From assembly GCF_004010195.1 (NCBI RefSeq), contig NC_057719.1, forward strand, positions 40,343,323-40,407,322: a stretch of 64,000 bases of DNA. The letters run 5' to 3'. Source of the stretch: Chiloscyllium plagiosum (lineage: Eukaryota). The notes beneath the pieces were generated by a model that saw nothing but the letters and a program-made list of their open reading frames with translations, did not search any database and had not been told where the DNA came from. Below are positions 1-64,000 of the stretch, in pieces. Within the stretch, counting starts at the first letter, position 1. The number at the start of each line of letters is the position of its first letter. The position numbers and the translations under genes are program-made.

Positions 1-235
1 TCTTGACACAGCCAATCCTCATCGGACCCATATTTGGGCCAAAAAATACCAGGCACCTTAATACTTTCTATAGTCCAAACGAAACAACAATAGTTTATCA
101 TTGTAGCCTTATCTTTCTCCCGCGTCCGGGAGTTGTGTTCCCAATTACCCAACATTCTCCCCAAAGAACTGTCGGGCGGGATATATCCCCTTTAACGTTA
201 TTTACAGATCGATCGTTACACAGGCAATTCCCCAT
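1..235 (-). pseudogene. gag: Class I (gamma/epsilon-like) endogenous retrovirus gag N-terminus, frameshifted, running off the window edge
   Basis: Minus-strand ATG at 235 reads MGNCLCNDRSVNNVKGD (Met-Gly myristoylation start). After a 2-nt shift at the GATATATC run (~187-180) it reads IPPDSSLGRMLGNWEHNSRTREKDKATMINYCCFVWTIESIKVPGIFWPKYGSDEDWLCQ. This resembles the IPPDSPLG..L..W / YC...W / WP..GS motifs of class I ERV matrix. It lies downstream of a PBS and LTR. Confidence 0.8.
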
Positions 236-454
236 GCCTTTCATTGTTGCTAATTTAATTAATCTTAACGAGGTCCAGTGTCACCTTCTTCCGCACCCCC
301 TTCAGGGTCCTGATTAGACACCTTACTCGTCCGATTAATCTGACCAATTATATGCTTTTTGAGACTTCAACTGTTAACATTCAATCACCAACAAACAAAT
401 GTGCATTCAAACCAAATCACAAAGGGTTAAACTTTCTACGAGCTGTACAGCTTT

Positions 455-490
455 TTTCTCTCTCTCTCTCTCTCTCTCACACTCACACAG
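455..490. repeat. (CT)n/(CA)n microsatellite in the ERV leader
   Basis: tctctctctctctctctctctcacactcacac. Confidence 0.9.
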
Positions 491-1030
491 ACACTGTGTC
501 TCACAAACACTTTGAGCTTCCCGCAACAACTCCTCTAGCTTTTGAATATTTTTCTAGACGTCTGGCCATAAGTTAGTTACGAAGTGCACCCTCAGTAGCC
601 CTTCAGCTACTAGCCCTTCTGACACGGGCTGTTTTCCATTGACATATGCTTAATTTTATATATTGCCAATTCCCCGTACTTTCGTAAGTCCCGACCACCA
701 AGGCAATACTTAAAGGTCTCTTTTCTTACCTTGGTCTGTGCACAGAGTTACCTGGTCATTTCGGTGCGCCCCATCCCGCGGCAATTCCTGCAGCAAATAC
801 CGCTGCCCCCCGGTCGCCCAGATATATCCTTTAAGACCTTTCCCTACCCGTGTCTTGTGCACAAGAGTTGCCCGATCGAACTGCGTCTGCCCGCTTTGTT
901 TCCAGGGTCTCCCAGTCCGGATCGTACTCGCCCAAACCGCGAACGAAAAGCAAGGGAGTCGGAGATCACCGAAATCAGCGAGGTGCACCTCCCCTGTTGT
1001 CACAAGAGTGTTGAGTAGTCTGAGTTTTGG

Positions 1031-1050
1031 ATCCCGGAACGAGGCCCCCA
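1031..1050 (-). promoter_or_regulatory. Retroviral primer binding site, tRNA-Pro type
   Basis: Minus strand TGGGGGCCTCGTTCCGGGAT versus canonical PBS-Pro TGGGGGCTCGTCCGGGAT (two extra bases). It starts 2 nt after the LTR-terminal CA. Confidence 0.8.
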
Positions 1051-1052
1051 AT

Positions 1053-1517
1053 TGTGAGAAACAGAACTCACTCACAAATCAATCAGCCTGAGACAAAGCC
1101 TTGGAAACAAGAACAATTTATTACAGCCTTGCAAGTACCAGACGCTTCTGCAATCAAGCAGAAATGCATGTCAAAACAGAGCCTGTTAGCATTCTTATTT
1201 AGTTTACAAGTTGTGGAATCATGCCTCCCTTTTCCCATCCTATCATAAGCCAATTACCTCACTTGTTAGTTATTTTCTTATCTGGCCATCCTGCTGTCCT
1301 TGTCTGCATTCTTTGTTCCTTGTTTGTTACAGCTTGTTCTTTTATCCAGTTTCTCTTATCATACTATAAGCTTTATTGTGAAATTCCCCTGCTGCTTCTT
1401 TTTGTGGTCATCTACAACACTTTAAAGTTATTTCCTAGCTTAAAACTATTTTCTTTAAAAGACCCTCTATATTCCTTAAAATCTTAGCCTTAAGTATGCT
1501 ACATGCTACATGCTACA
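1053..1517 (-). mobile_element. ERV 5' LTR (~465 bp)
   Basis: Minus strand begins TGTAGCA and ends TCTCACA immediately before the PBS. AATAAA on the minus strand at ~1117-1122. Confidence 0.75.
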
Positions 1518-2222
1518 AGAATTCCGCGACCATTTGTATAATGTTCCCCTTCCCTTCCCCCCACTACACCCCGTCCCCCACCTGCAAAAACATTTCCAAT
1601 CTCCCACACTATCAAAGAAGCTGACTAGCTGCCCATTTTCTTCGCCCTCCGGGAGCCCGATAATTCAAGGATTCGTCCTCTGACCTCAATGTTTGAGGTC
1701 GTCAACCTGGTCTCATAAGGCCTGCACCTCCTGCTCCAGTTCCTGAATTCGACCAGATGACGACTCCCTCATCGCTTCCGAGGCCTTGGTTCGACCATCC
1801 ACCTCCTCCAGCCCCTCCCCAAGGCCCTGGATCTCCCATCCATGCTTCTGCAGCATGGACGCAATGGGTTGGATCCGGGCACAAATCTCCTCAATTGCAG
1901 CCCCAACCTTCGAGGTAAGTCTTTTCATCACCGTTGCCAATTCATGTGAATCTGTCAGGGGGATTTGGAAGAGGCTGCTGCTGCTGTGGCCTCTGGCGTG
2001 CCCGGTGCTGCAGGGGTGTGTCCTCCCTGCTGCTGTTTGCTTGCTCCCTTTCCTTTTGGCATCCTTCCCACTTACAAATATTTACAAATATATGTTCTGT
2101 CAGGTTTTAAACTAATAATTCCTCCTCAAAAGTTGGCCAGGGATGGCAAAAAACACCAATATGCTTGGCTGTTAGGCAGAGCCATCCACAGCAGTTCTAC
2201 AGGATCGCTGCCATCTTGCCAA
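1518..2222 (-). mobile_element. L1-clade LINE 5' end and ORF1 fragment, interrupted by the ERV
   Basis: Coiled-coil ORF (ASMLQKH...GRIQELEQEVQAL) followed by IIGLPEGEENGQLVSFF, similar to ORF1 of the L1 at 50.4-56.2 kb. The 5' end reads GGCAAGATGGCAGCG. Confidence 0.75.
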
Positions 2223-2301
2223 GTTGGTAGGTTCATTTAAAGTGTGTCTGGACCGATGTCTGAGTAGGTGGGGAGTAGGGGGATAGAGATCCTTAGGAAT
2301 T

Positions 2302-2930
2302 CAAAGTTTGTGCGAAGATTTGTAGCTCGGGTGCTCGTTGCTGTGGTTCTGTTCGCCGAGCTGGAAGTTTTTGTTGCAAACATTTCGTCCCCTGTCTAGG
2401 TGACATCCTCAGTTCTTGGGAGCCTCCTGTGAAGCGCTTCTGTGGTGTTTCCTCCGGCATTTGTAGTGGCCTGTCCCTACCGCTTCCGGTTGTCAGTTTC
2501 AGCTGTCCGCTGTAGTGGCCGGTATATTGGGTCCAGGTCGATGTGTTTGTTGATGGAGTTTATGGATGAGTGCCATGCTTCATCTATCCCTAGTAGAGAC
2601 ACACGCAGACAACAAGCAACATGAATTTGACTGGGACACCACTACCATTATAGGGCAAGCCAAACAAAGAACAGCCAGGGAATTCCTAGAAACATGGCAC
2701 TCATCCACAACCTCCATCAACAAACACATAGACCTGGGCCCAATATACCGGCCACTACAGCGGACAGCTGAAACTGACAACCGGAAGCGGCAGGGACAGG
2801 CCACTATAAATGCCGGAGGAAACACCACAGAAGCGCTTCACGGGAGGCTCCCAAGCACTGAGGATGTCACCTAGACAGGGGGCGAAACGTTTGCAACAAA
2901 AACTTCCAGCTCGGCGAACAGAACCTCAGC
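2302..2930. mobile_element. Penelope-like element 3' portion with inverted pseudo-LTR
   Basis: ~2340-2579 is the reverse complement of ~2693-2930. It encodes the GIY-YIG C-terminal segment HEFDWDTTTIIGQAKQRTAREFLETWHS. 13-bp TSD ATCCTTAGGAATT at 2289-2301 and 2931-2943. Confidence 0.85.
2855..2894 (+). ncRNA. Minimal type I hammerhead ribozyme motif (PLE family A)
   Basis: gca-CTGAGGA-tgtcacctagacaggggggc-GAAAC-GTT^tgc. Stem I gca/tgc, stem II gtc..cct/agg..ggc, palindromic AACGTT at stem III. An antisense counterpart lies at ~2377-2412. Confidence 0.7.
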
Positions 2931-3049
2931 ATCCTTAGGAATTTGGCAATAGGTTTAGACAGTGGATTTGGACCGGCTCAGGCTTGGAGGGCCGAAGGGC
3001 CTGTTCCTGGGGTGTAAATTTTCTTTGTTCTTGTTAATTCCACTCCAGG

Positions 3050-4650
3050 ACACCCCAGATGGCCTCCTATTTCAAGGACCACAATTTCCACTCCCCTCCC
3101 TCTAACGCATCTCCTCTACTTCCCACACCACTGCCCTTGAACACCACCACCCCAACTGCATCAAGGATAACCCCCCACACCCCACCCCCGGTCCTCACCT
3201 TCACCCCCATTAATCTCTGGATACAGTACATTATCCTCCACCATTTCTACCACCTACAATCAGACCCTATCACCTGAGATACATATTCCCTCCTCACCTC
3301 TATCTGCATTCCGCAGAGACCATTCCCTGCGTGACTCCCTCGTTAGGTCCACGCACCCCACCAACCCACCCTCGACACACCTGCGCCCACACCTCCCCGC
3401 CTCACCTCTGTCCAAGACCCCAAAGGATCTTTTCACATCCAGCAGAGATTTTTCTGCACATCCACCTGTTGAATTCTTGACTCTTAACTCTGGACAACAC
3501 AAGTTTCAGTTCAAAGGTAAACACTTTATTATTGAACAGCCAGCAGCAAAAGGAGTTGTATAGCCTACTTATGGTGGTAACCCTCGATGAATCTCTGAAA
3601 ATTACTTGCAAGCGGTGTGTTTACATCTTATTTGGATATGACTCATGCAAAGTTTTTAACATTACATGATTGATTGCAATTACATTGTTAAAACAGGTAT
3701 TTCTCAATCTTAACAATGACTGCTGATTGCGACCTTCCTGTGACAAATATCAAATAGTTCAAAGGAGCTTTTTATTGTATTATTCACAATCTTATATTAA
3801 TCAGTAAGGAGGTAGATAATAGGATTTTTGTGTTGTTCTAATTGTTGTTCTTCATATACCATTGTTAATAGGTAAGGAAGTATGTTACCAGGAACAGGAG
3901 GTAGTTAATAAGATCCATAACCAAGGCTGACAATCTTATTAAGGAAACAAATATCTTTGCCTGGGGCTGGGAATAGAATACACATATATGGCTCCAGACC
4001 ATTTTGGCAGTTCCGAGGTAGCCAGAGACCCACTGTAATTTCCCATCTCAGCCTGTCAGAGGACAGGTACACAAGCAAACATACAGTGAGTCACTCTAAT
4101 AGGGGATTTTTAATCATTGAATTCCCAATACTTCAAAACACTATGATAAGCCAGTAAAGTAGAACTTTTTTACTTTTGGGATTCTCAAACTTCATCACAC
4201 CCACCTCATCTACTATGTCCGTTGCTCTCCATATGGTGTCCTCTACGTTGGGGAGACCTGATGTCAACTTGCAAAGCGTTTCAGCAAACTTCTCTGGGGT
4301 ATACGCACCAAACAATTCCACAGTCCTGTGGCCAACCACTTCAACTCCCTCTCACTCTGCCAAGGGCATACAAGCCCTGGGCCTCCTCCACTGCCAAATC
4401 CAAGCCACTCGATGTCTGGAGGAAGAAAGCCTCATATATACCATCTTGGGACCTTTTGGCCACATGGTGTCAACATTGACTTCACTAGTTTCCACATCTC
4501 CCCTCCCCCCACCTCATCCAATATCCAACCCTCCAACTCGGCACTGCCCTGTTGACCTGTCCATCTTCCCCGAAACATTGATTCTCCTACTCCTTAGATG
4601 CTGCCTGACCTGCTGTGCTTTTCCAGCACCTGCAGTCCTCACTTTCTCCA
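3050..4650 (+). mobile_element. Degenerate Penelope-like element (post-RT and GIY-YIG region) split by a solo LTR
   Basis: QMASYFKDHNF and later ANHFNS..HS.....ALGLLHCQ..ATRCLEE are similar to the PLE at 21375. The sequence is contiguous across the LTR at 3467-4197. Confidence 0.75.
3467..4197 (-). mobile_element. Solo LTR (731 bp)
   Basis: TGTTGAA...TTCATCA termini, 4-bp TSD CACC (3463-3466 and 4198-4201), minus-strand AATAAA near 3525. Confidence 0.75.
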
Positions 4651-5695
4651 CATCTTTTGTGTTTTCATTATTCCTACTGCTATTTTCTTCGGCTCTCGTA
4701 CCATAAAACCTTTGTGATTCAAGTTCTCGTGCCTTCCACCCTGTTGCAAAATCTTCTCTTTTTTTTTGGTGCCTCCTCCACCCACTTTTGACTTGCGCAA
4801 GATATACTAAATGTCCATCTTGCCTCAGTTCTGATAAAGGGGGCCATTAACCTAAAATGTTTACACTGTTCCACCCTCCACATGGTCTGTCTGGTTTGCA
4901 GATTACTTCCAGTGACTTTCTTTATTTCACATATCCAGAATCTGCAATACGCTGCTTTGTAATTTGTGAAGCAGATCATGAGAAACCGTCAATGAAGTAA
5001 TACTCTGCTCTTGGGTGGGTAAAGAAATAATGACATTATTTTCCTCTCGCTGAGGTGGTGAGAATAATGGTAAGCATGATGACTTAATCAGACGAGAGTC
5101 AAAAAAATAAGATTCTCATCATTGAGTCAAACTGTCACTATTAAATACTTCTTCATTAGATGGTGAGATCAAATTCTTGTCATCAAGCAATGAGAAGCCT
5201 TAATTGCATGTATTTGCATCTCAATAATCAACCTTCCTTGATGTTAGGTGGAGCTGCTACAACTGCAGCAGTGCCTCAATGGTCAACAGGTATATTATCT
5301 CTCTGAACCAAATGTCTTGTGATCTTTTCCACAGCTACCTGATGAAGGAAGTGAAAGAAAGATGAACTCCAAAAGCTAGTGCTTCCAAATAAATCTGTTG
5401 GACTATAACCTGGCGTTGTGTGATTTTTAACTTTGTCCACCCTAGTGCAACACCAGCACCTCCTCATCATGAACCCACCAAGCACACAGTTAGGTGAGAG
5501 CAATATATCAGCCTCAGAATATCAGGTTGTTTGTAAGCATGTAGCAATTGGTCTCTTAAAGGTAGCTTTTTGTGGGCAGTCAAGTAGTCGTCGTTGTCTC
5601 AGAGGTAGCACTTTAGCATCTGGCTTCTGGATCTGAGTTTGAACTTTGGACAAAGACAGCCTCTAACTGAATTTTAGTTGAACTTTAAATGGGTT

Positions 5696-5789
5696 TACAA
5701 AGTTAAAAATCACACAACACCAGGTTATATTCCAACAGGTTTAATTGGAAGCACACTAGCTTTCGGAGCGACGCTCCTTCATCAGGTGA
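5696..5789 (-). mobile_element. 94-bp PLE-derived insertion headed by an intact hammerhead motif (family B)
   Basis: 12-bp TSD TTTAAATGGGTT (5684-5695 and 5790-5801). Absent from the paralogous site near 22570. Same sequence as the end of the PLE at 14968. Confidence 0.85.
5754..5788 (-). ncRNA. Minimal type I hammerhead ribozyme motif, intact
   Basis: cac-CTGATGA-a-ggagc-gtc-gctcc-GAAAG-CTA^gtg. Stem I cac/gtg, perfect 5-bp stem II, palindromic AGCT at stem III. Confidence 0.85.
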
Positions 5790-6147
5790 TTTAAATGGGT
5801 TGGTTGCAATGATAGCAGCCCATGTGATGACAGGGCCATTTTCACCACGAAAGCTTTTGTTTTTACCCAGCTCACGATTATTTGTTCTTTTGTCTGCCAA
5901 CTGCCCTTCCTCTTTGAACTCCATCTCCACCCAAAGTTTAATCTTTTACCTGTCCCCTCTTCAGCATACAGAGCAATTGTTTCATAGCTACCATTAGTTC
6001 TGAAGAAGGAACACTAGACCCAAAGAACTAAACTCTACTTTCTCTCCACGGATGCTGCCAAACCTGTTAAATTTCTCCAGTAAAGTGTTTTTATTAGGCA
6101 ACGTCTGAACCCAGCAAACAGATCTGCACATGTGCTGGTCTTAAGTG

Positions 6148-6268
6148 ACGTTCCTGATGAAGGGCTTTTGCCTGAAATGTTCCTGCTCCTCAGATGCTGC
6201 CTGACCTGCTATGCTTTGCCAGCACCACTCTAGACTCTGATCTTCAGCATCTGCATCCTCACTTTTGC
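6148..6268 (+). mobile_element. ~120-bp PLE-derived insertion headed by a hammerhead motif (family C)
   Basis: TSD CTTAAGTG on both sides. Starts acgttc-CTGATGA-agggcttttgcct-GAAA. Absent from the paralogous promoter near 23210-23240. Confidence 0.8.
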
Positions 6269-6356
6269 CTTAAGTGCTGTACAGGTCAGCAACAGTGCGC
6301 AGGTGCAGATGACATTTGTTCTGATCCGCATGTTAGACAGTTGTCGCTCGTGCACC

Positions 6357-6498
6357 ATGATTCGAAATCTGATGGCGCAGCAAATACAGGACTGGTTCAC
6401 CATCAGGAAAACTGTTACCGGCGTCGAACTGATGGCTGATGCCTCAAGCACCTGGAGGAGGAGGAGGTGGTGGAGCCTAAAAAGCCCCGAGCGAAGCA
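6357..6498 (+). pseudogene. TDRD9: Duplicated, frameshifted copy of TDRD9 coding exon 1
   Basis: MIRNLMAQQIQDWFTIRKTVTGVELMADASS, then a net frameshift relative to 23312-23445. G>R change in the conserved WFTIGKTVT motif. Donor CA|gtgaga instead of CG|gtgaga. Confidence 0.85.
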
Positions 6499-8076
6499 GT
6501 GAGAAATCGACAACCACTACGTGTGGATTTCATAAACAAACCAAAACATAGCTTGCTGGAGAAACTCAGCAACTCTGGTAGCGTCTGAGGGAGACATATT
6601 CTCTCTCTTCCTCCCTCGTCTGGGAAATGGGCACCAATATTCACATTTCCTATGCACAGATACATCAAGGCCTATGGTTATATTTAATGGTAAATCTACA
6701 TTTCTTTAGATGTTAAATTCATGGTATGGATTTTAAAACTTAGCAACTGAATTAATTTCAATGAAAATACTAAGTGAGATGGACAGACTAACATTACTGG
6801 TTTTATTGGCACCTCTTTATTCTTCTTTCAATGTAAATATTGTGTCCAGTGAAATAAACTTTTGCTGACTATGATTAAGCTGTAGATTTCCCCAGCTAGG
6901 GGAAATGTTCTTGCATCTACTCTATCAAGTTCTCTTAGAATTTGGTATGCTTCAGTGAGATCACCCCTCATTCTTTTAATTGCAGAGAATATAGGGCCAG
7001 TCTTCTCTGTCTCTGGTCAGTCATACTTGCCAGGAGATCAGTCCAGCCTTTATCACACAACCTCTCAGGCAGTTATATCCTTCCTTGGGAAATGAGACCA
7101 AAACTGAATGCGGTACCGTCGGAGCAGTCTCAGCAGTCTCACCAATTGTTGCAGCAATTGTTACATCTGTACTCAAATCCTCTTGCAATAACTGGAAGCA
7201 TATTTACCGTTTTGCTTGATATATCTGCATTTTAGCTTTCAGTGTCTTATGAACACGAATATCTAGGTCCCTTTGGCTATCAACTCTTCCCAATCTTTTA
7301 GCATTAAAGAAATATTCTGCATTTCTGTCCTTTCCTACCTAAGTGGATAACTCTCTTTTTTTCATAATATATTCCATCTGCCATGTTCTTGCATGTCAAA
7401 ATCTCCTGAAAGCCTTTTTTTGCATCCACCTCACAGTTCACATTCTCACCTAATTTTATGTGTGCAGTAAACTTAGAAAATAACGTTTAGTCCCTGAATC
7501 ACTGATATTGATTGTGAATAGCTGGGATTGAAACACAAATCTTTGTAGTCCCCCACCAGGCACAGTTTATCAACCTGAGAATTGTGTTTTATTCATCCTC
7601 TTTCTGTTAACCAGTTCTCAGTCCATGGCTGTATATTACCCCCAATTCCATGTGCTCTAAATTTCTTTTACTAACCTGTGTGGAGCATTTTGACCCAGTG
7701 GCAATAAATAATAATGATCTGTTTCTGGGTTTGGATGCTGATTTGGAACAAAGCCTGGAGCTGGTGTATTTGCATGCCCTTGTTGCTGTTGTCAGCACAA
7801 TTAATGGATTTGGAAGCTACAGTTGTAGATAGTAGACACTGCAGTCAAGGAATGCTAGTGAAAGAGGGATTGCATTTTTGTGAAGGATTGGGTGCCAGCC
7901 AAGTGTTGCTTGCTCGGCTGCTATTTATTGCCCGTATTTTTCCCACCTTTAAAAAGATTATGGTGTGCTCCTTTCTTGAATGGGTGCAGTCTGGTGAAAT
8001 TATTACCACAAAACTGTTGGTAGGGAGTTGAAGGTTTTGGTCAAGAGGGATGATGAAAAAGGATAGCATGAGAGTT

Positions 8077-8473
8077 TGTGAGAAACAAAGCTCACACACT
8101 TCAATAATTGCAGTCCGAGACAAAATCTGAATCATTAGTGTCCTTTATTTTTACACTTGCAAGTGGGTGTGATGTCCAGTGCCAGGCAAGGCAGAGGACA
8201 TACACCCACCAAATTCAACAAACTCTCGATATTTATATAATTTGGTTCCTACATATTTTTCTTATTTCATTGTTTCCCCCCCTGTTTACATCCTCCACTT
8301 CCCTAGGACTGGTCCCACCACTCCTGCTTATCTCTTGCCTTATCCGGCCTTGTCTGTGACAAAATGCTTATTCTTATCTATTTGCCCATAATATCTACCA
8401 TTGTTTTGCAATCACGTTTCATGCTGGCATACAATTTTAGCTAATACAAAAACAATTATATATTTCCTCCACA
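8077..8473 (-). mobile_element. Probable solo LTR related to the ERV LTR at 1053-1517
   Basis: Shares tgtgagaaaca...ctcac...gagacaaa...tttatt...cttgcaagt with 1053-1135. TG...CA ends with flanks gagtt/tagtt. Confidence 0.55.
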
Positions 8474-8741
8474 TAGTTTCCATTCTTGTTGACTCAGCTC
8501 CCGGCCGAAACAACCACTCACTGATGTGAGTTCATTTACTTTGTATCAGAAATTATAATTGCAGAATTGCAAAATTGCAGAAGTAACATTAATTTACCTA
8601 TATCCCACAGAGTTGAAGGGGCATTTGGAGGCGAGGATTTCTCATGCATTTGCAGCCTTATAATTTTTGACATTTGAAGTTACAGCTTTCTAAATTATTG
8701 CTAAAGAAACCTTGGCAAGCTGCTGGTGCATTTTTAAGATG

Positions 8742-9030
8742 GTACATACTTTTAGCACTGCTGCCACACAGCACCGAGACCCAGGTCCGATTCCCAACTT
8801 GAGTGATGCTCTGTGTGGAGTTTGCACATTTCCCCATGTATGCGTGGGTTTCCTCCGGGTGCTCTGGTTTCCTCCCACAGTCCAAAAATGTGCAGATTAG
8901 GTGAATTTGCCATGCTAAATTGCCCATAATGTTAGGTATGTTTGTCAGGGGTAAATGGGTCTGGATGGGTTGCTCTTCAGAGGGTCGGTGTGGACTTGTT
9001 GGGCTGAATGGCCTGTTTCCACACTGTAGG
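8742..9030 (+). mobile_element. HE1/V-type tRNA-derived SINE
   Basis: V-domain gtggagtttgcac...gcgtgggtttcctccgggtgctctggtttcctcccacagtccaaa followed by a CR1-like tail. Confidence 0.9.
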
Positions 9031-11660
9031 GATCTGGATGTAGCACCTGTCAAATAAACTGAAATGTTTAGGTTAATATGGAGCTTTTGGAATATTGTCA
9101 GAGTTTGTTTTCCAGGCAAGCAAAAGTACTCCATCAATCTCCTGAATTGGGCCTTTATAAATAGACTTTGAGGAGTAAGGGGATGAATTATCTGCTGCAT
9201 AATATCCAGTCTTTGTCTCGTCATTGTAGATCGAGTATTTAAATGGAGTTTCTGGTCATTGGTTACCCCCAAGGTTTATGTGGAGGAATTCACTGAGGGT
9301 AACAGCTGGTGAAGTGGTTAGATTCTGGTGCTTCAGTTGCCACTCAGTCTAAGCCTAAATATTGCCCAGGTCTTGCTGCATGTTGACATAGGGTGCTTCA
9401 TTATTTGAGGAATTGTGAGTTGGTTCCCATGTTTGACCTTTTACAGTGCGATAATGTTATTTTCTCTGACTCTGATGCAACATAGTGTCTGTCGTTCAGT
9501 CTCCAGCTTGTGAACTCTGTGTCGAAGCTGCTCAAACTTCAAACACTTATTGCAGTTGTGTTTGCCCTGAATCACAATGGTGTTCAGGACTTCCCACATG
9601 CTACAATCTTGACACATTACTTGAACTGTCATTCTTGATAAGATTCAATTACAGTCTTAAATTTTATTATTGTTTCAATTTTTCAGGTTTAGGTATCAAC
9701 GGTCAAGAACAGATTTACAATCTGGAGTGTCTGCGCAATCAAAAGTCAATAATATTCAATAAAATACTTCAACCTTTTCAAAGATGAAAGTAATTGCTAA
9801 TTTCATAGCACAGATAATTTTTATGAATAGAAATTGTATTTGAATAAGTTGGAAACATAAACAAACCAGGTAGTAACAAGAAGGATGGTCTAAATCCAAG
9901 TATGCAAAAGATCTGTCCTTAGAAGGCAAAACTTTTGGAGCTATGCATGGAATTTACAAACAACAACGACTTATGTTTACATTGCAACTTTAATGTAATG
10001 AAATATCCCAAGGCATCTCAGAAATGCATTACAAAATAAAAATGACAGAAAAGTTAAATCAGAAATCAAAGGGAGTTGCATTGGAAACACAATAGAATTT
10101 GTTATTATCAACCCTCAATTAGACATGTGCAGATGGTAGCAGAGAAAGAAGAACATTGAGTCTGTAATGTTACCAGAAAACATCCAATTATGTCAGTAAT
10201 TTCCACTGAAAATCAAAAATCCAGGTATCATTTACATTGCTCCTATTTTCCTTTTGCTTGTCAGCTTGAAATAAAGTAGTATCACTGGGGATTGCATGTA
10301 ATCAATTAGGTCATGAGAAGGTCTATAGCCTTAAAATTTGCCTTTAAACATTTAGACTAAAATGTAATGGTGAATTATAGAACACATTTACTGCACTATA
10401 AAATAGACAGGCAGGAAGGCTCAGAAAAAGGGGGGAACTTAAGGAACGCAAACGATAGGGACACTTGTGCTCACCAAGTGATAACTGGATGCTGTAAGAC
10501 AATTAAGAACATTTGCCTTAGCATCGGTGAATCTGTGTGAAAAGGACACCAAGTGTTAACATTCACAACCATTCCCTTGTGAAATTAATGACAGTGTTTG
10601 ATTCTGACCCTGAAACAAAACTCGGTACTATCAAAAGCCTTGTAATTAACGGTCAGATGCTGTTAATTATAATGGATTGTTATTACACCTTGCAAGCAGA
10701 GCAGACACAGAGGGAAAAAAAATCTTTGCTGACTTGAGAGTTCAAAAGGACACCAGAGAGAGAGACCATTTTAGTCCTGAGGCTGTTGGTGCCAGTAGAA
10801 AAATAACTTTTAGTGCTCACTTGCTATGGATTGAATGTAATTGCATTTTGGGACTTTATGATGACATTAAGTAGCCATTATCGGTTATGAAATGCAAACT
10901 CTGTAAAAGGTAATGCCCCACTGTCAATTCTAATAGTCAGATCTTCTATGAATGTGAATCACAAACTTGAAAAGAAGGCATGTTTAATTCGAGACTAATT
11001 AATAATTTTAAATACAATCTTGCAGTAACATTTCAGCGTCAGGTACAGAATGATTCTGTGCTTAAGATAAAAAGCAGGAATCTGCTCCCAGCTTAAATTT
11101 ATTCTAAAACTAACATTGAAGAGATTCTGACACAATCTGTCGGGAAGCCATTTTATGGTCAAAAGTTTGCCCTCCTTGCGAAGAAGCCATTTCGTAAAAC
11201 AATTGTATCAGACATGTGAGTTGTACAAGGTTACCTTATGGACTCTTCAATTAGCTCAGACTGGTACCTCTTTATGATAGGAGCTTATCTCACTAACAGG
11301 CGCTTAACTCAGCTGGCTATGTTTTTCCCACCTGATGGATAGCTCAAGGCCTGTAGGAGTGAGTCAAGCGCACACAGATCTGTCAATTAACTTTTTTTCC
11401 TTATAAATTATTGTCTTTCATTGTTATCTGTCTAATTAAGAACATGCAGTGTTTTCAAAAAACTTTTGTATCAAGGAAGCCACTTTATATCAGTACATCA
11501 GAGTAGCCTGCTGGGATACTTGAAGAGCTGGTATCCTACTCTCCTAGGTTATTAGAACCTAGTTTGTTTAGCTTATAGGTATCAGTGCTATGGTGTAACA
11601 GTGATGCTATTAGTGAATAAAGGGGGATGACTAAAATTAAACTAAACTATCTGTAAGAGG

Positions 11661-11875
11661 GAAATTGACGTTTTGGGCAAAAGCCCTTCATCAGGAATAG
11701 AGGCAGGAAGCCTGCAGGGTGGAGAGAGCTTCTTGCCTCTATTCTTGACGAAGGGCTTTTGCCCGAAACGTCGATTTTCCTGCTCCTTGGATGCTGCCTG
11801 ACCTGCTGTGCTTTTCCAGCACCACTCTAATCCAGACTCGGGCTTCCAGCATCTGCAGTCCTTGTTTTTACCCTG
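11661..11875. mobile_element. Short PLE family C insertion with two inverted hammerhead motifs, each with a core mutation
   Basis: ~11661-11712 is inverted relative to ~11729-11780. Imperfect TSD tctgtaagagg / tctgtgagagg. Confidence 0.8.
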
Positions 11876-13317
11876 TCTGTGAGAGGTTTTTATTCCAATT
11901 CCAAAGGGTACGATGTCCGGGAGGAACCAACAGAGAGGCTTTACAGGTCTGAGTCCACAAGGGATTCCCTGGGTCGCCTCAACTCTGTACTTTAACAATC
12001 AGATCACTGATTTCATCATTTACTTCACTCACAATTGCTTGATTTCATTTTTTTTTAAAATTCATTTGTACATAAGTGAACTACTTCCATAAGCTCATAC
12101 AGAGTAGGAGTCAGAGCCGATTTTTTTGTTCATGCTTCAACAAATTCTGAAACATAAAAATGACTGTTGGTAATTGGCAATAAGTGCTATATCAGCTTAC
12201 AATGAGGAAAAGAAGGGATAATTAAAATAACTTTTAGTAATAGATGACTGGGAAATGACAGTGTTCTCAGATATATGAAAATATACAATGATTGAACTTG
12301 CACTGTGAAATAAGTGTGGAGTTGCTTGTAATCTGTCAAAATTAAATAACATAGGCTGAAATAGCAGATAAAGGAAACTTTAGGGAAATTTATATAGTAC
12401 GCTTGATGGCCTAGTATGGTCTTAATGAAATGTATAAGTCAATACAAAAATAAACAGACCTTATTGTTTATGAAATTAATGTTTACAGTTAATATGTCTT
12501 AATCAACAAAGCTAATAAGGTATTCAACTCTCATTAATAGTACTTTGTAATACAGTATAAGAGCAGATAACCTTGAAAACTCAGATTGCCATGAGGATCA
12601 AAATATCATACGTTCCTGCCTTTGCACAGATTTTGAATGGAAAATCCCTTGGGTGATCTTCCCATGCTACTTCCACTAAAGATCCTTAAGTGGTTAACTA
12701 TTGTACCATCTACAATGCACAAGTCAAGAATGTGGTGGAATACTCTTCACTTGCAAGAATGAGTACAGCTTTTATTTTGTTAAAACAAGAAGGACAATTG
12801 CTGTAGAGTACAGACTGTGGCAAATAGTTGATGTAGCACGTGTTAAAATGGGGGCTGTTGTGTTGAAATTACTGCATGTTGGGATCTGGCTGACCATGAA
12901 ATTCTCTCATTCTAACCACCTGTCATAGACATAATAGAAGAATTTACAAATTAATAATTGGCGTGTTTAGCCATGCTATGAGTGCTCCTTCTGTGGTCAT
13001 TAAGTCCTGGAATGTGACTCATCAACAACACTCAAAACACTGAACAATATGTGGAACCAAACTACCGTTTTGGTTGGCAGCCTACCAACCACCTTAAATA
13101 TTCAATCCCTACAAGAGTGGCAAACAGTGGTTGTATTATATACATGATGCATTGCAGAAACTGAATCAAGATCCTTTGACAGCACCTTCAAACCATAACT
13201 ATTATCATCAAGAAGAATAACACAGCAATTCCTTCACTGTCACTGGATAAAAATTTGTTCCAAAACATCGACACCAGTCTGAAGTTACAAAACCCATTTC
13301 AACACTTTTATAAACAT

Positions 13318-13660
13318 CACAGCAAATATGGTGAATAGCCAAGGTGTTTTTCCCAGGGTAGGTCTAAAACTAGAGGGCATAGATTTAAGTGAGAAGGGAA
13401 AGATATAAGAGAACTTAAAGGGGAACCTTTTCACACAGAGGTGGTGTGTGTAAGGAACAAGCTGCCAGAGGAAATGGTGAAGATGAGCACAATTAGAACA
13501 TTTAAAAAGCATCTGGATAGGTACATTAATAGGAAGGGTTTAAGAGGGATATTGGACAAATGGAAATCGGGCTTGATCGATTTAGGATATCTGATCGACA
13601 TGGACGAGTGGAGCCGAAGGGTTGGTTTCCGTACATATAACTCTATAAAACTGTGACTCA
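13318..13660 (+). mobile_element. CR1 LINE 3' fragment
   Basis: NKLPEEMV...TFKKHLDRYINRKGL C-terminal ORF2 motif and 3' UTR. Confidence 0.85.
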
Positions 13661-13734
13661 ATTAAATGTATCATGAATAGAAAAGAGATAATGCTTAGTA
13701 CGAGCAGCGGTTTTCAGTAAATCCATTTTTTTTT

Positions 13735-14046
13735 AGATTAGATTACATTACAGTGTGGAAACAGGCCCTTCGGCCCAACAAGTCCACACCGACCCGCCGA
13801 AGTGCAACCCACCCATACCCTTACATTTACTCCTTACCTAACATTATGGGCAATTTAGCATGGCCAATTCATCTGAACTGCACATCTTTGGATTGTGGGA
13901 GGAAACCGGAGCACCCGGAGGAAACCCACGCAGACACGGGGAGAACGTGCAGACTCCACACAGTTAGTCGCCTGAGGCGGGAATTGAACCCGGGTCTCAG
14001 GCGCTGTGAGGCAGCAGTGCTAACCACTGTGCCACCGTGCCGCCCA
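13735..14046 (-). mobile_element. HE1/V-type SINE, full length
   Basis: Minus strand GGCGGCACGGTGGCACAGTGGTTAGC (A box)...GGTTCAATTCC (B box), V-domain, (TAATC)n tail. Confidence 0.92.
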
Positions 14047-14967
14047 CAAAGGTGCATTTTATGATGCCTGTTCACAACACTGGTTGACTGGGCACAAGTT
14101 TCTTATCCTGTACTGATCTTCTTCTATCTAAGGATTGTTAGTAAATGGAAGAGTTGCTTCTTTTTAAAAAATGGTAAATTTGCATATAGATGTCAAACTA
14201 TTTAAAACAAACACAGAAGATTAAAAACTATAGTGCGCATCAAATAAGTCATAAAAGTAGTCACAGACCATTACAGAACTTAATTCTAATCCAAAGGATT
14301 TATTCAGCAAACTGTAATTACTTCTTTCTCTCTAAATGATACAAATTAAAATTAGTGTAATGTAGTACACAGCTATGTTTTTTGTATTCCCTTATTCACA
14401 CAAAAACCAGATTGACTCATCTCCCATAACAATAGCAGCAGTTCCTTGGTAAAGATTTAATGACATGAAAGGACATGATAAGAAAGAAGTTGCTTCTGCA
14501 ACATTGAAAAGTTGTGTTTTCTCATTCATCAATATGTAAATAAATGTAACAGCACTCTGCCCAAGTAATGCTTGGTTACGAGCTGAGTTAGCTGTGTGGT
14601 GTTCAAGTGTTGACTGCAATAAACAGAATATAACTTAATACCTCACTTTGCTTACTCAAGATTACTAATAACTCAATCCTTGCTTGCGACACATCCAGGA
14701 ATGAATGAAACGAAATCCTGTTGACATATGGCTGCAATCACATCACTTAAATATTTATCTTAAGTTGAAGATGAGGTTTCAAAAACTTCTCTTAAAAATT
14801 TTTGATGGCATCCAAACTTCCTAATTTAAATAGATTCTCTTCAGAATAAAACAAATATAGAATAGAACAGTTTGGTTTATCATATCACCTCTCTTAAGGA
14901 GCCACTGATTTTAAGCATAATCCTGAAAATTTCCCTTTGTACATATCAAATTCCCCTTGTAAAAATG

Positions 14968-16395
14968 AAGTTAAAAATCACACAACACCAGGTTATAGCC
15001 CAACAGATTTATCTGGAAGCACTAGCTTTCAGAGCGCTGCTTCTTCATCAGGTGGTTGTGGAGAATAAGATTATAAGACACAGAATTTATAGCAAAAGTT
15101 TACAGTGTGACTTAACTGCAATTATATATTGAAAGAGACTTGGATTGCTCGTTAAGTCTCTCATCTTTTAGAATGACCATGTTGGTTTCAGTTCTTTCAC
15201 ATGTAAAACGCAAAACATTTTTTTAAAAGTTACATTCTCAAGTGAACTTTAACAATTGGTGTCATGTCCGCCCAGATAAAGTATTGAAGGTATGAGCTTC
15301 CCTGTGAAAGGCTGTCTGTGCCACAATGGTCAGACTGATTCTAATCTAAAAAATGGATTTACAGAAGCTGATATGGATTTGTGCAGTTTTTGAGCAAAGT
15401 AAAATGTCATTCTGCAAGTACAAGTTCACCCCACAAACTTATATGTGTATGTGTGTGTGTGTGGGGGGGAGGGGGGGGGTTATGAGAGTGTGTGAGTGAG
15501 AGTGCAAAGGTGTATAAGTCTGTTAGAGGATGTGTGTGGGAGTGTATGGGTTATCATATGAGAGAGAGTGTGTGTGTAGTGTAATGGGGTCACCTTTAGT
15601 GTAACATGAACCCAAGGTCCCAGTTGAGGTCATCCCCATGGGTACCAAACTTGGCTATCCGCCTCTGCTCAGCTACTTTTTGTTGTTGATTGTCCCAAAG
15701 TCTGCCTTGGAGGATGGTCGCCCAAAGGTCCGAGGTAGAATGTCCCGGATCACTGAAGTGTTTTCCAACTGGGAGCGAACATTCCTATCTTTTGATAGTT
15801 ATGCTGTGTCCCTTCATCCATTGCCGTAGCCTCTGCTTGGTCTTGCCAATGTACCATGCCTCAGGGCATCCTTGCCTGCAGCATTTGAGATAGTCAACGT
15901 TGGCTGAGTCGCATGAGTACCTGGCACGTACATGGTGGGAGGTGTCTCCATGTGTAATGGTGGTATCCATGTCGACATTCTGCCGCGTCTTGCAGCGTCG
16001 ACCGTGACAAGGTTGTATGGTATTGTCCTGAAAGCTGGGCAATGAACAATGATCTTTTTGAGGTTTGGTGGTTGTTGAAAGGCAAGGAGTGGAGGTGTGG
16101 GGAAGGTCTTGGCGTGTTGCAGACTGCGAAGAACATAGCGTAGTTTTTCGGATCTGGAAGTACTGGACAACAAACGGTACCTTGTCGATTGCAGCTCGTG
16201 TCTGTCTCCTGAGGAGGCCATTACGGTTCCTCACTGTGGCAAGTTGGAACTGGTGGTCAATGAGTTGAGCATCGTATCCTGTCCTTTTGAGGGCACCCCT
16301 GAGTACTTGCAAGTGCTCGTCACGTTCTCCTCATCTGAACAGATCCTATGTATGCATTGGGCTTGTCCAGAGGGGATGGCTATTTTAATATGTTT
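14968..16395 (-). mobile_element. Penelope-like element family B (RT C-terminus, GIY-YIG endonuclease, 3' pLTR), frameshifted
   Basis: SSFHPKHIKIAIPSGQAQCIHRICS; CDSANVDYLKCCRQGCPEAWYIGKTKQRLRQ. Hammerhead motif at 15020-15054. Confidence 0.9.
15020..15054 (-). ncRNA. Minimal hammerhead ribozyme motif (family B), core intact, stem II imperfect
   Basis: cac-CTGATGA-agaagcagcgctct-GAAAG-CTA^gtg. Confidence 0.7.
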
Positions 16396-17329
16396 TGGAT
16401 GGAAACTGGAGAAGTTTAACATTATGAGCAATGAATGTTGCATCACATTCCACTACAGTTTTCAGGCTTATATTCCAGACCGTACCATCTCTCAGAGTAA
16501 AATGTTTATCTCCCTGACTTTCTTGTCAATTTTCGTAACAAAATAAATAATCCTTGGTTCTGCCCTGTTCATGCACCTGCCTCCTACACTCCTCTGCAAA
16601 AGGGCCCTTTATTTTCTATTAGGACATTTACACCTTTATTGAATCTCTTCTCACTGCATTGTGACGTTAAGTGCTCCAATTGGTATTAAGGGCTGGATTT
16701 TGGTGTCAGTATGAGAGCGGGTATGGAGGCATACAGATGTGAAATTTTCCATTGCTGATCAGCACGTTGACTCCCTGCAAGTGGTATATAGCATTTATTA
16801 AGATAAATAAGAGGCCAAATGTGATCATTGGACAGAGGTTACCTGGAGTTTTAGTCAACCTGCAAATGTGATGCAGCTTATGGAACACTTTTGATGCATG
16901 GAAGGGATCCCATAGTGATGGACAGCTGAGAGGAAAAGTCAGGGGCGGAGGATGGTGGGGTGGTGGGCTGTGGCGTGATACACAGTACACCAGATTGAAT
17001 TTAAGACTTCCTTGCTGATGCAGGCCGCCTCTTCACAACAGTAGCTGAGTAGTTCTGGCCACTCCTTTCACAAAAGCTAGTAAAAAGATGCTGAGAAAAT
17101 GGTTGGGGATGAGCTACACTAGAGTGAAAAATCCTCTCAGCTTACTGATGGATTACAATGCCTCATCCATTGTACCATTTGTAGTGCCTAGCAAGTTTTA
17201 AAAGTTGTAATGCCAAACTTCTGAATCTCACTACCAAATTTGACAGTTTATCACCTTTGTTACAATTACAGCCCCTACTCCAGCAAGATTCAAGGCCAGA
17301 ATAATCAGCTGTAAACTATAAGGGTAGTC

Positions 17330-17725
17330 TCGATAGGCTGGAGCATATGAGGCTGAGGGGTGACATCATAGAGATTCATAAAATCATGAGGGGCATTGAT
17401 AAGGTGAATAGCCAATGTCTTTTCCCCTGGATAGGGAAGTCCAAAACTTGAGGGCACAGGTTCTTGGTAAGGGGGAAAGATTTCAAAGGGACCTGAGTGG
17501 CAACGTTTTCACACAGATGCTGTTGTATTTTTGGAACAAGTTGCCAGAGGAAGTGGTACAGCTCAGTACAATTACAACATATAAAAGATGTTTGGACAGG
17601 TATAAAGATAGGAAAGATTTAGAAACATATGGCAAATGGGACTCGTTCAGTGTAGGAAACTTAGTTGCCATGGACAAGTTGGGTCACAGGGTCTGTTTTT
17701 GTGCTGTTTGACTCTATGACTCTAG
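17330..17725 (+). mobile_element. CR1 LINE 3' fragment
   Basis: FTQ...WNKLPEEVV motif; ends in (actctatg)n. Confidence 0.85.
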
Positions 17726-18399
17726 CATTGTGGAATCTGGTGTGCAGAGTACTCACCTTCGCATTGCTGCTGCTCAAAGGATTTAGGCCATCAATATCAA
17801 TGATCATCAATGAAGCTTCTTCCTACAATTGGTGAACTCATTACCTTGGGTTTATGCTGATACATCTTCAAAATGTTGTCAATGAGTGTTAATCAGCTTT
17901 AGCCCTGGGACCTCATAATATTAATTGATATAATTTAGGTGTAGCAGAAGAAAGCAATAACTAAAATATCACAGCAAACTCCTTTCTACCAGCCTATCAT
18001 ATGGCATTCAGTTAATGTTATTTTTAAGCACTTTGATGAAAAAAAATTTAATAAACAGAAAAGAGAGCTCACTCAGTTGGTTTCAATGGATATTTCAGTC
18101 AAGTTAGGTTGAGTGCACATATTTTTAACTCAAAATATTCTCTGCACAATATTACTCTTTATAAATGATGAAAACAGTGGATTAAATGTCAGACAACTAG
18201 AATAAAATGAAAAGGTAAATTGTGCTAAATTTGAATTGAAAACAAACTCTGAAATTCTTAACTTTGACAGGTTTGAAACCACCACAGCGAAAGGGGAAAT
18301 TTGTGTTCAATAAAAATCTTGAATAAAGATCTTGCATTCAGATAATTTTCTGTTACAGCAAATGCCATATATTAAATTAAAAGAAAAATAAGTTAATCG

Positions 18400-19130
18400 C
18401 TGTTTGACTTGGGAGAGGTTTGTTTGGGGCCTTAATTTTGAGAAATTAGGAGATACAAGCACAGATATTGCATCTCCTGTGCTCAAGTGGAATGGTGCTG
18501 ATGGAAAGAGGGAATATTGAGGATAAATGGGGAATAGAATCATGTGTTCCAGAAGGAAAGATCCCTTTAGAACATTGAAAGGCAGAAACAAGGCAAGATG
18601 TTTTTGGCAGTGGCAAAACATTGAATGTGGCAGATGATCTGCTGAATGTGAATGGGGGAAAGGTTAAAATTGGGGGAAAGGTTAAAGTTAAGTACAAGGG
18701 GAACCTATGTTAAATCTTGGGGAGAGAGAAAGGGCTGAGAGATAAGTGTGTGAAGATGCATCAGAATTGTTAGTATTGAAGGTTGTACTATCTGAACTGA
18801 TGTAATGCAAACCAAGAAAGTGAAAATGAAATAGATTCATTGCAGTATGCAGCATGTCAGAAACATAGTCATCATAGCTCTGGGAATCCACAGGCTTGCA
18901 ATGAATATTAAGTACTGAAAAAGATTTAGAGAAATTCGGGAAGAGAAGGGAAGAGTCCGAGTTGAAGTTGAGCACAGGATGGAAATTGAAAACCAAGATA
19001 ATTATCTTTTTGCTAAGAATGGGATGGAGCACTAATTCAGTCATCAAAGGTCCTTGGAAAAAAGGAATTAGACCACAGTAGGCTGATTAAGGAATGTTCC
19101 ACATCATCACTGAAAAGGCAGGCATTACTG
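18400..19130 (-). mobile_element. Old degenerate Penelope-like RT/GIY-YIG fragment
   Basis: NFHPVLNF...IHCKPVDSQSYDDY resembles FHPDLKF...FYKPTDSHSYLDY. Confidence 0.55.
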
Positions 19131-19154
19131 AGATGCATGAAAGTAGGGTAGCTT

Positions 19155-19290
19155 CATTCCTGATGAATAAAGCTTTTTGCCCAAACCATCGATTTTGCTG
19201 CTCCTCGGATGCTGCCTGAACTGCTGTGCTCTTCCAGCACCACTAATCCAAAATCTGGTTTCCAGCATCTGCAGTCATTGCTTTTACCTA
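19155..19290 (+). mobile_element. Short PLE family C insertion with decayed hammerhead
   Basis: ttcctgatgaa...tttttgcccaaaccatcg followed by ctcggatgctgcctgaactgctgtgctcttccagcaccac. Confidence 0.8.
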
Positions 19291-19709
19291 TGAGGCCAAG
19301 AGGGCAGGCCCACATACAGGAAAGATATTGTAGATGGGTAAAAGGGTCTCCAATCAGTGGTAATGCTCCTGGCCAAAGATATAGTTGAAGATGGAAGAAT
19401 AGTTTACTGTCATGCTGAGCTCAAAGTTAATTGAAACAGAAGTGTAAGTGTTTGAAACTGAGCTCACCACCAAGGAAATGCCATTACCAAAAACATTTTC
19501 CCTCTCCCATCAGCAGGCCTCTGACCATTTTATCTGCAAGCATGACCCTTTCTGCCTTTTAAATTATTCATCTTGTTCCCACTCTGATTTTTCTGTCCAT
19601 GGCTTGCTACTATATTCCACTGAAGCTCAACACAAGGTGGAGGAGCAGCATTGTTTTGTCGTTGCCCCCAAAATCCTTCTGGACACGTCACTGAATTCAA
19701 CAATTTTAG

Positions 19710-20510
19710 ATCAGATGAGTGGCAGATGAAGTTTAATTTAGCTAAATTTAAGGTGCTGCATTTTGGAAAAGCAAATCAGAGCAGGACTTATACATTTAAT
19801 GGTAAGGTCCTGGGGAGTGTTGCTGAACAAAGAGACCTTGGAGTGCAGCTTCATAGTTTGTTGAAAACAGTCTCAGGTAGATAGGATAGTGAAGAAGGTA
19901 TTTGCTATGCTTTCCTTTATTGATCAGAGCATTGAGTATAGGAGTTGGGAGTCCATGTTGCGGCTGTACAAGACATTGGTTAGGCCACTTTGGAATATTC
20001 ATACAATTCTGGTCTCCTTCCTGTCGGAAGGATGTTGTGAAACTTGTATGGGTTCAGAAAGGATTTACAAGGATGTTGCCAGTGTTGGAGGATTTGAGCT
20101 ATAGGGAGAGGTTGAATAGGCTGGGGCTGTTTTCCTTGGAGCAACGGAGCCTGAGGGGTGACCTTATAGAGGTTTATAAAATCATGAGGGGCATGGATTG
20201 GATAAATGGACAAGGTCTTTTCTTTAGGGCAGGGGAGTCCTGAACTAGAGGGCATAGGTTTAAGAGGAGAGGTGAAAGATATTAAAGAGACCTAAGGGGC
20301 AACTTTTTCACACAGAGGGTGGTGCACGTATGGAATAAGCTGCCAAGGGAAGTGGTGGAGGCTGGTATAATACAGCATTTAAAAGGCATCGGGATGAGTA
20401 TATGAATAGGAAAGGTTCAGAGGGATATGGGCCAAGTGCTTGCAAATGGGACTAGGTAACGTAGGATATCTACCAAGGGGTCTTTTTCCGTGCTGTACAT
20501 CTCTATGACA
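19710..20510 (+). mobile_element. CR1 LINE ORF2 3' part
   Basis: WQMKFNLAKFKVLHFG; QFWSPSCRKDVVKL...LRGDLIEVYKIM. Confidence 0.92.
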
Positions 20511-21690
20511 CCATGTGTCCTCATTTTGTTTCCATTTTTGTTGTGGGTTTGGTGTGTCGGATTTTTTTCCTTCCTTCATAGGCATTGTATAGCTGCTCTA
20601 CATCTATTCACCTCGACCAATCTTTTGTGTTTTCATTGTTCGCACTGATTCTCTTTAGCTCTCATACTGTTAAACCTTTGTGATTTAAGCTCTCCTGCTT
20701 TCCCACCTGGTTACAAATCTTCCCTTTTGTTGTTCCTCCTCTTCTCACTTTTGACTTGCATAAACATATTCAATTTCCATCTTGTCTCCGTTCTGATTAA
20801 GGGGGCCATCAACTTGAAACCCTCCACAGGTTCTGTCTGACCTCCAGATTATTACACATTTATTTCACATTTCCAGAATCTGCAATACATTGCTTTGTAA
20901 TCTATGAATCATGACAAACTCTCAATGGAGTAATCCTGTGCTCTTGGGAAGAAAACATTAATTTTATCATTTTTCCCTTGCTGAGGTAGCAAGAATAATG
21001 GTAAGCATGATGATTTAATCAGACCAGAGTCAAAAAATCAGATTCTCATCATTGAATTAAATTGTCACTTTTAAATACTTCTTCTTAGATGGCAAGATCA
21101 AATTCTTAACAAGAAGCCTAATTGCATGTATTTGCATCTCATTAATCTTCCTTATCTAGATAGAGCTGCCTCCCTGGTCAATAGGTACAGTGTCTCCCTG
21201 AACCCTCCAAGCACACAATTGAGGTACAGAAATGCATCAACCTCAGAACATTGGATTGTTTCTGAGCAGGGAGCACTCGGTCCCTCAAATGGAGCGATCC
21301 TGGTCAGTCAAGTAATTGTCTTTGCCTTCGCACAGAATGAAAGGCACCTAGTTACTGGCTCAGAGGTTGAACTTGAGGTTGAGCAATTCATCAACTTCAC
21401 CAACACATTCCACCCTGACCTTAAATTTACCTGGACCATCTCTGACATCTCCCTCCCCTTCCTGGACCTCTCCATCTCCATCAGTGATGACCAACTTGAC
21501 ACTGACATCTTCTACAAACCCACCGACTCCCACAGCTACCTGGATTACACCTCTTCCCACCCTACCTCTTGCAAAAATGCCATCCCGTATTCCCAATTCC
21601 TCCGCCTCCGCCGTATCTGCTCCCAGGAGGAGCAGTTCCACCATAGAACACACCAGATGGCCTCCTACTTTAGAGACCGCAATTTCCCTT

Positions 21691-22252
21691 NNNNNNNNNN
21701 NNNNNNNNNNNNNNNNNNNNNNNNNNNNNNNNNNNNNNNNNNNNNNNNNNNNNNNNNNNNNNNNNNNNNNNNNNNNNNNNNNNNNNNNNNNNNNNNNNNN
21801 NNNNNNNNNNNNNNNNNNNNNNNNNNNNNNNNNNNNNNNNNNNNNNNNNNNNNNNNNNNNNNNNNNNNNNNNNNNNNNNNNNNNNNNNNNNNNNNNNNNN
21901 NNNNNNNNNNNNNNNNNNNNNNNNNNNNNNNNNNNNNNNNNNNNNNNNNNNNNNNNNNNNNNNNNNNNNNNNNNNNNNNNNNNNNNNNNNNNNNNNNNNN
22001 NNNNNNNNNNNNNNNNNNNNNNNNNNNNNNNNNNNNNNNNNNNNNNNNNNNNNNNNNNNNNNNNNNNNNNNNNNNNNNNNNNNNNNNNNNNNNNNNNNNN
22101 NNNNNNNNNNNNNNNNNNNNNNNNNNNNNNNNNNNNNNNNNNNNNNNNNNNNNNNNNNNNNNNNNNNNNNNNNNNNNNNNNNNNNNNNNNNNNNNNNNNN
22201 NNNNNNNNNNNNNNNNNNNNNNNNNNNNNNNNNNNNNNNNNNNNNNNNNNNN
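21691..22252. other. Assembly gap
   Basis: Run of N. Confidence 1.
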
Positions 22253-22420
22253 CTTGTCGGACCTGCCCAGCTCCTTTTCCACCTATCCACTCCCCCCTCT
22301 CCTCCCTGACCTATCACCTTCATCTCCTTCCCCACTGACCTATTGTACTCTATGCCACTCTCTCCCCACCCCCACCCTCCTCTAGCTTATCTCTCCACGC
22401 TTCAGGCTCTCTGCCTTTAT

Positions 22421-22452
22421 TCCTGATGAAGGGCTTTTGCCCGAAACGTCGA
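22421..22452 (+). ncRNA. Minimal type I hammerhead ribozyme motif (family C), intact core
   Basis: tc-CTGATGA-a-gggc-tttt-gccc-GAAAC-GTC^ga. GUC cleavage triplet and palindromic ACGT at stem III. Confidence 0.85.
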
Positions 22453-22689
22453 TTTTGCCTGTCCTCGGATGCTGCCTGAATTGCTGTGCTCTTCCAGCAC
22501 CACTGATCCAGAACCAGGTTGAACTTCAGTGCAGAGGGAAAGGCTTTAGCTGAACTTTAGTCAGAAGTCTAAACGGTTTGGCTGTGATGATAGTGCCACT
22601 TCTCCCCACCAATACTCCCTCAGCTTTTCTTTTTGCCCAGCTCACCAATATCCGTTCATTTTTATTGTCTGGCCAACTGCCCTTTCTCC

Positions 22690-23009
22690 TAGATTAGATT
22701 TCTCCTAGATTACAGTGTGGAAACAGGCCCTTCGGCCCAACAAGTCCACACCGACCCGCCAAAGCGAAACCCACCCATACCCCTACATTTACCCCTTACC
22801 TAACACTACGGGCAATTTAGTATGGCCAATTCACCCGACCCTGCACATCTTTGGACCGTGGGAGGAAACCGGAGCACCCGGAGGAAACCCACGCAGACAC
22901 GGGGAGAACGTGCAAACTCCACACAGTCAGTCGCCTGAGGCGTGAATTGAACCCGAGTCTCTGGCGCTGTGAGGCAGCAGCAGTGCTAACCACTGTGCCA
23001 CCGTGCCGC
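22690..23009 (-). mobile_element. HE1/V-type SINE in the TDRD9 proximal upstream region
   Basis: Near-identical to 13735-14046. Absent from the upstream duplicate. Confidence 0.92.
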
Positions 23010-23083
23010 AGATGTTAGCAATTCTCTCTGAGTTCTACCTCCACTCATTGTATAATCCTTCAACAAGGATTCAGCATACAGAG

Positions 23084-23311
23084 CAACCGTTTCCTAGCTA
23101 CCATTAGTTCTGAAGAAGAAACACTGGACCCAAAACTCTAACTCTACTTTCCCTCCACGGATGCTTATTAAACAACTCCTGAGCCCAGCAAACAGATCTG
23201 CACATGCGCTGGTCCGAAAAGCCGTTCAGATGTGCGACAGTGCGCAGGCGCAGATGACATTTGTGCTGTCTCGTTCTGATCCGCGTGTTGGAAAGTTGTT
23301 GCTCGTGCACC
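23084..23311 (+). promoter_or_regulatory. Putative TDRD9 proximal promoter/5' UTR with NRF1-like and MYB-like motifs
   Basis: TGCGCAGGCGCA at 23241-23252, AACCGTT at ~23085, GCCGTT at 23221, locally CpG-rich, Kozak gcaccATG. Confidence 0.5.
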
Positions 23312-23445
23312 ATGATTCGAAATCTGATGGCGCAGCAAATACAGGACTGGTTCACCATCGGGAAAACCGTTACCGGCGTCGAACTGTTGGCTGATGCCTC
23401 GAGCTTGGAGGAGGAAGTGAAGCCTGAAAAGCCTCGACTGAAGCG
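23312..23445 (+). CDS. TDRD9: TDRD9 coding exon 1
   Basis: MIRNLMAQQIQDWFTIGKTVTGVELL matches the recalled human N-terminus MLRKLTIEQINDWFTIGKTVTNVELL. Donor CG|gtgaga, phase 2. Confidence 0.93.
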
Positions 23446-24464
23446 GTGAGAAATCGACAAACACCACATGTGGGTTTCACAAACAAACCAAAACATAACT
23501 TGCTGGAGAAACTCAGCAACTCTGGTAGCGTCTGAGGGAGACATATTCTCTCTCTCCTTCCCTCATCTGGGAAATGGGCACCAATATTCACATTTCCTAT
23601 GCACAGATACATCAAGGCCTATGGTTATATTTAATGGTAAATCTACATTTCTTTAGATGTTAAATTCATGGTATGGATTTTAAAACTTAGCAACTGAATT
23701 AATTTAAATGAAAATACTAAGTGAGATGGACAGACTAACATTACTGGTTTTATTGGCTCCTCTTTATTCTTCTTTCAATGTAAATATTGTGTCCAATGAA
23801 ATAAACTTTTGCAGTGGCTGACTGATTAAGCTGTAGATTTCCCCAGCTAGGGGAAATGTTCTTGCATCGACTCTATCAAGTTCTTTTAGAATTTGGTATG
23901 CTTCAGTGAGATCACCCCTCATTCTTTTAACTGCAGAGAATATAGGGCCAGTCTTCTCTGTCTCTGGTCAGTCATACTTGCCAGGAGATCAGTCCTACCT
24001 TTATCACACAACCTCTCAGGCAGTTATATCCTTCCTTGGGAAAGGAGACCAAAACTGAATGCGGTACTCTTTGAGCAGTCTCAGCAGTACCTCTTTACAT
24101 CTGTACTCAAATCCTCTTGCAATAACTGGAAGCATATTTACCGTTTTGCTTGATATATCTGCATTTTAGATTTCAGTATCTTATGAACATGAATATCTAG
24201 GTCAACTCTTCCCAATCTTTTAGCATTAAAGAAATATTCTGCATTTCAGTCCTTTCCTACCTAAGTGGATAATTTGTGTTTTTCATGTTATATTCCATCT
24301 GCCATGTTCTTGCAAGTCAAATCTCCTGAAAGCCCTTTTTGCATCCTCCTCACAGTTCATGTTCTCACCTCATTTTCAGCAAGTTTAGAAATATAACATT
24401 TGGTCCCTGAATCACTGATATTGATTGTGAATAGCTGGGATTGAAACACAAAACTTTGTGGAAG

Positions 24465-25260
24465 ACAACCAGAATTGTACACAATGTTCTAAAGTGGCTT
24501 TACCAATGTCTTGTACAGTCACAAAATGACCTCCCCACTCCTGTACTCAGTGGTCTGATCAATGAAGGCAAGCATGCCAAATGCCTCCTTCACCTCCCTG
24601 TCCACCCGCGATGCCATTTTCAATTAAGTATGAATCTGCACCCCTAAGTCTCTCTGTTCAGCAGCACTCCTCAGGGCCCCACTATTAACTGTATGTATTC
24701 TGCTCTGGTTTGCCTTACTGACACCTTGCATTTATCTAAATTAAACTCCTCCTGGCGTTTCTCGGCTCATTGGCCCATCTGATCAAGATTTCGTTGTACA
24801 CCGAAATAACCACCTTCATAGTCCACCATATCACCTATTTTGGTATCCTCTGCAACCATATGTCCTATATTGTCATCCAAATCATTGATATTAATAATGA
24901 ACAATAGTGGACCCAGAGCCAAATCCCTGTGTGCACTGCTGTTGACAGACCTTCAGTCTGTGAATAGCAACCTTCTACCATCAAGCCAATTTTGTATCCA
25001 ATTGGCAATCTCTCCCTGGATGTCATGTGATCTAATCTTGCTAACCAGTCTACCATGCAGGACCTCGTCAAAAGCTTTACTAAAGTCTATGTAGATAATG
25101 TCTACCACTCTACCCTTATCCATCTGCGTGGTAACCTCTTCAAACAACTGAATCAAATTTGTGAAACACGATTTCCCACACTCTAAGCCATGCTGATGAT
25201 CCTTAATCAGTTCTTGCCTTTACAAATGCATGTGATTCTTATTTCTCAGAATGTCCCACA
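24465..25260 (-). mobile_element. CR1 LINE RT fragment, degenerate
   Basis: VDIIYIDFSKAFDEVLHGRLVSKIRSH. Confidence 0.9.
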
Positions 25261-27165
25261 ACAGCTTAACCATTCTGCAAGTGTTGGAAATCAAATTAAA
25301 AGATAAAATATTGGAGAAACCTGAGCAAGTCTTACAGCATCTGTGGAGAGAGAAACAATTAGCATTTCATTTCCTGAAACCTTTGGAATTGAAGGAAGCT
25401 GGAAAGTCATGGCTTTTGGACTGTAAATAGAGGGGGAGGCAGAGAAAGTGGAACAAATTGCTCAGTCAACCATGGCGTTCATAATGGTGGTAAAGGAGAG
25501 TTCGATGTATAAAGTAGAAATAAATGTTAACTGTGAAGAGATAATTGGTGCGCTCTGCTGAGAGCAAAGTGAACAAAACGCAAACAAGACATGGTCAGGG
25601 AGGACACTGGATGGACGTATTGGAATTCTGAGGTCACACTTCTAAGTTGTGAAGTTCAATATTTTGTCTTTGAGGTTTAAGGTGCCCAAATAGAAAGACC
25701 GATGTTTCTATTGTTGGCCTTTGTTGGACACCTGTGGGCCATGGATGGAAATGTTAGCAGAAAGTATATTATGAATTGGATTTATTTTGAACCACAAACT
25801 TGCAGTTTTATGGTTATAATTGTTGAGGCTTCTTCTTTGAAATTTCAAAGCTTGGGCATCTCAGTACATGAATCGCAGATTAGTTTTGTTGCAGCTGTGC
25901 TCTGAGGACGATGTTGATAATCAAGCTTATTATTCAAATAAATGTTTTGATTCAATCATCAAATTGGCCAATTGATTCCCTTTTGCCCTATTTGAATAAA
26001 AGAGACTTTCACCAAGGTTCTTTAATGAATTATAAGTAATCTTTATTATATCACAAAACCTTCTCTTAAAACTGGTGGTAAATTCTGGTTAACATTTAAT
26101 TGGAATTGAGTTAAGACTTGTTATTCCTGAACACAACATACAAGACAACAGTCTTTGGAGAATTTTTTTCAGGTTAGGGAAAAACGCCCCTTTTGAATAA
26201 GCATGGAATATAATGACTTAGGCTGATGGCACTAAAGACTTTCGAAAGACTTGGATCAATATCTTCCACTCAGTTTTTAAGGGTTTATAAAGGTGTTAGG
26301 AATGCTAATAATTGGAAACTTCAGCACATTTCCTGAAACCTTTGCTGTGAAAGGCAAAGAGATGCAGCTCCTGATGTTCATTCTTTTCTGACCACTTGAA
26401 TCTGCAAACTGGAAAGCTAAGTCCAAGAGAAGCTACTGGGCAGCTATTAGCCTGGAGGTACCCGGGGTCTTTCAAAGGCAACTTTTCAAGCAATTGAATA
26501 TGATAATCCCCATCTCTTATCTCCCTAAAATGTTGCATGGCTTTACTCCAGAGTTCATAAACTTTTCTGTAATCACCGTGATCTTACTAAATGATGGAGC
26601 AGGTTAAGGGGACCAATTGGCCTCCTCATGCACAAAATGTATATGAACTGTCTTGAAATTTAATGGACACGGTTAAGCATCTACGCCGTATTCAATTTGA
26701 ACAATCAAAGTATATGTCCAAACAAAACACAGTAATATAAATAAATAATTGTCTGGTCCTGTTGGTTTCACCACATATCAAAAGCAAGAGACCTGAAAAT
26801 TGGTAGACATTAGTGTTGGGCGATTTTTAAGGTTAGCTGCTGGCAATGTCGACAGACATCATTGTTAGGGTTCCAGTTTTGCAAGCAGTGGTCCTGTGCT
26901 AAATTGTGCTAAGTATATTTTATGATGAAATGAAGGATGAATTGTTTCCAGTCCTCTACTGTTGCTATTTTGAGTTGCTGATGAAATGGAAATTTCTATG
27001 AATTATTATCAGTTAATGTTTTGAGGTATATGGCTGTGACCATGAGATTGTCTTCTTGGACAGGGTTTTGAGATGCCTAATCTCTGATTCCCTCCCAAAG
27101 TGGTAAGATGAAAGTTTGGGATAGGCTCTAGAAAAGATTTACATTTACATTTACTGCATAATTAT

Positions 27166-27480
27166 GCTACCAGCACAGTGGTTAGTTAGCACTGCTACCT
27201 CACAGCACCAGGGATCCGGGTTTGATTCCAGCTTTGTCTCTGTGAAGTTCTCATTGTATACATGTTGGCTTCTACTGTTTGTTCTGGTTTTCTCCAGTGG
27301 TCTAAAGATGTGCAGATTCGGTGGATTGGTCATGTTAAATTGCTCTGCAGTGTCCAGAGATGTACAGAATAGGTTGATTTGCCATGGTAAATGTGGGGAT
27401 TGCCTGGGCAAAATGCTGTTTGAGGGTCAGTGTAAACCTGATGGGCTGAATGACCTCTATTTGCACTGTAGGGATTCTAA
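27166..27480 (+). mobile_element. Old HE1/V-type SINE
   Basis: gcacagtggttag...ttagcactgctacctcacagcaccaggga..cgggtttgattcc. Confidence 0.8.
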
Positions 27481-27495
27481 AAATCCATGATTCTG

Positions 27496-27790
27496 TTACT
27501 TGCTATCTATGTTATTGGAAGAGTAGCATTGTGGAAGGTTCCGAATCTTTTCCACTACAGTTGGTTGGATATTATGTTGACTTTTGTCTACATAACTTGA
27601 AATAGTTGGAATTTCTTCTTTATATTCGTACACAGTTTTGTTCTTTGTTGCATATGTTTTCGTCCATTGTTGTTTGACGCTTTGCTGCTCACTCTCTTCA
27701 GCGTTGTTGATGGAGTCTTGCAGAGCTTGCTTCAAAGTATTGATTAGTTTCTGAGGTACAAGTTCAGTACGAACTGATACTTCTTGACAT
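27496..27790 (-). CDS. RD3L: RD3-like protein, last coding exon, nested antisense in TDRD9 intron 1
   Basis: Acceptor ttttatacag|A (phase 2), open to TAA: CQEVSVRTELVPQKLINTLKQALQD...KEEIPTISSYVDK...KIRNLP. Matches recalled human RD3L [25 protein letters not shown]...KDEIPTISSYVDK...RIWNLP. Human RD3L has the same nested position. Confidence 0.85.
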
Positions 27791-27949
27791 CTGTATAAAA
27801 GATCATTTCCATAGTTAAAGTACTAACATTGCTGTCTTTATATTGGTGTGTGTATTTATAAACAAAACATTTTTTCCATTGCTACATCTTATGGTCATAT
27901 GTCCATAAATTAAATCATTGGAAGCATTTGCTTGGATGGAAATTTTTTA

Positions 27950-29220
27950 TAGAGTCATAGATTTGATTAAAGAGAGAGAGAGATAGATGGATAGAGTCGT
28001 ACAGCCCGGAAACAGACACTTCGGTCCAACTTGTCCATGCTGAGCAGATATCCCAACCCAATCTAGTCCCACCTCCCAGCACGTGGCCCATGTCCCTCCA
28101 AACCCTTCCTATTCACGTACCCATCCAGCTGCCTTTTAAATGTTGCAATTGTATCAGCCTCCACCACTTCGTCTGGCAGCTCATTCCATACAGGCACCAC
28201 CCTCTGCATGAAAAAATTGCCCTTTAGGTCTCTTCTCACCCTAAACCTATGCGTCTCGTTCTGGACTTCCCCCATCCCAGGGAAGCCTCCGATGCTCCAG
28301 GGAAAATAGCCCTCGTCTATTCAGCCTCTCCGTATAGCTCAAACCCTCAATTATTGCCACAACCTTGTAAATCTTTTCTGAACCCTTTCAAGCTTCACAA
28401 CATCTTTCCGAAAGCAGGGAGACCAGAATTGAATGCAATATTCCAATAGTGCCTAACCAATGCCCTGTACAGCTGCATCATGGCCTCCCAACTCCTATAC
28501 TCAGTGCATTGACTCATAAAGGAAAACATACCAAACACCACCTTCACTATGCTATCTACCTGAGACTCCACTTTCAAGAAACTATGGACCTGCACTCCAA
28601 GGTCTTTTTGTTCAGCAACACTCCCCATTAAGTGTATAAATCCTGCTCCGATTTGCTTTCCCAAAATTCAGCACCTTGCATTTGTCTAAATTAAACTCCA
28701 TCTGCCCCTTCATTGGCCCATCTGATCAAGATCCCGTTGTAATCTGAGGTAACCTTCGCTGTCCACAATGCCTCCAATTTTGGTGTCATCTGCAAACTTA
28801 CTAGCTATACCTCCTATGTTCACGCCCAAAACATTTTTTACAAATGAAAAGAAGTAGAGGACCCAGCACCGATCCTTGTGGCGCTCCACTGGTCACAGGC
28901 CTCCAGTCTGAAAAACAACCCTTCACCTCCATCCTCTGTCTTCGACCTCTGAGCCAATTCTGTATCCAAATGTTCTGTTCTCCCTATATTCCATGAGATC
29001 TAACCTTGCTAACCAGTCTACCATGAGGAATCTTGTTGAATGTCTTAGTGATGTCCATAGAAATCATGTCCACTGCTCTGCCCTCATCAATCCTCTTTGT
29101 TACTTCAGAAAACTCAGTCAAGTTAGTGAGAGATTTTGCATGCACAAATCCATGTTGATTATCCCTGGTCAGTCCTTATCTTTTCAAATACATATAAATC
29201 CTGTCCCTCAGGATTCCCTC
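27950..29220 (-). mobile_element. CR1 LINE ORF2 3' half, degenerate
   Basis: RT and C-terminal motifs (VAEQKDLGVQVH; WNELPDEVVEA) and 3' UTR. Confidence 0.9.
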
Positions 29221-29696
29221 TCCAGTTCACCAGTCTAATGAATTCTCGCTTCCCAATTCCAAGTTGCTTTTGACTCTGAGATTGAAAATTAGAGGTGGTC
29301 TTGATTAAACTTTAGAACTGTGAACAGACCACACTTTAAAACGTGCAGTTTTGGTGACTCAAACATTGTAAACAGTTAATTGATTTGATTTATCACAGTC
29401 ATGTACTGAGGTACAGTGAAACGTATCTTGCATGTTTTACAGGTGAGTGTACTCTACAATTGCTTGAGGCCATGTGAGGAAGATAATGAGGCTGACCGTT
29501 CTGTCAGGGCTGTTAATTAAGACATCAGTTTAACAAATTTAGCAAATGTCAGTTTTCAAGTAGCTATTGTCAGGTGGTCTTATTTAGCTATGTACCAGTG
29601 GTATGGAAAAGATACATAGGAACAGGCATAGGCTATTCAGAATGCTAAGTCTGCCCTGCTATTCAATCTGATCGAAACCTTGAACATCTTTTAGAT

Positions 29697-30000
29697 ATAG
29701 AACATAGAACATTACAGTGCAGTACAGATTCTTCAGCCCTTGATGTTGTGCCAACTTGTGGAACCAATCTGAAGTCCACCTAACCTACACTATTTCATTT
29801 TCATCCATATGTTTATCATAAGACAATTTAAATGCCCTAAAAGTTGGTCAGTCTACAATTGTTGCATGCAATGCTTTCCACGCCCCTACTCCTCTGTAAA
29901 GAAATTACCTCTGACATTAGTCCTAAATCTATCACCCCTCAATAAAAAGCCATGCCCCCTCGTGCTAGCCATCTCCATCCGAGGAAAAATGATCCCATCC
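29697..30000 (-). mobile_element. CR1 LINE 3' end fragment
   Basis: (atagaac)n terminus; similar to 60160-60480. Confidence 0.75.
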
Positions 30001-30353
30001 CCACATTCTTGTACAATATTAGTAATCAGATCTATTAATCTCTACCTTAACATTATCAAAGATTGAACTTCCACACTCCACTGAGGTAGAGAATTCCAAA
30101 GGTTCACAACCCTCTGAATAAAATTTCTCCTGTTGGACTGTCATTTTAAAATTATACCTCCCGGTTTTAGACTCCCGACCAGAGGAAGTATTTGTGTCTA
30201 TCCACCCTTTCTGTCCCTTTTAAAGTATTTTGTAGGTTTCAATGAGATCACCTCCCATTCTTTGAAACGAGAGAATACAAACCCAGTTTGCCCAAGCTCT
30301 TCATAGTACTGTTCTGCCATCTTAGGAACAAATCTGATGAACGGTTGTTGCAC

Positions 30354-33300
30354 TCATAGACTCACAGAGATGTACAGCACAGAAACAGACCCTTCAGTCC
30401 AACCTGTCTATGCCGACCAGATATCCTAATCCAATCTAGTCCCACCTGCCAGCATCTGGCCCATATCCCTCCAAACCCTTCCTATTCATATACCCATTCA
30501 AATGCCTCTTAAATGTTGCATTGTACCAGCCTCCACCACATCCTCTGGCAGCTCATTACATACAAGTACCACCCTCTGCGTGAAAAAGTTGCCCCTTAGG
30601 TCTCTTTTATATCTTTCCCTTCTCACCTTAAACCTATGCCCTCTAGTGCTGGACTCCCCGACCCCAGGGAAAAGACTTTGTCTATTTATCCTATCCATGC
30701 CCCTCATAATTTTGTAAACCTCTATAAGGTCACCCCTCAGCCTCCGATGCTCCAGGAAAACAGCCCCAGCCTGTTCAGCCTCTCCCTGTAGCTCAGATCC
30801 TCCAACCCTGGCAACATCCTTGTAAATCTTTTCTGAACCCTTTCAAGTTTCACAACATCTTTCCGATAGGAAGGAGACCAGAATTGCATCCAATATTCCA
30901 ACAGTGTCCTGTGCAGCCGCAACATGACCTCCCAATTCCTGTACTCCATACTCTGACCAATACAGGAAAGCATACCAAACGCTTTCTTCACTATCCTATA
31001 TACCTGTGACTCCACTTTCAAGGAGCTATGAATCTGCATTCCAAGGTCTCTTTGTTCAGCAACACGGCCTAGGACCTTACCATTAAATGTATAAGTCCTG
31101 CTAAGTTTTGCTTTCCCAAAATGCAGCATCTCGCATTTACCTGAATTAAACTCCATCTGCCACTTAGCCCACTGGCCCATCTGGTTCAGATCCTGTTGTA
31201 ATCCGAGGTAACCCTCTTCGCTGTCCACTACATCTCCCATTTTGGCGTAATCTGCAAACTTACTAACTATACCTCTTATGCTCGCATCCAAACCATTTAT
31301 GTAAATGACAAAAAGTAAAGGGACCCAGCACCGATTCTTGTGGCACTCCACTGGTCACAGGCCTCCAGTCTGAAAAACAACCCTCCATCACCACCCTCTG
31401 TCTTTACCTTTGAGCCAGTTCTGTATCCAAATGGCTAGTTCTCCCTGTATTCTGTGAGATCTAACCTTGCTTATCAGTCTCCCATGGGGAACTTTGTCGA
31501 ATGCCTTACTGAAGTCCATATAGATCACATCTACTGCTCTGCCCTCATCAATCTTCTTTATTACTTCTTCAAAAAACTCAATCAAGTTTGTGAGACATGA
31601 TTTCCCACGCACAAAGCTGTGTTGACTATCCCGAATCAGTCCTTGCCTTTCCAAATACAAGTCCATCCTGTCCCTCAGGATTCTCTCCAACGACTTGCCC
31701 ACCACCAAGGTCAGGCTCACTGGTCTATAGTTCCCTGGCTTGTCTTTACCGCCCTTCTTAAACACTGGTACCACGTTTGCCAACCTCCAGTCTTCCGGCA
31801 CCTCACCTGTGACTATCGACAAATATCTCAGCAGAAGGCCCAGCAATCACTTCTCTAGCTTCCCACAGAGTTCTCGGGTACACCTGATCAGGTCGTCGGG
31901 ATTTATCTACCTTTAACCGTTTCAAGACATCCAGCACTTCCTCTTCTGTAATCTGGACATTTTGCAAGATGTCACCATCTATTTCCCTACAGTCTATATC
32001 TTCCATATCCTTTTCCACAGTACATGCTGATGCAAAATACTCATTTAGTATCTCCCCCATTTTCTGTGGCTCCACACAAAGGCCGGCTTGCTGATCTTTG
32101 AGGGGCCCTATTCTCTCCCTAGTTACCCTTTTGACCTTAATGTATTTGTAAAAACCCTTTGGATTCTCCTTAATTCTATTTGCCAAAGTTATCTCATGTC
32201 CCCTTTTTGCCCTACTGATTTCCCTCTTAGGTATACTCCTACTTTCTTTATACTCTTCCAAGGATTCACTCGACCTATCCTGTCTATACCTGATATATGC
32301 TTCCTTCTTTTTCTTAACCAAACCCTCAATTTCTTTAGTCANNNNNNNNNNNNNNNNNNNNNNNNNNNNNNNNNNNNNNNNNNNNNNNNNNNNNNNNNNN
32401 NNNNNNNNNNNNNNNNNNNNNNNNNNNNNNNNNNNNNNNNNNNNNNNNNNNNNNNNNNNNNNNNNNNNNNNNNNNNNNNNNNNNNNNNNNNNNNNNNNNN
32501 NNNNNNNNNNNNNNNNNNNNNNNNNNNNNNNNNNNNNNNNNNNNNNNNNNNNNNNNNNNNNNNNNNNNNNNNNNNNNNNNNNNNNNNNNNNNNNNNNNNN
32601 NNNNNNNNNNNNNNNNNNNNNNNNNNNNNNNNNNNNNNNNNNNNNNNNNNNNNNNNNNNNNNNNNNNNNNNNNNNNNNNNNNNNNNNNNNNNNNNNNNNN
32701 NNNNNNNNNNNNNNNNNNNNNNNNNNNNNNNNNNNNNNNNNNNNNNNNNNNNNNNNNNNNNNNNNNNNNNNNNNNNNNNNNNNNNNNNNNNNNNNNNNNN
32801 NNNNNNNNNNNNNNNNNNNNNNNNNNNNNNNNNNNNNNNNNNNNNNNNNNNNNNNNNNNNNNNNNNNNNNNNNNNNNNNNNNNNNNNNNNNNNNNNNNNN
32901 NNNNNNNNNNNNNNNNNNNNNNNNNNNNNNNNNNNNNNNNNNNNNNNNNNNNNNNNNNNNNNNNNNNNNNCATTCTAGCAAATTTCCCTGCCAGTATATT
33001 AGTTCCCTTCCAATTTAGGTGCAATCTGTCCTTCTTATACAGGTCAATTCTACCCCAAAAGAGATTCCAATGATCCAAAATATGAATCCTTCTCCCATAC
33101 ACCAGCTCCTCAGCCATGCATTCATCTGCTCTATCCTCCTATTCCTGCCCTCACTAGCTCATAGCACTGGTAGTAATCCAGATATTACCACCCTTGTAGA
33201 CCTTTTTAAATTTCTGCCTAACTCTCTGTAATGTCCCTTCAGACTTTCAACCTTTTCCCTTCCTATGTCATTGGGTCCAATGTGGACAATGACCTCCTGC

Positions 33301-33990
33301 TGGCCCCTCTCCCCTGTGAGAACATTCTGCACCCTCTCTGAGACATCCTTGATCCTGGCACCAGGGAAACAACACACCATTCTGCTGGTCACAGAAATGT
33401 CTGTCTGTACCTCTGACTACAGAATCCCCAAACACAATTGATCTCTTGGAAGTCAAAATACCCCTCTTTGCATTAAAGCCAGTCTCAATACCAGAAACTT
33501 GGCTGTTCGTGCTACGTTCCCCTGAGAACCCATCACCCCCTACATTTTCCAAAACAGCATACCTGTTTGAAATGGGTACATCCACAAAAGACTCCTGCCC
33601 TAGGTGCTGACCTCTCTCACCCTTTCTGGAGTTAACCCATCTATGTGACTGTATCTGAGACTTTCCCCCCTTCCTATAACTGCCATCCATCACATCCTGT
33701 TGCTGTTGTTAATTCCTCATCGCTTCTGTCTGTGTCTCCAACCGATCCACTCGATCTGATAAGATTCGCATCCAACAGCATTTATGGCAGATATAATCCG
33801 CAGTAGCCCTTAAACTCTCTTTAAACTCCCACATCTGACAAGTATATATCACTGCAAAGGCCATTTTTGCTCCTTCACAATCTACAGACTCAGAAAGTAA
33901 CACCATCTTATTCCTTTACAAACACTGCCCCAGGTTTAATTAATAGTTATGGCTTATATTTTAAGCTTAATCAAGAGACTTGTCTCCAAA
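30354..33990 (-). mobile_element. Near full-length CR1 LINE (ORF1 with zinc finger and SGNH esterase; ORF2 RT), frameshifted and gapped
   Basis: CQMWE...YICHKC; IVFGDSVVRG...CFPGA...VHIGPND; PGNYRPVSLT...YMDFSKAFDKVPH; KFADY. Confidence 0.93.
32342..32970. other. Assembly gap
   Basis: Run of N. Confidence 1.
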
Positions 33991-34142
33991 AACAGTAGTT
34001 TCTTTCTTGAGCTAACTAAATCAAGATTTGCAGATTTTCTTCAGGAAGGGCCTAACCAAGCTCTGATACAATGGAACAAGGCTGCATCACTACTGCACTC
34101 ATTTCCTCTTGCAAAAAACATTAACATTCCATTAGCTTTCTT

Positions 34143-34480
34143 AATAGAATAGAATCCCTATAGTGTGGAAACAGGCCCTTTGGCCCAGTCAGTCCACACC
34201 GACCCTCTGCAGAGTATTACACTTAAATCCAATCTCCTATTACTCTACATTTGCCCCTAACTAACACATCCCCGAACACTATGGGCAACATAGCATGGCT
34301 AATTCACCTAACCTGCACATCTTTGGATTGTGGGAGAAAACTGGAGCACCTGGAGGAAACCCACGCAGACATGGGGAGAATGTGTAAACTCCACACAGAC
34401 AGTCACCCGAGGCTGGAATTGAACCCAGGTGTCTGGCGCTGTGAGGCAGCAGTGCTAACCACTGAGTCACTGTACTGCCC
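34143..34480 (-). mobile_element. HE1/V-type SINE
   Basis: Similar to 13735-14046, with an (AGAAT)n tail. Confidence 0.9.
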
Positions 34481-35825
34481 TCTTGCTTGCTGCACCTCAA
34501 TATGAGCCTTCAGTAATGTATCAACAAAGACATCTAGTTTCCTTTGTGCATCTACACTTTATAACTTCTTATTTAAGAAATATTTTTCACATTTGTTTCT
34601 GCTTCTAATGTGGATACCCTCTCAATTTTTCACATTGTGTTCCACCTATCATGTTCTCGATCATTTACCAAGCCTGTCCAAATCCTTCTGAAGCCGCTTA
34701 TCATTGGTCACAGCCTGCTACTCTGAGAAAGATCTGTTTAATCGACTGGGTTTTTAGTCTGTAGCTAATCATTGATCCATGTCAGTACATTACCTCCTAT
34801 CCCATGTCTTTAAACTTTCTCTCCAGCCTTTTGTGGAACACTTTATCAAAAGCCTTCTTAAAATTGAAGTATACTTAATTCCATTGGCTCTGCTTTATCA
34901 ATTTTGTTGGTAATGGAAAAATTAGAATAAAATTATGAGGATAGGACAGCAAGGCCACAGATTTGAGGTAGTGAGATGTGCAAATCTAGAATTGTTTGCA
35001 TGGATAGTAAATTGAAGAACTTCGTAGTAGAGGTAAAAATGCAAATGAATGCTGCAAATGGGACACATTGAAAGGACATTTTTGAATAATTATGTTGTGA
35101 TGGGCTTTTATTTCCAACGTTATTTTGTTATCTTCATGCACAACAAATTAGTCCAGTAAAGTGTAAAAACTATGAATGATTAACTACCATGAGTGTTTTT
35201 CATTAGCTCACTCGGAGATATATCAGCTTGCCTTTTAACTCCTGTTTCATGGCTCATTGCATTGCTGCTTTTTGCATCCAATGTACAATAGAAATGATGA
35301 GGAACGTTTGCCTTTATTTTCAAATAAAGTACTAGATATATTTATTGCAGTTCAACTTTTAAGCCCATTTTTTTCCTTTGATATCGCAATTATATTTTCT
35401 AAAACTATGACCAAAATGTAGTTTAAGTTTCAAACTTATGAATGCAGACAGAACACAACGAGGAACAGGAGTAGGAAATTTGGCTGGTTGAACCTTTTTA
35501 TCTACCATTCAGTATGATCATGGCTCTATCTCAATGCAATATTTCTCACTTTATCTCCACACCCTTGATGGCTTTAATATAGCAAATGCTAGAGATAATT
35601 CTGTCTTTCCTGGGCTAGACCATTTTGAAAACTAAGATCATCATGAACAGTAATGATAAAAAGCTCTAGATTTCATCGCAAATGTTTTATTGCTGTGTTA
35701 GTGTGCTTGACTGACTTTTCATTGCACTTCTGAGTGCTGCACCATTTGAGATGCTTCATTGCTTGCACATCCAAGATACATTGACATTATTTTGAAGGAG
35801 AGCAGAGAAGTTCTCCCTAGTGAGA

Positions 35826-36363
35826 TGTTAAAGGGTTAATTTGTTCTGCTGACCTGTCAGAAATTGGATGTCCTGGGGTAGAGAGTAGTATGTCTTGCAG
35901 GCAGAATGTAAACATTAAGATTGCTATCACCTGCAGTACAGAACCAATGTGCATAGCCATCTCCTGCAGTTAAGAAACAATTTAAATAAACATCTCCTAC
36001 AGTTAAGAAATAATGAGAACACTGCATTTAAGAATCTAACCACATGCTGCAGTTAAGCAACAATGTAAATCAGATCCTGCAGTTATGGAATGTTCAAATC
36101 CCTACATTGTCTTGAGTGGCATATGACTTTGGGGGAGTAGCAGGGTGTGTATTGTGGGCATTCTGATGGTGATGTAAAATTCTGCAAAAAGGGAGGACTG
36201 TTCCCTTGTTCAGGGAGAGCTTTGCTTGACATGCTTCGCAAGTATTGTGAAGTGTTAAGTGATCCTCCAAAAGCTTGTACTTAATAAATTTTGGCTGTTC
36301 ACAGAAGTTGGCATTTTGCAGTTGCATCAAGTGTGTAAGAATCTCAAGGAAAAGAACCTAACA
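35826..36363 (+). mobile_element. Probable solo LTR with internal tandem motif
   Basis: TGTTA...TAACA termini, AATAAA at ~36283, about six copies of CTGCAGTTAAG-like units at 35930-36090. No clean TSD seen. Confidence 0.5.
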
Positions 36364-37492
36364 CCAGTGTCCATACTAATGATTAACCTCACTATAAGAA
36401 AATATCAGATCATCCCATTTGTTTGGGAGATGCTGTAGCTACTTATTAGATTGCAGAGCAGAATTCAGTTGTACGTCATTTGTTGTACAATGCTTTGGAA
36501 TGTCCTGAAATTAGCAAAGATATTTTATCGATACTCATCTGTGTTTTGCATTACCAGATAGGAGAGCAGCATTACTAGAAGCTGAAGCATATTTTACCTG
36601 CTTGAATTCTGATGGCAGTTCAAAGCAGGACCGAAAGCGGATATCTGACGGTAGGATGTTGGAAGTGAGGAAATTAAAGCAATCCTGTTATGAATGGGTG
36701 CATCCTAGTTTATTGAATTCTGGTTTGCTACATTGTGTAACTGGACAAATCCCATTTTCATTAGGAATCAACTCACTTTGAAAGCTTTGACATGACAGGG
36801 TTGGATGTATGAACACAGAAATTTCAAATATATCTGATCGTCAGGTTGAATGCCATGTTCCTTACTCAGGTAGGTGGCAGATTTCTGAATTTTCTGTTGA
36901 TCATTGGATAAGTTTGCCAGCTTTTGGGATTCTTTCGAGTTTCAGTTACATATTTTGCTGTAGAGTTTTGAATGGATCTGTGAGAATTGTCTTGCTCACA
37001 TATATTCAAAAAAAAAGCTAATCGTGTAATTCAAATTAATGAGGACAAATATTTCAGAATTTTGAAAGTCGTGTCATTATGTGACTGTTTCATACAAAAA
37101 AATAAAATGACAGAGTAATTCCATTTGCTTAGTATTTAGACCTGAATGTTTTGGTTGGATTGAAAAGACAAATTTAGCTGTACCTTAGTAAGTCAAAGAG
37201 AAAGCACAATGCTATGTGTAGAAAACAATTGCTGAAAGTTAATTTCTAAAATGTCATTTGTATTTCAAGGAGACAGGTGACATTTTCTCAGGTTCTGATT
37301 AATTCCAAGATTAGTCAGCATTAACAAGAAATGAGGAATACAGCTGACTTGGCATAACGTTGAATTAATATGTTCCAGCTTTTTTGCATCTCTTTAGTCA
37401 GCATTGTGCATTCAGCTCGAGTTAGGCAACATTAAACAATCTGCTTTCAACCATTTGGTCTTGTTCTCTTGTTCTGGAAGACGTTCTTGAAA

Positions 37493-38520
37493 TAGAACAT
37501 AGAACATAGAAAATTACAGCACAGAATAGGCCCTTTGGCCCACAATGTTGTGCCGAGGATTAATCTTAATCTAAAATGAAATAACACAACCTGCGCACCA
37601 CTCAATTCACTGCTGTTCATGTGCATGTCCAGCAGTCGCTTAAATGTCCCTAATGACTCTCCTTTGACCACCACCGCTGGCAACGCATTCCATGCGTTCA
37701 CAACACTCTGCATAAAGAACCTACCTGTGATGTCTCCTTTACACTTTCCTTAGCATCTTTAAAACTGTGACCCCTCGTGGCAGTCAATCCTGCCCTGGGG
37801 AAAAGCCTCTGGCTATTGACTCTATCCATGCCTCTCATTACCTTGTACACCTCGATCTCTTCCTCTTCCTCTCCAGAGAGAAAAGTCCCAGCTTAGTCGA
37901 CCACTCTTTGTAAGACAAGCCCTCTGGTCCAGGCAGTATCCTGGCAAACCTCTTTTGCACCCTTTCCAAAGCCTTCGCATCTTTCTTCTAACTGGACAAC
38001 CACAAAATCTCCTGTTGGTCTAACTATCGAGTCCCCTACCACTAGTGCTTTTTTGTTCTCCCCCTACCCTTCTGAGCCTCAATGCTGCAGACCTGACAAC
38101 TCTGACTTCCCCTGGTAGGCTGTCCCCACCAGCAGTATCCAAAACGGTATACTTATTGCTGAGGGAAACAGCCACAGGGAATCTGTCAGTTCCCTTTCCT
38201 CCCCCTGACTGTGACACAGCTGTCCTTACCCTGTGTCTGAGGAGAGACCACATCCCTGTACATCCTCTCAATTTCCCCCTCAGCCACCCGGATGATCCAC
38301 AGCTCATCCAGCTCCAGTTCCCTAACTCGGTTTTTGAGGAGCTCGAGTTGGGTGCACTTCCTACAGATGTGGCCAGCGGAGACATGTCGTGTCCCGCAGC
38401 TGCCACATTCTGCAGGAGGAACATGCAACTGCCCTAACAGGTATACTCAGCTAATCTGAAAGCCCACACAGGACTAAACAAGGAAGAGAAAAAAGAAACC
38501 CGAAGAACTTACCGAGTTTA
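37493..38520 (-). mobile_element. CR1 sequence: ORF1 5' part joined to ORF2 3' end
   Basis: AECGSCG...HICRKC...SLSNKYTVLDT (38020-38428) directly upstream of SVVNAWNALP and an (atagaac)n end. Confidence 0.8.
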
Positions 38521-40419
38521 CACCCTTATTAAGGTTTGAGGAGGTGGATGGGAAGGAGACCCTATAGTGTAGACCCTACAGAACATTAAATGATTATGAA
38601 GTATATTTATTTTTAAGTGGATGAGATCTAAACCAGAGATCCTACAGTGTAGGGTCTCTGGTTTAGATGTCACCCACTTTCAATGATTATTAAGCATATT
38701 TATTTTTATGTTCTTCCCTTACTTGGCACCCATTGGAAGATTTAGCTGAGATTTTGTTTGTAGCATAGAAAGATTCAAGTAAAATTGCAAGGTAGGACAA
38801 TGGGCTAGATTTGAAGTATAATGTGCAAATCTAGAATTGTTTGCATGGATAGTAAATAGGCAAACCTTTATAGAGTGGACGTAAAAATACAAATGGCATT
38901 CTGCAAGGGGATACATTAAAAGAAGATTTTTGAATAATTATGTTATCGTAGTCTGAATGGCAATTCTTTTCATTGTTATTTTCTGATCGTTGCATGCAAC
39001 AAATCACTCAGTAAAGTGCAGCTACTGTGAAGGAAAACCTGCTGATGCTGCATTTAGTGCAAAAGTCCATGGTGCTATCAGACTTTGATTTTTTATTTTT
39101 AAATAAAATTGAAAGATTCTAAAACATCATTTTCAGTAAGCTTAGTATGAAAATTTACTTCAGTTTGCAATATATTTGCTTAAGGAATGTCTGTGGCATT
39201 AATTTAGTAATAGATAGAATTATAGAATTCCTGCAGTGCAAGTACGTTGTTGAAATAATCTTCAAATCTGCTTACCTGTCAATTTGTTTCCTTTTTGACA
39301 TTGGGAGAAATATCTCAAGGTGTGATCAATTAATCTGAATCTTCTGCGTAGCTGAGAGGGGTGGTTGACAGCTAATACTACCTGAAGCTGTTGTTCACTG
39401 TTGGATGTAGCTTCCAGTTAGCAACCTCATCTGTGGAAGGCAGACCCAGTTTCATTGTAACATAACTTGTCACATGCACCATACAAATCCAGCTAAGTAA
39501 TATAAACTTTGATTTTAGCCTTCAGTCATGATCTGCAAATGTAGAGACTGAATTTCTTTAAAGGTTTTTTTGCTGTCAAAGGCTTTGTCATTGATATGTG
39601 AATTGGAAATGCATTTGAGTGTTGCGCTAGATGTATGCCTCTGGGGATAACATCTTTATTTGTTTCAGTTTGTGTACCTCAAGTTATGTTAAAAAAATTT
39701 AAGCATTAAATGTTTTGAGAAGTTTGTATTTTGTTAATTTCAAAAGTGAATGGTGATGACAGTTTTTTGTAGTAAAATATTTATTGTAGAAGATTGTTTT
39801 TAAAAAAAATGCTGAATTGAGGACTTTTGCAATAGACCAGAAAATTTAGCATGAGTATATTTAATAAATAAAATTGTACAAAGGTTCATCAGTGACATGA
39901 CACTTGTGCATTTACGTGAATTACCAAAGTAAGATGACGTGCTAAAAATGACAATGTGGGGATTATTATATGGTCAGTGCTAGTTGTATGTTTCATGCAG
40001 CTTTTATGATATTTTGTAATCTTTCCCTTCCTTGCCTCAAATTTACTCTTCACCTTAGCTTCTGACAATCATTGACTGGTAGTATGATTTAATATTTGGC
40101 TTGTCAAGTCCATTGTGACTCCCTGCAAGGCCACTTTAGCTATTTCCATTCCCTAACCTTTCACTTGTCTTACACCATTCATGAATCAAAGAGGTGTTTT
40201 TCGTTGTCGTAGTTGAAATAGTCATTGAGAGTAGTCTTTGCTGTGGTAGTCTTCATTCTTGTGAGAGGATTTTTTGCTATGAGGTACTGTGCCTTTACCT
40301 TGATTGCTTTACCTACTCCTTAAACACAAATTAGATTTGACAGGAACTGTTGTATTTGGTAGCTTTTTGTGCCTCTGTATTTGATGGCTGTTTTTGTGGA
40401 ACCAAATTTCTAATTATTG

Positions 40420-41960
40420 ATTAAGTTTTGTGGTTGTTGACTTGCTTGCTGAGCTGGTAAGTTTGTTTGCAGAAGTTTTTGTCGCCATATTAAGTAACAT
40501 ACCACCGGTGAAGCAATGGTGTTCTGTCCCACTTGCTATTTATATGTGTCAATTTGCTGAGGTGGGTGGTATTATTTCAGGTTTTGTTTCTTAGTGGTTG
40601 GTATATGGAGTCTAACCCTGTATATTTGTTAATGGAGTTCTGGGTTGAATGCCAGGCCTCCAGAGATTCATATGCATGTATTTGTTTGGCTTGTCCTATA
40701 TTGTCCCAGTCGAATTGATGTCTTTCTTTGTCTGCGTGTATGGACATAAGTGATAGTTGTTCATGTCTGTTGGTTACGAGTTGGTGTTTGTGTACCCTGA
40801 TGGCTAGTTTCTTTTTCCAGTTTGCCCTATGTAATGTTTATGGCAGTCTTTACATGGTATTTTGATATTGGAAGCTGTAATGCCAAGACGAGAACGGACA
40901 GCCCTTCCCACTATCCAGCCAAAACTTTGGATCTGCTATGGGAATGACACCTTTTGTCATTACTAAACGTGCTCAACTCGAAGAAACCCATTAACTCATA
41001 AACAACATCCTTATGGGTATAAAATTCACCAAAGAAGAAGAGAACAACTGACTTTCCTTCCTGGATGTAATGGTCAAATGCAAGGCCAAAGCTGAGCTCC
41101 AGACTAGTGGATACAGGAAGGCCACAGATAAAATACTCAACTACAACAGCAACCAACCCAACACGCACAAACGGAGCTGCATCAGAACATTATTCAAGTG
41201 AGCCGTAACACACTGCAGCACCCTGGAGGTGTGCAAAGCCAAAGGACAACATCCATATGACATCTTCAAAAACAACGGTTACCCAAAAAGTGTAATTCGC
41301 CAGTACCTATACAACAGACCACAACAGGAAGCCAACATGCCTGGATATACTAGTCACCTTGCCATACACCAAGGACATATTGGAAATGGCCACCAGGCTA
41401 CTTTGACCCCTAAGCATCATGGTAGCTCACAAAACATCTGCACTAGGATAGCTACTGACAAGTTCTGATCCCATACCCACAAATAGCAGAACCAATGTTT
41501 ATGTACAAAATACCATGTTAAGACTGCCTCAAACATTACATAGGGCAAACTGGAAGAACATAGCCACCAGCGTACACTAGCACCATCTAGCCACCAAGAG
41601 ACATGATCAGCTATCACTTGTGCCCATACACATGGACAAAGAAGGACACCAATTCGACTGGGACAGTGTATCCATCCTAAGACAAGCCAAATAAAGACGC
41701 ATGGGAATTTCTGGAGGCCTAGCACTCAACTTGGAACTCTATAAACAATTATGTACGGTTGGAGCTGATATATCAAGAATACCAGAAATGTTGCTACCCA
41801 TCTTGGGATGCACAAATAGCAAGTGGGGCAGGATACCAATGCTTCACCAGAGGCGCACTGACGATACATAGTATGGTGACAAAATGTCTGCCAACAAACC
41901 TAGCAGCTCAGCAAGCAAATCAATGGCCTCATGCACAACCTGGGCTACAAATCGTCTCAT
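40420..41960 (+). mobile_element. Penelope-like element (family A-related) with a long inverted 5' copy of its 3' end, degenerate
   Basis: IKFTKEEENN.LSFLDV RT end and KIPC.DC.KHYIGQTGR GIY-YIG. ~40420-40870 is a diverged reverse complement of ~41500-41930. Confidence 0.85.
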
Positions 41961-43259
41961 TAAATTTTGTTTTCTGTAATTATTTTTGGATCCCTTTTCA
42001 ACTTATCCATGTGTCTTTAAGAGTTGTGATTTCAATTATTTAATATGGAACTAATTTTGGGATCTCATTCCTCCACCAGTTTTTCTATCTTTGCAGTCTT
42101 TAGTAAACAGGTCCTGAACCCTTACTTTTGCAGATAAAAATGAGGTGACATATTGACAACCCACCCATGCTGAGTATAAACATTTTTTGATATACTTTTG
42201 GAATAAAATTGAGTTTTCCAATTTATAAACAATAAAAAGATAATTAATTCTATTTTTAAATAGTGATACTTTGTAACTGCACATGGATTATAACTTATGA
42301 ACGTGTATTCATTCTAAGTTGCCAGCAGGGCACTGATATAGAAAATGATTTTCTTTTCATCATGTTTTACATACTGTGGGGTAAATTTTCCATTAAGCAG
42401 CCATTCATGTCATTCTTGCTGAGTTCGCTGTCACTGAAAAATCAAATGTAAGAAGAATGTTTCTATTCTTGGAAAGCGCTGGACAAAATGCAATGAGTGG
42501 ACTTAAATATTCTTCACTGCCACTATCTGTGGCAGTCGTCAGTGTCTCAAGTGTTCAAACCATATTTGCCTTCAGGCAATTTTCACTATGTTAATACTGT
42601 GGAACGCATAAAAGATGAGTCCTGAATTTGTAAATTGCTCCTTTACATTTCCACAAAAATTCCAGTGCTTTATACCTGATCTATGAGGGAAGGCAGGTTA
42701 AAGAGTAGATATAGTGGTAGATATTAAACTATTCAGGATATATCAAACAGTTGCAGCACAGTGATTAAGAAGAAACCTGTCACGCAGACCCACCATCCAT
42801 GCTTAACTAGAAAGGTTAAAACATATTATTAAACTTAAGGAAAAAGCATATGCGCAAAGGCCGGTGTTAAAAGGGAAGAAAATCAGAGTGAAAGAGAAAA
42901 CTAACCAGAAATATAAAAGCATGCAGTTTCTCTAAATAGGTAAAGAAGGAAAGAATGAACCAAGTGAGTTAGGTTCAATATAAAATCTATCCAGAGAATT
43001 GTTGATGAAAACAGAAATGGCACAAGAATTAAATACGTATTGCATCAGTCTTTACACAGCATAGAAGCCAAATCCCAAAAGCTGCTATAAATCAGGAAAT
43101 CAAAGCAAGGAAGGAACTTGGGCAATTCACAACACCAGAGATGTGATACTGAGAAATTTCTTAGAGTTGTAGGCTGGCAAATACCTGAGTAAAGATGGTT
43201 TTCATTTGGGATGTTAAAAAAATTGTGTTTTCCCCATATTGTATCTCTCATACCAGATC

Positions 43260-44270
43260 TTGCACCTAGCACATTACCCTGAGGAACTCCTGCACAGATG
43301 TTCTGGGATTAAGATGATTGATATCCAACTATGACCGTCTTCTTGTGTGCCAAGGATGACTCTAACCAGCAGAGGGTTGTCCCTGATTCCCATTAATTCC
43401 AGTTTTGCTAGGATTCCTTCATGCTACATCAGAAGAATGTCAAGGGCTGTCACTGTCATGTCACCTCTGGAATTTAACTTGAACCAAAGCCATAATGTGG
43501 TCAGGAGCTGAGCAGGTTATTGCTGAGCAGGTGCTGCATGATAGCACTATTGATGATCCTTTCTAATACTTTACTGATGATCAAGAGTTGACTGATGGGG
43601 TGATAATTGACTGAGTTGGTTTGCTTCTGCTTTTGTACAGGGCATACTTGGGTAATTTTCCACAATGTTGGGTAAATGCCAGTGTCGTTACTGTGCTGGA
43701 AGAGCTTGGCTAGGGGAGGGCAAGCAATTATACCTGATCTAGCAGCTGTGTACTTTAAGATCTGACAATCAACGAGTAGTGCTGCCGCAAAGCTGCTCTT
43801 TGTGGTGGATGTTGAAATTCCCCATCTGGAGTACATTTTGTGTCCTTGCCACCCGCTGCCTCTTCCAAGTGTTGCACAACATGGAGGAGCATTGGTTCAT
43901 CAGCTAGGGAGGATGATCCGTGGTAGTCAACAGGAGGTTTCTTTACCTGTGTTTAACCTGAAGTCTCATGGCTTCATGGGATCCAGAATCAATATTGAGG
44001 ACTTCCAGTGCAACTCCTTCCCAACTATACACAACTGTGCCACCCCTCTGCTGATCTGTCCGACAGGTGAACAGGACATATCCAGGTGATAGTGGTATCT
44101 GGGACATAGGCATACATATGGAGTCATACCTTACAGATGATGTCGGACTGTTGCTTGACTATTTTGTGAGACAGCTCTCCCAGTTTTGGCACTCACCCCC
44201 AAATGTAAGTAAGGAGAACTTTGCAGGGTCGATAGGGCAGCTTCTCTCCTTGTCTTTTCTGGTGCATAGG
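43260..44270 (-). mobile_element. CR1/L2-group LINE fragment (endonuclease to RT start)
   Basis: PLAKLFQHS..TGIYPTLWKITQVCPV...NYHPISQLLIISKVLERIIN. Confidence 0.75.
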
Positions 44271-45412
44271 TCATAGAGTCATAGAACTATACAGAATGGA
44301 AACAGACCCTTTGGTCCAAATCGTCCATGTCAACTAGATATCCTAAATTAATTTAGTCCCATTTGCTAGCGTTTGGCTCATATCCCTCTAAACCCTTCCT
44401 ATTCAGATCCCATCCAGATGTCTTTTAAATGTTGTTTCCATCTGATTTCATTTTTATGCTGAGACTTTGTAGTGATCGATACAGCTGAGAGAGTCAACCA
44501 CATTGCTGTGGGTCTGCAATCACATATACTCCAGACCAGGTGAGGATGTTACATTAGTGAGCCAGATGGAACTTTCTGACAATCGACAATGGTTTCATGC
44601 AGCAGTGGATTCTTAATTCCAGGTATATTTTATTGAATTCAAATGCTCCCAAATGCTATTGCAGGATTTGAATCTCAGTCCCCAGAATGTTAGCTGATTA
44701 TCTGGGTTAATAGCCCGGTGATAATACCACTCGGCTGTTGTGAGGATCTCAAATCTGGATTTAGGCAGTTGTCAGAGGCAATGAATTAATGCATGCTTTT
44801 ACTAACTACAAATGGCTTCTTAATGCAAGTAACATAACAAAATGGCTTATAGGAGCAAATTAATAATTCTTTTCATAATGGCATCTAACTCTGCTGAAAG
44901 CTGCATTACTGAACTAATTGAAAGAGATTAGCAAACAATGCTGTGTTCATTGTATGAATTAACTAAGTAAGGTATGACATTATTAAAGTATCCTAAACTG
45001 CCCTTGGAAAACAGATGTCCCAGAGAGAAAGACACACAAAACAAGTCAGTTCCCAGGAAATAATCGTTGGCTTAATTTTATGTCTGTTTGTCATTTTATT
45101 TCATTTTATTGGATTAATTTTGCAATTAAAGCTGTTCTGTTTGTTAAGAGACCTATAAATTTGTCTGTTTTAAGCTAAAGTGTGCAGCTTTTCCAGAGTA
45201 CACAGAGGTGCTTAAACCATGTGTTGCTAGATAACCTATGCCTGGCATTGTAATAAGTTGTTAAATCTTGTTGAACCAGACCGAGCTGCGAATGTTTATT
45301 TGACCGATCGCGAAACCAAGAGGCCCTTCCCGAGTATCTGGATCTCCAATTGCCCCGCCAAGAACATAAAAGTTGGTCTAGGCAATCTTAATTCCAGATT
45401 TTCTTTGAATTA

Positions 45413-46660
45413 AACTTGATTGAGTTTTTTGAGGAAGTAATGAAGAGGATTGATGGGGGCAGAGCAGTAGATGTGATCTATATGGACTTCAGTAAGGTGT
45501 TCGACAAGGTTCCCCATGGGAGACTGATTAGCAAGGTTAGATCTCTTGGAATACAGGGAGAACTAGCCATTTGAATACCGAACTGGCACAAAGGTAGAAG
45601 ACAGAGGGTGGTGGTGGAGGGTTGTTTTTCAGACTGGAGGCCTGTGACCAGTGGAGTGCCGCAAGGATCGGTGCTGGGTCCTCTACTTTTTGTCATTTAC
45701 ATAAATGATTTGGATGTGAGCATAAGAGGTACAGTTAGTAAGTTTGCAGATTACACCAATATTGGAGCTGTAGTGGACAGCAAAGAGGGTTACCTCAGAT
45801 TACAACAGGATCTTGACCAGATGGGTCAATGGGCTGAGACGTGGCAGGTGGAGTTTAATTTAGATAAATGTGAGGTGCTGCATTTTGGGAAAGCAAGTCT
45901 TAGCAGGACGTGTACATTTAATGGTAAGGTCCTAGGCAGTGTTGCTGAACAAAGAGACCTTGGAGTGCAGGTTCATAGTTCCTTGAAAGTGGAGTTGCAG
46001 GTAGATAGGATAGTGAAGAAGGCGTTTGGTATGCTTTCCTTTATTGGTCAGAATATGGAGTACAGGAGTTGGGAGGTCATGTTGCTGCTGTACAGGACAT
46101 TGGTTAAGCCACTGTTGGAATATTGCGTGCAATTCTGGTCTTCCTATTGGAAAAATGTTGTGAAACTTGAAAGGGTTCAGAAAAGATTTACAACAATGTT
46201 GCCAGGGTTGGAGTATTTGAGTTATAGGGAGAGGCTGAACAGGCTGGGGCTGTTTCCCCTGGAGCATCGGAGGCTGAGGGGTGACATTACAGAGGTTCAC
46301 AAAATTATGAGGGGCATGAATAGGTTAAATAGGCAAAGTCTTTTCCCTGGGGTGGGTGAGTCCAGAACTAGAGGGCATAGGTTTAGGGTGAGAGGGGAAA
46401 GATATAAAAGAGACCTAAGGGGCAACTTATTCACGTAGAGGGTGGTACGTGTATGGAATGAGCTGACAGAGGATGTGGTGGAGGCTGGTACAATTGCAAC
46501 ATTTAAGAGACATTTGGATTGGTATATGAATAGGAAAGGTTTGGAGGGATATGGGCCGAGTGCTGACAGGTGGGACTAGATTGGGTTGGGATATCTGTCG
46601 GCATGGACTGGTTGGACGGAAGGTTCTGTTTCCATGCTATACATCTCCATAACTCTATTA
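45413..46660 (+). mobile_element. CR1 LINE ORF2 3' half, relatively young
   Basis: 276-aa ORF with [24 protein letters not shown]...KFADY, plus the 3' UTR. Confidence 0.95.
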
Positions 46661-47837
46661 TTGCACAAATGCCGATGAATGGGTTTTATCTTGTGACTAC
46701 TACAGAGACATGGTTACAAGGAAATCAAAGGTGAGAGCAAAATATTCAGAGGTATGTGACTATGGAGAGGAAAGAGCATGGAATAAGAACAATAGTAAGA
46801 AATACCTTGAATTGGAAGTAGTAGAATCCATTTGGGTGAGGTAAGACATAAAAAGGGGAAGAAGACACTGGTAGGAATTGTGTAAATGCCTTCGAACAAT
46901 ACCTATACAGTTTGAACAGGAGGAACTTAGATCAGAAACAATAAGCTTAAGTGATAATATCTGCAAAAAGAATGTGGGCAGAGCTGACTGGAGTGGACTG
47001 GGAAAGCAGTTTGCAGTAAAACCAGTTGAGGGGTAATGGCAGACATTTTAAGAAAATAGTTCATGGCTCACAGCAAATAAATATTTCAGTGAGGAATGAC
47101 CTGTACTTGAAGGTGTTTTTATTGAAATATGCAAGATTCTTTGAGGATTTGACAGGGTAGAATGTGGAGCGATTTTTCCTTATGTGAGAGTCTTGAACCC
47201 GAGGCCTCAATCTCAAAAAAAGTAGTTGCCTATTTAAAGTAGAGATGAGGAATTTGTTCTCTGGAAGTAGAGAGTTTGTGGCATTCTTGAACACAGAAAA
47301 CTGTCGAGGCCCTGGTGTTCAGTATATTCGAAGCTTTTTTAATCAGTAAGGGACTCAATGGTTCTGGGTAGAAGGCAGGAAAATGGAGTTGAGGTTTATC
47401 AGATCAGCCCTTGATCTCATTATAGTGGAGCAAATTCAGTGGGCTGTAGAACATACCTCTGCTCCTACCTCTTAGTCTGAATCAGCTGAGTGATGTGCCT
47501 AGTTACATTGCATATCCATCTGGTTACTGAACTTTGTATTCTGCTTTGCGCGATTTCTGAAATTAATAACTTTACAATAATAAAATGCAATGGTGTCTAC
47601 TTGCATACTATATTGATAACTAACCGTTGGTGTTATGGCGTTAGCAGGCATGTGGTAGCAAATTTATATTGCATTGTTTTCTATTTTATTTATCAGAATA
47701 TTCTATGAAGTTTGAAACTGTTAATCTTTTTCTTCTTCTTTCTCCAAACCACAATTCCAATTTAACCAAGGTATCATCTGCTTCAACAAGTTGCACGAAG
47801 GGCAGACAGGTGTGATTCTTTCCATGACCAAATCTTC

Positions 47838-48180
47838 TGGAATACTGTGTATAGTTCTGCTCCCCCAATTATAGGAAGGATGTTATTAAGACGAGATGGT
47901 TCAGAAGTTTTTTACCAGGATATTGCTGGGTATGGAAGGTTTCAATTATAAAGAAAAGCTAGATAGACGAACTTTTTTTTCCACTGGAGCATAGGAGGCT
48001 GAGAGATGACCTTCTAGACGTTTATGAAATCATGAGGGGTATTGATAGGGTTAATGGTAGATTTTTTTCTCCCCCTAGGATGAGGGCCAAGAGCAAGCAG
48101 GTGGGATTAGTTTAGTTTGGGATTATGTTCGGCATGGACTGGCTGGACCAAAAGATCTGTTTCTGTGTGACTCAATGACT
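47838..48180 (+). mobile_element. CR1 LINE 3' fragment
   Basis: EYCV.FCSP.YRKDVIK-like sequence and 3' UTR. Confidence 0.8.
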
Positions 48181-48554
48181 TGATGATAGGAAAATAGTAG
48201 TCTGGACTTTTAAGCAGTGCCTTGTTGCAATTCAGTCTGGTTTGCCAAGTCTGCTGGATTTCAAAATAATATTGAAGCCCAAAATACTATTAGTGATTCT
48301 TCATCTTGGAATGTGCGGCTGAGGCATCCCCACATTGCAGGGAATGGAAAGTCATTGATGTGAGGAGAATTTCCATTATTCGTCTCACTGTAAATACTTC
48401 TGGAGAAAGCTGTTGAGTAAGATGAGATGTATTACTGGTCTGCTAATTTGATAATTGCTTGAGCAACCGGTGGCTCCCCACTTGACTCCTCAAGGAGTCT
48501 CTGCTATCTACCAGTCACCAGGAGGTGTGTGATAGAAAACTCTCCCATTGTCTT

Positions 48555-48725
48555 GGAAACACACAGCAGGTCAGGCAGCATCCGAGGATCAGGAGAATCA
48601 GCAATAAAGGGCTTAAGCCCGAAACATTCATTCTCTTTGTTCCTCAGATGCTGCATGACATGCTGTGTCTTTCCAGTATCACACACTTGACTCTGATCTC
48701 CATCATCGGCAGCCTTCACCTTTTT
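48555..48725. mobile_element. Short PLE family C insertion with inverted segment and partial hammerhead
   Basis: cacagcaggtcaggcagcatccgagga is inverted to tcctcagatgctgcatgacatgctgtg. Contains agggcttaagcccGAAA. Confidence 0.75.
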
Positions 48726-49500
48726 TTCCCTCTCCCATTGTTTCGATGAATATAGCTCTAACAATATTGTAGCTTGACATCTTTTCAGAACAGAGCAGCC
48801 TGTTTGGCCTACACCTGTCCAGCACCGTAACAGTTCACTCTTTCTGCTTCCAAAGCAGAGACAGCAGCATATAACATGCAAGATGCATTGTACCAATCTG
48901 TAGCTTGCTGACCTGTAGCCTTTAGCAGGTACAAGGAAACCCAACTACAAGCTCCCCTCCAAGCTATACAGCATCTTGAGTTTAAAATATGTTGTTGTTC
49001 TTTCAGTGCTGCTGGGTTAATATTCTCAAAATACCTAACATCATGTTGGTATACCTTCACTAGATGCACTACAGTGCTTCAACTAGGTGGCTCATTGCCA
49101 CCACTTCAGCAGTTACGACTGAACAACAATTCTAGTATTACCAGCAATGTTCACGTTCCATAAAAGAATAAAAACAAACATCCTTAAGTGGTCTGAAAGA
49201 CTATTTGGTGAAATGTCAAATGTCTTCATAATGCAAGCAGTTCCACATTCTTTTGGAAGTTTTTTCTTTTTGGTGTTTGCAAGTTATACTTTTGAGAAAT
49301 GTGCTCTCAGACCTTGTAACGTGATGATTTATTATACAATACTAGGTATAATTCAGTATGGTTTATGTGGAAGAATGCATATTCAAGGTTATGCTTATGG
49401 CAGTGATTAGAAACTCAACTATCTAGAAGTCTATCTAAAATTGCCAAGTTAACAATTTGAGTAAATATTTGAGCATTAGCAATCCTTTTCTTTGTTTCAG

Positions 49501-49601
49501 CTGTGAATTAGAAGAGCAGGTGACTGAAGGTGAACACGTAAACAGCTCCAGAGATCAAAAGGAGCCGCAAAACACTCACTGCGAGGCTTTACCTGAAGCA
49601 G
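49501..49601 (+). CDS. TDRD9: Probable TDRD9 coding exon 2
   Basis: Strong acceptor ttttctttgtttcag|C and donor CAG|gtatga. 101 nt, phase 2 in and phase 1 out, which joins exon 1 and exon 3 in frame (CELEEQVTEGEHVNSSRDQKEPQNTHCEALPEA). Little recognisable protein similarity. Confidence 0.7.
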
Positions 49602-50428
49602 GTATGATAGAATTGTTTTGTGTAAAGTGATAAATGGTGAAGTTCAATTGAGGTATATTTGAGGTCATTAATATTGCACTAAATTTTTCAGCTGATGCAG
49701 ATGACTACAAACAGATTCATCTATTACAGCATGTAGTTGTGAAGTTGCTGCACAGATACATGGCAGCTGGAATATTTATAAAAATCATTAAAATAAAACT
49801 GCCGTCTAAGAATATTTTTTATGGATGTAGTAATCATTGTGCATGTTTTGACAAGTCCAGTCTGAACTGCAAATAAATGTTAGTGGCCTCTGATTCAAAC
49901 TTTGATAAAACCAATTGTAATGTAGAATGACCACATGATCTTTCCTTCATTCTTCTTTTCTTTCCACTCCTTTCGACACAATGCTGCAGTTGCCAAATAA
50001 ATCTCGATGACGATTGGAAAAATCCCTGTAAAATATTGCAGGATGGAATAGAATTTATTGGATATTCCTAATATTTGATTTTATCTTTTGTGTGTGAAAC
50101 TTTTCATCTGTGAATCATGTGTAAAGCCTAATTTTTTTATTACTTATATTTGTGTTAATTTTCCACTTAATTTCTCATGTCCATATTTTAGATCGAAAAT
50201 GTCAGTATAAACTTGTCAATTAGTGATTTCTGTATTTGCTTGTTGTGCTATTATGAAGCCACTTCTCTCAAGCATAATCTTGCAGCACTGCAAATTTTTT
50301 TATCTTGTTCTCAGGTACGTAGTTCTAATTTTATATTGCACACTTGAAGTTTTTTGCCTTTGTCTTTGTCCTCAAAGATTTTCTTTGAGCATTTCTCTCT
50401 TCCTTCTCGTTGCTACTTGGTTGAACAT

Positions 50429-53400
50429 CTTTTGTTTTATATAGATATTTTATTGAAAAAAAATTTTAAAAGATTTTTTTACAAAATTACAAAAGTAATA
50501 CAAAGAAATATAAGCATCAATATAAAATTAAATAAGTTTAAAAAAAAACAAAAAAGAAAAACCCCAACTAACTACTAATCAATCCTACAAACAACCAAAA
50601 CATACAATAGAATATCATACATTACTAGCAATAAACAAAATAATTAAATAACTAGATGCATGCTCAAAATAGATTTACATCAAGTCATAATAAAACCCAT
50701 ATTTATATGGGATTCCTCCTCTCGGGGATCCTCGAAACAGCCAGAACCATTACCACAGCTAGACAAAATCCCTGGACAGTATGGCTGAAGTATCTGTGTT
50801 GATATAGTTCAAAAAGGGCTGCCATGTTTTATAGCATAATTCCTTTTTTTGGTGCACCATATTTGTAAGGAAGTGAAGGGGGATGTATTCCATGATTAAC
50901 CTGTGCCAGTTCGAGAGTCCTGGAGGGCCTTTGGCTACCCAGTTCACTAAAATATTTTTCCTTGCATAACAGGAAAGAATGGTAAATAATTTCCTCTCAT
51001 GCACATCCAGGGAGGGAAAATCTGAAGAGCCCAAAAGCAGGGACACTGGATCCGATCTAATCTCCGTACCCAAGATCCCTGTCAACGCATTCGCTACTCT
51101 GTCCCAATACCTACAGATCTTATGGCATGTCCAACTTCTATTTAGCATTTAGGACGCATTGGGGTTGCTCCTGCCTTGAATTTTGAGAGTTGTTCAGGTG
51201 CCATATGAGCCCTATGGATTATCTTTAATTGAATAGCCTGAGTTCTATTACAAACAGAGATCTTTCTGGCATTTTCCCAGATGTTCTCCTACATTTCTGA
51301 TGAGACTTCCAACCCTAATTCTTGATTCCAGGTTTAAAATAATCGTTCCATGTCCTTAGATACTTTATTATCTAATGAGTGATGAAGAGTACTAACTGAG
51401 GGCGGCTCCATTGGCATAGCACTCTCCTTTCCCGACCTGATTTGTTGGGGTTAAATATCAGTGTGGTCTTCTTTTGTATAAAGTCTCGTATTTGGAAATA
51501 CCGAAAAAGGTCCCTGTTAGGCGCTCCAGACTTCTGGTGCAGCTGCTCAAACCTTCCCATCGAACAGGTCTCCTAAAAAGGAGATACCGCTGGACTTCAA
51601 AGTTATAAACGTAGCGTCTGTCACCCCGGCTGAAATCCCGATGCTCCCACTATAGGCGTATAAGGAGAGGTTTTTTGCAGGTTACTCTCACCTTGTTGCA
51701 TTATCCTCCAGGGTTTAATTGTATTTAATACAATAGGGTTTTTACAATAGTCCATCATCTTGTCCATAAATAAAAGATTGATGAGGGGACATTTTGCTTG
51801 GGAGGTTTCAGGATCTAGGCTGAAAATGTATTGCTGGAAAAGTGCAGCAGGTCAGGCAGCATCCAAGGAACAGGAGAATCGACGTTTCGTGCATAAACCC
51901 TTCTTCAGGAAACCTCACTTTCTCCTCGAAGGTTTCAATATCTAGCCAGATTGGGTCTCTTGTGAGCCACAATCAGTTAGCTACATAGGACGATAAGGAG
52001 CTCAATTGATACCTCCTAAAATCTGGAAAGTCCAATCCTTCCCTTGCTTGTGGAAGCTGCAGCTTTTCTAATTTAAGATTCCAAGTAAAAGAGCCGAGCC
52101 AGCCGTAAAGCTTACGCAACGCCTGTCTTGGTAGCATCGGGGGAGCATTGTCACAGGATATAAAAGATGAGGTAGGATATTCATCTTAACTGGGGCTACT
52201 CTGCCTAACCAGAATATTGGAAGATCTCCCCAGTGTTGAAGGTCCTGTCTTATTTTCTCTAATAAGTGCATAAAATTGGCTATATACAACGTTCTAGTGA
52301 CCACCGAAAAGGAAAACAAGATCTGTCTGGTAAATTAGATACACTGGCAAGGCCTCAGATTTCATGAAATTGATTTTATACCCTGAAATATACCAACTAA
52401 GTTGATCACTTGGATTAGACGAGACATGGATATCAAAGGATCACTTAGGAAGAGGACGATATCATTCGCATATAGAATGATTTTATGTTTGCCCGATCCA
52501 ACCCTCAGAGCCGTTATGTTAAGGTCAGTTTGTATAGTTTCCGCTAGTGGTTCAATCACTAGCATGAATAATAATGGTGTAGAGGACATCCCTGACGACA
52601 TCCCCTGCCAACACTAAAGCCATCCGAACTTAGACCATCAGCGATCATTGCTGCTTTGGGATCAATGTATAACACTGAAACCCATTTACTAAATACCTCT
52701 CCGACACCGAACATTTCCAGTGTATAAAAAAAGATATGGCCATTCCACCCGGTCAAATGCCTTCTTTGCGTCCAAGGAGACAGCTAAACCCGATATTGTT
52801 TCCTGTTGGCAGGCTTGTATCATATTTAAGACCCTTCTGATTTTATTAGTTGACCTGCGGCCCTTTATAAATCCCATCTGGTCTCTTTTATGATGTATAG
52901 TAAGACCCTCTCCAATCTTAATGCTAACATTTTAGAAAGAATTTTGAAATCTACGTTTAGTAAGGATATGGGTCTATATGATGAGTAATCTTCTGGGGCC
53001 TTTCCCTCTCTAAGAATAAGAGATATTTGCTTCTCTCAATGAAGGTGGGAGGTAGCCCTGACTATGTGAATAATTGTACATATTTATGAGTGGCCCGACC
53101 AGTTCTCCGATAAAGTCTTTACAGACCTCGACCTGAAATCCATTTGGTCCAGGTGCTTTGCCACTCTGAAGCTGCCTAACTGCGTCGAATACTTCCTGGG
53201 TTGTCAGGGGAGCATTCAAGATCGACACCTGCTCAGAGGTTAAGCCTGGAAGGGTCATATTTTTAAAAAAGGATTCCATCTTCTCAGTTCTATCCTCACA
53301 GTCCTGCAATTTATACAGTTCAAAATAGAACTTTCTAAAGGCTGTATTGATCTTTTTATGATCACAAGTCAGGGTACCAGCACTTTCTCTAATGGACGCT

Positions 53401-56180
53401 TGAGGAGCCTTTTTTCTTTCTAGCAAGGTATGCTAGGTATCTACCAGGCTTATCACCATATTCATATAATCTCTGCTTTGCAAATAATATTTCCATCTTT
53501 GCTGTTTGAGTAAGTGCGGTATTCAAGGCTGCCCTAAGGGCTGTGATCCTTTGTAGCTTAGTAAAGGAAGGCCTAATAAGATACGCTGTCTCAGCTGCCT
53601 TCAAGTGAGCCTTGAGCATGTGCTATTGCTCTCCCTTTTGTCTTTTCTGGTACGCAGAAAATTAGATGATCAAGCCTCGCGCATAAGCCTTAGTGGTCTC
53701 CCACATCATCGATGGGTTACTGGCCATTCCTGAGTTAATTTCCCAGAAGGTTTTGAATAGCTGCAAAATATACTTTATAAATTTGCTATCCTTCTATAAG
53801 AAGGGATCCATACGACAATGTCGGGGGCCTATCCCATCATCCCTAATCTTGACTTCCATATATGCTGCGGCATGATCAGAAAAAGCTATATTACCTATTT
53901 TGCAAGACAGTATGGAATTCAAAAGGGTCGAGGGGGCAAAAAACATATCATTTCTTGTATGGCACTTGTGTGGGTTAGAGTAGAAAATAAAGTCTGGGGG
54001 TGAAGGCATCTCCATACATCTACTAGTTCTAGCTCCTTATTCAGATCCGCCAATTGTCTAGATCTCAGAGATATACTCGTGGTGTTCTTAGGTATTCTAT
54101 CTGTCTCTGGATCCATAATACAGTTAAAATCTCCTCATATAATTGTATGGTGGACTCTAAAAGCCATCAACTTAGAGAATGCTTCCGTTACAAATTCAAA
54201 GGGGTGCGCTGGGGGGCAATAAAGATTCCAAATTCCATAGTCCTCTCCATGTATTAGGGCTTTGATCAATATATTCCGTCCAGACTCCTCTTTTATCTGG
54301 CTTAACATTTGGAAAGGAAGATTCTTCCGAATAAGAATGGCTACTTCCCTACTTTTTGAAATGAAAGATGAGAAAAAAAGCCTGATCAAATCTGCCCTGT
54401 TGTAGCTTTATATGTTCTTTGTCAAGTACTCGTGTCTCCTGCAACAGAGCTACATCAACCCTTTCTTTTTTGAGACTTGATAATATCTTTTTCCTTTTGA
54501 TTGGTGAATTACTCCCCTTGACATTCCAGGTGCACCATCTAAGTGAATGGCTAGCCATGATCGTCGAGGCAAGCCTGAGACCCCCCCAGGAGGAAGAGCC
54601 CCACTCAAAGAACCTTGAATAAAGACTGTAAGAATTTCACAAATACAGAAATTCTTTAAAACATTTAAACCAACACAATTAAAAGCTATTCCTAAGTGAA
54701 AAAAACAACGCAAAACATATTTGAAAGAAGACTTTCCCCCTTGCTCCCAGGGAGCATAACTACCTATCGATAACCCCACCATAACCTCTCCTAGCTAGGG
54801 CTCTGCTCTTTGCCCAGGCATTATAGAATGGAGTAGATAAATTCAAATATTTTATAAAACCAATTAAAAGTGAGGAACCCCCCCGCCACACACCAACATC
54901 TAGGTGCGTTTCGCAAACGCAATAATAAAAAATAGAAATATATGACATTACAATATTACAACCTCAGCAATTATTAGGCAACTGAGTAAAATGAGGAAAG
55001 AAGAAAACCCTGCCCTTAAGAAAAGGGCAAGTAAAAACAAATCCCCCTCGCCCACAAATCGAGTAATCCGCACGAACTATAAAAAGGAAACCAAAGGAAG
55101 AGAAAAGAACAAGCCCCCACCCCCAGGGAAAAATAAGTGGAAGAAGGATGAAAAAAAGATTTTAAAGGGGATAATAAAAGTCATTATCCATATGGTTCGA
55201 GTCCCGCAGTCTACTTAAGAGAGTCCAAGAATTATTTTGATTTTTCCAGCGACCCAAAGTTGTAACTGGATCCTCCATGGCTGAAGTGCAGTGTTGCCGG
55301 ATAATGCATGGAGTATTAGATATTTAGGTCTCTCAGACGCTTCTTCATCTCATCGAATGCCCTCCTCTTGCGCACCACGGCTGGAGAGAAGTCCTGACAT
55401 AACATTATTCTGGAGCCCTTGTGCATTATGGCTTGGGGATTCTTCCCCAGGACTCTAGAGGCTTCCAGGAGCTTTGGTTTTCTTTGTAGCATTAGAGTCT
55501 GATTAGAACCGAGCAGAGGTGCTGGTCTGACCCGGGCCTGCGTATAGCAACCTGGTGTGCCCACTCCACCTGCACCCGGCCCGATCCCGACTCCAACTTC
55601 AATAATTGTAGGAGCCATCGCTCCAAAAAGTCTACAAGCTGGCCTTCCTCTTCCTGTTTGGGAAGGCCCAGCAACCAAATATTTTTCTGAGGTCGTCGAT
55701 GTGCTACTCTAGGGTCTGGATTCGCTACTTGAGAGCCTGGACCTGACCTATGGACAACTCGGCAGCCGTTTCCAAGGCTGTGGCCCGTTGCCCCGCCCCT
55801 CCGCTTCTGCAGCATGACCGAGATTGACTCCCACCTGGACCTGGATTCCTCAATAAGTGTGTCGATCTTCTCTTGAAGTTTGGCGATCCTGGAGAGCATG
55901 CTCACCTCTGCAGGGAAGTCCCCTGAGGCAGCCACAGATGTCTCCGCTGCTGCGGGAGGGGTGGGTTCCTGCCTGTTGCGAGCTGCGGGAATTTTTGCCT
56001 TTAGTCATTTTAAAAACAACACCAAAGTATCCAAGTTTGATGTAAAATGACTAACTACGCTGGGCAAAAGCTATATTAAATGATTTAAAGGGTGAGGTGG
56101 AGGTGGGTGCCCCACTTTGCCAGAGTCTTAGGCAGAGCACTATAGACTCAGACTTGCTGGTTCGCCGCCATCTTGAATCC
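50429..56180 (-). mobile_element. Full-length L1-clade LINE (~5.75 kb), ORF1 and ORF2 disrupted
   Basis: TSD GGTTGAACAT (50419-50428 and 56181-56190). 5' end GGATTCAAGATGGCGGCG. ORF1 ~56000-55200. ORF2 from 54558 (TWNVKG...LLQET endonuclease; KAPGPNGF; SLDAKKAFDRVEW; LYANDI) to ~50759. A-rich 3' end. Confidence 0.95.
51822..51912 (-). mobile_element. ~90-bp PLE family C insertion with hammerhead motif inside L1 ORF2
   Basis: Minus strand ttc-CTGAAGA-agggtttatgcac-GAAAC-GTC^ga (51910-51879) plus the family C tail. Confidence 0.8.
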
Positions 56181-57346
56181 GGTTGAACATTTTAAGCAGT
56201 TACTTGTCTGTCACTGGTCAAGAGTGGCAGTATTATGTATTGTCTGCAAGATACATTTCAGCAATCTCCTGCCACCTATTCAGAAGCACGTTTCAAACTC
56301 TGAGCCTTAATCAGTTAGAAGGACAAGGGCAATGTGAGCATGGGGACCACAGTAAAAGCAAGTTCCCCTCCAAGCCAAGCATTGCCCTTTCTGATGCTTC
56401 AGTTGAGTGAAAAATTAGGATCTTGCTCCTGAGCAACACTGTCAGTATACTTGCACCACGTGGGCTGCAGATGTTAAAGAAAACCATTCGCTCCCACATT
56501 CTCAGACAAATTACGGGTGGTTAAAAAATGCTTGCTTTGTTAGCTATGCTCGCATGCCCTGAATTAATGAAAATAAAATCCCATCTTTGAATGAACTTTG
56601 GCTCTTGTTAAGCCTTTTTATTTCCTATGTTTGCAGACGTAACTCTTTCATATGTTCATCAGCATTAAGACTGCTCACTTTAATCTCCTTTTCTCCTTTT
56701 TTGAGTTCCCTAATCCCTTTCTTGCCATGAAATAGAAACCTACAAATTGCTAGGCATTTGTTCTATAAATTTTAACTTAATTAATTAAAATTAATTATTC
56801 TCTGGAGGCCTTTTGTGAACATTTGTCTTGCTTTGTTTGTCCTTCAAGTAAACTAATGTCTATTTCTTCAGATAAGCTCACTGTTGAGTTTTAGCACTTG
56901 ATTATTTTGCAGTGGAATCTCTTGATGTGATGCATGTAAAAATGCCACTTCCTAAAATGTATTTCTTAAAGTATTGGACTCTTCCAATCAGTAAAGCTTG
57001 CAGAATTGCTTTTGATGATTTGTGCTAGTTATTTGTTGTGCTTCTGAGATATTATGTTGCTTAAGTTATTGGGGAGCTGATCTGCAGGATCAGGTGATAA
57101 TCTGAAAATTACCATGTTGAATGTGGAATTAAACAAAAATTGTAAATTGCTTGAGATTAATTTGCAGGATTATGTTTGTATGATGTCTACTTGCTGTTAC
57201 ATTTTATATTGGTGAATAGCAAAATACTGACTATTTTGACAAAACTTGGCAATTTAATGTTTGATGGTTTTACATACAAGATATATTTACCTTTGGAAAA
57301 AATAGTATTTTTATTAAACTAACCTTTGAATGTCTTCCGGAGGTAG

Positions 57347-57498
57347 ACAGCAGCCTGTTGGAAAATGATGATGAATACCTTCCTGGCATTTCCCTTCAGA
57401 CATCAAGACCTCGTCTTTCCACATTAAAGACAATAAGTATGATGCAAGTAGCCGACTATAGATATCCAGAATTACCAATCACTAAACATAGAGAACAG
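57347..57498 (+). CDS. TDRD9: TDRD9 coding exon 3 (acceptor position uncertain)
   Basis: ...SRPRLSTLKTISMMQVADYRYPELPITKHREQ|gtaggg versus recalled human PRPSLAKLSSVTCIPGTTYKYPDLPISRYKEE. The acceptor chosen is the phase-1 tag| after a ctaac branch point; alternative AGs exist at 57342 and 57399. Confidence 0.85.
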
Positions 57499-58789
57499 GT
57501 AGGGAAGCACTTCAGATTATGTTATTTATTCCTATGCCATAAGGAAATGTTGAGCACATGAATAAGTGCAAAGAAAGTCTTTGTTGGAAGGCATGTTTTT
57601 CATAATACCATAAAATTAATCAATGTTTTCATGCAGCCTATCACTCAATTAATATTTTGATTGCAGAAAGAAACTGAATGGATATAGCAAGTTGTATCAA
57701 TTCTTTTATACTGAAGTAAGTAACAGAAAAGATTTTGTAATATACCTTTCACACTAGTCAAATGTCTCAAAGCTCTTTGCAGCCTTTGTTGAAGCATGGA
57801 TGATATTGTAATGTGAGACTTAAAAGTCAGCCTACACAGAATAAGGTCACATGAACAGTAATGTAATAATGACCAGATAATGTGTTTTCTTCTAATGTTG
57901 ATAGAGGGCTAAATGTTGTGCAGGACACAGACCATTGTTTGAAATAATGGCATTGGATTTTAATGTCTGTCAAGTAGGGCCAAAAAGGGCTTCAGTTTTG
58001 TCTCACTTCTTCAGCGTGTGTGAGAGTCTTGACTTTGGCACTCAAGGCCTGAAGTTGAATTTGAATGCACAATCTATCAACTGAACTACACACACACACA
58101 AAACCGAAAATAGGCTAAGTTGGTGGGCAGTGGAACAGAATCTCTGCTTCGGGTTAATGATTTCTTGTCGGATAGAAGTTGTTTAGAGATGTATGGAAAG
58201 GGAGCGAAAGGTTAAAATAGACAAGATGAGGAATGAGAGAAAGGTCCCAAGACGAGGATTAGCAACTCGTAAGAGGGTGTGTGGAAGACCCTGTCGTAGG
58301 CCACTTGTGACTCTGAGAAGAGCAGGTGAAGGAAAGAATTTTGTTGAGATGGATAGTCAGCAGACCAGAGAAGGCAGTTTGTTGGACTGAGAGGAGTAGT
58401 TGAGCAAAGATAGTCAGTAGCACTTTGAGGACTGTGCAAGAGACCAGCAGTCTGTGTCGCTTAAAGGAGCAGCTGAGAAAAGCTCTCCAGACAGTTAGTT
58501 AGATTCATTAGAGTTAATTGGTTCGCAGTTTTACTTTGTACTACTTTATCCCCATTTTAAGTAACTTGTCTGAAATTCAGCATGAGGCATGGCTGGTCTG
58601 CATGAATTAACCATATGGGAAATTGTGGATATTTCATCTGACTTAGATGATCACTGCGCACAGTGTTTCCAGCTGCAAATGTGTGGTCATGTTATTTTGA
58701 AATTAGATCAGTGCTAGCATGTTTAACCAAGTGGTCACAATACAGATTAAAACCAGGCGTGAAGAGTGGGAATAGGGCAACAAAGACCA

Positions 58790-60150
58790 GGCAGGTAGTA
58801 CAAGTGTCCTTGAGTCAAACTCACTCAAGCACTTTTTTAAACTTTGAATTTAGGTGAGGGCAATGCTTCGTGAAAAAATATGCAGGGATCCAAGCTTGTG
58901 GTCTGGGAACAGGTTGGAGAGCAAGATAACTAGAAGACAATGGTGGTTGTGATTTCATTGTTAGGGAACTGATGGGCATTTATTTGGTCATAGACTTGTC
59001 TTGTAAGGTGATGTATTACCCCCTGGGTGCTAGGTTCAAGAATATCCTGCAGCCTCTGTGACATTCATTTGTGTGATGGTGAATAGTCTGAGTTTCTGGT
59101 CCAGATTAGTATCAGTGATATTGTAGAAAGAGTAATATAATTTATGGAACTTTGCAAGAGACTGAAAAGCAGGAGCTCTGAAGCAGTTATCTAACTATTA
59201 TTCTTGTACTTTATGCTGGTAAGTACAAAAAACTGAGCAAATGAAAATGAAAAGGGTTGCTACTGCTGTTGGGGAAGGTTTAAACATGGCAGGCGGAGAT
59301 TCGGAGTGAAAACCAAGTTGATTATTGGAAATTGAAAAGCTGTAAATTCAAATGGAAATCACCAGAAATAATTCGTAGAATGAATTCACATTTAATTATA
59401 AAATAGTGTTAAAGTGCTCTTAATTTTGCCTTTTTCTCAGAATGCATACACAGATAAGTGAATTGATGGTATTTGTAGAATGAAAGGGTGCAATTTAATT
59501 ACCATTGTTGAGACATTGTGACCAAGCCTGGGAACTGTATGTTAAAGGATATTTGGAACTAGGAGAGTTAGACAGAAAGGAAAAAAAGATGGCGGAACTG
59601 CTGATAACATTGGAGCAGTGTATTATTGAGAGATATCTCCTAAACTGAAAAACAGGATGTAGAACCTGTTTGTATTGAGTAAACAAGTGCAAACGCCAGC
59701 AAACATTGATAGGTGTGATTTACAGGCCACCAAACCAAAGTGGTAATGTGGGACAAAGTATAAATCAGGAAATCGGAGATGCATGAAGCAAGGCAAATGC
59801 AATAATCATGGATAACTTGAATCTACATGTGGGCTTGGTAAATCTAATGAGCAGCAATGATCTGGAGGAAAATTCTTGGCATGTTGGATAAGTTTCTGGA
59901 TCAATGTGTTGAGGAACCAACAAGAGCACAGACCATTTCAGATCACATATTGTGAAATGAGAGAAGGCTGACGAACAATCTTGTGTAAAAAAAATAAACC
60001 CTTTAGAAGTAGTGACTAATAGTACAGCATTCTGTTAAGTTTGAAAGAAATGCATTTCATCTGAAACTAATCCCTTCAGTCTACACTTGAAATTCTGAAG
60101 GTGTGAGGCAGAAGCTGGCTCTGTTGGGTTGGAAAAGTACACTAAAAAGT
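58790..60150 (+). mobile_element. Old degenerate CR1-type ORF1/endonuclease remnants
   Basis: Remnants such as ataggtgtgatttacaggccacca (IGVIYRPP) and gtgttgaggaaccaacaaga (VEEPTR). Confidence 0.55.
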
Positions 60151-60159
60151 TTGTAATGC

Positions 60160-62250
60160 TTAGAACATAGACTGACACAGCAAAGTACCAGTCCTTCGGC
60201 CCTCTATGATGTTGTACCGACCTATGGAAACAATCTGAAGCCCATCTAATCTAAACAATTCCATTATCATCCATATGTTTATCCAATGACCATCTAAATG
60301 CCCTTACAGTCAGTGAGTCTACAACTGTTGCAGGCAGGGCATTCCATGCCCTTAGTACTGAGTAAAGAACCTACCTCTGAAATCTGTCCTATATCTACCA
60401 CCCCTCAATTTAAAGCTATGTCCCCTTGTGCTAGCCATCACGATCCAAGGAAAAAGGCTCTCACTGTCCATCCTATCTAAACATCTGATTATCTTGTATG
60501 CCTCTATTAAGTCACCTCTTAACCTTCTTCTCTCTAATGAAAACAGCCTCAAGTCCCTCAGCCTTTCCTCATAAGACCTTCCCTCCATACCAGGCAACAT
60601 CTTGGTAAATCTCCTCTGAACCCTTTCCAGTGCTTCCATGTCCTCCTTACAATGCGGTGACCAGTACTGTGTGCAATACTCCAGGTAAGGCTGCAGATGC
60701 AACATGATGTCATAGCTCTGAAACTCAACTCAATCTCTCTACCAATAAAAGCTAACACACTGTATGTCTTCTTCACAACCTTATCAACCTGGGTGGCAAC
60801 TTTCAGGGATCTAGGCACGTGGACCCAGAGTTCTCTCTGCTCATCCATACTACCAAGAATCTTGCCATTAGCCCAGTACTCTGCATTCCTCTTACTCCTT
60901 CCAAAATGAATCACCTCACACTTTTGTGTACTTAACTCAATTTGCCAGCTCTGCAGCTTATCTATGTCCCTCTGTAACCCACAACATCCTTCGGCACTAT
61001 CCACACCTCCACCAACCTTTGTGTCATCTGCAAATTTACTAACCCATCCTTCTATGTCCTCATCTAGGTCATTTATAAAAATGACAAACTGCACTGACCA
61101 CAAATCAGATCCTTGTGGAACACCACTAATAATTGAACTCCAGGATGAACATTTCCCATTAACCACCACCCTCTCTTTTCTTTCAGCTAGCCGATTTTGA
61201 TCCAAACTGCTAAATCACCCTCAATTCCATGCCTCTATTTTCTGCATTAGCCTACTGTGGGGAACCTCTTCAAATGCTTTACTGAAATCCATATACACCA
61301 CATCAACTGCTTTACTCTCAAATGCCTGTTTGGTCACCATCTCAAAGAACTCAACAAAGTTTGAGGCACTACCTACCCTTCACAAACTATGACTATCCCT
61401 AATCAATTTATTCCTTTCTAGATGATTATAAATCCTACTCTTAAAATCCTTTCCAACACTTTAGCCTGAACCGAAGTAAGGCTCACTGGTCTATCCTTAC
61501 CAGGATTGTCTCCACTTTCGTTCTTGAACAAGGGAACAACATTTACTATTTCTGGCACTATTCCTTAGACAAATGCTGACATAAAGATCAAAGTCAAAGG
61601 CTGTGCAGTCTCCTCCCTAGCTTCCCAGAGAATCTTAGGATAAATCCCATCTGGTCCAGGAGACTGACTTACTTTCACACTTTCCAGAATTGCTAATACC
61701 TCCTCCTTATGAATCTCAATCCCATCTAGTCTAATTGCCGGTATCTCAGTATTCTTCTCGACAACATTATCGTTTTCGTCAGTGTTCACACAGGAAAAAT
61801 ATTCATTTTGCACCTCTCCTTTCTCTTTGGACTTCGCACAACTTCCCACTGCTGTTCTTGACAGGTCCGAATCTTATTCTAGTCATTCTTTTATTGCTGA
61901 TATACCTACAGAAAGCTTTAGGGTTTTCCTTGATCCTACCTGCCAAAGTCTTCTCATATCCCCTCCTGGCTCTTCTTGGCTCTCTCTTTAGGTCCTTTCT
62001 GGTGCCCTAATTGAGCTTTCACGTCTCATCTTTACATTAGCCTCCTTCTGATTGACGAGAGATTCAACTTCTTTAGTAAACCACGGTTCCCTCGCTTGAC
62101 CACTTCCTCCCGGCCTGACAGATACATACTTAGCAAGGACATGCATTAGCTGTTCCTTGAATAATCTCCATATTTCAATTGTTGCCATCCCCTGCAGTTT
62201 CCTTTCCAACCCTATGCATCCTAAATCTTGCCTAATTGCATCATAATTGC
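60160..62250 (-). mobile_element. CR1 LINE ORF2 (RT to 3' end), degenerate
   Basis: SPGPDGIYPKIL; SGVPQGS...INDLD...KFADDTK; LEYCTQYWSPH. Confidence 0.93.
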
Positions 62251-62607
62251 CTTACGCCCCCCCCCGGTCTCTAACTCTTGCTTGATTATCTGAGCGAGGC
62301 AGGTGGAGAGTGTTTTGTTCGGATAACTGTTCTGATTGTAAATAAAGAAAGCATTCTCAAGTGTAAATGGAACCCCATGACACACAGTCTCAGCCAGAAC
62401 CACTGACTCATGTATTACACCAGTCAACTTGATCAAATCAAAACAAGGGCATTTATAATGAGTGAGAATTTTGAAATGCTTAAAATAGATTGAATTGTTC
62501 CATGACTTAAATGAATATATTTTAAAGAAATGTTAAAGTGAATTGGAGCTTCCCAGATAACTCAGAACATTTGTAAGTGCAGTCCTGTTCCTTTAACACC
62601 AAAAAGA

Positions 62608-63110
62608 AGTGGACGCTTTGGAGAGGGTGCACAGAAGGTTTACGAGGATGTTGCCTGGTATAGAAGGTACTAGCTATGAAGAAAGGTTGAGTAAGTTAGG
62701 TTTATTTTTTTTTGATAAAAGGAGATTGAGGGGGGACCTGATTGAGGTTTATAAAATCATGAAGGGTATAGACAGGGTGGATAGAGACAAGCTTTTTCCC
62801 AGGGTGAAGGATTCAATAACGAGAAGTCACACTTTCAAGGTGAGAGGTGAAAGGTTTAAGGGGGATACACGGGGCAAGTACTTCACACAGAGGGTGGTGG
62901 GCGTTTGGAACGCGTTGCCAGCAGAGGTGGTTGAGGTGGGCACGGTAGATTAATTTAAGATCCGTCTGGATAAATGCATGAGTAGATGGGGAGTAGAGGG
63001 ATACAGATGCTTAAGAATTGACCGACAGGTTTAGACAGTACATTTGGATTGGCTCAGGCTTGGAGGGCTGAAGGGCCTGTTCCTGGCTGTAAATTTTTTT
63101 TGTTTTTGTT
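62608..63110 (+). mobile_element. CR1 LINE 3' fragment
   Basis: LERVHRRFTRMLPG...RLRGDLIEVYKIMKG...VWNALP. Confidence 0.92.
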
Positions 63111-63389
63111 ATGATATGTGTTGCAATACCTCAAACTGAGTCTCTGTGTGCTACAGTAAACTTTCTCAAAGAGTTTTTCAATTGCATTTTTTTTGTAAGA
63201 AGTACCCAGATGCTAAATTGAATTTGTCCTGCATCGTTGGAAAATGGGCTTCCCATTTTGAACACAAACAATTATACCTGTACCTTGTTACTTTCACTCT
63301 TATCCGGAATCATCTTTGCAATCCTTACCTCTACATCCCTGGAACTTTTCAGAGGCCTATAGAAAACACCCAACAGGATGACCTCACCT

Positions 63390-63700
63390 TCCCTGTTTCT
63401 AACCTCAACTCATGCTACCTCAGTCGACAAGTTCTCATCAAACGTCCTTTCTGCCACCGTAATGCTGTCCTTGACTAACAATGCCAAACCTCCCCTTCTT
63501 TTACCACCTTCCCTGTACTTACTGAAACATCTAAACCCTGGAACCTGCAACAACCATTCCTGTCCATTTTTTATCCATGTCTTTGAAATGGCCACAATGT
63601 CGAAGTCCCAGATACATGCTACAAGTTCATCTACTTATTCCGGATTCTCCTGATGTTTAAGTAGACACACTTAAAGCCATTTTCCTGCGACCTTGAAACC
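63390..63700 (-). mobile_element. CR1 LINE endonuclease fragment
   Basis: AISKTWIKNGQEWLLQVPGFRCF...RGGLALLVK. Confidence 0.85.
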
Positions 63701-64000
63701 CTATTTATGACCTCACTACTCTCAACCTCTAGTACTCTGGAGCAAAAATTCGGGTTTCCATGAAAAATATATTGCTTCAAGAATACTCACCTGGAGATAG
63801 AAGCGCCGTGGCCAACATGAAAAGTGAAAGGTAATGTCAAATCAAAGGGAGAGGCTTGATATTAGGAATCTCCCAGGCGTAATCTATGATCTCCAGGATG
63901 TGGAACACATTACCACTCTCACTTGGACCTGAACACCAACTTGTGCCACTGAACCTTGTATCGGTCTAAAATGGCTGCTATCACACTTCCAACGGGACCA

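Follow-up and report, generated by a model that had tools for sequence, protein, structure and literature searches.

The literature on Penelope-like elements (PLEs) leaves open how these elements replicate, how head-to-head copies arise and what the hammerhead does (PMC4209133; PMC11167929; PMC3846280). Minimal hammerheads in pseudo-LTRs (pLTRs), dispersed motifs, tails, inverted partners, solo pLTRs and a pLTR promoter have already been published (PMC4209133; PMC8557442; PMC3846280; PMC2377424). For metazoan PLEs, Cervera and De la Pena (2014; PMC4209133) described minimal hammerheads in the pLTRs together with thousands of dispersed single motifs per genome, which they took as probably truncated PLEs. 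For Poseidon PAc of Anolis (Frangieh et al., 2024; PMC11167929), an optional tail was found to mark two internal reverse transcriptase (RT) start sites in vitro, the protein extends both target strands, hammerhead cleavage is not needed, and the model uses a multi-copy read-through RNA, with no leader run-off copies in the text. The Penelope of Adineta vaga (Arkhipova et al., 2013; PMC3846280) has a TATA box and initiator in its pLTR, inverted pLTRs, a one-sided tail and solo pLTRs; its head-to-head palindromes were read as self-priming on an antisense template, a point left open there. Non-LTR retrozymes are non-coding, hammerhead-bearing and pLTR-related; they are defined by tandem head-to-tail units of ~150–300 bp, each with a hammerhead, and by circular RNAs, and dispersed monomers also exist (PMC7761336; bioRxiv 10.64898/2026.07.22.740005). 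In L1, a second priming event (twin priming) gives inversions, and in both L1 and SVA an untemplated G at the junction is the accepted mark of a copied cap (PMC4859970).

The insertions described here lie in a 64,000-nt stretch of the Chiloscyllium plagiosum genome, referred to in its entirety as the window. Their motif has the same anatomy as the metazoan PLE hammerheads, the same place in a flanking repeat and the same dispersal as single motifs, but the copy number is far higher and the 5′ ends pile up with a junctional G (PMC4209133). As in PAc, two internal start sites define an optional tail, both target strands appear to be extended, and hammerhead cleavage would not be needed; unlike in PAc, short run-off copies are proposed, and the ORF starts at the end of the long tail, not in stem II (PMC11167929). 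The promoter-like pLTR, inverted pLTRs, one-sided tail and solo pLTRs recall the A. vaga element (PMC3846280). Non-coding, hammerhead-bearing monomers are shared with the retrozymes, but the present units are single or head to head and are not bounded at the cut site (PMC7761336; bioRxiv 10.64898/2026.07.22.740005). The junctional G and the inversions are shared with L1, but the two inverted arms overlap here (PMC4859970).

Two short insertions with target-site duplications

Positions within the elements are counted from the C of CTGATGA (0), with minus values upstream. An earlier note on this DNA had pointed to two ribozyme-headed micro-insertions with their own target-site duplications (TSDs), starting 4 and about 6 nt before CTGATGA, and the coordinates and repeats of both hold (Table 1). 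The first insert is 94 bp long and lies on the minus strand between identical 12-nt repeats, 2 nt of which also match the element, so that it starts 4–6 nt before its core. The second is 121 bp long, lies on the plus strand between identical 8-nt repeats and starts 6 nt before its core (6154); only the last 3 of these nucleotides match long copies, and ~6 nt over the predicted cleavage site have been lost. When the insert and one repeat were omitted, the paralogous duplicate aligned without gaps at both insertion points (near 22570, a weak paralog, and near 23210); therefore, both are insertions, as the earlier note had held, and the inserts, their TSDs and the empty paralogous sites are real.

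Table 1. Features of the window discussed in the text
Feature	Position in window	Strand	Basis
TSD, left copy, 12 nt	5684..5695	.	
Family 1 PLE leader copy, −4 to +89, short-tail 3′ end	5696..5789	-	100% match to longer copy L002
Homologous poly(A) sites, +57/+60	5728/5725	-	Reads on L363
Poly(A) hexamer ATTAAA, +40 to +45	5740..5745	-	678 reads with a poly(T) tail at L363, a homologous locus
Minimal type I hammerhead motif (predicted)	5754..5788	-	Sequence compared with motif of PMC4209133
TSD, right copy, 12 nt	5790..5801	.	
TSD, left copy, 8 nt	6140..6147	.	
Leader copy of a family 2 PLE, 3′ end at the long tail; hammerhead core (6154) decayed	6148..6268	+	
TSD, right copy, 8 nt	6269..6276	.	
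Family 2 head-to-head pair	11662..11872	.	
Family 1 long copy with upstream TATA-like box	14968..15110	-	
Family 2 leader copy, start ~−4 to −10, long tail, no clear duplication	19152..19289	+	
Family 2 long copy, extends upstream past the boundary	22380..22514	+	
Paralogous empty site of the first insertion, diverged	22535..22635	+	64/92 columns identical
Paralogous empty site of the second insertion	23165..23265	+	79/97 columns identical
Family 2 leader copy (short tail), headed by 12-nt inverted long-tail stub	51819..51924	-	

The basis of the paralog comparison is a diverged tandem segmental duplication (4652–7546 versus 20620–24459) with blocks of 73–90% identity; its most conserved part is 6276–7546, and the region near 6310–6550 may hold an exon. 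Assembly gaps are present at 21691–22252, directly upstream of the long family 2 copy, and at 32342–32970; gaps are common within the inverted PLE structures of the fetched loci.

Eleven tail matches were found in the window. Two further copies, near 19155 and 51912, had also been thought to begin right at the ribozyme edge. This stands in part: the start of the former is uncertain, and the latter, because of the 12-nt inverted tail stub in front of it, is of the head-to-head type. The other seven matches are long copies, inverted pairs or copies with different starts. Stubs of 8–12 nt from the inverted end of the long tail were seen on seemingly simple copies at loci L273 and L299 and at window positions 51913–51924, as if a second priming had aborted early. 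A 243-bp inverted repeat with 95% identity (2339–2931) belongs to a third family with a CTGAGGA-type core, also present at 63007–63111 and in L374; it is probably another PLE head-to-head structure.

The inserts are leaders of two Penelope-like element families

The first insert represents family 1 and the second family 2, with at least 21,758 and at least 10,737 exact copies of their tail motifs, respectively, in the 3.56-Gb genome. In the upstream direction, long copies continue into a 3′ UTR and then an ORF that has an RT, a CX2-5CxxC linker and a GIY-YIG-type domain. RVT_1 matches were obtained for both families, and the linker between RT and EN was read in the translations of both. A GIY-YIG-type motif was read by eye upstream of both repeats, Pfam gave no GIY-YIG match on the scanned frames, and the homologs have PF00078 and PF01541. 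The closest proteins are from sharks, with 84–91% for carpet sharks. The linker defines Neptune/Nematis-type PLEs and is absent from Penelope/Poseidon (PMC8557442); unlike the latter, the present proteins carry it, and by sequence both families are classified as EN+ PLEs, of the Neptune/Nematis type by the linker. The two inserts are the minimal-hammerhead leaders of these families.

A full-length family 1 copy of ~3.3 kb, locus L363, was found by protein search and has a repeat-ORF-repeat layout in which pLTRs flank the ORF. Its TATAAAT starts at −38 (30 nt before −8), an initiator-like A is at −8, and the ATG is at +121; the hammerhead is in the leader, 8 nt behind the TATA/initiator-like site and ~120 nt before the start codon. 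This promoter reading follows the usual spacing of TATA boxes and the initiator consensus. None of 10 long loci fetched for family 2 was full-length; L373 and L374 were considered and rejected, their upstream parts being separate insertions. No sampled tail-anchored copy ran past the tail into the ORF.

Family 2 sequence continues past the long tail (L193, L176 and L086, downstream of +128) through a pyrimidine tract that ends in AG. A word resembling a branch point lies upstream, and the long RT start site may thus coincide with a 3′ splice site. At L082, L199 and L226, copies of one family lie inside or directly beside copies of the other.

The hammerhead motif of the first insert consists of a 3-bp stem I, CTGATGA, an extra A, a 5-bp stem II, GAA and a palindromic AGCT, with the predicted cut between 5757 and 5756. 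The features of a minimal type I hammerhead (CUGAUGA/GAA core, extra base before stem II, stem II, palindromic 15.2–16.2 and short stem I) are complete in this copy and in family 2 copies such as that at 22423, and broken in the 6148 copy; the motif is a predicted minimal type I ribozyme, a kind that self-cleaves as a dimer. Rfam gave no match in the window at E ≤ 1, and folding gave no strong structure (z of −1.3, +1.2, −1.3 and −2.0 against shuffles).

5′ ends pile up just before the hammerhead

The positions of 5′ ends were determined for 98 family 1 and 96 family 2 copies, taken for each family from the first 100 listed tail matches, all within the first 15 Mb of contig C1; because copies were picked by sequence downstream of the hammerhead, the position of their 5′ ends had no influence on the selection. 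Ends were called against real long copies, and two rows per family were dropped because of an assembly gap or misalignment, which left 96 and 94 arms. A genome search with the 94-bp insert favors copies with the whole motif and was excluded from the end counts.

Ends fell within a boundary zone in 47/96 family 1 arms (−12 to +4) and 63/94 family 2 arms (−11 to +3). Counting only arms that reached the zone, 47/77 and 63/74 ended in it, compared with 5–11 expected, although the zone limits were set post hoc and pair arms are not independent, so that P values are only indicative. Simple, non-inverted copies alone gave 13/32 for family 1 (1.9 expected) and 28/35 for family 2 (3.4 expected). The truncation hazard was 0.03–0.14 per nt in the zone and 0.002–0.02 outside, and the upstream edge was sharp. 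The excess at the boundary is about tenfold in both families and is not due to chance; plotted against the core, the 5′ ends form a pile-up, not the smooth distribution of random truncation. These data uphold the earlier view that two PLE-derived families share a 5′ boundary that is not random and that precedes the cleavage site.

The boundary ends are spread over ~15 nt, not placed at one base; the upper edge for family 1 is at −8 to −11, and the modal end for family 2 is at −4/−3. Duplications of at least 10 nt flanked 25/47 and 30/63 zone-ended copies, compared with 4/141 and 2/189 swapped-flank controls. Simple short copies measured 88–138 bp in two size classes, with one exception that has an internal gap. 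No upstream flank was shared between simple short copies (0/13 for family 1 and 0/28 for family 2); therefore, a hidden subfamily is excluded. In RNA reads crossing genomic family 2 copies, depth fell from 432/285 to 70/80 across −4; this drop repeats the genomic boundary and is no evidence of a transcription start.

A junctional G precedes the 5′ end

For family 1, the non-templated base before −8, scored by eye in the first 100 of 1,596 places with templated C excluded, was G in 78, A in 7 and T in 15. One base further up, the counts in the first 100 of 969 places were G 16, A 19 and T 65; T is inflated there by mutation in long copies, so the fair contrast is G:A at 78:7 versus 16:19. A G before −8 was followed upstream by normal element sequence at only 4 places, which indicates that the G is junctional and not a subfamily variant. 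At local loci, a G preceded 8/10 family 1 ends at −8/−6 (22/54 elsewhere) and 10/14 family 2 ends at −4 (27/94 elsewhere); the excess before −4 in family 2 was modest, with 56 G versus 44 A.

Head-to-head pairs contained 17 of the 21 fetched G junctions, and there the G often also fits as the final base of the opposite arm. A G that fits both arms may reflect annealing through the 3′ C of the cDNA, for which it would be expected, and is no proof of it. Addition by terminal transferase would look identical to a G copied from a cap.

Two 3′ ends and their pairing in head-to-head copies

The 3′ ends fell at two sites, ~+85–90 and ~+120–130, split 47 versus 49 in family 1 and 45 versus 49 in family 2, and the sampled copies include both the optional 30–40 bp tail and the inverted, 5′-truncated partner. 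Head-to-head structures accounted for 60/96 family 1 and 55/94 family 2 arms. One short and one long tail were paired in 41/43 and 43/46 of the head-to-head insertions (84/89 in total), from which we infer that each side of the target cut primes at a different site. Arms of a pair were only barely more similar to each other than random arms (0.941 versus 0.934; 0.923 versus 0.902), which fits one RNA template as well as two.

The 543 motif matches in 1.3 Mb of loci included about three dimers in contiguous head-to-tail order and nothing longer. The dimers (L337:2165–2350, L007 and L361:6966–7380) have periods of 92, 145 and 291 nt and are possible rare seeds of partial tandems or retrozyme arrays.

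A probable run-off origin for the short copies

In LTR elements, minus-strand strong-stop DNA is a short cDNA reaching from a start site within the RNA to its capped 5′ end. We consider it probable that the short inserts are strong-stop-like leader copies of PLEs, formed when RT runs off the capped 5′ end; unlike strong-stop DNA, the short cDNA would be joined to the target and integrated, and no tRNA primer is evident. RT would begin synthesis at the two tail sites within the RNA, close to its front, and run off an end set by transcription starts at −8 (also −6) in family 1 and −4 in family 2. The junctional G would be copied from the cap, and ends up to +4 would reflect trimming or microhomology at joining. 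If both ends of the target cut were primed, each at a different start site, two overlapping run-off cDNAs would be formed, and their head-to-head joining would produce the palindromic pairs; completion of only one cDNA would leave a simple 90–135 bp insert with a duplication.

The pairing of short and long tails and the G favor two primings on sense RNA over the antisense self-priming considered for A. vaga. A transcript 5′ end also explains the boundary better than the mechanisms that the earlier note had offered, and the ribozyme is likely to head the short units only because it lies directly behind the transcript start. The support from family 2 is weaker, with a modest G excess, no clear TATA box, no full-length copy among the loci fetched and a −4 position that is also the first base of stem I. 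Neither of two read alignments listed a place where many molecules begin.

Alternative origins

The alternative that survives best, although we judge it unlikely, is that the RNA 5′ end is made by processing, such as exonuclease trimming to a folded stem I, or that RT leaves the template while finishing the unwinding of a (dimeric) ribozyme. The modal end of family 2 at stem I and the ~15-nt spread of ends agree with this, but the upper edge of family 1 lies 3–8 nt beyond stem I and bears the G, and the family 1 leader folds no better than shuffled sequence (z −1.3). RT stalled by the fold would leave its ends 3′ of the structure, in a stretch of low hazard (0.005–0.008 per nt), whereas the copies include the whole motif; RT stopping at the folded ribozyme, one of the suggestions of the earlier note, is thus not supported.

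We think it improbable, more so than processing, that the short copies form a distinct SINE- or retrozyme-like unit that is non-autonomous, has master copies of its own and is mobilized in trans by the PLE protein. Their high copy number, own duplications and size class of 90–135 bp would fit such a unit, and non-LTR retrozymes derive from pLTRs (bioRxiv 10.64898/2026.07.22.740005). Against this, the 5′ ends are variable, flanks are not shared, arrays are lacking, and no short-copy clade was found, with short copies in every subfamily seen: label changes between short and long copies on the trees were as frequent as after shuffling (25 versus 23.5; 10 versus 9.6), on only ~125 columns and hence weak trees. 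The copies, interspersed with long ones, not tandem and not bounded at the cleavage site, are thus at odds with the ribozyme-defined mobile unit that had been suggested, and with short copies forming clades of their own. Some short copies with an internal promoter could be minor sources.

A circular or multimeric ribozyme-cleaved RNA as template, which the earlier note had also entertained and which was proposed in PMC4209133, is very improbable. A few arms do start at +24 to +31 (4/96 and 6/94), but a circle closed at the cut would place upstream element sequence before the core or give permuted units, and neither was seen; the genome sample has no pile-up at the cleavage site, and none is listed in the RNA reads. 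One poly(A) single-cell run, from a kind of library in which circles would be missed, gave no supported back-junction at the cut; a back-joint of 42 nt close to the family 2 cut is backed by 5 reads with 2 starts, which is too thin. With the boundary upstream of the cleavage site and so few starts near it, the earlier argument that a linear cleavage monomer is inadequate is sound. Retrozyme identity was rejected on the same starts, the single or head-to-head arrangement and the rarity of dimers.

Ordinary random 5′ truncation combined with a reader's attention to CTGATGA can practically be dismissed, since long copies do truncate smoothly (0.003–0.01 per nt) but the sample anchored downstream of the motif still gives 0.05–0.14 per nt in the zone, which refutes it within this one-contig sample.

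A poly(A) site in family 1 and a tentative strand-transfer cycle

In one poly(A) single-cell run labeled as the same species, of which ~2% was read, poly(T) reads of family 1 extended from +60 (385 reads) and +57 (293 reads). These ends lie 11–15 nt after ATTAAA and before a GU-rich tract, and the genome is not A-rich there. ATTAAA or AATAAA is present at this place in 89/98 family 1 copies; together, the reads and the conserved hexamer indicate that the family 1 poly(A) signal is in use, although most RNAs with this poly(A) end may be host transcripts that terminate within an inserted copy. For family 2, no poly(A) end was found among the 6 loose-end rows listed of 136.

The family 1 poly(A) site lies between the proposed transcription start and the RT start sites. 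If the family 1 mRNA truly ends at +57/+60, its 3′ repeat would lack both RT start sites, and long copies would need a read-through RNA or an LTR-like jump. It is conceivable, though we hold this only tentatively and think it rather unlikely, that the PLE pLTR is a true U3-R-U5, that strong-stop cDNA jumps to the repeat at the RNA 3′ end, and that the mini-insertions and pairs are failed jumps and the majority product. Transcription would then start just before the hammerhead, and polyadenylation (family 1) or ribozyme cleavage (family 2) would end the RNA in the downstream repeat, before the RT start sites. Target-primed synthesis would begin near the RNA 5′ end and make the strong-stop cDNA, which would jump to the 3′ repeat and go on to copy the ORF, with mini-insertions and head-to-head pairs left wherever the jump failed. 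Among 266 local copies, no family 1 copy ended at +57–60 with a poly(A) run, and the cap G that strand transfer might leave within long copies was not in excess (4 places at −9 versus 12 at −10).

L363:4960 is joined to 4743–4764, so that the predicted start (−8) is connected with ORF positions ~+190 to +230. Such joints, seen in the poly(A) single-cell run and in two contig sets of presumed RNA origin, put leader copies behind fragments of the 5′ ORF, an arrangement expected from a template jump or a self-insertion.

Implications for Penelope-like elements

PLEs are a known class, and the short inserts are probably strong-stop-like leader copies of them, formed by run-off. A literature search over the main texts of mostly open-access papers gave no account of PLEs leaving run-off copies of the leader or undergoing strand transfer; the supplementary genomic end plots of PMC11167929 and bioRxiv 10.64898/2026.07.22.740005 may bear on novelty. 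On a run-off origin, tens of thousands of short copies would record the RNA 5′ end, both RT start sites and the priming of the target strands, and would thus provide a testable clue to the copying of a poorly understood class of elements. In vertebrate genomes, minimal hammerheads scattered as "solo" motifs, or as retrozyme monomers, may likewise be run-off products of PLE mRNA and not a family of their own.
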